From contig CAZEKY010000002.1 of assembly GCA_964512875.1 (NCBI GenBank), positions 1-45,216 on the forward strand: a DNA stretch of 45,216 bases, given 5' to 3'. The position numbers and the translations under genes were made by a program. Below the pieces are notes generated by a model. The model was not told the DNA's origin. It searched no databases and worked only from the letters and a program-made list of their open reading frames with translations. Shown piece after piece: positions 1 to 45,216 of the stretch (its first letter is position 1; each line of letters opens with the position of its first letter). The DNA comes from an uncultured Gammaproteobacteria bacterium (GTDB taxonomy: Bacteria > Patescibacteriota > Microgenomatia > UBA12405).

Positions 1-299
1 GTCTCTTTTATCTGTGGAAAGAATTTCATAACATGATTAGCATACAAAGGCGGGTTGTTAATATCCGGAATAATAGTTAGCTCATAAGGAAAGTTTAATT
101 TGTCCAAATTGGGAATTAAAAGCGACATTACTTCGGTGCCAGTTAAAAAATTACGATTATCAAAAGACTTGGCCTCACCAACTCCAATTAATAATTTTTT
201 AATTCCAGAATTGACAACTTGGTCTAAAAATTGAAGATGGTGAAGACATGGAGGTTGGAAACGACCGATAACTAAACCAAAATCAAAATTATTTTTCAT
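1..299 (-). CDS. Nucleotidyltransferase, NMN/NaMN adenylyltransferase-like (N-terminal part only; 3' end runs off the window)
   Basis: Not in the ORF track because it is truncated. Reverse translation from ATG at 299..297 gives MKNNFDFGLVIGRFQPPCLHHLQFLDQVVNSGIKKLLIGVGEA... This is the GRFQPxHxxH signature of the cytidylyltransferase/NadM-type adenylyltransferase fold. The start abuts the nadE stop (300..302). Confidence 0.55.
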   Translation of the reverse strand, partial: MKNNFDFGLVIGRFQPPCLHHLQFLDQVVNSGIKKLLIGVGEAKSFDNRNFLTGTEVMSLLIPNLDKLNFPYELTIIPDINNPPLYANHVMKFFPQIKE

Positions 300-1022
300 T
301 TAATCAATTGAAAAAACGGGAGGTAAATGACGTTTATGCTCAGAAAGACTAATTAATTGTTTAATTCTAGACTCAATCTCTCCCTCAACAAGATCACCTT
401 GCAAAAAACGATCTAGCTGTTTATAGGTAAAGCCAAATTCGTCCTCATCAAACTGGTCGCTCCATAAAGAAGCGCTTGGTTTTTTGTCAATAACAGTTGG
501 CGGTATATTTAATTGTTTAGCTAATTGAAAAACCTCAGTCTTATAAAGATTGGCAATTGCTTCAAAATCACAAGCACCATCACCAAACTTAGTAAAATAA
601 CCAACAGACATTTCGGACTTATTAGTAGTTCCAGCAACTAAGGCGTTTTTGTGATTAGCATAAGCATATAAAATGGTCATTCTGACTCGAGACATAATAT
701 TACCTAAAACATATTTATTTTCTGAGACCTTATACTGATCAACAATTGGCTTAATATCTTTAGAGAAATATTTAATACCAAGTTGTCCCACGACAGCCAA
801 AGCATCATTAATATCTTTTTGACGACCGTAAGGCATTAATAATCCAAAAACTCGCTTGCGACCAAGAGCCTTAACAGACAAAAAGGCCACCAGGGCTGAA
901 TCAATGCCTCCAGAAATACCAATAAAAATATTTTTAGTACCCACAAAAGATCTAATTTCTCGAATCAGACTTTCTTCAACTATCTTTAAATTTAAATGTC
1001 TCACAAGATATTGTAGCAACAA
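300..1022 (-). CDS. nadE: NH3-dependent NAD+ synthetase
   Basis: 240 aa with the PP-loop motif GISGGIDSALVAFLS and NadE-like overall length and C-terminus. There is no ATG upstream of the PP-loop, so the start must be TTG (1022 or 1019) or GTG (1004). The exact start is uncertain. Confidence 0.85.
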   Translation of the reverse strand: MLLQYLVRHLNLKIVEESLIREIRSFVGTKNIFIGISGGIDSALVAFLSVKALGRKRVFGLLMPYGRQKDINDALAVVGQLGIKYFSKDIKPIVDQYKVSENKYVLGNIMSRVRMTILYAYANHKNALVAGTTNKSEMSVGYFTKFGDGACDFEAIANLYKTEVFQLAKQLNIPPTVIDKKPSASLWSDQFDEDEFGFTYKQLDRFLQGDLVEGEIESRIKQLISLSEHKRHLPPVFSID

Positions 1023-1049
1023 AAAGCTCCCTCAAAACGAGGGAGCTTT
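1023..1049 (-). terminator. Rho-independent terminator-like hairpin after hup
   Basis: Perfect 11-bp stem AAAGCTCCCTC / GAGGGAGCTTT (1023-1033 and 1039-1049) with a 5-nt loop. On the minus strand it is followed by UU-G-UUG. The 3' arm contains GGAG, 4-7 nt before the candidate nadE TTG starts. Confidence 0.55.
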
Positions 1050-1065
1050 AATAATTTCAAAAAAA

Positions 1066-1338
1066 TTATTTAACCATTTTTTTAATCTTGGTTCCAGGAA
1101 TGTAGCGAGGCATTCTTCGAGCAACGATTTTTTTAGATTCTTTTGATCCGATAGCTTTAATGGTTTTAGCTTTAAACATTTTGGTTTTGAAAGTTCCAAA
1201 TCCAGAAAGTTTAACAACTTCACCATTTGAGAGAGCTTTCATTATTTCAGAAAGGAAAGTTTCGACTGCTTGTTTAGCAGCTTTTTTACTAAGCTTAGCT
1301 TTTTGAGAGACTGTTTCGATTAAATCTTTTTTGGTCAT
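1066..1338 (-). CDS. hup: DNA-binding protein HU/IHF family
   Basis: 90 aa: MTKKDLIETVSQKAKLSKKAAKQAVETFLSEI...GFGTF...R.PRYIPGTK, a typical HU fold sequence. Confidence 0.9.
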   Translation of the reverse strand: MTKKDLIETVSQKAKLSKKAAKQAVETFLSEIMKALSNGEVVKLSGFGTFKTKMFKAKTIKAIGSKESKKIVARRMPRYIPGTKIKKMVK

Positions 1339-1405
1339 TTTATATTTAATAAAAATTAATAATTCTCCTTAATTTTAAAGGAATATTTATGATTTGCAAT
1401 AGAAG

Positions 1406-2980
1406 TTATTCGTTTTTTACCGCATTTTTGTTGATTTTGCTACCAACAATAATACTACTAGTACGAAGCTCGCGAATAACAGTTACTTTTATTTGACCAG
1501 CCCATTTGGCCTCTTCATCTAATTTTTCAGCAATATTTTGACTTAAAACTTCAGCTTCAGAATCAGATACCTGAGTTGGCTCAACGATGACAACCACTTC
1601 TCTACCTGCTTGATATGCAGCCACACTGGTAACTCCAGGGAAAGACATGGCCACCTCTTCAATATTTTTCATTCTCTTAAGATATTCTTCGTGAACCTCA
1701 TAACGAGCACCAGGTCGAGCACCTGAAGCGGCATCGCCGATATAAACTATGACCGATTCAACTGAAGAAAATTCTTTATCTTCATGATGTTCAGCTACAC
1801 AGTTAATAATTTTTTCTGGCATTTTAAACTTTCTTAACAAATCAATACCAAGGTCAACATGAGTGCCCTCTTGGTCGGTAATTACTTTTCCAATATCATG
1901 AAGTAAAGCTCCCAATCTGACAGTATTGACATCGGCTTTTAATTCAAAAGCAATAGCGGTGGCAATTTTAGTCGCTTCAACTGTATGCTTGGCCAGGTTT
2001 TGTCCGTATGAAAAACGGAATTTGTACTTACCAATTTCTTTAATTAAATCGATTGGTAAATTAAAAACACCAACTTCTTGAGTTATCTTTTTACCTTCGT
2101 TAAGAAGAATTCTATCCATCTCAGTTTTAGTTTGAGCAACTACCTGTTCAATCTTAAGAGGTTGAATGCGACCATCTTTAATTAATTTTTCCAGCGATAA
2201 ACGAGCAATTTCTCGACGGGTTGAATCGAAAGAAGAAATTCTAATATCGTTTGTTTCATCCAGCTCAATTTCAACACCAGTCGCTTTTTCAAAAGTACGA
2301 ATATTTCGACCTTCTCTACCGATAATTTTTCCCTTAATTTTTTCATCAGCTAAAGAAATAGTAGAAACAGTATATTCTGCAACATAATCAGTTAAACCAT
2401 GACGGATATTATCAATGATGACCTCTTTGGTTATTTCCTCTTCTTTTTGTTTAATTTCACCTCGAGCTTCTTCAATTTTTTTAGCTACCCAAGTAGACAT
2501 TCTTTTTTCGGTGCTACTAATAACTAACTGTTTGGCTTTTTCGACGTCAAGACCTGAAATGCTTTCTAGTTTTTCAAGTTGTTTTCGGTAAACATCATCA
2601 ATGCTGGCTAGCTTACTTTTCACTTCAGCCGATTGAGCATCAAGAGATCTTTCTTTTTGAATTAAATAGCGCTCTTTTTCATCTAAGGATGATAATCGTT
2701 GAAATATTTCGGCTTCTTTTGCCTTAGCTTCAGCCTCAATTTTTTTGGCGTTTTGAAGGGCAGCTTGAACTTCAGCATGATCTGCCGTGGCAATAGGCTT
2801 AGTCTCATTTTCTTTTTTAACAGGAGAAAAAACAACACGATTGTTGTCTTTTTGAGAATCCTTAGCTTTAATCTCTTTTTTGGCTTCTTTCTTGTTGGCT
2901 GAAACTTTTGAATTTTTTAAATCTTCTGATTTAGGGACAGAAAACAAACCCTTAACTCTTGATAAAAATACATCTAACAT
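1406..2980 (-). CDS. rny: Ribonuclease Y (KH + HD domains)
   Basis: KH motif GKIIGREGRNIRTFEKATGV and HD motif LLHDIGK...HH. The track start at 2992 is a TTG that overlaps the SD. ATG at 2980 sits 6 nt after GGAG, so I take 2980 as the start. Confidence 0.9.
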   Translation of the reverse strand: MLDVFLSRVKGLFSVPKSEDLKNSKVSANKKEAKKEIKAKDSQKDNNRVVFSPVKKENETKPIATADHAEVQAALQNAKKIEAEAKAKEAEIFQRLSSLDEKERYLIQKERSLDAQSAEVKSKLASIDDVYRKQLEKLESISGLDVEKAKQLVISSTEKRMSTWVAKKIEEARGEIKQKEEEITKEVIIDNIRHGLTDYVAEYTVSTISLADEKIKGKIIGREGRNIRTFEKATGVEIELDETNDIRISSFDSTRREIARLSLEKLIKDGRIQPLKIEQVVAQTKTEMDRILLNEGKKITQEVGVFNLPIDLIKEIGKYKFRFSYGQNLAKHTVEATKIATAIAFELKADVNTVRLGALLHDIGKVITDQEGTHVDLGIDLLRKFKMPEKIINCVAEHHEDKEFSSVESVIVYIGDAASGARPGARYEVHEEYLKRMKNIEEVAMSFPGVTSVAAYQAGREVVVIVEPTQVSDSEAEVLSQNIAEKLDEEAKWAGQIKVTVIRELRTSSIIVGSKINKNAVKNE

Positions 2981-3136
2981 AATGATCTCCAAATATACTT
3001 TTTAGGGCAGAAAACACCGGGAACTTAAATTAAAGTTAAAAAGAAGTCGAAACGTGGACTAATTCGAATAACATAATTGGGTGCTTTAAGATAAAAAGTT
3101 AAAATTATAATAATTTAAAAACTAATTGTTGATATT

Positions 3137-3787
3137 TTATCTAAAATTAGCTCGCGCGTCAAATATGCTATTGATATCAGAGAGAGAAAAACCTTGACGA
3201 TAAAGCTTAGCTTTAATTTTATTTTTTTCATTAAAATCCGTGATATCTTGAATATTTATATTTTTTTTACTTAAATAATGAAGTATTTTTTCCTGGTCAG
3301 AATCTTGATCAAAAGATATTTCGGACAATAGATCTGAAGAAAGCCCCTGTTGTCGAAGAGAATAAAGAATTTGCTGTTTTGATTTTTTGTAATTTCTTTT
3401 AACGAAATAGTTAATATAATCTTGATCATTAAGTAATTTTTTATCGATCAACTCCTTAACAATATTGTCAATTATTTCACTTGTATTTAATGAAGAATGA
3501 CTAATCTTGTATTTAATTTTTACCTTTTTAAAATAAAGACTTAACTTTTGTTTAATAATTTTCTCAGTTTTTGGAGAAAGAGCAATTTGTCTTAAAGCAT
3601 ATTCACGACCTAAATAAGTTAAGGAAGTACTAAGAATTTGCAAATAGCGACAGTCATCAATTTGCTCATTTTTTGACAAAGACAACTTGACAACATCATC
3701 AATAAAAAAGGGTAGATAAGAATTATCCGAAAAGGTAAGCCAGAGTCGATTGTTAATCTTACTGGCTTTAAGACTAATGAGTTGCAT
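3137..3787 (-). CDS. recX: RecX-like regulatory protein
   Basis: 216 aa with TAATG stop/start overlap with recA. Repeated helical segments (ALRQIALSPKTEKIIKQKL, KLYRQGFSLSDINSIF) resemble RecX three-helix repeats. The call rests on position plus weak motifs. Confidence 0.55.
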   Translation of the reverse strand: MQLISLKASKINNRLWLTFSDNSYLPFFIDDVVKLSLSKNEQIDDCRYLQILSTSLTYLGREYALRQIALSPKTEKIIKQKLSLYFKKVKIKYKISHSSLNTSEIIDNIVKELIDKKLLNDQDYINYFVKRNYKKSKQQILYSLRQQGLSSDLLSEISFDQDSDQEKILHYLSKKNINIQDITDFNEKNKIKAKLYRQGFSLSDINSIFDARANFR

Positions 3788-4872
3788 TATTCTTCCAAAT
3801 TAGAGTCTTGGCTACTTTCAAGCTTAGCTGGCTCGGTATTTTCTTTTACTTTTTTCCAAATTTGAGCTTTTAGATCCTCAGCTATCTTTGGGTTATTTTT
3901 TAAATATTTTTTAGCCCCTTCTCTTCCTTGAATATTCTGGTTTTCAATTTTGAAAAAAGCACCTGATTTCACAATCATTCCATGAATAACAGCTAAGTCA
4001 ACTAAACTTCCATAAACCGAGATGCCTTCAGTATTCATGATGTCAAACTCAGCCTCTCTAAAAGGGGGGGCTATTTTATTTTTAATAATTCTAGCTCGAT
4101 GCTGAGATCCAATAGATTCACCAGTACTAGTTTTGATATTAGCAATCTTACGAACATCAATACGAACTGAAGCGTAGAATTTAAGGGCTAAGCCTCCAGG
4201 AGTAGTTTCTGGATTACCAAACATAATCCCAATTTTTTGCCTGATTTGATTTGTAAAAATGACAATAGTTTTGGATTTAGAAATGGCACCAGTTAATTTT
4301 CGAAGGGCTTGAGACATTAAACGAGCCTGTACTCCCATCATTGAATCACCCATCTCTCCTTCAATTTCAGCCTTGGGAACAAGAGCGGCAACAGAATCTA
4401 AAACAACCACATCAACAGCATTTGATCTAACCAAAGTTTCAACTATTTCCAGAGCTTGTTCGCCACTGTCAGGTTGAGAGATTAACAAGTTGTCAAGATT
4501 AACACCGATAGTAGCAGCTCTGGTTGGATCAAGAGCATGCTCAACGTCGATAAAAGCAGCTGTACCTCCCATTTTTTGGGCCTCAGCAATAACATGTAAA
4601 CAAAGAGTGGTTTTACCAGAGGCTTCAGGACCAAAGATTTCAGTCACTCTGCCGCGAGGTAAGCCACCAACACCCAGAGCAATATCTAGAGGCAAACAGC
4701 CAGTCGGAATAACGTCAAGTTTAAGATCAGTACGCTCACCCATCTTCATAATGGCACCATCACCATAAGCTTTGGTGATTTGTTCCATAGCAATTCTAAT
4801 GGCTTCGTTTTTTTGACTTTGACTTCCACCAACCGGTGAAGCTTTTTGGATTTCTTTTTTCTTTTTAGGCAT
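3787..4872 (-). CDS. recA: Recombinase RecA
   Basis: 361 aa with Walker [20 protein letters not shown], and the L1/L2 region [24 protein letters not shown]. Confidence 0.97.
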
Positions 4873-4969
4873 TTTAGTATTTATATATAACTTAACACTT
4901 ATAGTGATATCAGAAGTAAATATATCAAGTCAAGGAGTAAAACCGAAGAAAACCCAAAGTGTGCCTAAT

Positions 4970-5046
4970 TGGTCGGGAATACAGGATTCGAACCTGCAGC
5001 CTCATGCACCCCATGCATGCGCGCTAGCCAATTGCGCCAATCCCCG
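4970..5046 (-). tRNA. tRNA-Pro (anticodon GGG), CCA encoded
   Basis: The reverse complement is CGGGGAT TG GCGC AATTGGCTA GCGC G CATGC ATGGGGT GCATG AGGCT GCAGG TTCGAAT CCTGT ATTCCCG A CCA. It forms a full 77-nt cloverleaf with C1:G72, as is typical of bacterial tRNA-Pro. Confidence 0.85.
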
Positions 5047-5077
5047 TAGTGCTTAATTTTATCAAATTGAGATACAA

Positions 5078-5109
5078 AAATGACCCAAAACTTTTGCTTT
5101 GGGTCATTT
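5078..5109 (-). terminator. Rho-independent terminator after ppa
   Basis: Perfect 12-bp stem AAATGACCCAAA / TTTGGGTCATTT with an 8-nt loop. On the minus strand a U-run follows (TTTGGGTCATTT-TTG). Confidence 0.65.
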
Positions 5110-5125
5110 GATTTAAAGCCTGATA

Positions 5126-5650
5126 TTATTTTTGCTCGTCTTGGTAAACTTTCATGTCCCTTTCGATCAGAGCATAAGCTTCTTCCCTGCTACCCCAACC
5201 CTTAACGTTGGATGTTTTATTTTTTTCTAATTTTTTATATTCACTAAAAAAGTGACTAATTTCTTTTAAAAAATGCTCAGGAACATCTGAAATGTTTTCA
5301 ATATGGTTATAGCGAGGATTCTTAGCTGGTACTGCTAAAACTTTTTCATCATCACCAGACTCGTCTGACATAATAAAAAGACCAATAGGTCTTACTTCCA
5401 TTAAGCAACCTGGGAAAGTAGGAGCGTCAGTTAAAACCATAACATCAAGATTATCACCATCACTACTTCTGGTGGCGGCAATAAAACCATAGTCAACCGG
5501 GTAATAAAATGGGGAATGGAGAACTCTATCTAACTTTATGACACCAAGTTTTTCATCGTATTCGTATTTGTTTGATGTTTTTTGTGGAATCTCAATAATG
5601 GCGTTAACAGTTTGAGGAGACTTGTCTCCGGTATTTATTTTTGAAAACAT
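5126..5650 (-). CDS. ppa: Inorganic pyrophosphatase (family I)
   Basis: Motifs IIEIPQKTSNKYEYD, DYGFI and DGDNLDVMVL. The track start (5698) is a TTG. ATG at 5650 (MFSKINTGDK...) matches the canonical N-terminus. Confidence 0.9.
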   Translation of the reverse strand: MFSKINTGDKSPQTVNAIIEIPQKTSNKYEYDEKLGVIKLDRVLHSPFYYPVDYGFIAATRSSDGDNLDVMVLTDAPTFPGCLMEVRPIGLFIMSDESGDDEKVLAVPAKNPRYNHIENISDVPEHFLKEISHFFSEYKKLEKNKTSNVKGWGSREEAYALIERDMKVYQDEQK

Positions 5651-5660
5651 AGTGACAGAA

Positions 5661-5688
5661 ATTATATCATCATCAAAGACTAAATCAA
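5661..5688 (-). promoter_or_regulatory. Putative sigma70 promoter of ppa (TTGATT-16-TATAAT)
   Basis: On the minus strand the -35 TTGATT is at 5688..5683 and the -10 TATAAT at 5666..5661. The -10 ends only 10 nt before ATG 5650, and no SD is visible. Confidence 0.4.
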
Positions 5689-5740
5689 ATTTAAACAATT
5701 AATGAAATTTAAAGACCAAAAAGAGGTATAATTTGAAGAT

Positions 5741-6688
5741 ATGGCAATTAAATTTGGAGCAAATGAACTAATTAGAGATGAACATTTTTTGGTTAAAAGC
5801 AAAGAAGTTAAACAAACAGTAAAGGGTGATAATTACTATGTTTTAGAGCTGAGTAACAAAGATGGCACGATTGAGGCGAAAATATGGAATAACAATATTT
5901 CAATGTGCAATTTTGAAGAAGGAAAGGTAATTGAAGTCAATGGCAAGTCTCAAGAATATAACGGAAAAATTAGTCTAATCATTGACAGTTGTCAAACAAT
6001 AGATTCAGAAGAAACAAGTCAGTACTCGCCTTCAGTCCCAACACTGGTTTTTGATTTGGAGACGATTGGTAAAGAGTTTGACCAACTGGATGAGAGCGAA
6101 AAGGACTATTTGCTTAATAATTTAGAGAAAAATGAAGAGGATAAAGAAATTGCCAAAACAAAAACTGCTCTTTATTCAATATTTGGAAAAATTTGTGCGA
6201 TTGGAGCAATAGATGTTTATCAAAATAAAGGATTTGTTTTAAGCTTATCCAATAAAGAAATAAAACCAGAGAAAGATAATTTTGAATACGAAATTTTTGA
6301 AAATGAAAAAGAATTAATAAAAAGATTTTGGGAAAAATGTGCAGACTATGAACAATTTGTCACCTATAACGGAGAAGGTTTTGATTTTCCCTATCTAATG
6401 ATTAGATCTGGAATAAATAGGGTAAAAATGCCTTTTGAAATTAAAAAATGGTCGGATAAGTTTATTGATTTACAAAATAAAATTAGACAAAATCGAGCTT
6501 ACACCTTGGAAATGCTTTGTAAGGCCTTTGAAATAAAAAATCCCAAAGAGGAAGGTGTTCATGGAAATAACGTATCTTGCTTGTTTAAAGATGAAGAATT
6601 TAATAAAATTGCTGATTATGTAGCCAGAGATGCCACGGCCACGGCCGAGCTATATTTGATCTGGAAAAACTACATGAGTGGAATATAA
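5741..6688 (+). CDS. OB-fold nucleic-acid-binding domain fused to RNase H-like (PolB-exonuclease/YprB-like) 3'-5' exonuclease
   Basis: 315 aa. The N-terminal ~85 aa resemble the YhaM/Cbf-type OB fold (GDNYYVLELSNKDGTIEAKIWNN...GKISLII). The remainder has LVFDLETIG (ExoI-like DxE) and VTYNGEGFDFPYLMIR, typical of the COG3298-type exonuclease. Confidence 0.6.
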   Translation: MAIKFGANELIRDEHFLVKSKEVKQTVKGDNYYVLELSNKDGTIEAKIWNNNISMCNFEEGKVIEVNGKSQEYNGKISLIIDSCQTIDSEETSQYSPSVPTLVFDLETIGKEFDQLDESEKDYLLNNLEKNEEDKEIAKTKTALYSIFGKICAIGAIDVYQNKGFVLSLSNKEIKPEKDNFEYEIFENEKELIKRFWEKCADYEQFVTYNGEGFDFPYLMIRSGINRVKMPFEIKKWSDKFIDLQNKIRQNRAYTLEMLCKAFEIKNPKEEGVHGNNVSCLFKDEEFNKIADYVARDATATAELYLIWKNYMSGI

Positions 6689-6693
6689 ATATT

Positions 6694-6858
6694 ATGGACA
6701 TAGAAAACAAAAGAGAGCAAGAAATAATTTTTAAAATTGAACAAGATACTGGTACTTCAATTAAAAAAGAAAAAGGTAACAGGGTTTTTAAAGTGGCTGT
6801 AAATAATATGAAAAAGATAATGATAGCTCGGATTGAAAGAAGAAGTGGTGAATGCTAG
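6694..6858 (+). CDS. Small hypothetical protein (54 aa), weak call
   Basis: ATG 6694 to TAG 6856-6858 encodes MDIENKREQEIIFKIEQDTGTSIKKEKGNRVFKVAVNNMKKIMIARIERRSGEC. It lies 5 nt after the preceding stop, shows no SD, and is below the ORF-track size cut-off. Confidence 0.2.
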   Translation: MDIENKREQEIIFKIEQDTGTSIKKEKGNRVFKVAVNNMKKIMIARIERRSGEC

Positions 6859-6861
6859 GGT

Positions 6862-7590
6862 CTAGATAATAAAAAAAAGGATCAAAGAGAGAAAGATGAC
6901 ATAAAGTCCAAAATACCAAAATTTTTGACTAGACACAATTTTTTTCAAAAAAGAAAGAGAAAAGACTCCAATTAAAAAAGTCAAAATAAAAGTTAAAATA
7001 TTGCTTGGATTAATAAGAGACTGATTGAGAATGTCTGGTGCTTTAAGAAAAATAGCTCCTAAAGAAACAGGTATGAACATAGAAAAGGAAAAATTAAAAG
7101 CATTTATGGGAGATAGTCCAAAGAATAAGGCAGCAAAAATAGTTAAACCAGACCTAGAAATTGCCGGAAGAATTGCTAAGGCCTGAAAACAACCAATAAT
7201 AAAAGCAGATAAATAGGTTAACTTTTTTTCTTGCTTGCTAATAAATTTAGTCAAAAAAACAAAAGTCCCACTAATTAAAAAAAAGAATGGAAGAAGTTTT
7301 GGATTTAAAAATAAAGTTTCTATTTGATCTTTAAAGAAAAAACCAACAATAAAAGCTGGAATAGAGGCAACGAAAATAAATTTTAAATTAGAAAAAAAAT
7401 ACTTAGTTTCTTTTTTAAAAAAGAAAAGCACAGAAAGGAAAGTGGCGGCATGTAAAAAAACATCAAAAGTTAAAGAGGGACTTAATTTAAAAAAATACTG
7501 AAAAAGATTTAAGTGGCCATCGGAAGAGATGGGTAAAAATTCGGTGACACCCTGAATTATACCCAAGATGATACTTTGAAGAAAAGTCAT
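6862..7590 (-). CDS. uppP: Undecaprenyl-diphosphate phosphatase
   Basis: 242 aa polytopic membrane protein with the N-terminal GIIQGVTEFLPISSDGHL signature of BacA/UppP. Confidence 0.9.
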   Translation of the reverse strand: MTFLQSIILGIIQGVTEFLPISSDGHLNLFQYFFKLSPSLTFDVFLHAATFLSVLFFFKKETKYFFSNLKFIFVASIPAFIVGFFFKDQIETLFLNPKLLPFFFLISGTFVFLTKFISKQEKKLTYLSAFIIGCFQALAILPAISRSGLTIFAALFFGLSPINAFNFSFSMFIPVSLGAIFLKAPDILNQSLINPSNILTFILTFLIGVFSLSFLKKIVSSQKFWYFGLYVIFLSLILFFII

Positions 7591-7634
7591 AATTAGGATT
7601 ATAGCTTAAGATCATAAATATTAAAAAGACTCAT

Positions 7635-7663
7635 TTGACCTTAGAAGCAATTTTTAGTAGACT
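7635..7663 (+). promoter_or_regulatory. Putative sigma70 promoter (TTGACC-17-TAGACT)
   Basis: The -35 is at 7635-7640 and the -10 at 7658-7663, 64 nt upstream of the TTG start at 7727. Confidence 0.35.
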
Positions 7664-7726
7664 ATGGCGCTTAACGAAAAAGATTAAGCATGGCTACATT
7701 AAAAATATAGAAAGAAGGGTGCAAAG

Positions 7727-7993
7727 TTGAATGATAGGGTAAAAGAAGAGATCTTTCGGATTGTTAATATAATTACTTTGAATATTGAAAACAATCTGAA
7801 TATTTTTAAAAAAGAAGAAGTTCTTTTTAATCTTGAAGTCATACCAAGTGGGAAGCACTACAATTTGAGAGGCTTGGCTTTTAGCTACAATGAAGTGCTA
7901 AAATCACCGACCTTTCAACTGAAGGAAAATAAGCATAAATATGAAGCTCTGATTCATTACAGAAACCTTTTTGAAGAAATTCTTAATCTGTAA
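7727..7993 (+). CDS. Hypothetical protein (88 aa)
   Basis: TTG start preceded by AGAAGGG at 7-nt spacing and followed by a long hairpin plus T-run. I recognise no motif. Confidence 0.4.
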   Translation: MNDRVKEEIFRIVNIITLNIENNLNIFKKEEVLFNLEVIPSGKHYNLRGLAFSYNEVLKSPTFQLKENKHKYEALIHYRNLFEEILNL

Positions 7994-8004
7994 CAGGTAG
8001 CCAT

Positions 8005-8062
8005 AGCGGTTAAAGAAAATATTTCTATCACTTGATAGAAAACATTCTTTGACCGCTTTTTT
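8005..8062 (+). terminator. Long hairpin terminator after the 7727 ORF
   Basis: AGCGGTTAAAGAA ... TTCTTTGACCGCT, a 13-bp stem with one G.T pair, enclosing an inner TTCTATCA/TGATAGAA hairpin. It is followed by TTTTT. Confidence 0.5.
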
Positions 8063-8064
8063 AC

Positions 8065-8094
8065 TACAAAAAATCCCCCATTTAAGGGGGATTT
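8065..8094 (-). terminator. Rho-independent terminator ending the ribosomal supercluster (after rpsI)
   Basis: AAATCCCCC / GGGGGATTT 9-bp stem with a 6-nt loop. The minus strand reads GGGGGAUUUUUUG. Confidence 0.7.
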
Positions 8095-8109
8095 GTTTAA
8101 GGACAAAAA

Positions 8110-8526
8110 TTAACGTTTTGGTGATTGTTTCTGACGTCTTGATTTTCCACCGGTACCAACCATTCTTCTTTCTTTAACTCTAGAGTCAACAGTTAAAAGT
8201 CCAGTCGGCTTAATGACAGTCTTGAAATTGCCATCAATTTTTACCAAAGCACGACAAAGTGCTAGCTGAAGAGCTTCTACTTGACCACCCTTTCCGCCGC
8301 CAACAATTTTGGCTTGGAAATAATATTTACCAACAGTGTCAGTAATTAAAAATGGTCGATCATAAGCAATCTTGGCAGTCTTGGTTGGAAAATAGATTTC
8401 AATAGCTTTTGAATTTACCTGAGAAGCTCCTTTACCTGAGAATAATTTAACTGTAGCTACAGCTGCTTTTCGTCTACCGATAGCATAAGTATAAGTATTT
8501 TTAGTAGTTATTTTTTTAGTTGCCAT
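8110..8526 (-). CDS. rpsI: 30S ribosomal protein S9
   Basis: 138 aa with GRRKAAVATV, GGGKGGQVEAL and the C-terminal RRQKQSPKR. Confidence 0.95.
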   Translation of the reverse strand: MATKKITTKNTYTYAIGRRKAAVATVKLFSGKGASQVNSKAIEIYFPTKTAKIAYDRPFLITDTVGKYYFQAKIVGGGKGGQVEALQLALCRALVKIDGNFKTVIKPTGLLTVDSRVKERRMVGTGGKSRRQKQSPKR

Positions 8527-8528
8527 AA

Positions 8529-8948
8529 TTATTCTTTAATTAATTTATCAGAGTAAGGATGTTGGTCTCCAACAAAAATTTTTAATCGGGTCATGCGAGG
8601 ATCTCTTAATTTATTTTTAGGTATCATGCCGTAAACTCCGTGTTCGATAACCTTTCGAGGATCTTTTCTCATCATCTCACCTAAGGTTAATTCTTTAAGG
8701 TGACCAGCCCAAGGAGTGTGACGATAATAAATTTTTTGTTTTAATTTTCGTCCAGTAGTAACAATATCCGCAGCATTAGTAACAACAACATAATCGCCAT
8801 CATCTCGGTGATAAGAAAAAGTTACTTTTGACTTACCAATTAGAAGTTGAGCTATTTGACTGCAAAGTCGACCAAGAGTTTGACCCTTAGCATCAATAAA
8901 ATGCCAAGTTCTTTTAATGTCTTTCCCTTTTAACACTGTAGTTTTCAT
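8529..8948 (-). CDS. rplM: 50S ribosomal protein L13
   Basis: 139 aa with WHFIDAKGQTLGRLCSQIAQLL and YYRHTPWAGHLK. Confidence 0.95.
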   Translation of the reverse strand: MKTTVLKGKDIKRTWHFIDAKGQTLGRLCSQIAQLLIGKSKVTFSYHRDDGDYVVVTNAADIVTTGRKLKQKIYYRHTPWAGHLKELTLGEMMRKDPRKVIEHGVYGMIPKNKLRDPRMTRLKIFVGDQHPYSDKLIKE

Positions 8949-9406
8949 TATTTGGTCTCCTTTTTAGCTACTTTAACTTTCTTGATTACTTTTTTAACTG
9001 CAACTTTTTTATCAACTTTAACTTCTTTTTTTTCTGGTAAAAAATTAACAGGTTTAACGAAACTTAGTTTGACAATTAAAGCATCATCTCCAAAGCGTCT
9101 TTTAATTTTTTGAGTAGTGGTAAAATTAGATTTTTGATCGCCAAAAACTGATTTAAAATTAGCAACGACACGATTAACCCAATGTTGGTCTTGCAATACT
9201 TTAAACAACTCTCTTTTAGCAGTTAGTTCTTCTTTGCTAATGATGACATTGGCAAGTTTTTCAACTGATGGAAGAACAGCCTTAACTTTAGCTTCAGTAG
9301 TCTGAATAGATCCATAAGTAAACATTGATTTTACTTGAGATCTAAGCAAAGCTTTCCTCTCGTTAAAGTTTCGATGTAATTTTTTGCCAGCAATACGATG
9401 TCTCAT
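8948..9406 (-). CDS. rplQ: 50S ribosomal protein L17
   Basis: MRHRIAGKKLHRNFNERKALLRS N-terminus, with a Lys-rich C-terminal tail. Confidence 0.93.
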   Translation of the reverse strand: MRHRIAGKKLHRNFNERKALLRSQVKSMFTYGSIQTTEAKVKAVLPSVEKLANVIISKEELTAKRELFKVLQDQHWVNRVVANFKSVFGDQKSNFTTTQKIKRRFGDDALIVKLSFVKPVNFLPEKKEVKVDKKVAVKKVIKKVKVAKKETK

Positions 9407-9409
9407 AGT

Positions 9410-10327
9410 TTATTTCCAAGTGAAGCCTCTTTCTTTTAACCAGGCATCAATAACTTTTAAAGATTTTTCACCAACATTTTTAGCTTTGCTAACATCAAGT
9501 CTGCCAGCCTTAATTAAAGCATCAACAGTAGCGTATCCGGCTTTTTTAAGTGCATTGGTTACTCTTAATGGGAGTTCAATTTCTTCAACAGAAATATCAC
9601 TTCCGTGAGGATTTGGTGAAGCCATAAGAGTAATTACTTCTTCTTCGAATTCTTTAGGGTCAACAATTTGTCCAAAGGAGCTAATGAGATCTTTAGCGGC
9701 TAATTTTAAAGCCATTAAAGGATCAACAGATCCATCAGTCCAAATTTCAAGAGTTAACTTGTCGTAATTAGATTTCTTACCTAAACGAGTAGGTTCAACC
9801 AAATAATTAGTTTTAATAACAGGAGTAAAAGCAGCGTCAAGAATAATTTCACCAACAATATCAGTGCTTTGCTCTTTAGCTAAATTGTAGCCAACTCCCC
9901 TTTCAACAGTTAAAGAAATGCTTAGTGAAGACTTGTTGTCAGCTAAAGTGGCGATTACTTGATCAGGATTAGAAACACGGCAAAGATCAGTGTCAGCAAT
10001 ATCAGCAGCAGTGACAACACCGGCTCCTTTTTTCTCAAGTGTTAAAACGATAGGTTCGTTTTTGGAATAATTAAATTTAATTTTTTTAAGATTTAATGAA
10101 ATTTCTACTAAATCTTCTTTTACACCTGGTAGAGTAGTAAAAAGATGATTGGCACCATCAACACGAATACGAGTAATAGCTGCGCCTGGGATAGTAATTA
10201 ATAGTACTCGGCGAAGAGCATTACCAAGAGTGTGACCAAAGCCACCAACTAATGGACTAAGTTCGAATTTACCATAATTTGCTTCTGCTTTTATGGTTTT
10301 GATATTAAATTTATTTGTTTCGATCAT
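9410..10327 (-). CDS. rpoA: DNA-directed RNA polymerase subunit alpha
   Basis: 305 aa with LGNALRRVLL in the N-terminal domain and the C-terminal HhH segment IELPLRVTNALKKAGYATV. Confidence 0.95.
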   Translation of the reverse strand: MIETNKFNIKTIKAEANYGKFELSPLVGGFGHTLGNALRRVLLITIPGAAITRIRVDGANHLFTTLPGVKEDLVEISLNLKKIKFNYSKNEPIVLTLEKKGAGVVTAADIADTDLCRVSNPDQVIATLADNKSSLSISLTVERGVGYNLAKEQSTDIVGEIILDAAFTPVIKTNYLVEPTRLGKKSNYDKLTLEIWTDGSVDPLMALKLAAKDLISSFGQIVDPKEFEEEVITLMASPNPHGSDISVEEIELPLRVTNALKKAGYATVDALIKAGRLDVSKAKNVGEKSLKVIDAWLKERGFTWK

Positions 10328-10341
10328 ATAGCTCCTTTTTA

Positions 10342-10974
10342 TTATCTTGAATAATATTCAATTATTAAATTGACATCAATGTCATTGGTAAGTTCCTCTC
10401 TGATAGGAGAAGAAATAACTTTGACAGTAAAGTTCTTTTTGTTTAAATCAAGCCATTGTGGGGCCTTGAAGTCGCTCTCAGCAGCGGGAATTGCATCTTG
10501 ATATTGAGAGATAGTCTTTTTATCAAAAGTAATTAAGTCCCCAATTTTACACTGATAAGAAGGAATATCTAGTTTTTTCCCATTAACCTGAACATGTCCA
10601 TGGCTAATTAATTGTTTTGATAAAGAACGTGACAAGGTTAAACCAGCCACAAAAACAACATTGTCTAGTCTTTGCTCAAGTAAAATCATCAAGTTATCAC
10701 CCACCAAACCTTTGGTACTTTTTGCTTTTAGATAGTAATTTTTGAATTGAGTTTCTTGAACCGCATAGATTCTTTTGGCTTTTTGTTTTGCTCGAAGCTG
10801 AATACCATAATCAGTAGGTTTAGAGCCACCTTTGGCACCATGCATACCTGGCTTAACAGCACCTTTTCTCTCAATTGGACACTTAGAAGAGTTACAACGA
10901 AGACCTTTTAAATATAATTTGGAACCAGCAGCTCGACAAAGTCGACATTTGGCGTTTAAAGTTATTCTTGACAT
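10342..10974 (-). CDS. rpsD: 30S ribosomal protein S4
   Basis: N-terminal Cys cluster CRLCRAAG...CNSSKCP and the S4 domain LEQRLDNVVF. Confidence 0.95.
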   Translation of the reverse strand: MSRITLNAKCRLCRAAGSKLYLKGLRCNSSKCPIERKGAVKPGMHGAKGGSKPTDYGIQLRAKQKAKRIYAVQETQFKNYYLKAKSTKGLVGDNLMILLEQRLDNVVFVAGLTLSRSLSKQLISHGHVQVNGKKLDIPSYQCKIGDLITFDKKTISQYQDAIPAAESDFKAPQWLDLNKKNFTVKVISSPIREELTNDIDVNLIIEYYSR

Positions 10975-10984
10975 ATTTTTTTAA

Positions 10985-11392
10985 TTAAACTCTTCTTTGC
11001 TTTGGAGGTCTTGGACCATTATGAGGAATGGGGGTAACATCAGAAATCATTTCGACATCAAAATCTCTTTTGCTTCGAAGAAATCTGAGAGCGGCATCTC
11101 TGCCTGATCCTGGACCCTTTAAGTAAACTGCTAATTTTTTAACTCCATGTTTTTTAGCTTCTTCTAGTGTTTTTTCAATAGCAGTGGTAGCAGCAAAAGG
11201 GGTTGATTTTCTGGCACCCTTAAAACCACAATCACCAGCACTTGACCATGCAAGAGCCTTTCCTTTATTATCAGTCACAGTAACAATAGTGTTATTAAAA
11301 GTTGACTGAATGTAAAGTCTACCTTCAGCAATGTTTTTAAAAGTTTTCTTTTTAGTAGTGGTTGAGGTTGTTTTAGTATTTTTTTCTTCCAT
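10985..11392 (-). CDS. rpsK: 30S ribosomal protein S11
   Basis: Contains [15 protein letters not shown] and [13 protein letters not shown], with a Thr/Lys-rich N-terminal extension. Confidence 0.95.
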
Positions 11393-11403
11393 TTTTAGAT
11401 TAA

Positions 11404-11823
11404 TTATTTATTTGAACTAATACTGGCCGCTTTTTGTTGAGTTTCAATTTTTGCCCAAGCTTCTTTGGTTAACGAACCAACTGTCTTTTTCTTACCCTTA
11501 CGAGTACGAGAATTTGTTTTGGTTCTTTGTCCACGAACAGGCAAACTAACGATGTGACGAATACCCCGATAAGACTTAATTGCTTTCAGTCTGTCGATAT
11601 TTTCACGAATTTCTTTTTTCAAGTCACCTTCAACCTTAAAAGTTTCAAGGGCCTTCATTAAATTAGAAACGTCATCACGAGACAAGTCTTTTATCCTAGT
11701 ATTTAAATCAATATTAGCTTTTTTGGCTAACTGTTTAACATTAGTTCTACCAATACCAAAAAAACGAGTTAAACCAATTTCTGCTCTTTCATTATCTGGA
11801 ATTTCGACACCAACAATTCTCAT
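11404..11823 (-). CDS. rpsM: 30S ribosomal protein S13
   Basis: [29 protein letters not shown] and YRGIRH. Confidence 0.95.
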
Positions 11824-11831
11824 ATTTTTAT

Positions 11832-11945
11832 TTAACCTTGTTTCTGGTTATGTCTTTTTGTAGAACAAATAACACGTCGAACTCCGCGGCGGAGAACAAT
11901 TTTACAATTTTTACATCGACGTTTAATACTAGATTTTACTTTCAT
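11832..11945 (-). CDS. rpmJ: 50S ribosomal protein L36
   Basis: Not in the ORF track (37 aa). Reverse translation gives [37 protein letters not shown], with the CxxC...C...H zinc motif. Confidence 0.92.
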
Positions 11946-11960
11946 ATTAGGAACTTGGAT

Positions 11961-11989
11961 ATTGTACCTTAAAAAAGGATCAATATCAA
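11961..11989 (-). promoter_or_regulatory. Putative internal promoter upstream of rpmJ (TTGATA-17-TACAAT)
   Basis: On the minus strand the -35 is at 11989..11984 and the -10 at 11966..11961, in the 58-nt infA-rpmJ gap. Confidence 0.4.
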
Positions 11990-12003
11990 AGAGTAAATTT
12001 AAT

Positions 12004-12207
12004 TTATATTCGGTAGACGATTCTACCTTTTTCTCCCTCTGGACTAAGTACTAAAGAAACATGATCCCCAGCCATAACCCGAATGTGATGCATTCGAAGT
12101 TTACCAGCCAAATGACCAATAATTTCATTACCGTTTTCCAGTTTAACTCGAAATAAGGAATTAGGCAAGATTTCGGTAACTTGTCCTCTTACAGTTTCAT
12201 CTTTCAT
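12004..12207 (-). CDS. infA: Translation initiation factor IF-1
   Basis: 67 aa S1-like OB fold: [31 protein letters not shown]...I.V..GD.V. Confidence 0.93.
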
Positions 12208-12800
12208 TAAGAATTACTTTTTAATAAACTATTAATTTTTTGAGTGATATCTTTAAAAATTGCTTCAATTGATCGACTTCCATCAGTACGGAATAATAAC
12301 TTTTTTGAATCGAAATAATCCATAATTAAAGAATTGTTGTCATTATAAAACTGTTGCCTTGAAGCAATTGCTTGAGGGGTCGAATCAGTTCTTTTTTTAT
12401 CTTGGAAATTAATACCCATTTTATCACGACGTAACTGAATTTCTTCAAAGGTAACATCCAGGTGAATAATTAAATCCAAAGGCTGACCATTATCTGTTAA
12501 ATATTTTTCTACAAATTGACCCTGAGTCAGAGTTCTAGGGAAACCGTCAATAATAAAATTTTGATGATTAATCTTGGGTAAAAATTTACTAATAACTTCG
12601 TAAGTTAATTGCTCTGGAACTAGTTGACCTTGATCAAGGTAAGTTTTAGCTTCAAGACCTTGTGATGATCCTTGTGAAATCTCGTCTCTTAAAAGTTGAC
12701 CCATCGATAAGTGAGTTAGTTGATATTTTTCAGCAATGAGTTTTGCTTGAGTAGATTTTCCGCAACCTGAAGGACCAATTATAAAAAGATTTAATGACAT
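12207..12800 (-). CDS. adk: Adenylate kinase (short LID, no zinc)
   Basis: P-loop IIGPSGCGKSTQAK and FIIDGFPRT. Confidence 0.9.
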   Translation of the reverse strand: MSLNLFIIGPSGCGKSTQAKLIAEKYQLTHLSMGQLLRDEISQGSSQGLEAKTYLDQGQLVPEQLTYEVISKFLPKINHQNFIIDGFPRTLTQGQFVEKYLTDNGQPLDLIIHLDVTFEEIQLRRDKMGINFQDKKRTDSTPQAIASRQQFYNDNNSLIMDYFDSKKLLFRTDGSRSIEAIFKDITQKINSLLKSNS

Positions 12801-12803
12801 TTT

Positions 12804-14084
12804 TTAATAAGAAAGTTTTTCGTAATTTTGGGCCTGAACGACATTTTCTAATTTTCTTGTTAATTCAATAATAACAGAGACAACGATTAAAATACTAGTT
12901 CCACCAACTGTTAAGGTGGTAATCCCGGTAATTTTTTGAACAATTGACGGAGCTACGGCTATAAGACCCAAAAAAAGTGATCCGATTACTATTACTCGAT
13001 TAATTAAGTACTGAAGTCTTTTTTCAGTAGAAATACCAGGTCGAATTCCAGGAATAAAACCTCCTGATTTTCTTAATTCATCAGCAATATCTTTTGGCTT
13101 AAAAATAACAGAAGTATAAAAGAAAGTGAAACCCATAACTAAGAAAAAGTAAAAAATCATGTAGGGATATCCATCGGTGGCAAAAAAGCTTCCAATTGCA
13201 TTAGCGATTGAAGAAACTACTTGGTTGGGAACTTTACCTAAAAATTGACCGATTAAAGAAGGAAAGGTAGCTAATGATACAGCGAAGATAATAGGCATAA
13301 CTCCAGCAGTGTTTACTTTAATGGGAAGATAGGTGCTTTGACCTCTTTTGGCATAATTAATTGGAACTTTTAAAATTGCCTCCTCTACTAGTACGATGCA
13401 AAATACAAGAACAATAACTAAAGCAAATAAAATAAGGATATTGAGTAAGTTTTGAGAATTTGAAAAATCAGTCACACTAAGGGTTTGAACAAATTGCACA
13501 GGTAAACGACAAACGATACCGGCAAAAATTAACATAGAAATCCCGTTCCCCACTCCATATAAATTTATTAGTTCTCCAAGAAAGATCATGATCATGGTAC
13601 CAGCCAACATACTGCAAATTATGGCAACAATCGTTAACGGGCTAATCTGAGTAATAATATTTTGTGTTTTTAGAATAGTTAACATGCCAATACTATTTAC
13701 AATGGCAAAGGGGATGGTGGCGATACGGATATATTGATTAATTTTGGCACGACCATACTCGCCTTCTTTTTGAAGTTCCTCAACACGAGGAACCACCAAG
13801 GCCAATAATTGCATCATAACTGAAGCATTAATGTAGGGAGTTAAACCTAAAGCAGCAATAGAAAAATTTACCAAAGTACCACCAGAAAAAATATCTAATA
13901 AGGACAATAGCTGATTTTGAGCAAAAAATTGCTTAAGCAAAGTTAAATTAACGCCCGGAACAGGGATATGGGCAATAAAACGAAAAAAAATTAAAATCAA
14001 AAGAGTGATAGTAAATTTTTTCCTAAATATTGGAGTTTTTAACCCCTCGACGTAGAGAAGAAGTGATTTAGCTATCAAATTCAT
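12804..14084 (-). CDS. secY: Preprotein translocase subunit SecY
   Basis: 426 aa, 10-TM profile, positioned between rplO and adk, with the GIRPGISTEKRL motif. Confidence 0.95.
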   Translation of the reverse strand: MNLIAKSLLLYVEGLKTPIFRKKFTITLLILIFFRFIAHIPVPGVNLTLLKQFFAQNQLLSLLDIFSGGTLVNFSIAALGLTPYINASVMMQLLALVVPRVEELQKEGEYGRAKINQYIRIATIPFAIVNSIGMLTILKTQNIITQISPLTIVAIICSMLAGTMIMIFLGELINLYGVGNGISMLIFAGIVCRLPVQFVQTLSVTDFSNSQNLLNILILFALVIVLVFCIVLVEEAILKVPINYAKRGQSTYLPIKVNTAGVMPIIFAVSLATFPSLIGQFLGKVPNQVVSSIANAIGSFFATDGYPYMIFYFFLVMGFTFFYTSVIFKPKDIADELRKSGGFIPGIRPGISTEKRLQYLINRVIVIGSLFLGLIAVAPSIVQKITGITTLTVGGTSILIVVSVIIELTRKLENVVQAQNYEKLSY

Positions 14085-14530
14085 TACTCTATATTACCAC
14101 CAGCTGCAATAATTTTACTCTTAGCAACTTTAGAAATTAGAAGACCTTTAAAAGTTAAAGCTTTGGTAATTTCACCAGTAGCCAATACTTTGAAAGTATA
14201 ACTAAAACTATTTGAAGTTCTGGTTTTTTTAGACAAAGAAGCCGCATCAACGACATCTTTAACCTTAAACCATTTTTCAATTTGGGTTAAATTTACGGAA
14301 ATAACATTTTTATTATTTTGAAGTCGATGTTTACCTCTTAAGAAAGGAAGTCTTTTAATCCATGATTTTTTATGCTTAGTACCAGCAAAAGCTAAGCCAG
14401 TTTTAGTACGAGCATTGTGACCTTTTGTGCCTCTACCAACAGTGTGACCACCATTTCCAGAACCAATACCTCGACCAATTCTTCGGGAAGATTTACTAGT
14501 GATTTTGACTAATTTGTTTAAAATATCCAT
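14084..14530 (-). CDS. rplO: 50S ribosomal protein L15
   Basis: GRGIGSGNGGHTVGRGTKGHNAR. Confidence 0.95.
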   Translation of the reverse strand: MDILNKLVKITSKSSRRIGRGIGSGNGGHTVGRGTKGHNARTKTGLAFAGTKHKKSWIKRLPFLRGKHRLQNNKNVISVNLTQIEKWFKVKDVVDAASLSKKTRTSNSFSYTFKVLATGEITKALTFKGLLISKVAKSKIIAAGGNIE

Positions 14531-14532
14531 AG

Positions 14533-15000
14533 TTATTTTTTAAGTGTTTCAAGAGCTTTTAGGGTAGCCCAAACATTTAACGATTTGTTTTTTGAACCAA
14601 CGATCTTACTAACGATATCTTGAATACCTGCTAATTCAACCACGGATCTAACGGGACCTCCAGCAATAAGACCACTTCCTTTTTTACCTGGTCTAATCAT
14701 AACAATCGCCCCTTTAAATTTTAAAGTGACTGATCCAGAAATAGTACCATCAACAATTGGAATAGTGATTAAACTTTTTTGAGCTTTAGAAATACCTTTT
14801 TGAATAGCATCAGCCACGCTTTTAGCTTTTCCTAAAGCCACTCCAACTCGGTTTTTCTTGTCACCAGAAACCACTAAAGCAGTAAAGTGAATTTGATTTC
14901 CACCTTTGGTTTTTTTAGATACTCTTTTAATTTGAACGACCTTATCAGTAAATTCACTGACTGGTCTTTCGTATTTTTGATATTTTTGATTATTATCCAT
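14533..15000 (-). CDS. rpsE: 30S ribosomal protein S5
   Basis: VVQIKRVSKKTKGGNQIHFTALVVSGD and GVALGKAKSVADAIQKG. Its stop is 2 nt from the rplO start, so no rpmD lies between them. Confidence 0.95.
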   Translation of the reverse strand: MDNNQKYQKYERPVSEFTDKVVQIKRVSKKTKGGNQIHFTALVVSGDKKNRVGVALGKAKSVADAIQKGISKAQKSLITIPIVDGTISGSVTLKFKGAIVMIRPGKKGSGLIAGGPVRSVVELAGIQDIVSKIVGSKNKSLNVWATLKALETLKK

Positions 15001-15003
15001 ATA

Positions 15004-15348
15004 TTAAAAGTTTAAACCTTTAGAACGGGCTCCTTCAGCCAGTGCTTTAACGCGTCCGTGATAACGATATAGGCCGCGATCAAATCTAACTTTGATAATC
15101 TTTTTTTCTTGAGCCAAAATGGCAATTTGTTCTCCAACATTAAAGGCTTTTTCGGTTTTAGTTCCTTTATCTAATTTAAGAGATTTGCTTGAAGCTGAAA
15201 CTAAGGTTCGACCATGTTTATCGTCAATAATTTGAGCCCAAAGATGCTGATTGCTTCTAAAAACAGTTAGTCTTGGAACACCCAAATTTAGAGCTAATTT
15301 AGATCTTACTCGATTTTGTCTGCGTTGTTTTGAATTTTGAATAATCAT
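15004..15348 (-). CDS. rplR: 50S ribosomal protein L18
   Basis: RRQNRVRSKL, PRLTVFRSNQHLWAQIIDD and YHGRVKALAEGAR. Confidence 0.95.
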   Translation of the reverse strand: MIIQNSKQRRQNRVRSKLALNLGVPRLTVFRSNQHLWAQIIDDKHGRTLVSASSKSLKLDKGTKTEKAFNVGEQIAILAQEKKIIKVRFDRGLYRYHGRVKALAEGARSKGLNF

Positions 15349-15357
15349 GTTATTTTT

Positions 15358-15897
15358 TTAGGCTTTAGCTTTTTTACCGACTTTTAACTTAATAACTTCA
15401 TCAACATATCTAATCCCTTTACCTTTGTAAGGTTCTGGTTTTCTTACCTTGCGAATATTACTGGCAACTTGTCCAACAGTAGTTTTATCACAACCAGAAA
15501 TAATAATTTTAGTTTCTTCAGGAATTTGAAAAGTTACACCAACTGGCGCTTCAATATCGACAGGGTGAATATAACCAACATTTAGTCTAACTTTATTACC
15601 CATTAATACGGCTTTATAACCAGTACCTTTAATCTCCATTTCTTTGGTCCAAGGAGTAACAACTCCGGTAATCATGTTGTTAAGATGAGCCCTAACAGTA
15701 CCATGATTGGAACGAGTTTTTTTGTCTTCTGATAATCGAGAAACAAAAAGTTGGTTTTCTTTAATTTCAACATTAATTTTTAAAGGAAGATTTAATTTAA
15801 GCTCCCCTTTTGGTCCAGTAACAGTAACAATGTTGCCAGTAATGACAACTTTGACTTCTGCTGGAATATTGATTAGTTGTTTTCCTATTCTAGACAT
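15358..15897 (-). CDS. rplF: 50S ribosomal protein L6
   Basis: MSRIGKQLINIPAEVKV..GPKGEL and PEPYKGKGIRY. Confidence 0.95.
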   Translation of the reverse strand: MSRIGKQLINIPAEVKVVITGNIVTVTGPKGELKLNLPLKINVEIKENQLFVSRLSEDKKTRSNHGTVRAHLNNMITGVVTPWTKEMEIKGTGYKAVLMGNKVRLNVGYIHPVDIEAPVGVTFQIPEETKIIISGCDKTTVGQVASNIRKVRKPEPYKGKGIRYVDEVIKLKVGKKAKA

Positions 15898-15903
15898 AGT
15901 GAT

Positions 15904-16293
15904 TTACCAAATTTCGGCAACAATTTCTCCACCAAAACCTTGCTTTTTAGCCTCTTTTTGAGACATAACCCCGCTAGAGGTGGATACAATAATTAATGAT
16001 TTAGGATTTTTGCCCCAAGGAAGTGACGAGTTTTTTTCATATACTCGACGTCCTGGTTTTGAAAAAATATAAGCCTCGTGAAGACGTGGCTGGTTATTTT
16101 CATAAGCCAAAGTAATAGTCATGTCTTTTTTGATGTCACCTTCAACAGCAAAATCGGCAATATAGCCATATCTTTTAAGAAGTTGAGCGATAGCAACACG
16201 GTAGTTAGAAGCAGGCGAAGAAATAGTCTTTCTGCCAGCCTGGTAGCCATTTTTAATTCTTATTATAAAATCGATTGAGGTTGATTGATGCAT
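15904..16293 (-). CDS. rpsH: 30S ribosomal protein S8
   Basis: IDFIIRIKNGYQAG and the C-terminal GGEIVAEIW. The track start 16308 is a TTG overlapping rpsN, so ATG 16293 is preferred. Confidence 0.93.
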   Translation of the reverse strand: MHQSTSIDFIIRIKNGYQAGRKTISSPASNYRVAIAQLLKRYGYIADFAVEGDIKKDMTITLAYENNQPRLHEAYIFSKPGRRVYEKNSSLPWGKNPKSLIIVSTSSGVMSQKEAKKQGFGGEIVAEIW

Positions 16294-16301
16294 ATTTTTA
16301 T

Positions 16302-16487
16302 TTACCAACTAGCTTTTCTAACGCCAGGAAGCATGCCTTTGCTAGCCAATTGACGGAAACAAAGTCGGCAGATGCCGAATAAACGAATATAACCATGTGC
16401 ACGACCGCAAATTTTACATCGATTATGATGTCGACAACTATATTTTAATTTTTTGTCTTCTCTGACAATTTTTGCAGTAGTAGCCAT
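16302..16487 (-). CDS. rpsN: 30S ribosomal protein S14, type Z (zinc form)
   Basis: 61 aa with CKICGRAHG...CRLCFR and the C-terminal W. Confidence 0.93.
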
Positions 16488-16491
16488 ATTT

Positions 16492-17034
16492 TTATTTTAT
16501 TTTTTCAAAAGGAAAGCCTAGGGCTGATAATAACATTTTTGCTTCTTCTTTTGAAGAGGCATTAATATTTAAAGTTATTTGAACAGGTCTAATTTTATTA
16601 ATTTTATCTAAATTAATTTCTGGGAAAAAGGTTTGATCTTTAATGGTCAAGTTATAATTTCCTTCAGAGTCAAAAGCACTATCTGGTAAACCTTTAAAAT
16701 CACGAAGACGAGGTAAGACTAAGTTAAAAAGCTTATCAACAAAATTATACATTCTGATTCCTCGAAGAGTGGTTTTTAAAGCTAAAGGATCATTTTCTCT
16801 GAGCTTAAAAGCAGCAATAGCTTTTTTAGCCCTACAAAGCTTAGGTTTTTGACCAGTAATAGCAACTAACTCTTCAGTGGCAGCAGCAAGAGATTCTTGA
16901 CTTTCTCGAGCATCAGAAACACGATAGTTAATAACAACCTTTTTAAGTTTTGGTAAAGAAAAAACATTGCGACCCTTACCTAAGGATTTAATGAGATTTT
17001 CTTTAACGGTAGTTTCAATAATTTCGTTTAACAT
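16492..17034 (-). CDS. rplE: 50S ribosomal protein L5
   Basis: 180 aa with [21 protein letters not shown] and LPRLRDFKG. Confidence 0.95.
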
Positions 17035-17036
17035 AG

Positions 17037-17363
17037 TTATTTTTTAATGAGAGGAGAGTTTAACATTGACTTGCATTTTCGACAAATTCTAGATTTTTCT
17101 CCAGATTTATCAATTTGGTAAGCAACTCTAACGGCTTTTTTGCAAGATGGACAAATTAAGGCAACTTTTGAAACAGTCATAGCTCTTTCTCTTTCGACAA
17201 TAGAACCGGGCTTCCCCTGACTAGGCTTAATATGTTTTTTGTAGATATTCATGCCTTTGACCACAATCTGACTTTTCTTAGGTATGGATTTAACCACTAA
17301 GCCCTCACGACCCTTATCCTTTCCGATTAATATTTTGACAGTATCACCTTTTAAAATTTTCAT
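17037..17363 (-). CDS. rplX: 50S ribosomal protein L24 with Cys4 C-terminal segment
   Basis: KOW motif MKILKGDTVKILIGKDKGREGLV. ATG 17363 is preferred over the track start 17393, which overlaps rplN. The C-terminus carries CPSC...CRKC. Confidence 0.92.
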   Translation of the reverse strand: MKILKGDTVKILIGKDKGREGLVVKSIPKKSQIVVKGMNIYKKHIKPSQGKPGSIVERERAMTVSKVALICPSCKKAVRVAYQIDKSGEKSRICRKCKSMLNSPLIKK

Positions 17364-17364
17364 A

Positions 17365-17733
17365 TTAGTAAACCTCCTGAGCCATGGAAGCAATTTTATT
17401 GAATCCTAAATCTTTAATTTCACGAGCGATTGGTCCAAAAATTCTGGTACCTCGAGGATTGTTTTGAGAATCTATGACAACACCAGCATTATCACTAAAA
17501 CGAATGTAAGAACCATCGGCTCGGCCAAATTCTTTTCGAGTACGAACAACAACCATTTTTACTTTTTCTTTTTTCTTGACTAAGCCGTTTGGAATAGCCT
17601 CCATGACAACAGCCATAACAGTGTCACCAATAGTTCCTTTTTTATGAAAATGACCTTTGTAGACATGAATAACCTGAAGCTTTTTTGCTCCACAGTTATC
17701 TGCTGGTTTAATAATACTTCTAAGTTGAATCAT
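17365..17733 (-). CDS. rplN: 50S ribosomal protein L14
   Basis: [24 protein letters not shown]. Confidence 0.96.
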
Positions 17734-17737
17734 AATT

Positions 17738-17995
17738 TTAAGCCTTTTTAATAATGGCTAAGGTAGTAAACCTTTTTAGTTTACTTAAAGGTCGAGTTTC
17801 TCGAACTTTTACAATATCATCAATTTTAGCTGATAAATTGTTTTCAGCATAAATATTTTTATGCTTTTTAATTATTTTTTTATAAAGTGGATGTCGACGA
17901 GTATATTCAAGAGAGATCACAATAGTGTTGGTCATTTTATCTGAAATGACGCGACCCTCAAATGTTTTTCCACTACTATTATTTTTCTTGATCAT
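17738..17995 (-). CDS. rpsQ: 30S ribosomal protein S17
   Basis: [27 protein letters not shown]. Confidence 0.94.
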
Positions 17996-18188
17996 TTTTC
18001 TTTTCTTGAATAAGAGTTGAGATTAAAGCAATCTCGTATTTAATTTTTGAGAAGACTGAAGTGTCTTGCTGATTGCCTGTGGCTGCTTTAGCCTTGGCTT
18101 CAATAAATTTTTTACGTAGATCCAAGAGATTTTTTAAAAGCTCTTCGATACTCTTTTGTCTGTAGGAAATTTTATCAGTTTTTTTCAT
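17979..18188 (-). CDS. rpmC: 50S ribosomal protein L29
   Basis: 69 aa helical hairpin, in the position between rplP and rpsQ. Confidence 0.88.
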   Translation of the reverse strand: MKKTDKISYRQKSIEELLKNLLDLRKKFIEAKAKAATGNQQDTSVFSKIKYEIALISTLIQEKKNDQEK

Positions 18189-18199
18189 AAAAGCTACCC

Positions 18200-18601
18200 C
18201 TATTTTCGATTTACAATCTTACATCTAACTGGTAATTTGGCTGCGGCTAATTTTAAGCCTTGCTTGGCTTGTTCCTCAGTAACACCTGAGACTTCAAAGA
18301 TAACTCGGCCTGGCTTAACAACGGCAACATAACCCTTAACATCGCCTTTACCGGCACCCATAGTTCCAGTACCTTTTTCAGTGACTGGCTTGTCAGGGAA
18401 AATACGACACCACATTCTTCCGCTTCTTTTGGTTTCATGGGCGATAGCACGCCTGGCAGACTCAAGCTGATTGGCAGTAATCCATCCGCAATCTAAAGAT
18501 TTTAATCCATATTCCCCGAAAGAAACGAGATTACCTTTAGAATTGCCTCTCATTTTACCTCTAAATTGTTTACGATATTTGGTTCGACTTGGTTGTAACA
18601 T
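18200..18601 (-). CDS. rplP: 50S ribosomal protein L16
   Basis: MLQPSRTKYRKQFRGKMRG. Confidence 0.96.
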   Translation of the reverse strand: MLQPSRTKYRKQFRGKMRGNSKGNLVSFGEYGLKSLDCGWITANQLESARRAIAHETKRSGRMWCRIFPDKPVTEKGTGTMGAGKGDVKGYVAVVKPGRVIFEVSGVTEEQAKQGLKLAAAKLPVRCKIVNRK

Positions 18602-18607
18602 AATTGT

Positions 18608-19249
18608 TTAGCCTAAGCATAAATAAACTTTAACTCCGATGTATCCTGATCTGGTTAAAGAAGGACATTCGTGATAATCAATGTGTGAACGAATTGTGCT
18701 TAGCGGGACAGTACCTTGAGAAAATTTCTCTCGACGACCGATTTCGGCACCATTAATACGACCAGAAAGGACAACTTTTATACCCTTAGCTCCAGAGGAA
18801 ATAGACTTTTCCATGGCTGACAAAACAACTCTTCGATAAGGCATTCTTTTGGTTAACTGGAAGGCAATTTTTTCAGCAATTAATTTAGCTGAAAGATCAA
18901 CATGCTTGAACTCTTCAACTTGAATTTCAATCGCCTGCTTTCCACTTTGCTTAAGAAGTAATCTTTGAACTTCTTTTTTAATCACTTCAAGTTCCTTACC
19001 CCCTCGACCAATAACTAAACCTGGTCGAGAAACGACCAAAATAAGTTTTGTTTTTCTGGCTGATCTTTCAATTCTCATCGAAACTATTCCAGCTGAATTA
19101 AATTTCTTTTGTAAGTAATCACGAATAGCCTTGTCTTCAAGCAGATAAATGCCATATTTTTTAGCATTAGCATACCAAGAAGATTGCCAACGTGGACTAT
19201 TTTTTACAGTCTCTAATCTGAAACTAATTGGATTAATTTTTTGACCCAT
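18608..19249 (-). CDS. rpsC: 30S ribosomal protein S3
   Basis: MGQKINPISFRL and the KH domain GLVIGRGGKELE. Confidence 0.96.
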   Translation of the reverse strand: MGQKINPISFRLETVKNSPRWQSSWYANAKKYGIYLLEDKAIRDYLQKKFNSAGIVSMRIERSARKTKLILVVSRPGLVIGRGGKELEVIKKEVQRLLLKQSGKQAIEIQVEEFKHVDLSAKLIAEKIAFQLTKRMPYRRVVLSAMEKSISSGAKGIKVVLSGRINGAEIGRREKFSQGTVPLSTIRSHIDYHECPSLTRSGYIGVKVYLCLG

Positions 19250-19250
19250 A

Positions 19251-19718
19251 TTACTTTTGTTTACCTTTAACTTGTATGGTTAGTCGACTATGTCTTTTTT
19301 GAATAAGGCCACGAGCGAATCTGGAACCGTGAGACTTGTCCATTCTTTTAATTTTCAAAGCTTCGTCAACTTTAATAAAATCAAATTTTAAAGAATTTTC
19401 ATCAAGATGAAAATTATTCTTGGCATCTGCAATCACATTCTGAAGAGCCTTAATCATGATACGAGCAGCTTTGGTGTTGGTAAATTTCAGTCTGGTCAAA
19501 GCCTCTGAAGGAGATAACTTTTTAATGTTATTAACTAAAAGTCTTAATTTTCTTGGAGATATCATTAAGTTTTTATTAAGATATCTAGCGACATTTTTAG
19601 TTGACACTTCAACTTTTGGAGTTTCAATTACTGGTGAAAGTGTTTTTTTGACAACTTTTTTTACCGTTGTCTTTTTAGCCACTGCAATTTTAGTAGTTTT
19701 TTTAATTTCTTTTGCCAT
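19251..19718 (-). CDS. rplV: 50S ribosomal protein L22 (about 40-aa Lys-rich N-terminal extension)
   Basis: ISPRKLRLLVNNIKKLSPSEAL... and a GSRFARGLIQKRHSRLTIQVK-type C-terminus. Confidence 0.93.
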   Translation of the reverse strand: MAKEIKKTTKIAVAKKTTVKKVVKKTLSPVIETPKVEVSTKNVARYLNKNLMISPRKLRLLVNNIKKLSPSEALTRLKFTNTKAARIMIKALQNVIADAKNNFHLDENSLKFDFIKVDEALKIKRMDKSHGSRFARGLIQKRHSRLTIQVKGKQK

Positions 19719-19722
19719 ATTT

Positions 19723-19995
19723 TTACGTCTTTTCTAAGACACGTTTAACAACACGTCCATGACCCTTAAAGGTACGAGTAGCAGCGAATTCGCCTAAGCG
19801 ATGGCCGACCATATCTTCAGTAACATAAACGTTAATAAATTTTTTACCATTGTGAACGTCAAAATTCTTTCCAATAAACTCAGGAGAAATCTGACTCCTT
19901 CTGGCCCAAGTTTTAATCGCCTCAGTACCACCTTTAGCTACTTTTTTAAGTAGATTCTGATCGATATATGGACCTTTTTTAGAACTTCTGGACAT
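19723..19995 (-). CDS. rpsS: 30S ribosomal protein S19
   Basis: [12 protein letters not shown] and [24 protein letters not shown]. Confidence 0.96.
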
Positions 19996-19996
19996 A

Positions 19997-20740
19997 TTAC
20001 TTTCGATGCTTAACGATTAACTTATTAGATGCTTTTTTATGCTTTCTAGTTTTGTGGAAAGCTGGTTTACCCCATTTAGTTTTTGGATGCATACCAATAG
20101 AACTTCGACCTTCACCGCCTCCATGTGGATGAGAGTGAGGATTTTGAGCCACACCTCTAACTGTAGGTCGAATACCCCTTAGACGTTTTTCACCGGCTTT
20201 AGTTAATTTCTGGCTTGAATGCTCAGAATTACCAATCTGGCCGATAGTAGCTTTTGACTCAGCATTAAAAATTCTAATTTCGCCTGAAGGTAGTTTGATG
20301 GTAGCCTTGTTGCCATCGATACTTTGAACGTAAGCGGCACTTCCAGCACTTTTTACTAATTGGGAACCTTTATTTAGATTATAAGATAAACAGTGAATAG
20401 GAACCCCAACTGGGATATTTTTTAAAGCTAAACAGTTACCCTCTTTAATAGGAGCATTAGCCGAAGAGATAACAATATCTCCAACTTTTAAGCCAACAGG
20501 AGCTATAATATAGCTTTTTTCACCATCTTGATAAGAAAGGAGAGCAATGTCAGCAGTGCGACCTGGATCGTACTCAATAGAGACTACTTTAGCAGAAATA
20601 TCAATTTTTTTTCTAAACCAATCAATTTGTCTTAAAAATCTTTTTTGTTCTCCGCCTCTGTGTCTAATGGAAACATGACCTTGAGAATCTCGTCCGCTAG
20701 TTTTTTTCTTGATAGTTAATAAGGATTTAATTCGAGTCAT
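19997..20740 (-). CDS. rplB: 50S ribosomal protein L2
   Basis: [18 protein letters not shown] and [15 protein letters not shown]. Confidence 0.96.
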
Positions 20741-20741
20741 A

Positions 20742-21038
20742 TTATTTAAGATTGAGTTTTAATAATTCAATTTTTTTGTCTTTATCAACGGTAATAATAG
20801 CTTTTTTGAGATCAGATTTTTTAATAGGTAATCTTTTTTTCCAATCAGTTTTAGTTTTACCTTTAACCAATACAGTATTAACAAAGAGGGCTTTTATACC
20901 AAAAACACTTTCAAAAGAAGATTCGATTTGTCCCTTAGTAGCCTCTCTTTTAACCCAAAAAGAATACTTGCCATTTTCTTGTTGAGACAAGCTTTTTTCG
21001 GTAAAGATTGGTTTTAAAACTAATAAATTGGTTTTCAT
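20742..21038 (-). CDS. rplW: 50S ribosomal protein L23
   Basis: 98 aa, positioned between rplD and rplB, with YSFWVKREATKGQI. Confidence 0.88.
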   Translation of the reverse strand: MKTNLLVLKPIFTEKSLSQQENGKYSFWVKREATKGQIESSFESVFGIKALFVNTVLVKGKTKTDWKKRLPIKKSDLKKAIITVDKDKKIELLKLNLK

Positions 21039-21039
21039 A

Positions 21040-21675
21040 TTATTTAACTAAACTTTCGATAGCGTCTTGACTAAAAATCAAAAAGTTTTGATTCGAAAGG
21101 TCATAAACATTTAAAGATTTAAGAGTTAAAAGATTAATCTTGGGAAGATTACCAAAAGCTCTTTTAACACTTGGGAGTGTTTCTTTTGTAATTATTCCAA
21201 TTTTGGAACTTTTTGATAATACTTCATCTGAAGCTTTAAGTCCAGTAATTAATTTAAGTCCTTCTTTCGTTTTTGGATTTAAGTCAGTAAAAGAATCGAT
21301 GATAAGAATTCTTTTGTTTTCAGCAAATTTAGAAAAAATAGACTTAAGAGCAACAGCTTTCATTTTTTTACTAATTTTAAGACTATAGTTTTGTTGACCA
21401 TCTGGGCCTAAAGCAGAACCTCCTCCAACAAAAACAGGAGCAGTTCTATTACCGTGACGAGCACGACCAGTACCTTTTTGAGCCCACACTTTTTGACGAG
21501 TTCCGGCAACTTCAGATCTGGTTTTTGCCTTAGCAAAAGATGATCTTTGATTAGCAAGATAAACACGAATAGCCTGAGAGATTAATTTTTCTGAAATTTT
21601 GGCAGCAAAAAAATCTTTAGATAAGCTTAGTTCTCCAATACTTTCTGCTTTAATGTTGTAAATTTTAGCTTTCAT
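21040..21675 (-). CDS. rplD: 50S ribosomal protein L4
   Basis: QKGTGRARHGNRTAPVFVGGGSALGP. ATG 21675 (MKAKIYNI...) is preferred because the track start 21729 overlaps rplC. Confidence 0.94.
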   Translation of the reverse strand: MKAKIYNIKAESIGELSLSKDFFAAKISEKLISQAIRVYLANQRSSFAKAKTRSEVAGTRQKVWAQKGTGRARHGNRTAPVFVGGGSALGPDGQQNYSLKISKKMKAVALKSIFSKFAENKRILIIDSFTDLNPKTKEGLKLITGLKASDEVLSKSSKIGIITKETLPSVKRAFGNLPKINLLTLKSLNVYDLSNQNFLIFSQDAIESLVK

Positions 21676-21676
21676 A

Positions 21677-22294
21677 TTAGGCTTTGGTAATAGTAACCCA
21701 TGAATTGTAATGACCAGGGAAGGAGCCACTAATCAAGACTTCATTAGTTTCAGGATTAATAGAAATAATTTTTAAGTTTTCAATAGTTTTATTGACATTA
21801 CCGTAATGTCCAGGCATTCTTTTACCGCGGACAACTTTTCCTGGAGTTTGAGCACCAATAGAACCAGGATGTCTAACTCGATCTGAAGATCCTAGAATTG
21901 GTTGTTTTTTGAAACCATGACGTTTGATAACACCAGCAAATCCACGACCTTTGGAAATACCAGTAGCATCAATATTATCTCCAGGGGTAAAAATAGTCTC
22001 AATGGAGATATCGGCACCAGGCTGAGGAATTTGATCAGAAGTTAACGAAAACTCTTGAAATCCCTTTGGCAATGATTCAATTTTTAATTTACCTAATTTG
22101 GTTGAAGTGGCCTTGTTAAGCTTTTTTCGCTGACCGTAGGCTACTTGAACGGCTTGATAGCCATCCTTTTCTTTAGTCTTAATTTGGGTAACGATTAAAG
22201 GTTTAGCAACACATTTAGTAACAGCAATTCTCTTGCCGTCTGGGGTAAAGATACTGGTCATTTGACCTTTTTTAACGAGAAATCCTGAGATCAT
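21677..22294 (-). CDS. rplC: 50S ribosomal protein L3
   Basis: GFLVKKGQMTSIF and GISKGRGFAGVIKRHGF. Confidence 0.96.
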   Translation of the reverse strand: MISGFLVKKGQMTSIFTPDGKRIAVTKCVAKPLIVTQIKTKEKDGYQAVQVAYGQRKKLNKATSTKLGKLKIESLPKGFQEFSLTSDQIPQPGADISIETIFTPGDNIDATGISKGRGFAGVIKRHGFKKQPILGSSDRVRHPGSIGAQTPGKVVRGKRMPGHYGNVNKTIENLKIISINPETNEVLISGSFPGHYNSWVTITKA

Positions 22295-22298
22295 AATT

Positions 22299-22610
22299 TT
22301 ACATTTTAATTTCTATTTCCACACCAGATGGTAAATCTAAATGCTGAAGACTATCGACAGTTCGAAGGCTTGTATTCGAAATATTGATAAGACGTTTGTG
22401 AGTAAGAATTTGATAATGCTCACGAGCATTCTTGTCGGTATGAGGACTGGTTAAAACTACGAGAGTTTTTTTCTCAGTTGGTAAAGGAATTGGTCCCTCT
22501 ACCTGAGCACCAGCGGTAACCACAGTCTCAACGATCTTAATTGCCGCTTCATCTATTAAGCGATGATCGAAAGATTTTAATCGAATTCGAATGTGGTTAC
22601 CTTTGGTCAT
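22299..22610 (-). CDS. rpsJ: 30S ribosomal protein S10
   Basis: [24 protein letters not shown]. Confidence 0.96.
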
Positions 22611-22615
22611 AAAGT

Positions 22616-23788
22616 TTATTTAATAACTTCTGTAATTGCACCAGCTCCAACAGTTAAGCCACCTTCTCGGATAGCAAATCTTTGTCCTGGTTGCATAGCT
22701 ACAGGTTTAATTAATTTAATAACGACGTTAACGTTGTCACCTGGCATAACCATTTCAGTTCCTTCTGGCAAGGTTACATCACCGGTTACATCAGTAGTTC
22801 TGATGAAAACTTGTGGTCGATAACCTGAGAAGATAGGAGTGTGACGACCGCCTTCTTCTTTTTTAAGTAAAAGAACTTCGGCTTTAAATTCAGTGTGAGG
22901 AGTAATTGATCCGGGTTTAGCAATAACTTGACCCCTTTCAATATCATCTTTTTCAACACCTCGAAGTAAAATACCGACGTTGTCTCCTGCTTGACCTTGA
23001 TCAAGTTGTTTGTGGAACATTTCCACACCAGTGACAACAGCTTTTTGAGTATCTTTTAAACCAATGATTTCAATTTCTTCGTTGATTTTGACGATACCTT
23101 TTTCAATTCTACCAGTAGCAACGGTACCTCTACCTTTAATAGAGAAAACGTCTTCAATTGGTAACAAGAAAGGCTTGTCTAATTCTCGAAGAGGTTCAGG
23201 AATATAAGAATCAAGAGCTTCCATTAACTTTTTAATAGAATCTACACCTTCAGCATCACCCTCAAGAGCCTTAAGAGCGGAACCTCTAATGATAGGAGTT
23301 TCATCACCTGGATAACCATACTTGGTTAAAAGATCACGAATTTCCATTTCAACTAAATCCAAAAATTCTGGATCAGTAACTAAATCGCATTTATTTAAAA
23401 AGACGACTAATTTTGGAACGTTAACCTGTTTGGCTAACAAAACGTGTTCTCTGGTTTGTGGCATTGGGCCATCTGGTGCAGAAACCACAAGAATAGCTCC
23501 ATCCATCTGAGCAGCACCAGTAATCATGTTTTTAACATAATCAGCGTGTCCTGGACAGTCAATGTGAGCATAATGTCTTTTCTCAGTTTCGTATTCGATA
23601 TGAGAAATAGCGATAGTAACGATTTTAGAAGCATCACGAACAGTGCCTCCCTTTGCAATATCAGAATAGGATTTTCCAGCACCTTGAATTTTGGAAATAG
23701 CTGCAGTTAAGGTAGTTTTACCATGATCGACGTGACCAATAGTACCGACGTTAACGTGTGGTTTATTCCTTTGATAAGTTTCTGCCAT
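22616..23788 (-). CDS. tuf: Elongation factor Tu
   Basis: 390 aa with [18 protein letters not shown] and NKCD. Confidence 0.98.
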
Positions 23789-23869
23789 TTGTTTCTCCTT
23801 TTTTTTATTTATTGTCTTGTTTAAGACGAAATTTAAATTAATAATTTAATTTGATTAAAATGCTTTTGA

Positions 23870-23898
23870 ATTGTATCAGCTTGAATAAAGCTTTGCAA
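23870..23898 (-). promoter_or_regulatory. Putative promoter of tuf and the downstream ribosomal string (TTGCAA-17-TACAAT)
   Basis: On the minus strand the -35 is at 23898..23893 and the -10 at 23875..23870, inside the 246-nt fusA-tuf gap. Confidence 0.45.
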
Positions 23899-23982
23899 TA
23901 TACAAAGATGAGCAATTTAATGCCTTTTTTTAGAAATAAATTATCTAAATTGAGTTAAGCAAAATTTTAACACAAATTAAGA

Positions 23983-24008
23983 CAAAAATGTTGAGTCAGA
24001 GAACTCAA
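23983..24008 (-). terminator. Weak terminator-like hairpin after fusA
   Basis: The minus strand reads TTGAGT TCTCTG ACTCAA followed by CATTTTTG. An AT-rich AAATTTCTA/TAGAAATTT hairpin lies just upstream. Confidence 0.4.
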
Positions 24009-24034
24009 AATTTCTAAAAATTATAGAAATTTGA

Positions 24035-26137
24035 TTAAGCATTAATAGCTTTAGTCAATTTCTCCTGAATATCTCGAGTGACTGGATCATAACGGCAAGG
24101 TTCCATATAAAAAGAACCACGGCCCTGAGTCAAGCTTCGAATAACAGTGGCATAGCCACCAACAGCTTCAAGTGGAATAAAGGCATGAATGGTGGTAAAA
24201 CCATGACTGTCTTCGGTTCCATTGATTTGTCCACGTCGAGAAGAAAGATCACCAATAACGGCTCCTAAAAATTCAGATGGAGTAGCAACTTCAAATTTCA
24301 TGATAGGTTCAATAATTAGAGGTTTAGCAGCCATAAAGGCATCTTTAATTGCATAAGCACCAGCTAATTTGAAAGCCATTTCTGAAGAATCAACTTCGTG
24401 GTAAGTACCGTCATAGACGGTAACCTTAATATCGGTGGCTGGAAAGCCAGCAATAATACCTTTTTGTAGCGTCTCTTTTACTCCTTTTTCGATAGCTGGA
24501 ATAAAATTGGCAGGGATAGCTCCACCTTTAACAGCGTTAACGAACTCATAACCCTCACCTCTTTCTTTTGGTTCCACTCTAATTTTACAGTGACCATATT
24601 GTCCGTGACCACCTGATTGATGAATATACTTACCTTCACCCTCAGTACTGGCAGAGATGGTTTCTCGATAAGCAACTTGTGGAGAACCGGTTTTTACGTT
24701 TACTCCAAATTCTCTTTTTAATCGGTCAACAATAATTTCAAGATAGAGTTCCCCCATTCCAGCAATAATAGTTTGACCAGTTTCTTGGTTGTAGCTAACT
24801 TTGAAAGTTGGATCTTCAATAGCCAGTCTATTTAAAGCTGCACCCATTTTTTCTTGGTCATCAGCAGTAGATGGTTCAATTGAGAGAGAAATAACTGGTT
24901 CAGCAAAATGAATTGGTGATAATGAGATGACACTATTGGCATCACAAAGAGTATCACCAGTAGTAGATTCTTTTAATCCAATACAGGCCACGATTTCTCC
25001 AGCAAATCCCTCTTCAAGACCTTCTCTTTTATCAGCATGCATTAAAAGCAAGCGACCAATACGCTCACTTTTACCCTTAGTAGTGTTGTAAACCTCAGAA
25101 CCGGCCTTTAAGGTTCCTGAGTAAACCCTAACATAGGAAAGAGTACCAACGTGAGGATCAGACTGTACTTTAAAAAGCAGAGCAGATAAGGGTTCTGTCT
25201 TAACAGATTTTCTAGTAATTACGTCATTATTCTCTGGATTGTAGCCTTCAATTGGAGGTAAATCCAATGGAGATGGCAAATAATCGATAATAGCATCTAA
25301 AATTGGATGGATTCCCTTATTTCTCCAAGAGGCACCACAATAAATTGGAAAAAGTTTTCGATCAATAGTCGCTTTTCTTAAGACAGCTTTTAATTCAGGT
25401 ACTGAAATTTCTTGATCATTTAAGAATTTTTCCATCAAAACTTCGTCTTCTCCAGAAATTAGCTCAACCATTTTGGCACGTGCAGCAAGTGCCTTTTCTC
25501 GATATTCATCAGTGACTGGTTTTCGAGTAAAGTCCATACCCTCCTCGTCTTTATCGTAGATAATCATATCCATGCTCATTAAATCGACTACACCCATAAA
25601 ATCATGTTCTTCTCCAATAGGAATAACAACAGGAACGACTGGAGCTCTTAGTTTTTCAGCAATACTATCAAGAGTTCCCTGGAAAGAGGCTCCAATTTTG
25701 TCCATTTTGTTAACAAAAGCAATACGAGGAACCCCATATTTATCAGCTTGTCTCCAAACAGTTTCAGATTGAGCTTGAACACCGGCATTTGCATCAAAAA
25801 TCATAATGGCTCCATCTAATACACGAAGTGATCTTTCAACTTCAGCGGTAAAATCGACATGCCCGGGAGTATCAATAATGTTTAGGCGACAATCCTTCCA
25901 AAAAGTAGTCACACAGGCTGACTGAATAGTAATACCTCTTTCTCTTTCTTGCATCATGGAATCAGTAGTGGTAGTTCCAGCATCGACTGAACCAATTTTG
26001 TGAATATTTCCGGTATAAAAAAGTAGTCGTTCAGTAGTGGTGGTTTTGCCACCGTCAATATGGGCGATAATACCAATATTTCGGACTTTATCCATAGGTA
26101 CATCACGATTTTTAGTAAGCTTTATTTGTTCTGCCAT
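24035..26137 (-). CDS. fusA: Elongation factor G
   Basis: AHIDGGKTTTTE, DTPGHVDF and NKMD. ATG 26137 (MAEQIKL...) is preferred. The track start 26176 is a TTG inside a hairpin. Confidence 0.97.
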   Translation of the reverse strand: MAEQIKLTKNRDVPMDKVRNIGIIAHIDGGKTTTTERLLFYTGNIHKIGSVDAGTTTTDSMMQERERGITIQSACVTTFWKDCRLNIIDTPGHVDFTAEVERSLRVLDGAIMIFDANAGVQAQSETVWRQADKYGVPRIAFVNKMDKIGASFQGTLDSIAEKLRAPVVPVVIPIGEEHDFMGVVDLMSMDMIIYDKDEEGMDFTRKPVTDEYREKALAARAKMVELISGEDEVLMEKFLNDQEISVPELKAVLRKATIDRKLFPIYCGASWRNKGIHPILDAIIDYLPSPLDLPPIEGYNPENNDVITRKSVKTEPLSALLFKVQSDPHVGTLSYVRVYSGTLKAGSEVYNTTKGKSERIGRLLLMHADKREGLEEGFAGEIVACIGLKESTTGDTLCDANSVISLSPIHFAEPVISLSIEPSTADDQEKMGAALNRLAIEDPTFKVSYNQETGQTIIAGMGELYLEIIVDRLKREFGVNVKTGSPQVAYRETISASTEGEGKYIHQSGGHGQYGHCKIRVEPKERGEGYEFVNAVKGGAIPANFIPAIEKGVKETLQKGIIAGFPATDIKVTVYDGTYHEVDSSEMAFKLAGAYAIKDAFMAAKPLIIEPIMKFEVATPSEFLGAVIGDLSSRRGQINGTEDSHGFTTIHAFIPLEAVGGYATVIRSLTQGRGSFYMEPCRYDPVTRDIQEKLTKAINA

Positions 26138-26205
26138 TTTAGTTAAAAATAATAAAACCGTTGCCAGTTTAGGCAACAGCGGATGGGATTATGATACCAT
26201 AAGGA

Positions 26206-27423
26206 ATGTCAAAGGTGAATAACAAAAAAATTGCAATTATTGGCGGTGGAATAGGGGGTTTAACTCTTGGATATAAACTAAGTAAACTGAAAAACAAGGT
26301 AACTGTTTTTGAAAGAGAAAAAAAGACAGGAGGAATGCTGTCAACTTTTAAACTCGAGAGTGAGGAAATTGAAAAACTCTATCATCACATATTCAAAACT
26401 GACAAAGAAATAATTGGATTAATTAAAGAGTTGCGATTGAGTAAAAAACTAAAATGGTATAAAAGTTCTGCAGCGATTTTTAGTGGAAACAGGTTTTACC
26501 CTTTCTTGGACGCAGTAGATCTTTTAAGCTTTGATAGGTTAAATCTGGTTGACAAAATTAGACTAGGTCTTGTTTATTTGTGGCTTAAATATGATAAAAA
26601 TTGGAAAAGGTATGAAAATATTAGCGCCACTGACTGGATGATAAAATGGGCCGGAAAAAAAGCTTATAAAACTATTTGGGAACCATTATTGATTGGTAAA
26701 TTTCACCATTATTATAAAGAGATATCCATGTCTTGGTTGTGGGCTAGAATTCATACGCGTGGCGCTTCAAAAAACCAAAAGGGGAAAGAGGTTTTAGGTT
26801 ACCTTGACGGCGGCTTTGGTCAAATAATTGATAACTTAAGTAAAAAAGTAAAAGTTGTTTATAGGGAAATTAAAAAGGCTGAAGATTTGAGTAAGGATTT
26901 TGATTTGGTAATTGATACTAGACCAGTCAAGTCGGTAAATTATCTTGGTGCTATTAATTTGGTTTTTAGTTCAAGTCAAAATTTAAGCAAGTATTACTGG
27001 CACAATATCAATGATAAAAAATCCCCTTTTGTGGTCTTAATCCAGCATGATAATTTACTAAAAGACAAAAGATATCAAGAAAAACATGTTTATTATTTGG
27101 GAGCATACCTTCCCCATAATCATAAATATTTTAAATATAGTGACGAAAAAATTGAAAAAGAATTTTTTTCTTATTTAAAGAAAATAATTAAAAATTTCAA
27201 TATAAATGAAATTTCTCAGAAAAAAGTTTTTCGTTTTAAATACGCTCAACATATAGTAACAAAAAATTACAAAGCTGCAGATTATAAATTGGGTAAAAAC
27301 AAATATCGTTTAAGTTTTGCTCAGGTTTATCCGGGAGATAGAGGTATTAATTTTGCAGTTAAAGAAGCAGATAAGTTAATTAAAATTATGCAAGATGATC
27401 ACAACAAAAAGTCTGGCAGATAA
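26206..27423 (+). CDS. FAD/NAD(P)-binding oxidoreductase (amine-oxidase / protoporphyrinogen-oxidase-like fold)
   Basis: N-terminal Rossmann motif KIAIIGGGIGGLTLGYKL...VTVFEREKKTGGM. The in-frame GTG at 26215 (8 nt after AAGGAA) is a better start than ATG 26206. The substrate cannot be told from sequence. Confidence 0.7.
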   Translation: MSKVNNKKIAIIGGGIGGLTLGYKLSKLKNKVTVFEREKKTGGMLSTFKLESEEIEKLYHHIFKTDKEIIGLIKELRLSKKLKWYKSSAAIFSGNRFYPFLDAVDLLSFDRLNLVDKIRLGLVYLWLKYDKNWKRYENISATDWMIKWAGKKAYKTIWEPLLIGKFHHYYKEISMSWLWARIHTRGASKNQKGKEVLGYLDGGFGQIIDNLSKKVKVVYREIKKAEDLSKDFDLVIDTRPVKSVNYLGAINLVFSSSQNLSKYYWHNINDKKSPFVVLIQHDNLLKDKRYQEKHVYYLGAYLPHNHKYFKYSDEKIEKEFFSYLKKIIKNFNINEISQKKVFRFKYAQHIVTKNYKAADYKLGKNKYRLSFAQVYPGDRGINFAVKEADKLIKIMQDDHNKKSGR

Positions 27424-28165
27424 AAAAATATTGGATTTAGTTGATAATAAAAAAATAGATAAAATATTTTTAGATATTGACTACACCGTCTATGATTTTT
27501 CCTTGGGTGATAATAGGGCAACAAAAAATTTAAACGAACAACACCCCCAACTTGGAGACGAGGTATCAAGAATATTTAAGATCATCTTAAAAGCAAAAAG
27601 ATCCCTTGCTTCTTTGACAATAAAAGAAAAAAAAGAATACCACCTTTTTTTAAACGAAATAAAAAGAATCCAAAAGACTGACAATTGTAAATTCTGGTCA
27701 AGAGAGACAATGATCATAATGGCAGCCAATAAAATAAAAATTGAAATTAACAAAGAAGATATTGTCAGATTGAGAAATATTTATTGGCAAAGTTTTTTGG
27801 ATAAGTGGCAAATTTATGCTGACGCAAAGATTTTTTTAGATAAAGTTAAAAGGGAAAAAATTGAAATTGTTTGGGTAACTGGAAGCGACTCAGTATTGAA
27901 AGTAAAAAATAATAAAAACGAAATTGAGCTAATTTATGATTCTAAATATTCGGCTGCCTTTAAAAAAAGAAGATTAACAAAACTTTTAGAAGAATACCCG
28001 GGAAAGCTAATCACTGGAGATCCACTAGAAAAACCAGAATTGTGGAAAATTATTTTTGAAAAAGACAAAAGAGGTAACTATTTAGTAATTGGAGATTCTT
28101 ACGAAAGTGATCTTAAAATAGCAGTAGAAATGGGAATAACAAGTGTTTTAATTAAAAGGAACTAA
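27395..28165 (+). CDS. HAD-superfamily hydrolase
   Basis: Motif I FLDIDYTV (DxDxT), motif II VTGSD, motif IV GDSYESD. It overlaps the upstream gene by 29 nt. Confidence 0.7.
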   Translation: MITTKSLADKKILDLVDNKKIDKIFLDIDYTVYDFSLGDNRATKNLNEQHPQLGDEVSRIFKIILKAKRSLASLTIKEKKEYHLFLNEIKRIQKTDNCKFWSRETMIIMAANKIKIEINKEDIVRLRNIYWQSFLDKWQIYADAKIFLDKVKREKIEIVWVTGSDSVLKVKNNKNEIELIYDSKYSAAFKKRRLTKLLEEYPGKLITGDPLEKPELWKIIFEKDKRGNYLVIGDSYESDLKIAVEMGITSVLIKRN

Positions 28166-29061
28166 AGGTTAGCGCTTTCTTTTTGTTTTTTAATTTCTTC
28201 TAAGCCTTCTTTTAGGGTTTTAAACTCTAAACCGAGATCTTTTGCCTTCTGATTAGAGGTAATCAACTTTTTTTGCCAGGGACGACTACCTTGAGGTTGA
28301 GAAGAAATAAAATCAGCTAAAGAACTTGGAGAGATTAACTTTTTATCAAGATTAAAGACAGATGCGACTTGCAGGCACATCTCATAAGGAGAACAAGAGG
28401 TTGAGCCAACAAGATGATAGATACCCTTATTTTGATGGTCTAAAAAGTAACAGAGAGCTTGAGCGATGTCGTCAATAAAGGTGTAGGTACAAATTTGATC
28501 TGAAAACATTTTTAACTCTTGATTATCTTGAAGCTTAGTTAGTACTTTTTTAATAATGTCAGGTTTTTTCTCAAAATTAGCACGATAGGGATAAGTAATT
28601 CTTGAAATATTAAAATTGTCATAATTAGAATCAGTAATGACCTTTTCCCCTAGATACTTGGTTTCTCCATACCACTCAATTGGAGAAACAGGATCTGACT
28701 CGATATAAGGAGTGTCTTTATTACCATCAAAAACAAAATCAGTAGAGATATAAATAAGATACTGATTGTATTTACGAGCAAGATCTAAAATATTTTTTGT
28801 TCCCTGCACGTTAAGCTGGTAACAAATTCCGCTATGATCTCCTTTTTGTTCCCAGGCAGCATTAGTGTCAGTAAAAGCAGCCAGATGTAAAATCGCAAAA
28901 GCATCTTTATTTTTTTCAAAGGCTTTGGCTAAATTTTCTTGATCAAGCAAATTCACTCCGGAATCTAGAGAAAAATCAACAAATTCATATTTGTCTTTTA
29001 ACAATTCGACAATACGACTACCAACTAACCCTGAAAGACCTGTGCCGATTATTTTTTTCAT
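28162..29061 (-). CDS. rfbD: dTDP-4-dehydrorhamnose reductase
   Basis: GTGLSGLVGSRI Rossmann motif and the ISTDFVFDG RmlD signature, downstream of rfbC. Its stop overlaps the convergent HAD stop. Confidence 0.82.
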   Translation of the reverse strand: MKKIIGTGLSGLVGSRIVELLKDKYEFVDFSLDSGVNLLDQENLAKAFEKNKDAFAILHLAAFTDTNAAWEQKGDHSGICYQLNVQGTKNILDLARKYNQYLIYISTDFVFDGNKDTPYIESDPVSPIEWYGETKYLGEKVITDSNYDNFNISRITYPYRANFEKKPDIIKKVLTKLQDNQELKMFSDQICTYTFIDDIAQALCYFLDHQNKGIYHLVGSTSCSPYEMCLQVASVFNLDKKLISPSSLADFISSQPQGSRPWQKKLITSNQKAKDLGLEFKTLKEGLEEIKKQKESANL

Positions 29062-29063
29062 AA

Positions 29064-29621
29064 TTAAAAAATTGGATTACTTTTTAACTGCTCAAGATTA
29101 GGCCAAAGCTTATCTTTATCTGATAACAACAAGTCAGTTTCTATTTTTGGCCAAGAGAAGGCAACTAAGGGGTCATTCCATAAAAGACCCCCTTCTGATT
29201 CTTTATTGTAAAAGTTGGAACATTTATACTGAAAATCAGCAATGTTAGAAAGGACTAAAAAAGCATGAGCAAAACCCTGAGGGATGTAAAATTGTTTTTT
29301 ATTTTCTTCAGATAAAAGTACCGAAAAAGATTGTCCAAAGGTTGGAGAATTTTGACGAAGATCAACAACAACGTCAAGAACCTCCCCCTGAGTACAACGA
29401 ACTAATTTATCTTGAGCAAAGGGTGGTTTTTGAAAATGAAAACCCCTTAATACTCCTTTTGAGGAGCGGGAGTGATTGTCTTGAACAAAGACAGTGGAAA
29501 TTCCATTGTCTGAAAAAAGTTTTTGATTGTAAGTTTCGAGGAAGAAACCTCGATCGTCTGGATAAACTGAAGGTTCGATTACAACTAATCCTTCAATATT
29601 GCCTCTGGTAAAAGTTGTCAT
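29064..29621 (-). CDS. rfbC: dTDP-4-dehydrorhamnose 3,5-epimerase
   Basis: DDRGFFLETYN and VQDNHSRSSKGVLRGFHFQ cupin motifs. Confidence 0.9.
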   Translation of the reverse strand: MTTFTRGNIEGLVVIEPSVYPDDRGFFLETYNQKLFSDNGISTVFVQDNHSRSSKGVLRGFHFQKPPFAQDKLVRCTQGEVLDVVVDLRQNSPTFGQSFSVLLSEENKKQFYIPQGFAHAFLVLSNIADFQYKCSNFYNKESEGGLLWNDPLVAFSWPKIETDLLLSDKDKLWPNLEQLKSNPIF

Positions 29622-30631
29622 TTTTTTATGTTTTGATTTAATTTAAGATAAAATTCTTCTGCTTCTTTTTTAGTTTCTAACCACCATGATTGATTTTGGG
29701 TATACCATTCAATTGTTTGCTTTAGGCCAGATTCTAAATCAAATTCTGGTTGCCAGCCTAATTCTTGATTGATTTTTGACCAATCGACAGAATAGTTATC
29801 ATGAGCAGGACGATCAGTGACATATTCCAAAGAAGATTCATCTTTGTTCATTAATTTTAAAATTAAGTTAACTAAATCCATATTACTCGTCCCCTTCTTT
29901 AGACCACCAATACAATAAGTCTGACCAATTTCACCCTTAAAAATTATTTGCTCGATAGCCCGACAATGATCTTGAACATGAAGCCAATCTCTAAAATTTA
30001 AACCTTGACCATATACTTTTATCTTTTGACCATCAAGTAGATTAGTAATTGATCTTGGAATCATTTTTTCAGGATGCTGATAGGGGCCATAATTATTGGA
30101 ACAATTACTAATGGTTACAGGAAGAGAGTAGGTTTTATAGAAAGACAAAACTAAATGATCAGATGAAGCTTTTGAGGCGGAATAAGGACTAGAAGGATCG
30201 TAAGGGGTTTTTTCGTTAAATTGTGTCAAAGAATCATTTATCAAAATAGTCCCATAGACTTCGTCGGTAGAGATATGATGAAAACGTGTCTTATATTTTT
30301 TAGCAGCCATTAACAGGTTATAAGTTCCCAATACATTAGTTTTTACAAAAAGAGAAGGATCATCAATTGATCGATCAACATGTGATTCTGCAGCAAAATG
30401 AACGATTAGTTCTACCTGAGAAACAATTTCATCAACTAATTTTTCATCTAAGATATCACCCTTAACAAATTGATAATTCGAATTATTTTCAAATTCAACT
30501 AAGTTTCTAGGATTGGCAGCATAAGTCATTTTGTCAAGATTAATAATAGAATCTTTAGGATATTTTTTAAACCAATACTTAATAAAATTTGAGCCGATAA
30601 AGCCAGAACCTCCAGTAACTAAAATTTTCAT
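29618..30631 (-). CDS. rfbB: dTDP-glucose 4,6-dehydratase
   Basis: MKILVTGGSGFIGSNF, the YSASKASSDHLV (YxxxK) motif and 337 aa. ATGA overlap with rfbC. Confidence 0.9.
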   Translation of the reverse strand: MKILVTGGSGFIGSNFIKYWFKKYPKDSIINLDKMTYAANPRNLVEFENNSNYQFVKGDILDEKLVDEIVSQVELIVHFAAESHVDRSIDDPSLFVKTNVLGTYNLLMAAKKYKTRFHHISTDEVYGTILINDSLTQFNEKTPYDPSSPYSASKASSDHLVLSFYKTYSLPVTISNCSNNYGPYQHPEKMIPRSITNLLDGQKIKVYGQGLNFRDWLHVQDHCRAIEQIIFKGEIGQTYCIGGLKKGTSNMDLVNLILKLMNKDESSLEYVTDRPAHDNYSVDWSKINQELGWQPEFDLESGLKQTIEWYTQNQSWWLETKKEAEEFYLKLNQNIKK

Positions 30632-30676
30632 ATGAGATGATTTTACTCTATTTAGGTAGCCATTATCAAGCGAAGT

Positions 30677-30731
30677 TAAAAAAAAAGACTCCCATTGTTT
30701 CGTTAAAAAAAACGAAGCAAATAGGAGTCTT
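30677..30731 (-). terminator. Long hairpin terminator after orphan ORF A
   Basis: The minus strand reads AAGACTCCTATTTGCTTCGTT-TTTTTT-AACGAAACAATGGGAGTCTT, followed by a run of about 9 T. The roughly 20-bp stem is imperfect. Confidence 0.6.
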
Positions 30732-30741
30732 GAGAAACAAG

Positions 30742-31167
30742 TTATTTTATTTGATATAAATAAATAATCCGTGCTGCCGGATAATCAGCGTCATCGAGAG
30801 GTGCATCTCGATAACTGTCATGAATTATAAAGAGAATCTCCTGAGGAGAAATTGACCTTATTTGTTTCCCAATAGAAAGAGCAGTTTGAACCACTTCCGT
30901 CGTACCATCAAGGTCCCCCTTGCAGTGATAACAAACGATCTTCTCTTGAAATTTTGTGATGATATTGTTATTTCGCACTAGATAGTACCGTTCATAATCC
31001 TCTATGACTACGCGGTTACCAGACTTCACCATCATAGTAGAAGGTGTAATCGACAAAAAATCATCAAGCGAACAGGTATTTACCCTTTTTGCATTAATAG
31101 TAGAACCTTTTGGCAGAACAGCGGAAATCAGATCTTCTAACTTCTCCTTTAACTCGATTTCTTTCAC
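30742..31167 (-). CDS. Orphan protein A (141 aa, no recognisable domain)
   Basis: GTG start at 31167 preceded by AAGGAGAG. No TM helix or signal peptide. Contains CYHC plus distant Cys and His residues. Followed by its own terminator. Confidence 0.6.
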   Translation of the reverse strand: MKEIELKEKLEDLISAVLPKGSTINAKRVNTCSLDDFLSITPSTMMVKSGNRVVIEDYERYYLVRNNNIITKFQEKIVCYHCKGDLDGTTEVVQTALSIGKQIRSISPQEILFIIHDSYRDAPLDDADYPAARIIYLYQIK

Positions 31168-31338
31168 TATTATCTCTCTCCTTTACTATTTTTTATGACA
31201 CAGAACTCTTCAAATAAAACTGTTTGTAAAAGTACACAAAATTATATTCAGCGATTGAAAATATTTTGTAGGGTATTTTAACATTAATGACTAAAAAACC
31301 AAAAAATAATAATAATTTTTAAAATAATTTTTCTGATA

Positions 31339-31737
31339 TTAATTTCTTTCTAAATAAATATTTGCTAAAACAGGGTTGTTACGACATTCCATGTGTGTAA
31401 CAGTCCACTTATTCTTTTTCAGTTCTAGCAAGTAGGGTCGAAGTACTTCTTCGACAGAAAAATCTCCACTTGCATGAACTCTCCCTTGAATTACAAAGGG
31501 TCTTTTTTGACCTTTTGAACTTTTAGAGTCTTCGATGAAAGAAGAATATATTCTGTATCTTCTATTTAGTTTTGGGTCATTAAATTTCACCCCCTTAATT
31601 CTCCTATATATCAATACAACATAACCTCTTACTTCTGTTTTAATATTACTTTCAGAATAATCATTAAAGACACTCTCGTTTGAGTCAATAATTTCTTTTA
31701 CAAACTCAATGAACAAGTGTGCATGTTCTTTAGTCAT
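31339..31737 (-). CDS. Orphan protein B (132 aa, basic, no recognisable domain)
   Basis: ATG 31737 lies 9 nt after AGGAGG; the track TTG at 31746 abuts the SD. My hand count is about 23 K/R against 17 D/E. A near-consensus promoter lies upstream. Confidence 0.6.
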   Translation of the reverse strand: MTKEHAHLFIEFVKEIIDSNESVFNDYSESNIKTEVRGYVVLIYRRIKGVKFNDPKLNRRYRIYSSFIEDSKSSKGQKRPFVIQGRVHASGDFSVEEVLRPYLLELKKNKWTVTHMECRNNPVLANIYLERN

Positions 31738-31799
31738 GCAATACAACCTCCTTTTTTTAAAGAACTTGTGTTTATCTAGTTAAAAATAAAAACTGAGGG

Positions 31800-31828
31800 A
31801 TTCTATCGAATATATTAAATTTTGTCAA
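31800..31828 (-). promoter_or_regulatory. Near-consensus sigma70 promoter for orphan B (TTGACA-17-TAGAAT)
   Basis: On the minus strand the -35 TTGACA is at 31828..31823 and the -10 TAGAAT at 31805..31800, immediately after the ORF C stop (31834). Confidence 0.55.
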
Positions 31829-31833
31829 AAATG

Positions 31834-32289
31834 TTATTTGTTTGTATCTACAATCTGGCGAATAATTTCGATTGTTTCACTGGAAGTGTTCGCTTTCTCT
31901 GTAACGTTTTTTTCTGGGTGATAATCATTTTCATATCTGGTTTGGTAATAATCAGGTAATTTTTCTACAGTAATTTTTTTTGCCAAAGGGATGATTCTTA
32001 ACGAATCCCCATTTTCAAAAGCTTTCATTTTTGAATCAAAAATTATAGCAATAGAATTACCCTTGTAATCAATAAGAGCTTCTACTGATTCACGATCAGA
32101 AGTTAGATCATAAAAATATTTTGTTAAAGGATCTGGACGACAAAAAGTTAATAGCTTGTTTTCTTTAATATATTCTAAATACTCAACAATGCCACTTTGA
32201 CTAAAAATCATTTTTGTTTCCTGAGCTGCACTTATTGGCTGCTTTGATTCTCTAAGACTTTCTTTGATCATGTGTTGACTAGCATACAA
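31834..32289 (-). CDS. Orphan protein C (125-151 aa, start uncertain, acidic C-terminus)
   Basis: The track start 32289 is a TTG. In-frame ATGs lie at 32271 (no SD) and 32211 (preceded by AGGAAA). I recognise no motif. Confidence 0.5.
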   Translation of the reverse strand: MYASQHMIKESLRESKQPISAAQETKMIFSQSGIVEYLEYIKENKLLTFCRPDPLTKYFYDLTSDRESVEALIDYKGNSIAIIFDSKMKAFENGDSLRIIPLAKKITVEKLPDYYQTRYENDYHPEKNVTEKANTSSETIEIIRQIVDTNK

Positions 32290-32364
32290 TCAATAAGAGA
32301 GAAAATCAAATTCTACAATATTGTGAAGAGTAAATATTTTTGATTATTTTTACTTTGTTGTTTT

Positions 32365-32393
32365 TTGACTTATTACAGATTACAGGATATAAT
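32365..32393 (+). promoter_or_regulatory. Near-consensus sigma70 promoter for orphan D (TTGACT-17-TATAAT)
   Basis: The -35 is at 32365-32370, the spacer is exactly 17 nt, and the -10 TATAAT is at 32388-32393. This predicts a leader of about 150 nt. Confidence 0.6.
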
Positions 32394-32458
32394 TTTACTA
32401 TCAAATACATAATTTTAGCTTGTATTTAGGCACTTTAAAATTAAATTTGACAGATAAA

Positions 32459-32518
32459 TTTGATGAATGGAAATTTGTTTTTTAGTAAAAGCTAAAAAGT
32501 AGATTCCCATTCATCAAA
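32459..32518 (+). promoter_or_regulatory. Structured 5' leader element of orphan D
   Basis: Perfect 12-bp stem TTTGATGAATGG (32459-32470) / CCATTCATCAAA (32507-32518), enclosing an inner TTTTAG/CTAAAA hairpin. AAATTTG(A) occurs three times, at 32443, 32456 and 32471. Confidence 0.45.
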
Positions 32519-32553
32519 GAGATGAAATAAGGGAGAAAGGTTGTTGATAGAAA

Positions 32554-32883
32554 ATGAAAGAAACAAAATGCGTAAACTTAATAGTTTTTTCGAATAGAAC
32601 GGCTTATATAGCCGTTAAACCTGGAAGAGCAAAGCTAGAAATTGATTTTTGCTCATCCATTTTATCTGGATCTTCACTCATAAAGGATATCGGAAATATC
32701 GCCTATTATGCCAATACGGCATATGTCAATATTGTCGAAGAAGACATGGATGATATTGTGTTACACCCGTATATGCCCTATCAAGGTAAAATTTATGCAG
32801 AAATGAAAGAATCTATTGACGATGTTGAAGATTCCGATGGTATTATTCCCTTAATCATTTCGTTTCATTGTCCAATTATTTAA
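32554..32883 (+). CDS. Orphan protein D (109 aa, strongly acidic, no recognisable domain)
   Basis: ATG start. My hand count is about 16 D/E against 9 K/R. Divergent from ORFs A-C and followed by a strong terminator. Confidence 0.55.
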   Translation: MKETKCVNLIVFSNRTAYIAVKPGRAKLEIDFCSSILSGSSLIKDIGNIAYYANTAYVNIVEEDMDDIVLHPYMPYQGKIYAEMKESIDDVEDSDGIIPLIISFHCPII

Positions 32884-32893
32884 TTTTAGCCAA

Positions 32894-32941
32894 CCCGGCA
32901 AAATAATAGCGTATTCGCTTTATTTTGACCGGGTTTTTTTT
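32894..32941 (+). terminator. Rho-independent terminator after orphan D
   Basis: CCCGGCAAAATAATAGCG-TATT-CGCTTTATTTTGACCGGG, a stem of about 17 bp with one bulge and one mismatch, followed by 8 T. Confidence 0.7.
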
Positions 32942-32943
32942 AA

Positions 32944-32969
32944 CAAAAATCCCCCGCTTTCACGAGGGA
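32944..32969 (-). terminator. Rho-independent terminator after the LytR_C gene
   Basis: The minus strand reads TCCCTCG-TGAAAG-CGGGGGA followed by TTTTTG, 20 nt past the stop at 32990. Confidence 0.6.
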
Positions 32970-32989
32970 CTTAAATTATTATTTAAAAG

Positions 32990-34330
32990 TTATTGAGCAG
33001 CAGGAGTAACCTTACTTAAATCCTGGCCAATAGTAAAAATAGCATCATAAGCTGATGCTTCTTTTAAATCTTGAGTATAGGTGGCAGGAAAGTCACTTTC
33101 TAGCTTAGATTCAAAATAAGCTGAAAAAGTAGCAGACTTTACTTGAACCGAATTTTTGGTAGCAATCTCTTTAGCATTTCCAACTGAAATATTTTTGAAA
33201 CCCATTTTGGTCAACATGGCCTTTACAGTAGCTGCTTGACCGTTGATATCTGTTCCATTTAAAACCTGAATTTTAATATCTTTATCAATCTCAATAATAG
33301 TTGGTGTTGGCGTTGGAGTTGAGGTTGGAGTCACAGTAACCTGATTATTTTCAGAAGTAGGACTCTCTATTTGAGAGCTGTCTTTTTTATTTGAAACAAA
33401 CCACATAATCATTGAAGCAATAACGGCAGTGAAAACAAAAACAGCCACTATTGGTAAAATATTTCTTTTTGTATTTTCCATTTTATTTTTTGATGAACTA
33501 ATATTGGTTGATGGTTTAATTATATCAATATTATTAGCTGTCGAGGAGTTGATAGCTCCAAGAACCGGTAAGGGTAAATTTGACGCTTTAGAAAGGCTTT
33601 GAGCAATCTGAGCCTCATCATAAAGGGTTTTGTTCATTTGAGTAGTAGAGAGAAGCTCTAAATCGTGATTTTCAGGCACATAAATCTTTTCTGTAATAGA
33701 AGAAAAGTAAAAATTAGAGTAATTGATGATTTTTTGAATATCAAGACTTGGTCCCTTAAGATTAACGGTTAAATATACGAAATTATCTTTTGATAACAAA
33801 AGAGTATATTCTTGGTCTTTAAGAGGATAAATTAAGAAAAATTCCTGTTTGTAAACTGAGGAAATAATGTTTGAAATAGCTGAAGAAATAGCAATAAACT
33901 TATCAATTACAACACCAATAGTTTCTAGGTTTTCTTTTAATTGGTCTAATCTTGGTTTATCGTAGATATAAGAACGAATAATGGTTTTGTCGGGAAGTTG
34001 AGTCAACTGATAGTCTAGTGCTTCTGGGTCAATATCAAAGTTAACCATACTAGTAGCCAGCCCAATTACTTCCTTCTTGTCAATGTTTTCTATTTTTGAA
34101 TCATAGGTAAAAGATTTAGTTACAACGATATCGTCAGGAACAAGAAGAGAAATAGATCCAAATTTATTTTGTTGAAAATATGATCTGAGAGAATCAAGCT
34201 GCTTATCGTTACATTTTTGCCAAAGATCCAAATCAAAACTAATAGTATTGTTTTCCTTTCGGTCAATGTAAAATTCAACACTTTTAGATCTTGGCCAGAT
34301 TACGAGTTTCGACTTAGAGAATAATGCCAT
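32990..34330 (-). CDS. Single-pass membrane protein with C-terminal LytR_C (LytR/CpsA/Psr C-terminal) domain
   Basis: 446 aa. TM helix ILPIVAVFVFTAVIASMIMWFV, a TPTSTPTPTPT linker, then IKIQVLNGTDINGQAATVKAMLTKMGFKNISVGNA, typical of LytR_C. The cytoplasmic ~280 aa vaguely resemble a PilM/FtsA-like half-domain; that part is low confidence. Confidence 0.7.
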   Translation of the reverse strand: MALFSKSKLVIWPRSKSVEFYIDRKENNTISFDLDLWQKCNDKQLDSLRSYFQQNKFGSISLLVPDDIVVTKSFTYDSKIENIDKKEVIGLATSMVNFDIDPEALDYQLTQLPDKTIIRSYIYDKPRLDQLKENLETIGVVIDKFIAISSAISNIISSVYKQEFFLIYPLKDQEYTLLLSKDNFVYLTVNLKGPSLDIQKIINYSNFYFSSITEKIYVPENHDLELLSTTQMNKTLYDEAQIAQSLSKASNLPLPVLGAINSSTANNIDIIKPSTNISSSKNKMENTKRNILPIVAVFVFTAVIASMIMWFVSNKKDSSQIESPTSENNQVTVTPTSTPTPTPTIIEIDKDIKIQVLNGTDINGQAATVKAMLTKMGFKNISVGNAKEIATKNSVQVKSATFSAYFESKLESDFPATYTQDLKEASAYDAIFTIGQDLSKVTPAAQ

Positions 34331-34336
34331 GGTTAT

Positions 34337-34365
34337 ATTATAGCAAAAAACAACTATGAGTTGAA
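34337..34365 (-). promoter_or_regulatory. Putative extended -10 promoter of the LytR_C gene (TTCAAC-17-TGCTATAAT)
   Basis: The -10 TATAAT is at 34342..34337 with TGC immediately upstream, and the -35 is at 34365..34360. Only 6 nt separate the -10 from ATG 34330. Confidence 0.45.
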
Positions 34366-34393
34366 TACAAAAAACGCCCCAATGATGGGGCGC
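34365..34393 (-). terminator. Rho-independent terminator after rpsG
   Basis: The minus strand reads AAGCGCCCC-ATCATT-GGGGCG followed by TTTTTTG. Confidence 0.7.
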
Positions 34394-34409
34394 TTAATAT
34401 CATTAAAAA

Positions 34410-34892
34410 TTACCAGCGCAAATGAGCAAAAGCCTTGTTGGCATCAGCCATTCTTTCAACCTCAATTCTTTTGTTTACCGCGACTCCTTCATTATTAAGT
34501 GCGGCAGTTAACTCAGAAACTAATTTTTCAGCAAAAGTGTGAAATTGTTTGTTTGGTTTTGAGCGAGCAGCATTAATCATCCATCTAAGAGCCAAAGAGT
34601 TTTGACGATTGCCACGAACTGGAGTAGGAACCTGATAGACAGCACCACCAATTCTTCGTGGTTTAACTTCAATTTTAGGTCTAATATTTTCAAGTGCACG
34701 ATCTAAAACGTCTAAAACTTCCTCTTTTGGAAATTGTTTTTTTATTAAATCAAGAGCGGCATAAACTTGTTTTTCAGCAACAGTTCTTTTGCCATCTCTC
34801 ATACAAGCATTGATGATTTTACTGACAGTAATGTTGCCATAGATAGTGTCTGGTAGGACTTCTCTGGTTTTATTGATTCCTTTTCTGGACAT
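34410..34892 (-). CDS. rpsG: 30S ribosomal protein S7
   Basis: 160 aa with MSRKG...DGKRTVAEKQVY and the C-terminal AFAHLRW. Confidence 0.96.
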   Translation of the reverse strand: MSRKGINKTREVLPDTIYGNITVSKIINACMRDGKRTVAEKQVYAALDLIKKQFPKEEVLDVLDRALENIRPKIEVKPRRIGGAVYQVPTPVRGNRQNSLALRWMINAARSKPNKQFHTFAEKLVSELTAALNNEGVAVNKRIEVERMADANKAFAHLRW

Positions 34893-34914
34893 ATTTTTAT
34901 TTTATTTTTTATAA

Positions 34915-35337
34915 TTATTCACTTTTAACAGCAGCTTTTTTGGCTCCGTATTTACTACGGGATTGCATTCGGCCAACAACAGCCCCAGCATCGTATTTGC
35001 CGCGAAGGATACGATAACGAACACCTGGTAAATCTCTAACCCTGCCACCTCTGATACTGACGATACTGTGTTCGGCCAAATTATGACCAATACCTGGAAT
35101 ATAGGCAGTAACTGAAGTTCGATTACTAAGTTTAACTTTAGCAATTTTTCTCAAAGCCGAATGAGGCTTTTTAGGTGTCATAGTTTTAACAGAAATAACA
35201 ACACCTTTTTTGATAGGGTTAATATTGTCGGTAGGTCGATTGGTGATAGTATTGAAACCACCTCGAAGAGCAACTGTTTTAACTTTTTCAGTTCTTTTCT
35301 TTCGACCAGATTTTATTAGTTGATTAAATGTTGGCAT
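34915..35337 (-). CDS. rpsL: 30S ribosomal protein S12
   Basis: [20 protein letters not shown] and [14 protein letters not shown]. It is the long (Bacillus-like) form of the loop before TPKKP. Confidence 0.97.
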
Positions 35338-35339
35338 AT

Positions 35340-38300
35340 TTATTTTTGATTTTTACTGACGGGGATCAATCGTCCGATAATAACATTTTCTTTAAGACCA
35401 ATCAAGCCGTCGACTTCTGCAATCAAGGAAGCTTCCGTTAAAACACTAGTGGTTTGCTGGAAAGAAGCAGCAGATAACCAAGAACCAGTGCTTAAAGCTG
35501 AATTGATTAAACCAAGAAGTACCTTTTTACCAACAGCAGCTTTTCCCTTATTTTCTTTAGCCTTTTCATTAGCAGCATTTAAGACAGCTGCGGTAACAAT
35601 TTGACCATAGAGGAAAGTGGTATCACCAGGATTCTCAATTTTAATCTTATCGCTCATTTCTTTAACCATAACTTCTAAGTGTTTATCATGAATACCAATT
35701 CCTTGTGATTCATAAACACCCTGAATGCTATTAATCAAATATTTTTGGGCGGCCTCGATACCTCTAATGTCCATAATTTCACGAACATCAAGCGAACCAG
35801 AACAAAGTTGGGCACCTTGTGGAACTAAATCACCATCAGCAACAAGAATTGTAGCGTTTAATGGTAAAAGATAGGTAATAACTTTAGTCGACTTGTCATC
35901 ACCTTTTCCAGTAAGTTTAATTTCGTACCCATCGACAGTCTCTTTAACTTTAACCTTTCCAGCAATTTCTGCTAAAGGTGAAGGAACTTTTGGAGTTCTA
36001 ATTTCAAAAAGTTCTTGAACACGAGGTAACCCTTGAGTAACGTCAACACCTAAGACGCCTCCGGTATGTTTGGTTCTTAGTGTAAGCTGGGTACCAGGTT
36101 CACCTATAGATTGTGCAGCAATAACACCAACTGGAACACCAACTTGAACCATCTTTCTGGTTGATAAATCCCAACCGTAACACTTTTGACATAAGCCAGT
36201 TTCAGCATTACAAGTTAAAGGTGATCTGATGTTGACCAAAGTGATTTCACTCTTTTCAATAAGTGACACCTCATCATCACCAAGCAAAGTCCCCTTTTCA
36301 ATTAAGACTTTTTTACTCTTCGGATTGATAATGTCAGTAGCTAAAACTCTACCTAGAATACGACGAGTAAAATATCTTTCTCTTCCCTTTTCGTTAGCAT
36401 CAATAGTGATGAATTTTTCAGTATGACAATCGTCAGTTTTGATGATAGCAATATGAGCAGCATCAACTAAGCGACGGGTAAGATAACCAGCATCGGCGGT
36501 TTTTAAAGCAGTATCAGCCAAACCCTTACGAGTACCTCTAGCACCAGTAACATATTCAAAAACAGACAAGCCTTCTCTAAAATTAGATTTGGTAGGAAGC
36601 TGAACGATTTTTCCAGTTGGATCAACCATCAAACCTCTCATACCTGAAAGCTGTTTGATTTGATCTTTTGATGCACGTTTAATACCTGCAGCAGAGATAA
36701 TACGAATTGGAGAATCAATATCCAAAGTTGCCCAAGTTTTTTCGGCAATTTCTTCCGTTTTTTCCATCCAAACAGACTGTGAAAGTCTTTTCTTTTCATC
36801 GTTGCTGATTAAGCCATTTTTGAAATTTTCTTCAATTTCGGCAACTTGTTGGTTAGCAGCATGAATAATGGCATCTTTTTCAGGTAAATCACCACAATCA
36901 GCCATAGATAAGGAAATACCTGAAAGGGTGAATCCTTTAAACCCAATGTCTTTTAGCGAATCAATTAATTTTACTGTTTTTAATCTACCAGCAATTTTAA
37001 GAGATTTAACTACTAGATCATTAACTGATTTAGAGCCGGCCATGGCTTCATTTAAGAAAGAAAACTCAGATGGAAGGATTTGATTAAACCAAATACGACC
37101 AAAAGTGGTTTTAGTTAAAACACCATTAATCTTGACAAGTAAAAGTTCCCTTAATTCAATCTTTTTTGATTGATAAGCAAGTTCGACTTCGGCTTCGTCA
37201 GCGAAAATGGAAAGACCCTCAAAAGAGTCAGTCGTTTCTTTGTCTAAATCTTGAGATCTAACTGAAGTAATGTAATAACAACCAACAGCCATTTCTTGAG
37301 TAGGAATAGAAACAGGATTACCATCAGCAGGCTTTAACAAATTCCTTGAAGGCAACATTAATTTTTTAGCTTCTTTTTGGGCAGATAGAGAGAGTGGTAA
37401 GTGAACACCCATCTGATCTCCATCAAAGTCGGCGTTAAAAGCTTTACAGACACAAGGATGTAATCTGATAGCCAAACCGTCAACTAAAATTGGCTTAAAT
37501 GACTGAATAGAAAGTTTGTGCAAAGTTGGAGCGCGATTCAAAAGAACATAGCTGTCTTTAGTAACTTCTTCTAAAATATCGTAGACCTCATTAATACGAT
37601 GATCAATTAAATTTTTAGCACTTTTAATGTTTGGAGCTATTCCTTTAGCCATTAATTCCCGAAGAACAAAAGGTCGATACATTTCAAGTGCGATTTCTTT
37701 TGGAAGACCAACTTGATTTAATTTTAATTCTGGGCCAACAACAATGACTGAACGACCAGAATAATCGACACGCTTACCAAGCAAATTACGTCGGAAGCGT
37801 CCTTTTTTGCCTCTTAAAAGATCAGATAAAGAACGAGGAACTCTTTTGGCACTTTTTCTTTTATTTTTTGAGGCTTTTTGAGCATCAATTAAAATGTCAA
37901 CAGATTCTTGGAGCATTCTTTTTTCATTTCTTAAAATGATTTCAGGAGCACCAAGTTTTAATAATTTTTTAAGACGATTATTTCGGTTAATTAATCTTCG
38001 ATAAAGATCGTTTAAATCAGAGGTAGCGAAACGACCACCAGTTAATTGAACCATTGGTCTTAAGTCTGGTGGAACAACTGGTACCTGAGTCAAAACCATC
38101 CATTCAGGATTAATAGAATTTTCAATCATGCCGTTCAGAATACGAATTTTGTACATGATTTTCTTTTTCTTTAGTTTTGAATTAGTTTTACTTAATTCAG
38201 CTTTTAAGTTCTTGACAGTTTCAGACATGTCAATTTGTTTTAAAACCTCATAAAGAGCCTCAGCTCCCATTTTGGCAGTAAAGAAAATATCAGCATTAAA

Positions 38301-39068
38301 TTGACTTAGATAAAAGCTTTCTTCATCTGAAAGAGTTGTTAAAACTGATAAGTTTCGAATCTTATCTTCAAGGTACTTCATTAAACCCTCAATGCGATTT
38401 TTTTCAGTTAAAGCCTTATTTTCAAGTTTTTGAACATCCTGTTTTAATTTAATATTTCTTTCATCTTTGGCAATTGAAAGTTGATCTTTGTTTTTAATCT
38501 TTTTTTCTAATTCCTTCTTCTCAATTTCAGTTTCTTCACTTTTAATTTCGATAGCTTTTTTAGTATCAACTTCAAGTTGATTGATTCTCTTTTGTGAATA
38601 ATTAGCTAAATTTTCTAAAGCCTCTTTTCTTTTTGAATCGTCAATAGAGGTGATTAAATATTTAGTAAAATAAACAACAGCCTCCAGGTCTTTTTGGGGA
38701 ACATCTAAAATAATACCTAACGGAGATGGAGTGTTTCGAAGATACCAAAGATGAGTTACAGGAGCAGCTAAAGAAATGTGTCCCATTCTTTCGCGACGAA
38801 CTTTTGAAGTGGTGACTTCAACTCCGCAGCGATCACAAATTACACCTTTGAAACGAATTTTTTTGTACTTACCACAATAACACTCGTAATCTCGAGATGG
38901 TCCAAAGATTTTTTCACAAAAAAGACCATCCTTTTCTGGTCTCCAGCTACGATAATTAATAGTTTCTGGTTTGGTAACCTCACCAGTGGACCAACTTAAA
39001 ATGTCTTCAGGAGAAGCTAATTTAATTTGAAGTCCTGTAAAATCGATCATACTTTTAAATTTAAACAT
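35340..39068 (-). CDS. rpoC: DNA-directed RNA polymerase subunit beta'
   Basis: 1242 aa with the zinc motif [11 protein letters not shown], the catalytic NADFDGD motif and trigger-loop/bridge-helix regions. Confidence 0.98.
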
Positions 39069-42000
39069 TATTGTTCCTCCTTTATTTCATCTTCTAACGT
39101 GGCTGTATCGTTGCTAACGATTAAGCCTTCTGCTTGAGCCTCAATATCAACTGGGGCTTGGGCTTCAAGTTCTTCTGCTTTTATTTCAACTGGAGCAGAA
39201 TTGTCGTTTTCGACAATTTCTTCAATTTCTCTAACACCGACTGGAGAAATATCTAAACATAAACCAGCGAGTTCTTTAGTCAAAACTTTAAACGATTCAG
39301 GAATGGCCGGTTCTGGAATTGGCTGACCCTTGATAATAGCTTGAAAAGCGTGAGTACGGCCTTCAATGTCATCCGATTTGATAGTTAACATCTCTTGTAA
39401 AGTGTGAGCAGCACGATGTGCTTCTAGAGCCCAAACCTCCATTTCTCCAAGTCTTTGACCTCCCATTCTGGCTTTACCACCAAGTGGCTGTTGAGTCACC
39501 AGAGAGTAAGGACCAGTAGATCGAGCATGAACCTTATCATCAACCATGTGAACCAGCTTAATGATATAGCCAATACCAACAACTGATTGTTGATCATAAG
39601 CTTCGCCAGTTCGACCATCATAAAGTTGAGTTTTGGTCGTTTCAGACAAACCAGCTTTTATAAGTTCCTGAGCAATTTCTTCTTCAGAATATTTTTCAAA
39701 AACAGGCACAGCGTAGTGTTTACCAAGTTTAAATCCAGCGTAACCCAAGGCAACTTCTAGGATTTGACCCAAATTCATACGAGCCACGACTGAAAGTGGT
39801 GACATAACCATGTCAACAGGAGTACCATCGGCTAGTCGAGGCATGTCATATTCTGGCATAATTCGACAAATAACACCTTTATTTCCATGTCTTCCGGCAA
39901 TTTTATCACCTTCTTGGATTCTACGAATTTGAGCAACATAAACTTTAACAACCTTGTTAATGCCTGGATCTAACTCGTCGCCATTATTTTTATCAAGAAT
40001 ATCAACTTTAATGACCACTCCGCCTTCACCATTAGCAACACGTAAAGAAGTATCTTTAACTTCTCTGGCTTTTTCTCCAAAAATTGCTCTTAAAAGTCTT
40101 TCTTCAGCAGACAATTCTTTTTCACCTCTAGGCTCAACTTTGCCAACTAAAATATCATTGGGGCCAACAGTGGCACCAATCATGACAATACCGTCATTGG
40201 TTAATTTAGACAACTCGTCTTCAGAGACGTTGGGGATGTCTTTAGTTAATTCTTCTGATCCTAATTTAGTTTCAACAACCTGAGCTGAATACTCATAAAT
40301 CTGAATATTGGTTAAGACGTCTTGCTTAACTAAACGATCAGAAATCAAGAATGAATCTTCATAAGATAAACCGTCGATTGAAGCATAGGCAACTAAAAGG
40401 TTGCGACCAATAGAAAGTTCACCACCATCAGTTGAAGGGCCGTCAATTAACAAATCGCCTTCTTTGACAAGATCTCCAACATTAACAACTACTTTTTGGT
40501 TGTAACAGGTACCGTATGGTGAAGTTCTTAAAAATTTAGTTAAAGTATAAGTTTCAGTTTTACCATCTTGACTAATTTCACTAGTATCACTGCTTAATTC
40601 ATTGACTTTTTTATCAAGGGCAATGACTACTTTGCTGCCATCAACATAAGTTACTTTACCTGAATGTTTAGCCAAAACAGTTCTTCTCATTGAGGTGGCA
40701 ATAGTTGACTCCATACCAGTACCGATAATTGGTGCCTCAGGAGCAACTAGTGGAACTGCTTGAGTCTGCATGTGAGAACCCATAAGAGCACGAGTAGCAT
40801 CATCATGATCAACAAAAGGAATCAAGGAAGCAGAAGCTCCAACAATCTCGTTTGGAACTAAATCAATGTATTCAACCTGACTAATTGGGCCTTCAGCAAA
40901 CTCACCCTGATAACGAATAGGAACCCATTCTTGCTTGGTAATAAATTCATCATTAAGCTTAATATCTAAGTGAGTAATTTTTTTGCTGTATTCGTCTTCA
41001 GCATCAAGATAGTCAAAATCTTTAGAAATGGTATAACCACCTTTAATTTTTTCAAGTTTTCTAAAAGGTGATTCTAAGAAACCATACTTGTTAACACGAG
41101 AGTAAAGAGCAAGGTAGGTAACCAAACCAATATTTGGACCTTCAGGTGAACGAACGGTACAAATACGTCCGTATTGAGAACTATGAACGTCACGAATAGA
41201 GAAGGCGGCTCTTTCACGAGTCAAACCCCCGACACCAACCACAGTGACTCTTCTTAATAAATCAAGCTCTGATAAAGGGTTGGTTTGATCCAAAATAGCA
41301 GAAAGCTGATTGGATCTAAAAAAGGTATTTAAGGCGGAAATAAGAGGCTGAGGATTAATCATCTGAGAAGGAGCTGGTTTTTCTTTGGTCGAAATCAAGC
41401 TCATTCTTTCTTTAACCATTCTTTCAAAACGGGCTAAAGCAGGTCGAATAGCAATTTGAGAAACGATCTCACCACAACGTCGCAAACGGCGATTAGCTAA
41501 ACTATCGATATCATCAAGACGAGTAGCTTCACCTTTTTGCAGTTGAATCAAATATTTGATGGTGGCGACTAAATCTTCCTTTCTTAAAACCCAATTGTTT
41601 TGATCACTATCATCAAATTTAAATCCAAATTTTTTGTTAATTTTGTATCTCCCAACAGATCCTAACTCATAAGTTCTGACATCAAAAAATCTTTCATTGA
41701 AAAATTTTTGAGCATTTTCTAGAACAACTGGCTCACCTGGCCTTAATTTGCGATAAAACTCCAAAATGGCCTCTTCTGAACTTTTAGAGATATCAGCTTG
41801 AATAGTGTTGGAAATAAAATCTCCAAATTCAGCAATTAATTGTTTGTCGCCCATTTGACAAGCGGCTCTCAAAAAAATGGTAGCAGGAAATTTCTTTTTA
41901 CGATCAATTCTGGCAAAAATTACATCTTTTTTACCAATAAAAAACTCTAACCAAGAACCTCGAGCAGGTCTAATTTCAGCGCTATAAAGAGTTTTTCCAG

Positions 42001-42439
42001 TGGCAGGGTCAATTTCACCAGTAAAATAAATACCAGGAGAACGAACTAATTGATTGATAATACCTCTTTCAATACCATTGACGATAAAAGTACCCTCTTG
42101 AGTCATGGTGGGAAGGTTTAAGAAAAAAACATCTTCTTCTCGAATGTTACCGCTTCTTTTATTGGTCAATTTAGCCTTAATGCGGATGGGGACGGTATAG
42201 TTTAATCCTTTTCTTTTAGTAAGGTCTGGGGAAACAACAATTGGATCATAAGTTAAATCGCCTAGTTCTAACTCCCAGTTATTACCGGTATAGTCATTAA
42301 TTGGCGAAATTGATCGAACGGTGTCTATCAATTCTTTTTCTAAAAATTCTTTCCAGGATTCTTTTTGGATTTGAATTAAATCTAACTTGGGGAGATTAGG
42401 GTATTTTTTACCCCATTGAGTTCTTTTTACGGAAGGCAT
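39068..42439 (-). CDS. rpoB: DNA-directed RNA polymerase subunit beta
   Basis: About 1123 aa with GDKIAGRHGNKGV and MNLGQILE. ATG 42439 is preferred over the two upstream TTG codons used by the track. The C-terminal tail is acidic. Confidence 0.98.
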   Translation of the reverse strand: MPSVKRTQWGKKYPNLPKLDLIQIQKESWKEFLEKELIDTVRSISPINDYTGNNWELELGDLTYDPIVVSPDLTKRKGLNYTVPIRIKAKLTNKRSGNIREEDVFFLNLPTMTQEGTFIVNGIERGIINQLVRSPGIYFTGEIDPATGKTLYSAEIRPARGSWLEFFIGKKDVIFARIDRKKKFPATIFLRAACQMGDKQLIAEFGDFISNTIQADISKSSEEAILEFYRKLRPGEPVVLENAQKFFNERFFDVRTYELGSVGRYKINKKFGFKFDDSDQNNWVLRKEDLVATIKYLIQLQKGEATRLDDIDSLANRRLRRCGEIVSQIAIRPALARFERMVKERMSLISTKEKPAPSQMINPQPLISALNTFFRSNQLSAILDQTNPLSELDLLRRVTVVGVGGLTRERAAFSIRDVHSSQYGRICTVRSPEGPNIGLVTYLALYSRVNKYGFLESPFRKLEKIKGGYTISKDFDYLDAEDEYSKKITHLDIKLNDEFITKQEWVPIRYQGEFAEGPISQVEYIDLVPNEIVGASASLIPFVDHDDATRALMGSHMQTQAVPLVAPEAPIIGTGMESTIATSMRRTVLAKHSGKVTYVDGSKVVIALDKKVNELSSDTSEISQDGKTETYTLTKFLRTSPYGTCYNQKVVVNVGDLVKEGDLLIDGPSTDGGELSIGRNLLVAYASIDGLSYEDSFLISDRLVKQDVLTNIQIYEYSAQVVETKLGSEELTKDIPNVSEDELSKLTNDGIVMIGATVGPNDILVGKVEPRGEKELSAEERLLRAIFGEKAREVKDTSLRVANGEGGVVIKVDILDKNNGDELDPGINKVVKVYVAQIRRIQEGDKIAGRHGNKGVICRIMPEYDMPRLADGTPVDMVMSPLSVVARMNLGQILEVALGYAGFKLGKHYAVPVFEKYSEEEIAQELIKAGLSETTKTQLYDGRTGEAYDQQSVVGIGYIIKLVHMVDDKVHARSTGPYSLVTQQPLGGKARMGGQRLGEMEVWALEAHRAAHTLQEMLTIKSDDIEGRTHAFQAIIKGQPIPEPAIPESFKVLTKELAGLCLDISPVGVREIEEIVENDNSAPVEIKAEELEAQAPVDIEAQAEGLIVSNDTATLEDEIKEEQ

Positions 42440-42502
42440 CAACAAATTTAATTATTAAGAAAAAGGACGAGTTATGTTCCAACCGCTCGGCCGAATAGAG
42501 CT

Positions 42503-42531
42503 ATTATAAGGCCTTAAAGAGTAAGGCGCAA
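42503..42531 (-). promoter_or_regulatory. Putative promoter of rpoB-rpoC-rpsL-rpsG (TTGCGC-17-TATAAT)
   Basis: On the minus strand the -35 is at 42531..42526 and the -10 at 42508..42503, in the 100-nt gap upstream of rpoB. Confidence 0.45.
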
Positions 42532-42545
42532 TGGGTAGTTTTACT

Positions 42546-43130
42546 TTAGTTAAATTTAAGACTATTGATAACCTTTTGTTGAACTTCTTCATCCCCCAAT
42601 AATGGGGCATAATCAATTTGATAAATTTTATCCCCTTTTTGAAGATAAATTGTCTGATGTTTGTTTGGTAGAGTATAAGAAAAAAGATAAGCCTCTATCC
42701 CACTAATACTAAGTGCTTGATACTTCGAATCACTTTTGTCAAGGTAATCCGAAAGAGTGGAAAAATCAGGATTAATGTCTTGAAAAGAAGAATGAACATT
42801 GATAGCCAGAAAAGGAAAGTATATTTTATTTTGTTGTTCTCTCATCCCCTCAATCCACTTAATATTAGAATAAGTGTCAAGCATGATTGAGTTTTGAGAT
42901 TTATTTTTAAGGTAAAGGGCAGAGGGATATTGAAAAGAATAGTTGTATACCGGATCATTGTAAGTTAACCATTCAATTTTTACAGGGACACTACTGGTTG
43001 ATTTTTCTTCTTTCTTTGGCTTTTCTAACTTCTTGGTAACAAAAAGAAAAGTCAATGAAAACAAGGTGGCTAAAAATAATAAAAACAAGACAAGAGACAA
43101 TATTTTAATTTTATTCTTTTCATTTATCAT
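42546..43130 (-). CDS. Membrane-anchored hypothetical protein (194 aa)
   Basis: N-terminal signal-anchor ILSLVLFLLFLATLFSLTFLFV, then an extracytoplasmic domain of about 150 aa (YNDPVYNYSFQYPSAL...). No named family recognised. Confidence 0.6.
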   Translation of the reverse strand: MINEKNKIKILSLVLFLLFLATLFSLTFLFVTKKLEKPKKEEKSTSSVPVKIEWLTYNDPVYNYSFQYPSALYLKNKSQNSIMLDTYSNIKWIEGMREQQNKIYFPFLAINVHSSFQDINPDFSTLSDYLDKSDSKYQALSISGIEAYLFSYTLPNKHQTIYLQKGDKIYQIDYAPLLGDEEVQQKVINSLKFN

Positions 43131-43131
43131 G

Positions 43132-43941
43132 TTATTTTTTAACTGCTGATGCTGTTGAGGTTGGACTTGTGGATGACTTTAAATTGCTGGAAGAAGGGGC
43201 ACACTCATTGTCAGTACAATCGATAGTGTTGTTTACTTTACAAGTGCAAGTGTTGCAACCATCAGAGGCAGTAAAGGTTTCACCAATGTCATATTTTTTA
43301 TCATTTAATAAACAAGACTCTTTTGTCAAAGATGGTGCAGATTTAATTGATGATTCTAAATTAGATTTCTTGTTTTCATTTGCCTTGATTAAATAGAGAG
43401 AAATAAAAGAAAAGATGGTAATAATAAAAACAATTAAAGAAAAAAGAAAAAAATATTTAAAAAAATTGATTGTAGAAGGATTTTTGGTGGGTTGAATAAA
43501 TTCAGAAGGAAGTTCGTTTTGCAACAAAAGATCAGTCTCAGCAGGTTTTTGACTTTCAGCGTATTGATCCAAAAGATTTTGATATTCTTGATTGCTAACA
43601 AGTCGATCTTTATTTTCACTGACAGATGAGTCTTTTGAAAATTCTGTTTCGTTATCAACTTCTATAGGAGGCAGTGAGTCATTTGTTTCATTCTCAAGGG
43701 AAGGTAGAGGAGTGTTTGTTTCAATCCCAATATTAGAATCAGATTCAGAGGGAAAAGGTGATGTTTCTGTTTTAGTTTCGTTGTCAACAGAAGATAGTGG
43801 AGGAGTCATCTCGGTTTCAGTATCAGAAGGAGGAGAAAAATTTTCCTGATCGTTATCAGTAGAATCAGGAGTTAAAGGGTTTTCGGGTAAAAGATCTTGA
43901 TTTTGCAAATTAGTTTGATCATCCATGAATAAATATCTCAT
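43132..43941 (-). CDS. Single-pass membrane protein: acidic disordered N-terminus, TM helix, six-Cys C-terminal module
   Basis: 269 aa. Residues 1-150 are D/E/T/P/S/N-rich with degenerate DNET/ENET repeats. The TM helix is FFKYFFLFSLIVFIITIFSFISLYLI. The C-terminal module is CLLNDKKYDIGETFTASDGCNTCTCKVNNTIDCTDNECAP. Confidence 0.6.
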   Translation of the reverse strand: MRYLFMDDQTNLQNQDLLPENPLTPDSTDNDQENFSPPSDTETEMTPPLSSVDNETKTETSPFPSESDSNIGIETNTPLPSLENETNDSLPPIEVDNETEFSKDSSVSENKDRLVSNQEYQNLLDQYAESQKPAETDLLLQNELPSEFIQPTKNPSTINFFKYFFLFSLIVFIITIFSFISLYLIKANENKKSNLESSIKSAPSLTKESCLLNDKKYDIGETFTASDGCNTCTCKVNNTIDCTDNECAPSSSNLKSSTSPTSTASAVKK

Positions 43942-43972
43942 TTTTGAATATTGGTGTCAATGAAAATTTAAT

Positions 43973-45106
43973 TTGTTAAAATTGAGGATGAAATTTTTTA
44001 TTAAAACATTTGGTTGCATACAAAACACGGCAGACTCTGAAAAAATTAGAGTCTTCTATTTTGAAAAAGGCGGGAAAGAAGTAGATAGTTGGAAAGAAGC
44101 AGACTTGGTAATTATAAATACATGTATAGTAAGAGAATCAGCTGAAAATAGAGCCTATGGATTAATTGATGAGATTAATAAACATAATCGTAGAGAAAAT
44201 AAAAAATGTAAAATAATTGTCACCGGATGTTTGTCTGGATTAGCACATAACGATAAAAGTGGTAAAAAGTTAAAACAGCTAAAAAGAGATTTTCCAAGTG
44301 TAAGTGATTTTTTACCAATAGAAAAAATAAGTGTAAAAATAAACACACTTGCAGAAGAAAAAGAAGTAGCTTTAATACCAATTAGTTTTGGTTGCAATAA
44401 TTTTTGTAGTTATTGTATTGTTCCCTTTGCTAGAGGCAGAGAAATATCAAGAAAAATGGAAGAAGTACTAAGAGAGGTGGATAAGGCAATTGAAAGAGGT
44501 TTTAAAAAAGTGTTGTTAATTGGACAAAACGTTAATTCTTACGGAAGCGATTTGAATGAAGCTAGTGTGGTTTCAATGGGTAAAAAAAGATTTAAAAGCT
44601 TGTTCCCGCAATTACTTGAAAAAATTGCTCAAAAAAAATTAGATAAAATTTCTTTTGTAAGTAGTAATCCCTGGGATTTTTCTGACGAATTAATCGAAGT
44701 AATTGCTAAATATAAGAATATTGACAGATTAATACACCTCCCCTTTCAAGCTGGAGATGACGAGGTTTTAAAAAAAATGAATAGAGGGTATAGCAAAAAA
44801 GAATATTTAGATTTAATAAAAAAAATTAAAAGAAAAATACCTGGAGTTAAATTTTCAACAGATATCATAATCGGTTTTCCGGGTGAAGATGAAAAAGCTT
44901 TTCAAAACACTGTAGATGTCTGTAAAAAAGTTAAATTTGATATTGCTTACATTAATAAATACTCCCCAAGAAAAGGAACAGTATCGGCAAAACTTTACAA
45001 AGATGAAATTAGCCAAAGTGAAAAGAAACGAAGGTGGAATATCTTAAATGATTTAATAAACAAAAACAATTATTTACTAGACCCTTCACAAGTCCAGCTC
45101 CAGTAA
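43973..45106 (+). CDS. Radical-SAM methylthiotransferase, MiaB/RimO family, without C-terminal TRAM domain
   Basis: UPF0004 N-domain FIKTFGCIQNTADSE...INTCIVRESAE and radical-SAM motif SFGCNNFCSYCIVPFARGRE. It ends about 25 aa after the radical-SAM core. The start is TTG 43973 or ATG 43988. Confidence 0.8.
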   Translation: MLKLRMKFFIKTFGCIQNTADSEKIRVFYFEKGGKEVDSWKEADLVIINTCIVRESAENRAYGLIDEINKHNRRENKKCKIIVTGCLSGLAHNDKSGKKLKQLKRDFPSVSDFLPIEKISVKINTLAEEKEVALIPISFGCNNFCSYCIVPFARGREISRKMEEVLREVDKAIERGFKKVLLIGQNVNSYGSDLNEASVVSMGKKRFKSLFPQLLEKIAQKKLDKISFVSSNPWDFSDELIEVIAKYKNIDRLIHLPFQAGDDEVLKKMNRGYSKKEYLDLIKKIKRKIPGVKFSTDIIIGFPGEDEKAFQNTVDVCKKVKFDIAYINKYSPRKGTVSAKLYKDEISQSEKKRRWNILNDLINKNNYLLDPSQVQLQ

Positions 45107-45216
45107 CCATAACTTTTAGTTAAGCCGGTAGCTGTACCGGAGCTACAAAGATTAGAGGGGGTTTCAGAAGACGTATAAGTGCTACCATCACTAGAACCAC
45201 AAGCACCATTAATAGT
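45070..45216 (-). CDS. C-terminal fragment of a Cys-motif (secreted/surface?) protein; 5' end is outside the window
   Basis: Not in the ORF track. Reverse translation from the window edge gives TINGACGSSDGSTYTSSETPSNLCSSGTATGLTKSYGYWSWTCEGSSK, then TAA at 45072..45070. It overlaps the convergent methylthiotransferase tail by 37 nt. Confidence 0.45.
   Translation of the reverse strand, partial: TINGACGSSDGSTYTSSETPSNLCSSGTATGLTKSYGYWSWTCEGSSK

Follow-up and report, generated by a model that had tools for sequence, protein, structure and literature searches.

A 2.1-kb cassette in a Candidatus Shapirobacteria (CPR) genome comprises four genes for mutually unrelated small proteins (hereinafter designated A, B, C and D), which are predicted to be cytoplasmic and lineage-restricted and which, judged from sequence comparison, form an accessory set of which two full-length versions, and probably a third version, occur as ancient syntenic haplotypes in near-identical genomic backgrounds. 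We infer that the cassette is a miniature genomic islet of the replacement type. Our overall reading, which is tentative, is that of an islet of ancient alleles under balancing selection, working as an allele-specific conflict module. The DNA analysed (hereinafter the window) is the whole stretch of 45,216 nt, and the positions of the relevant features in it are collected in Table 1.

Table 1 Features of the cassette and its flanks, by position in the window.
Feature	Position	Strand	Remarks
rfbB (dTDP-glucose 4,6-dehydratase), right flank	29618..30631	-	
Promoter-like site of rfbB itself	30669-30640	-	
Intrinsic terminator after A	30678..30731	-	hairpin 30685-30731 and U-tract; fold z -6.78
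ORF A	30742..31167	-	141 aa; GTG start; acidic (pI 5.7)
ORF B	31339..31737	-	132 aa; ATG 31737; basic (pI 9.5)
Promoter-like site of B, TTGACA-17-TAGAAT	31800..31828	-	11/12 match
ORF C	31834..32271	-	145 aa; ATG 32271; acidic (pI 5.3)
Promoter-like site of D, TTGACT-17-TATAAT	32365..32393	+	11/12 match
27-bp hairpin in the ~160-nt 5' leader of D	32459..32518	+	inverted repeat I1
ORF D	32554..32883	+	109 aa; acidic (pI 4.6); divergent from C-B-A
Intrinsic terminator after D	32892..32943	+	fold z -6.79
Terminator of the LytR_C gene	32941-32972	-	convergent with the D terminator; fold z -4.38
LytR_C gene, left flank	32990..34330	-	446-aa membrane protein with C-terminal LytR_C domain; Pfam LytR_C E 2.2e-8

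The four ORFs lie where an earlier note on this DNA had placed them, and public gene calls give exactly these A, B, C and D products. The start of C, which the note had bracketed at 125-151 aa, is set by homology at 145 aa, as the similarity among three deep haplotypes begins at Met 32271. SD sequences precede A (AAGGAG, 10 nt upstream of the GTG) and B (AGGAGG, 9 nt upstream of the ATG), as described before; C has no clear SD and no recognisable promoter. The spacers measure 96 nt between C and B and 171 nt between B and A. Hydropathy (maximal 19-residue Kyte-Doolittle mean 1.13) and charged N-termini bear out the earlier statement that none of the four proteins has a transmembrane segment or signal peptide. 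The charge pattern is conserved in every haplotype, with A, C and D acidic and B basic or neutral; an HDSY-D-DD motif is conserved near the C-terminus of A, and residues C6, C33, H105 and C106 of D are invariant. The codon usage of A is atypical (GC3 0.345, CAI-like 0.454), and the GC3 of A and its L008 allele (0.345) compares with 0.232 +/- 0.035 for window genes. This GC3 and an IS that abuts the D promoter at its -35 box in one strain (L009) were counted as signs of import; the IS at the locus in that strain is a secondary insertion.

None of the four proteins can be assigned to a family, as the earlier note had concluded by eye. The window proteins give no match at or near cut-offs in Pfam, NCBIfam, PHROGs or PADLOC, and profile searches of PDB sequences return nothing apart from C at E 0.4 or worse. 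The same holds for the diverged alleles, and all that appears in either set is sub-threshold and mutually inconsistent; the best matches in PADLOC-DB v2, to Cas10b (E 0.05, D) and Csm3 (E 0.007, the L011 allele of B), are short and inconsistent between alleles. No toxin, antitoxin, nuclease, ATPase or DNA-binding domain is found in A-D, no match to glycosyltransferase, acyltransferase, cupin or epimerase families, and no paralogy among the four by BLASTP, HMM or hhalign. IMG/VR pattern scans and tblastn against INPHARED and PLSDB are likewise negative for A-D. Two origins that had been suggested for the genes thus lose ground: phage-derived accessory genes by the negative results in PHROGs, IMG/VR, INPHARED and PLSDB, and membership of a toxin/antitoxin or defence family by the lack of any match, including in PADLOC.

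The same isolation is seen at the level of homologues and folds. For B, an exhaustive HMMER search of 1.84 billion representatives yields three clusters in total, two of them (P0023 and P0024) additional to its own, and a word-indexed protein search for A-D finds only strain variants and one further cluster (P0021). The cassette is restricted to one species complex on these searches, a distribution that for A, C and D rests on the word-indexed search, which missed the L011 alleles. The fold of A is predicted confidently (AF2 pLDDT 83.5, pTM 0.78), and Foldseek finds no neighbour of the model in PDB or BFVD (TM 0.35 or less), which gives no support to a cupin (sugar isomerase) or other known fold. 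The AF2 model of B is poor (pLDDT 52.7), and its Foldseek matches to KCTD H1, GFRP and mitoribosomal assembly factors (E 0.011 or worse, TM 0.43 or less) are unusable. A literature search for hypervariable loci in Shapirobacteria found no paper.

The two promoter-like sites that had been noticed in front of B and D are present, and both recur at the same positions in the diverged relative L011. They are the only two 11/12 matches in 3 kb, compared with 0.21 such sites on average in shuffles (P about 0.013 for at least two), and the B site keeps both hexamers and their spacing unchanged in the window, L011 and L010, three haplotypes that cannot otherwise be aligned. The hairpin terminators described after A and D are also confirmed (z about -6.8 each). 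No terminator-like structure follows C or B (z 0.2 and -0.8), and no strong promoter precedes A or C in either the window or L011, so that the earlier proposal of a separate transcript for each ORF is not confirmed. The related picture of moron-like independent units fits D only, since B and A share a terminator and C and A have no recognisable promoter. The layout probably corresponds to two or three transcripts: D, possibly C, and B-A. D would be transcribed alone, from its conserved promoter through the hairpin-containing leader to its own terminator, and (C)-B-A would be transcribed together and end at the single terminator after A, B having in addition a conserved internal promoter of its own.

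The leader of D is strongly structured (MFE -39.6 kcal/mol, z -5.35), and its hairpin is seen only in loci carrying D. Since the hairpin is not followed by a U-tract, it is not an intrinsic attenuator; a dispersed repeat is rejected because it is single-copy, and a riboswitch or other known RNA because Rfam gives no match at gathering or E <=1 other than chance hairpin matches. A 16-nt inverted repeat (I4) common to the A and D terminators is poly-A/T low complexity and was not taken for a cassette boundary signal.

Evidence for ancient haplotypes comes from L011, where the four genes recur with order and orientation unchanged and encode proteins 32-60% identical to those of the window, between flanks 94-98% identical in DNA. 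Synonymous divergence from the window is saturated in the cassette (dS 1.7 for D, 2.7 for C, 1.4 for B and 1.5 for A), compared with 0.17-0.41 across rfbB, rfbC, rfbD and g256 and with 0.02, 0.10 and 0.14 in rpoC, rpsL and rpsG, respectively. The dN/dS between haplotypes is 0.16-0.47, a rough figure, since there is one full-length alternative and dS is saturated. Two short contigs (L010 and L008) probably represent a third haplotype: L010 holds a C-B pair 39-41% identical to the window proteins (C alleles being 39-41% identical in both L010 and L011), and L008 holds an A allele (56% identical, compared with 35% in L011) followed by the same near-identical terminator. The co-occurrence of the four genes, which the earlier note had left to be checked, is thus seen for all four in L011 and for C and B in L010.

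Divergence is confined to the D coding sequence and to a block that starts upstream of C and runs to the final codons of A. Compared with L011, the D coding sequence is 68.1% identical in DNA (60% in protein), flanked by 93.8% identity across its promoter and leader (32365-32540) and 98.1% across the spacer that holds the terminators of D and the LytR_C gene (32884-32989). C, B and A fall to 53-61% DNA identity, and identity rises again to 88.9% in the A terminator, which forms the right-hand boundary of the diverged block and is near-identical in L011 and L008 despite 35-56% identity of the A alleles themselves; on the left, the block breaks at the -35 box of the D promoter. The edges of divergence thus match the ends of coding sequences at four junctions (D 5', D 3', and A 3' in L011 and L008). 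Both flanking genes show raised, mostly synonymous divergence from L011. In the LytR_C gene, identity drops from 97.7% in the N-terminal part to 84.8% in the C-terminal part, and dS rises from 0.08 (codons 1-300) to 0.51 (codons 301-446) at a dN/dS of 0.06; rfbB has a dS of 0.41 and a dN/dS of 0.05.

Among strains of 98% identity, pN/pS is 0.11-0.19 for A, 0.30-0.35 for B and 0.25-0.33 for C; D shows 0 synonymous and 1-2 non-synonymous changes, too few for a ratio. All haplotypes keep ORF length, order and orientation, and indels preserve the reading frame. By these substitution patterns, A-D are real genes under purifying selection. Together with the lack of any housekeeping family and the co-occurrence of the genes, this leaves standing the three points on which the earlier note had let its proposal depend. 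In window-type strains C, B and A do not exceed g405 in synonymous diversity (0.10 compared with 0.13), and in strain L006, B is 88% identical in DNA between flanks of 99.5%, a mismatch that makes recombination among strains evident.

The cassette occupies a slot between the LytR_C membrane-protein gene on one side and rfbBCD on the other, embedded in a split str operon, and this arrangement is kept across the clade. The neighbourhood had been described as ribosomal; the immediate neighbours inside the split operon are the LytR_C-domain gene and rfbB, with no ribosomal genes directly adjoining. These two genes flank the slot in 32 related loci and in every strain contig. Of the 32 related loci with both flanks visible, 14 have an empty slot (<=130 nt) and the other 18 carry unrelated cargo of 0.2-3.1 kb there. 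Cargo in other species includes five NUDIX proteins, an rfbA-like NTP transferase (E 3e-61), an NDP-hexose 2,3-dehydratase and orphans; being nucleotide-sugar-related or orphan, not defence, it suggests that the slot has an envelope-glycan theme. A PADLOC scan of 32 slot ORFs from other species gives no meaningful match, and slot ORFs of other species show no homology to A-D by BLASTP, HMM or hhalign. Homologues of A-D occur in 0 of 50 related loci and in none of the 37 loci from a JGI metagenome scan anchored on LytR_C, and sister species whose LytR_C is 70-73% identical lack A-D altogether.

The flanking genes are chromosomal and clade-conserved in about 50 loci, and the str-operon insertion around the cassette (LytR_C, rfbBCD, HAD and FAD oxidoreductase) dates back to the ancestor of the clade and is not recent cargo. 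Of the suggestion that the region is horizontally acquired cargo, the part concerning an accessory module in a species-variable slot stands, and the part concerning its surroundings does not. No integrase, transposase, att-like repeat or long repeat of the cassette was found within 30500-33100, and an exact look-up of the window rfbB product gave no match. Transcriptionally, the slot is insulated, lying between the terminator of the LytR_C gene and the promoter of rfbBCD.

Divergence confined to coding sequences, with leader and terminators at background identity, would be the footprint of old alleles under balancing or frequency-dependent selection. In our tentative reading, such selection would keep the alleles, and homologous recombination in the conserved flanks would move them between genomes. 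With low confidence, we further suggest that A-D act intracellularly as an allele-specific, co-adapted conflict set, either anti-phage (abortive infection) or toxin/immunity-like, in which the basic B may serve as the effector and the acidic A and C as its partners, with D as a component under separate control. Several observations count against this. The haplotypes come from different samples, but balancing selection requires coexistence in one population, and C, B and A lack a synonymous diversity above that of g405 in window-type strains. The conflict function is weakened by the lack of a known domain or PADLOC match and by the long spacers and internal promoter, which are unlike classical TA pairs. 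It is doubtful that A-D are a previously unknown kind of allele-specific intracellular CPR conflict or self-recognition system, with four new families, at least one new fold, ancient specificity groups kept by frequency-dependent selection and a cassette exchanged through its conserved regulatory boundaries.

The four genes could instead be taxonomically restricted, turn over fast and have a mundane role in regulation or structure, their alleles having been imported from unsampled sister lineages by recombination in the conserved flanks, with neither balancing selection nor a conflict function involved. The limitation of homologues to a handful of contigs, the sister species without A-D, the different samples of origin and the recombination seen in L006 are all consistent with this explanation. 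Divergence edges at the ends of coding sequences are, however, unexpected for neutral imports, and every haplotype has kept the four genes in order and under purifying selection, which makes this account somewhat unlikely.

An envelope-glycan role, in which A-D would be the variable part of a surface-polysaccharide locus (LytR_C through rfbBCD, HAD and FAD oxidoreductase), modifying, regulating or chaperoning glycan synthesis, with phage receptor variation driving the alleles as in O-antigen replacement islands, is suggested by the position between the LytR_C-domain gene and rfbBCD and by the sugar-related and NUDIX cargo of the same slot elsewhere. The synonymous peaks in the boundary genes also match replacement islands, which typically encode exposed structures (PMC4033161). 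Yet A-D have no transmembrane segment, signal peptide or glycan-enzyme family match, the confident model of A has no sugar-enzyme fold match in PDB, and the haplotypes are homologous versions of one syntenic set instead of different gene sets; we regard this role as unlikely. A prophage or mobile-element remnant with moron-type cargo would account for the promoter and terminator of D, the codon usage of A and the IS in L009, but it is very improbable, given clade-conserved chromosomal flanks, no integrase, phage structural or replication gene or att-like repeat, and no match in PHROGs, IMG/VR, INPHARED or PLSDB. Spurious or decaying reading frames, to which the missing SD and promoter of C and the few changes in D might point, are effectively refuted by pN/pS values of 0.11-0.35, by ORFs of similar length open at 32-60% identity with frame-preserving indels, and by the confident fold prediction for A.

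CPR (Patescibacteria) genomes are tiny, their genes are mostly unannotated and known defence systems are rare. As to how these bacteria cope with phages and competitors, the locus offers a small, sharply bounded candidate: the alleles of four co-inherited orphan proteins appear far older than the genomes that carry them. If balancing selection is at work, A-D would be marked as targets or agents of biological conflict, and cognate and non-cognate haplotypes would be a natural experiment for their function. If the conflict reading is also true, the cassette would give a lineage largely without CRISPR-Cas (PMC4742961) a compact module for defence or incompatibility. The locus also indicates that replacement-islet dynamics, known from large surface-glycan islands of free-living aquatic bacteria, extend down to 2 kb, here in an ultra-small bacterium and within its split str operon. 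Should the proteins prove mundane, the finding is a well-characterised hypervariable slot.

Among known systems, the cassette invites comparison with replacement flexible genomic islands, whose boundary genes show mostly synonymous peaks and low dN/dS (Lopez-Perez, Martin-Cuadrado & Rodriguez-Valera 2014; PMC4033161). Like them, it lies at a fixed position between conserved genes, beside surface-glycan genes and without mobility genes of its own, has content replaceable through flank recombination, and shows synonymous peaks with low dN/dS in its boundary genes (LytR_C C-terminal part and rfbB). Unlike them, it spans 2.1 kb and four genes instead of tens of kb, it has two divergence islands (the D coding sequence and C-B-A) with a 180-nt segment at background identity between them, its versions are homologous, syntenic and 32-60% identical instead of unrelated gene sets, and its cargo consists of small cytoplasmic orphans, with no transmembrane segment, signal peptide or glycan-enzyme family, instead of glycosyltransferases or exposed structures. 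The fixed slot, variable content, synonymous boundary peak and lack of own mobility genes also recall the Neisseria minimal mobile elements (Saunders & Snyder 2002, as cited in PMC1538595), with which the cassette has in common a short length between a fixed conserved pair, cargo that varies or is absent, and flanks whose homology would suffice for exchange. It differs in that its versions are homologous. The alternative cargoes of the Neisseria elements are usually unrelated genes, for example R-M or TA, and the elements were reportedly defined in a naturally transformable pathogen.

The staphylococcal agrBDC and Bacillus comQXP loci fall into specificity groups (pherotypes) explained by co-adaptation of interacting products. 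As in these loci, adjacent genes of the cassette co-diverge into deep allelic groups with sharp edges in conserved DNA; in contrast, A-D are soluble, with no membrane sensor kinase, peptide precursor or processing enzyme. Small adjacent genes, an acidic/basic contrast, strain variability and an accessory slot are shared with type II TA and abortive-infection pairs. Type II TA genes, however, overlap or lie less than ~30 nt apart and are co-transcribed, whereas the cassette has four genes, not two, spacers of 96 and 171 nt and a promoter inside the C-B spacer; no type II TA domain is found in A-D or their diverged alleles (Pfam, NCBIfam, PADLOC), nor an HTH, RHH or AbrB fold, and no type III TA-like repeats are found in the region. 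The neighbours are envelope and sugar genes, not those of a defence island or hotspot. A diversity-generating retroelement target is rejected, as the region has no direct repeat >18 nt and divergence spans whole coding sequences.

Phage morons are promoter-ORF-terminator insertions in prophages. D, a self-contained promoter-leader-ORF-terminator unit, resembles them; B has a promoter only, A a terminator only and C neither, and the cassette, unlike morons, has no prophage context and no phage homologues. The suggestion of orphan immunity genes against polymorphic toxins is not borne out either, as no Pfam immunity family is matched and the vicinity holds no large toxin-like ORF. In the upstream gene, the C-terminal part that varies is an ordinary LytR_C domain with a dN/dS of 0.06.

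ORFs A to D form a real, co-occurring four-gene accessory cassette of new protein families, which is known in two full-length haplotypes and probably a third, all ancient and syntenic, set within near-identical genomic backgrounds. All four lie exactly where an earlier note had placed them, and their products are also present as gene calls in a public protein collection. The 145-aa start of C is favoured because homology across three deep haplotypes begins at that methionine. As had been claimed, none of the proteins contains a hydrophobic segment or a signal-like N-terminus (top 19-residue Kyte-Doolittle mean, 1.13), and none can be assigned to a family: Pfam, NCBIfam, PHROGs and PADLOC give no near-threshold match to the four proteins or to their diverged alleles, and profile searches of PDB sequences give no match. 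Kinship among the four themselves is not detectable. A, C and D are acidic and B is basic or neutral, a pattern kept across haplotypes.

Contigs from other samples, about 98% identical at the DNA level, have these four genes at the corresponding position. The pN/pS ratios among these strains (0.11-0.19 for A, 0.30-0.35 for B and 0.25-0.33 for C) rule out decaying reading frames for A, B and C. Close strains hold too few changes in D for this measure, and D is supported as a real gene by comparison of the window with the diverged relative L011.

Coordinates of the four ORFs and associated features in the window
Feature	Positions	Strand	Description
ORF A	30742-31167	-	141 aa, GTG start
ORF B	31339-31737	-	132 aa, counted from ATG; AGGAGG 9 nt 5' of ATG
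ORF C	31834-32271	-	145 aa
ORF D	32554-32883	+	109 aa
Hairpin in D 5' leader	32459-32518	+	27 bp, near-perfect; inverted repeat, single copy
HAD-like hydrolase of str-operon block	27395-28165	+	
FAD/NAD-binding oxidoreductase	26206-27423	+	amine-oxidase-like or possibly Glf-like

Only two other clusters emerge when B is searched exhaustively with HMMER against 1.84 billion representatives. One of them lies on L011, a 21-kb contig whose rpoC, rpsL, rpsG, LytR_C and rfbBCD products are 93-100% identical to those of the window. In L011, too, four small genes lie between LytR_C and rfbB, matching the window in order and orientation, with protein identities to the window of 60% (D), 39% (C), 35% (B) and 32% (A). 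Each cassette allele is under purifying selection, the dN/dS values of 0.16-0.47 between window and L011 being approximate as dS is saturated. The divergence is confined to coding sequence at D 5', at D 3' and, in two haplotypes, at A 3', four junctions in all. The 106-nt spacer at 32884-32989, which holds the two convergent terminators of D and LytR_C, is a conserved island between diverged coding segments and could act as a recombination anchor. L011 is the one full-length alternative haplotype; two short contigs, L010 and L008, probably represent a third. For the C-B pair of L010, protein identity is 39-41% with the window and 33-37% with L011, and the A allele of L008 is 56% identical to window A and is followed by the same near-identical terminator.

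Divergence between the window and L011 across the cassette and its flanks
Segment	dS	DNA identity
rpoC	0.02	
rpsL	0.10	
rpsG	0.14	
LytR_C codons 1-300	0.08	
LytR_C codons 301-446	0.51	
LytR_C N-terminal part		97.7%
LytR_C C-terminal part		84.8%
Convergent terminator spacer 32884-32989		98.1%
D (identity for CDS)	1.7	68.1%
D promoter plus leader		93.8%
C	2.7	
B	1.4	
A	1.5	
C, B and A CDSs		53-61%
A terminator to rfbB start		88.9%
rfbB	0.41	
rfbC	0.26	
rfbD	0.20	
g256	0.17	

Divergence of this size could not have built up in situ at the neutral rate that the flanks indicate. Together with the coding-confined junctions and purifying selection, it is read as the mark of old alleles retained by selection. 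From haplotypes that come from different samples, we infer balancing or frequency-dependent selection on the A-D proteins and exchange by homologous recombination, which would homogenise or exchange everything around the old cassette alleles. A synonymous-divergence peak in boundary genes is a signature of replacement flexible genomic islands, which are exchanged by homologous recombination (Lopez-Perez et al., PMC4033161), and the cassette resembles such islands in the raised, almost purely synonymous divergence of LytR_C and rfbB (dN/dS 0.05-0.06). The dynamics are of a known kind, that of a replacement islet or minimal mobile element; what is new is the cargo, and homologous yet ancient alleles are an unusual pattern. 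Recombination also occurs within the cassette: in L006, B is 88% identical in DNA versus 99.4-99.5% for D and rfbB, and in L003, C and B are near-identical to the window and A differs. One strain, L009, carries an IS-type transposase gene with an HTH_32/HTH_28 N-terminus (L009 1-735) that terminates precisely at the -35 box of the D promoter (window ~32365), which is also the haplotype breakpoint separating the C-B-A block from the D leader; the L009 contig ends inside the IS.

The cassette had been described as four independent promoter-ORF-terminator units, a description that is largely right for the ORFs, their orphan status, the promoters and the A and D terminators, and fails for the independence of the units. 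Within 3 kb, 11/12 matches occur at just two sites, the promoter-like ones named before B and D, compared with 0.21 such sites on average in dinucleotide shuffles (P about 0.013 for at least two). Both occupy the same positions in L011; the B site keeps its hexamers and spacing unchanged across three haplotypes in which the DNA around it cannot otherwise be aligned, and the D site is conserved too. A strong hairpin with a U-tract follows both A and D (z about -6.8 each), and a third terminator, convergent with that of D, closes the LytR_C gene; promoters and terminators alike are called from sequence only. No terminator-like fold is seen in the C-B or B-A spacer (z 0.2 and -0.8), and no strong promoter is found 5' of A or C in the window or the L011 haplotype, suggesting that D is a self-contained unit and that (C)-B-A ends at one terminator. 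Since rfbB is preceded by a promoter-like site of its own immediately after the A terminator, kept in L011 too, the cassette lies in a transcriptionally insulated gap.

The D leader of about 160 nt has an MFE of -39.6 kcal/mol (z -5.35). Its hairpin, found solely in loci carrying D, is conserved in L011 despite a D coding sequence only 68% identical, is not followed by a U-tract and has no Rfam match; it may be an RNase III site, a stabiliser or an operator. A 53-nt AT-rich segment of the C-D spacer (window ~32340), just upstream of the putative C promoter region, is present in strains L001, L006 and L009 and absent from the window.

Used as the anchor of a search, the upstream 446-aa LytR_C-domain membrane protein assigns the host to Candidatus Shapirobacteria (Patescibacteria/CPR). 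In this clade the str operon is split between rpsG and fusA by a conserved block of about 8 kb (window 24035-34892; L012-L064), and about 50 related genome or metagenome loci share the arrangement rpoC-rpsL-rpsG-LytR_C-[slot]-rfbB-rfbC-rfbD-(HAD-like)-FAD/NAD oxidoreductase-fusA-tuf, so the interruption is ancestral to the clade rather than recent cargo. The cassette occupies a clade-wide variable slot between LytR_C and rfbB, which, in the 32 loci with both flanks visible, spans 130 nt or less in 14 and holds 0.2-3.1 kb in 18. This cargo comprises 37 ORFs of about 24 families, mostly on the opposite strand, including five NUDIX proteins, an rfbA-like nucleotidyl transferase (E 3e-61), an NDP-hexose 2,3-dehydratase, small membrane proteins and orphans, with no meaningful PADLOC match and no relationship to A-D by HMM or hhalign. 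The cassette appears restricted to one Shapirobacteria species complex; for A, C and D this narrow range is drawn from a word-indexed search, which missed the L011 alleles, and from 50 anchored loci in which homologues are absent. In sister species (slot ORFs of L012, L029, L033, L034 and L060), the commonest cargo of the slot is a NUDIX-domain protein of about 230 aa; an orphan family of 121-141 aa occurs in L012, L029 and L032, and short proteins with a hydrophobic C-terminal stretch in L012-L014. Nearly all of these ORFs are encoded opposite to the flanking genes, and they may form a different, recurrent module.

The proposal of an undescribed module holds up, and synteny across deep haplotypes strengthens it. 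Speculatively, the four proteins could constitute an allele-specific conflict module, anti-phage/abortive infection or toxin/immunity-like, because adjacent genes that co-diverge into deep specificity groups behave as interacting, co-adapted products do, as in agr and comQXP. It would also fit CPR bacteria, which largely lack CRISPR-Cas (PMC4742961). Counting against a conflict module, no biochemical domain of any kind is detected in A-D and the gene spacing is unlike that of TA pairs. The main functional rival, which we keep alive, is an envelope-glycan role, supported by the nucleotide-sugar theme among cargo of the same slot in other species. On a third reading, A-D are restricted genes imported from unsampled lineages and have no role in conflict. 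Codon usage of A is atypical (GC3 0.345 versus 0.232 +/- 0.035 for 48 window genes; CAI-like index 0.454, under the minimum of window genes), as it is in the L008 allele and not in that of L011, a mild sign of import in the A/L008 lineage. The moron reading, with a phage or plasmid origin, is dismissed, as searches of PHROGs, IMG/VR, INPHARED and PLSDB give no phage or plasmid relatives and the four-unit anatomy is not found.

The AlphaFold2 model of A, built from a five-sequence alignment, is confident (pLDDT 83.5, pTM 0.78) and predicts an N-terminal helix followed by about nine strands; Foldseek finds no neighbour for it in PDB (best E 0.016, query-normalised TM <=0.29) or BFVD (TM <=0.35). 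The model of B is too poor (pLDDT 52.7) for its structural matches to be usable, and these were set aside. A 64-aa ORF antisense to A and wholly within it (31004-31198, +), called as a gene in public strain-contig annotations, is probably spurious, with no support from anything examined. Elsewhere in the block, strains L001 and L002 have an additional orphan gene of 427 aa, with no Pfam match, between the oxidoreductase gene and fusA (L001 15034-16317). In L001, window 26190-26265 is doubled (14904-14979 and 16367-16442), giving a 76-nt direct repeat around a 1.39-kb insert, the empty site of which corresponds to window 26177-26265.
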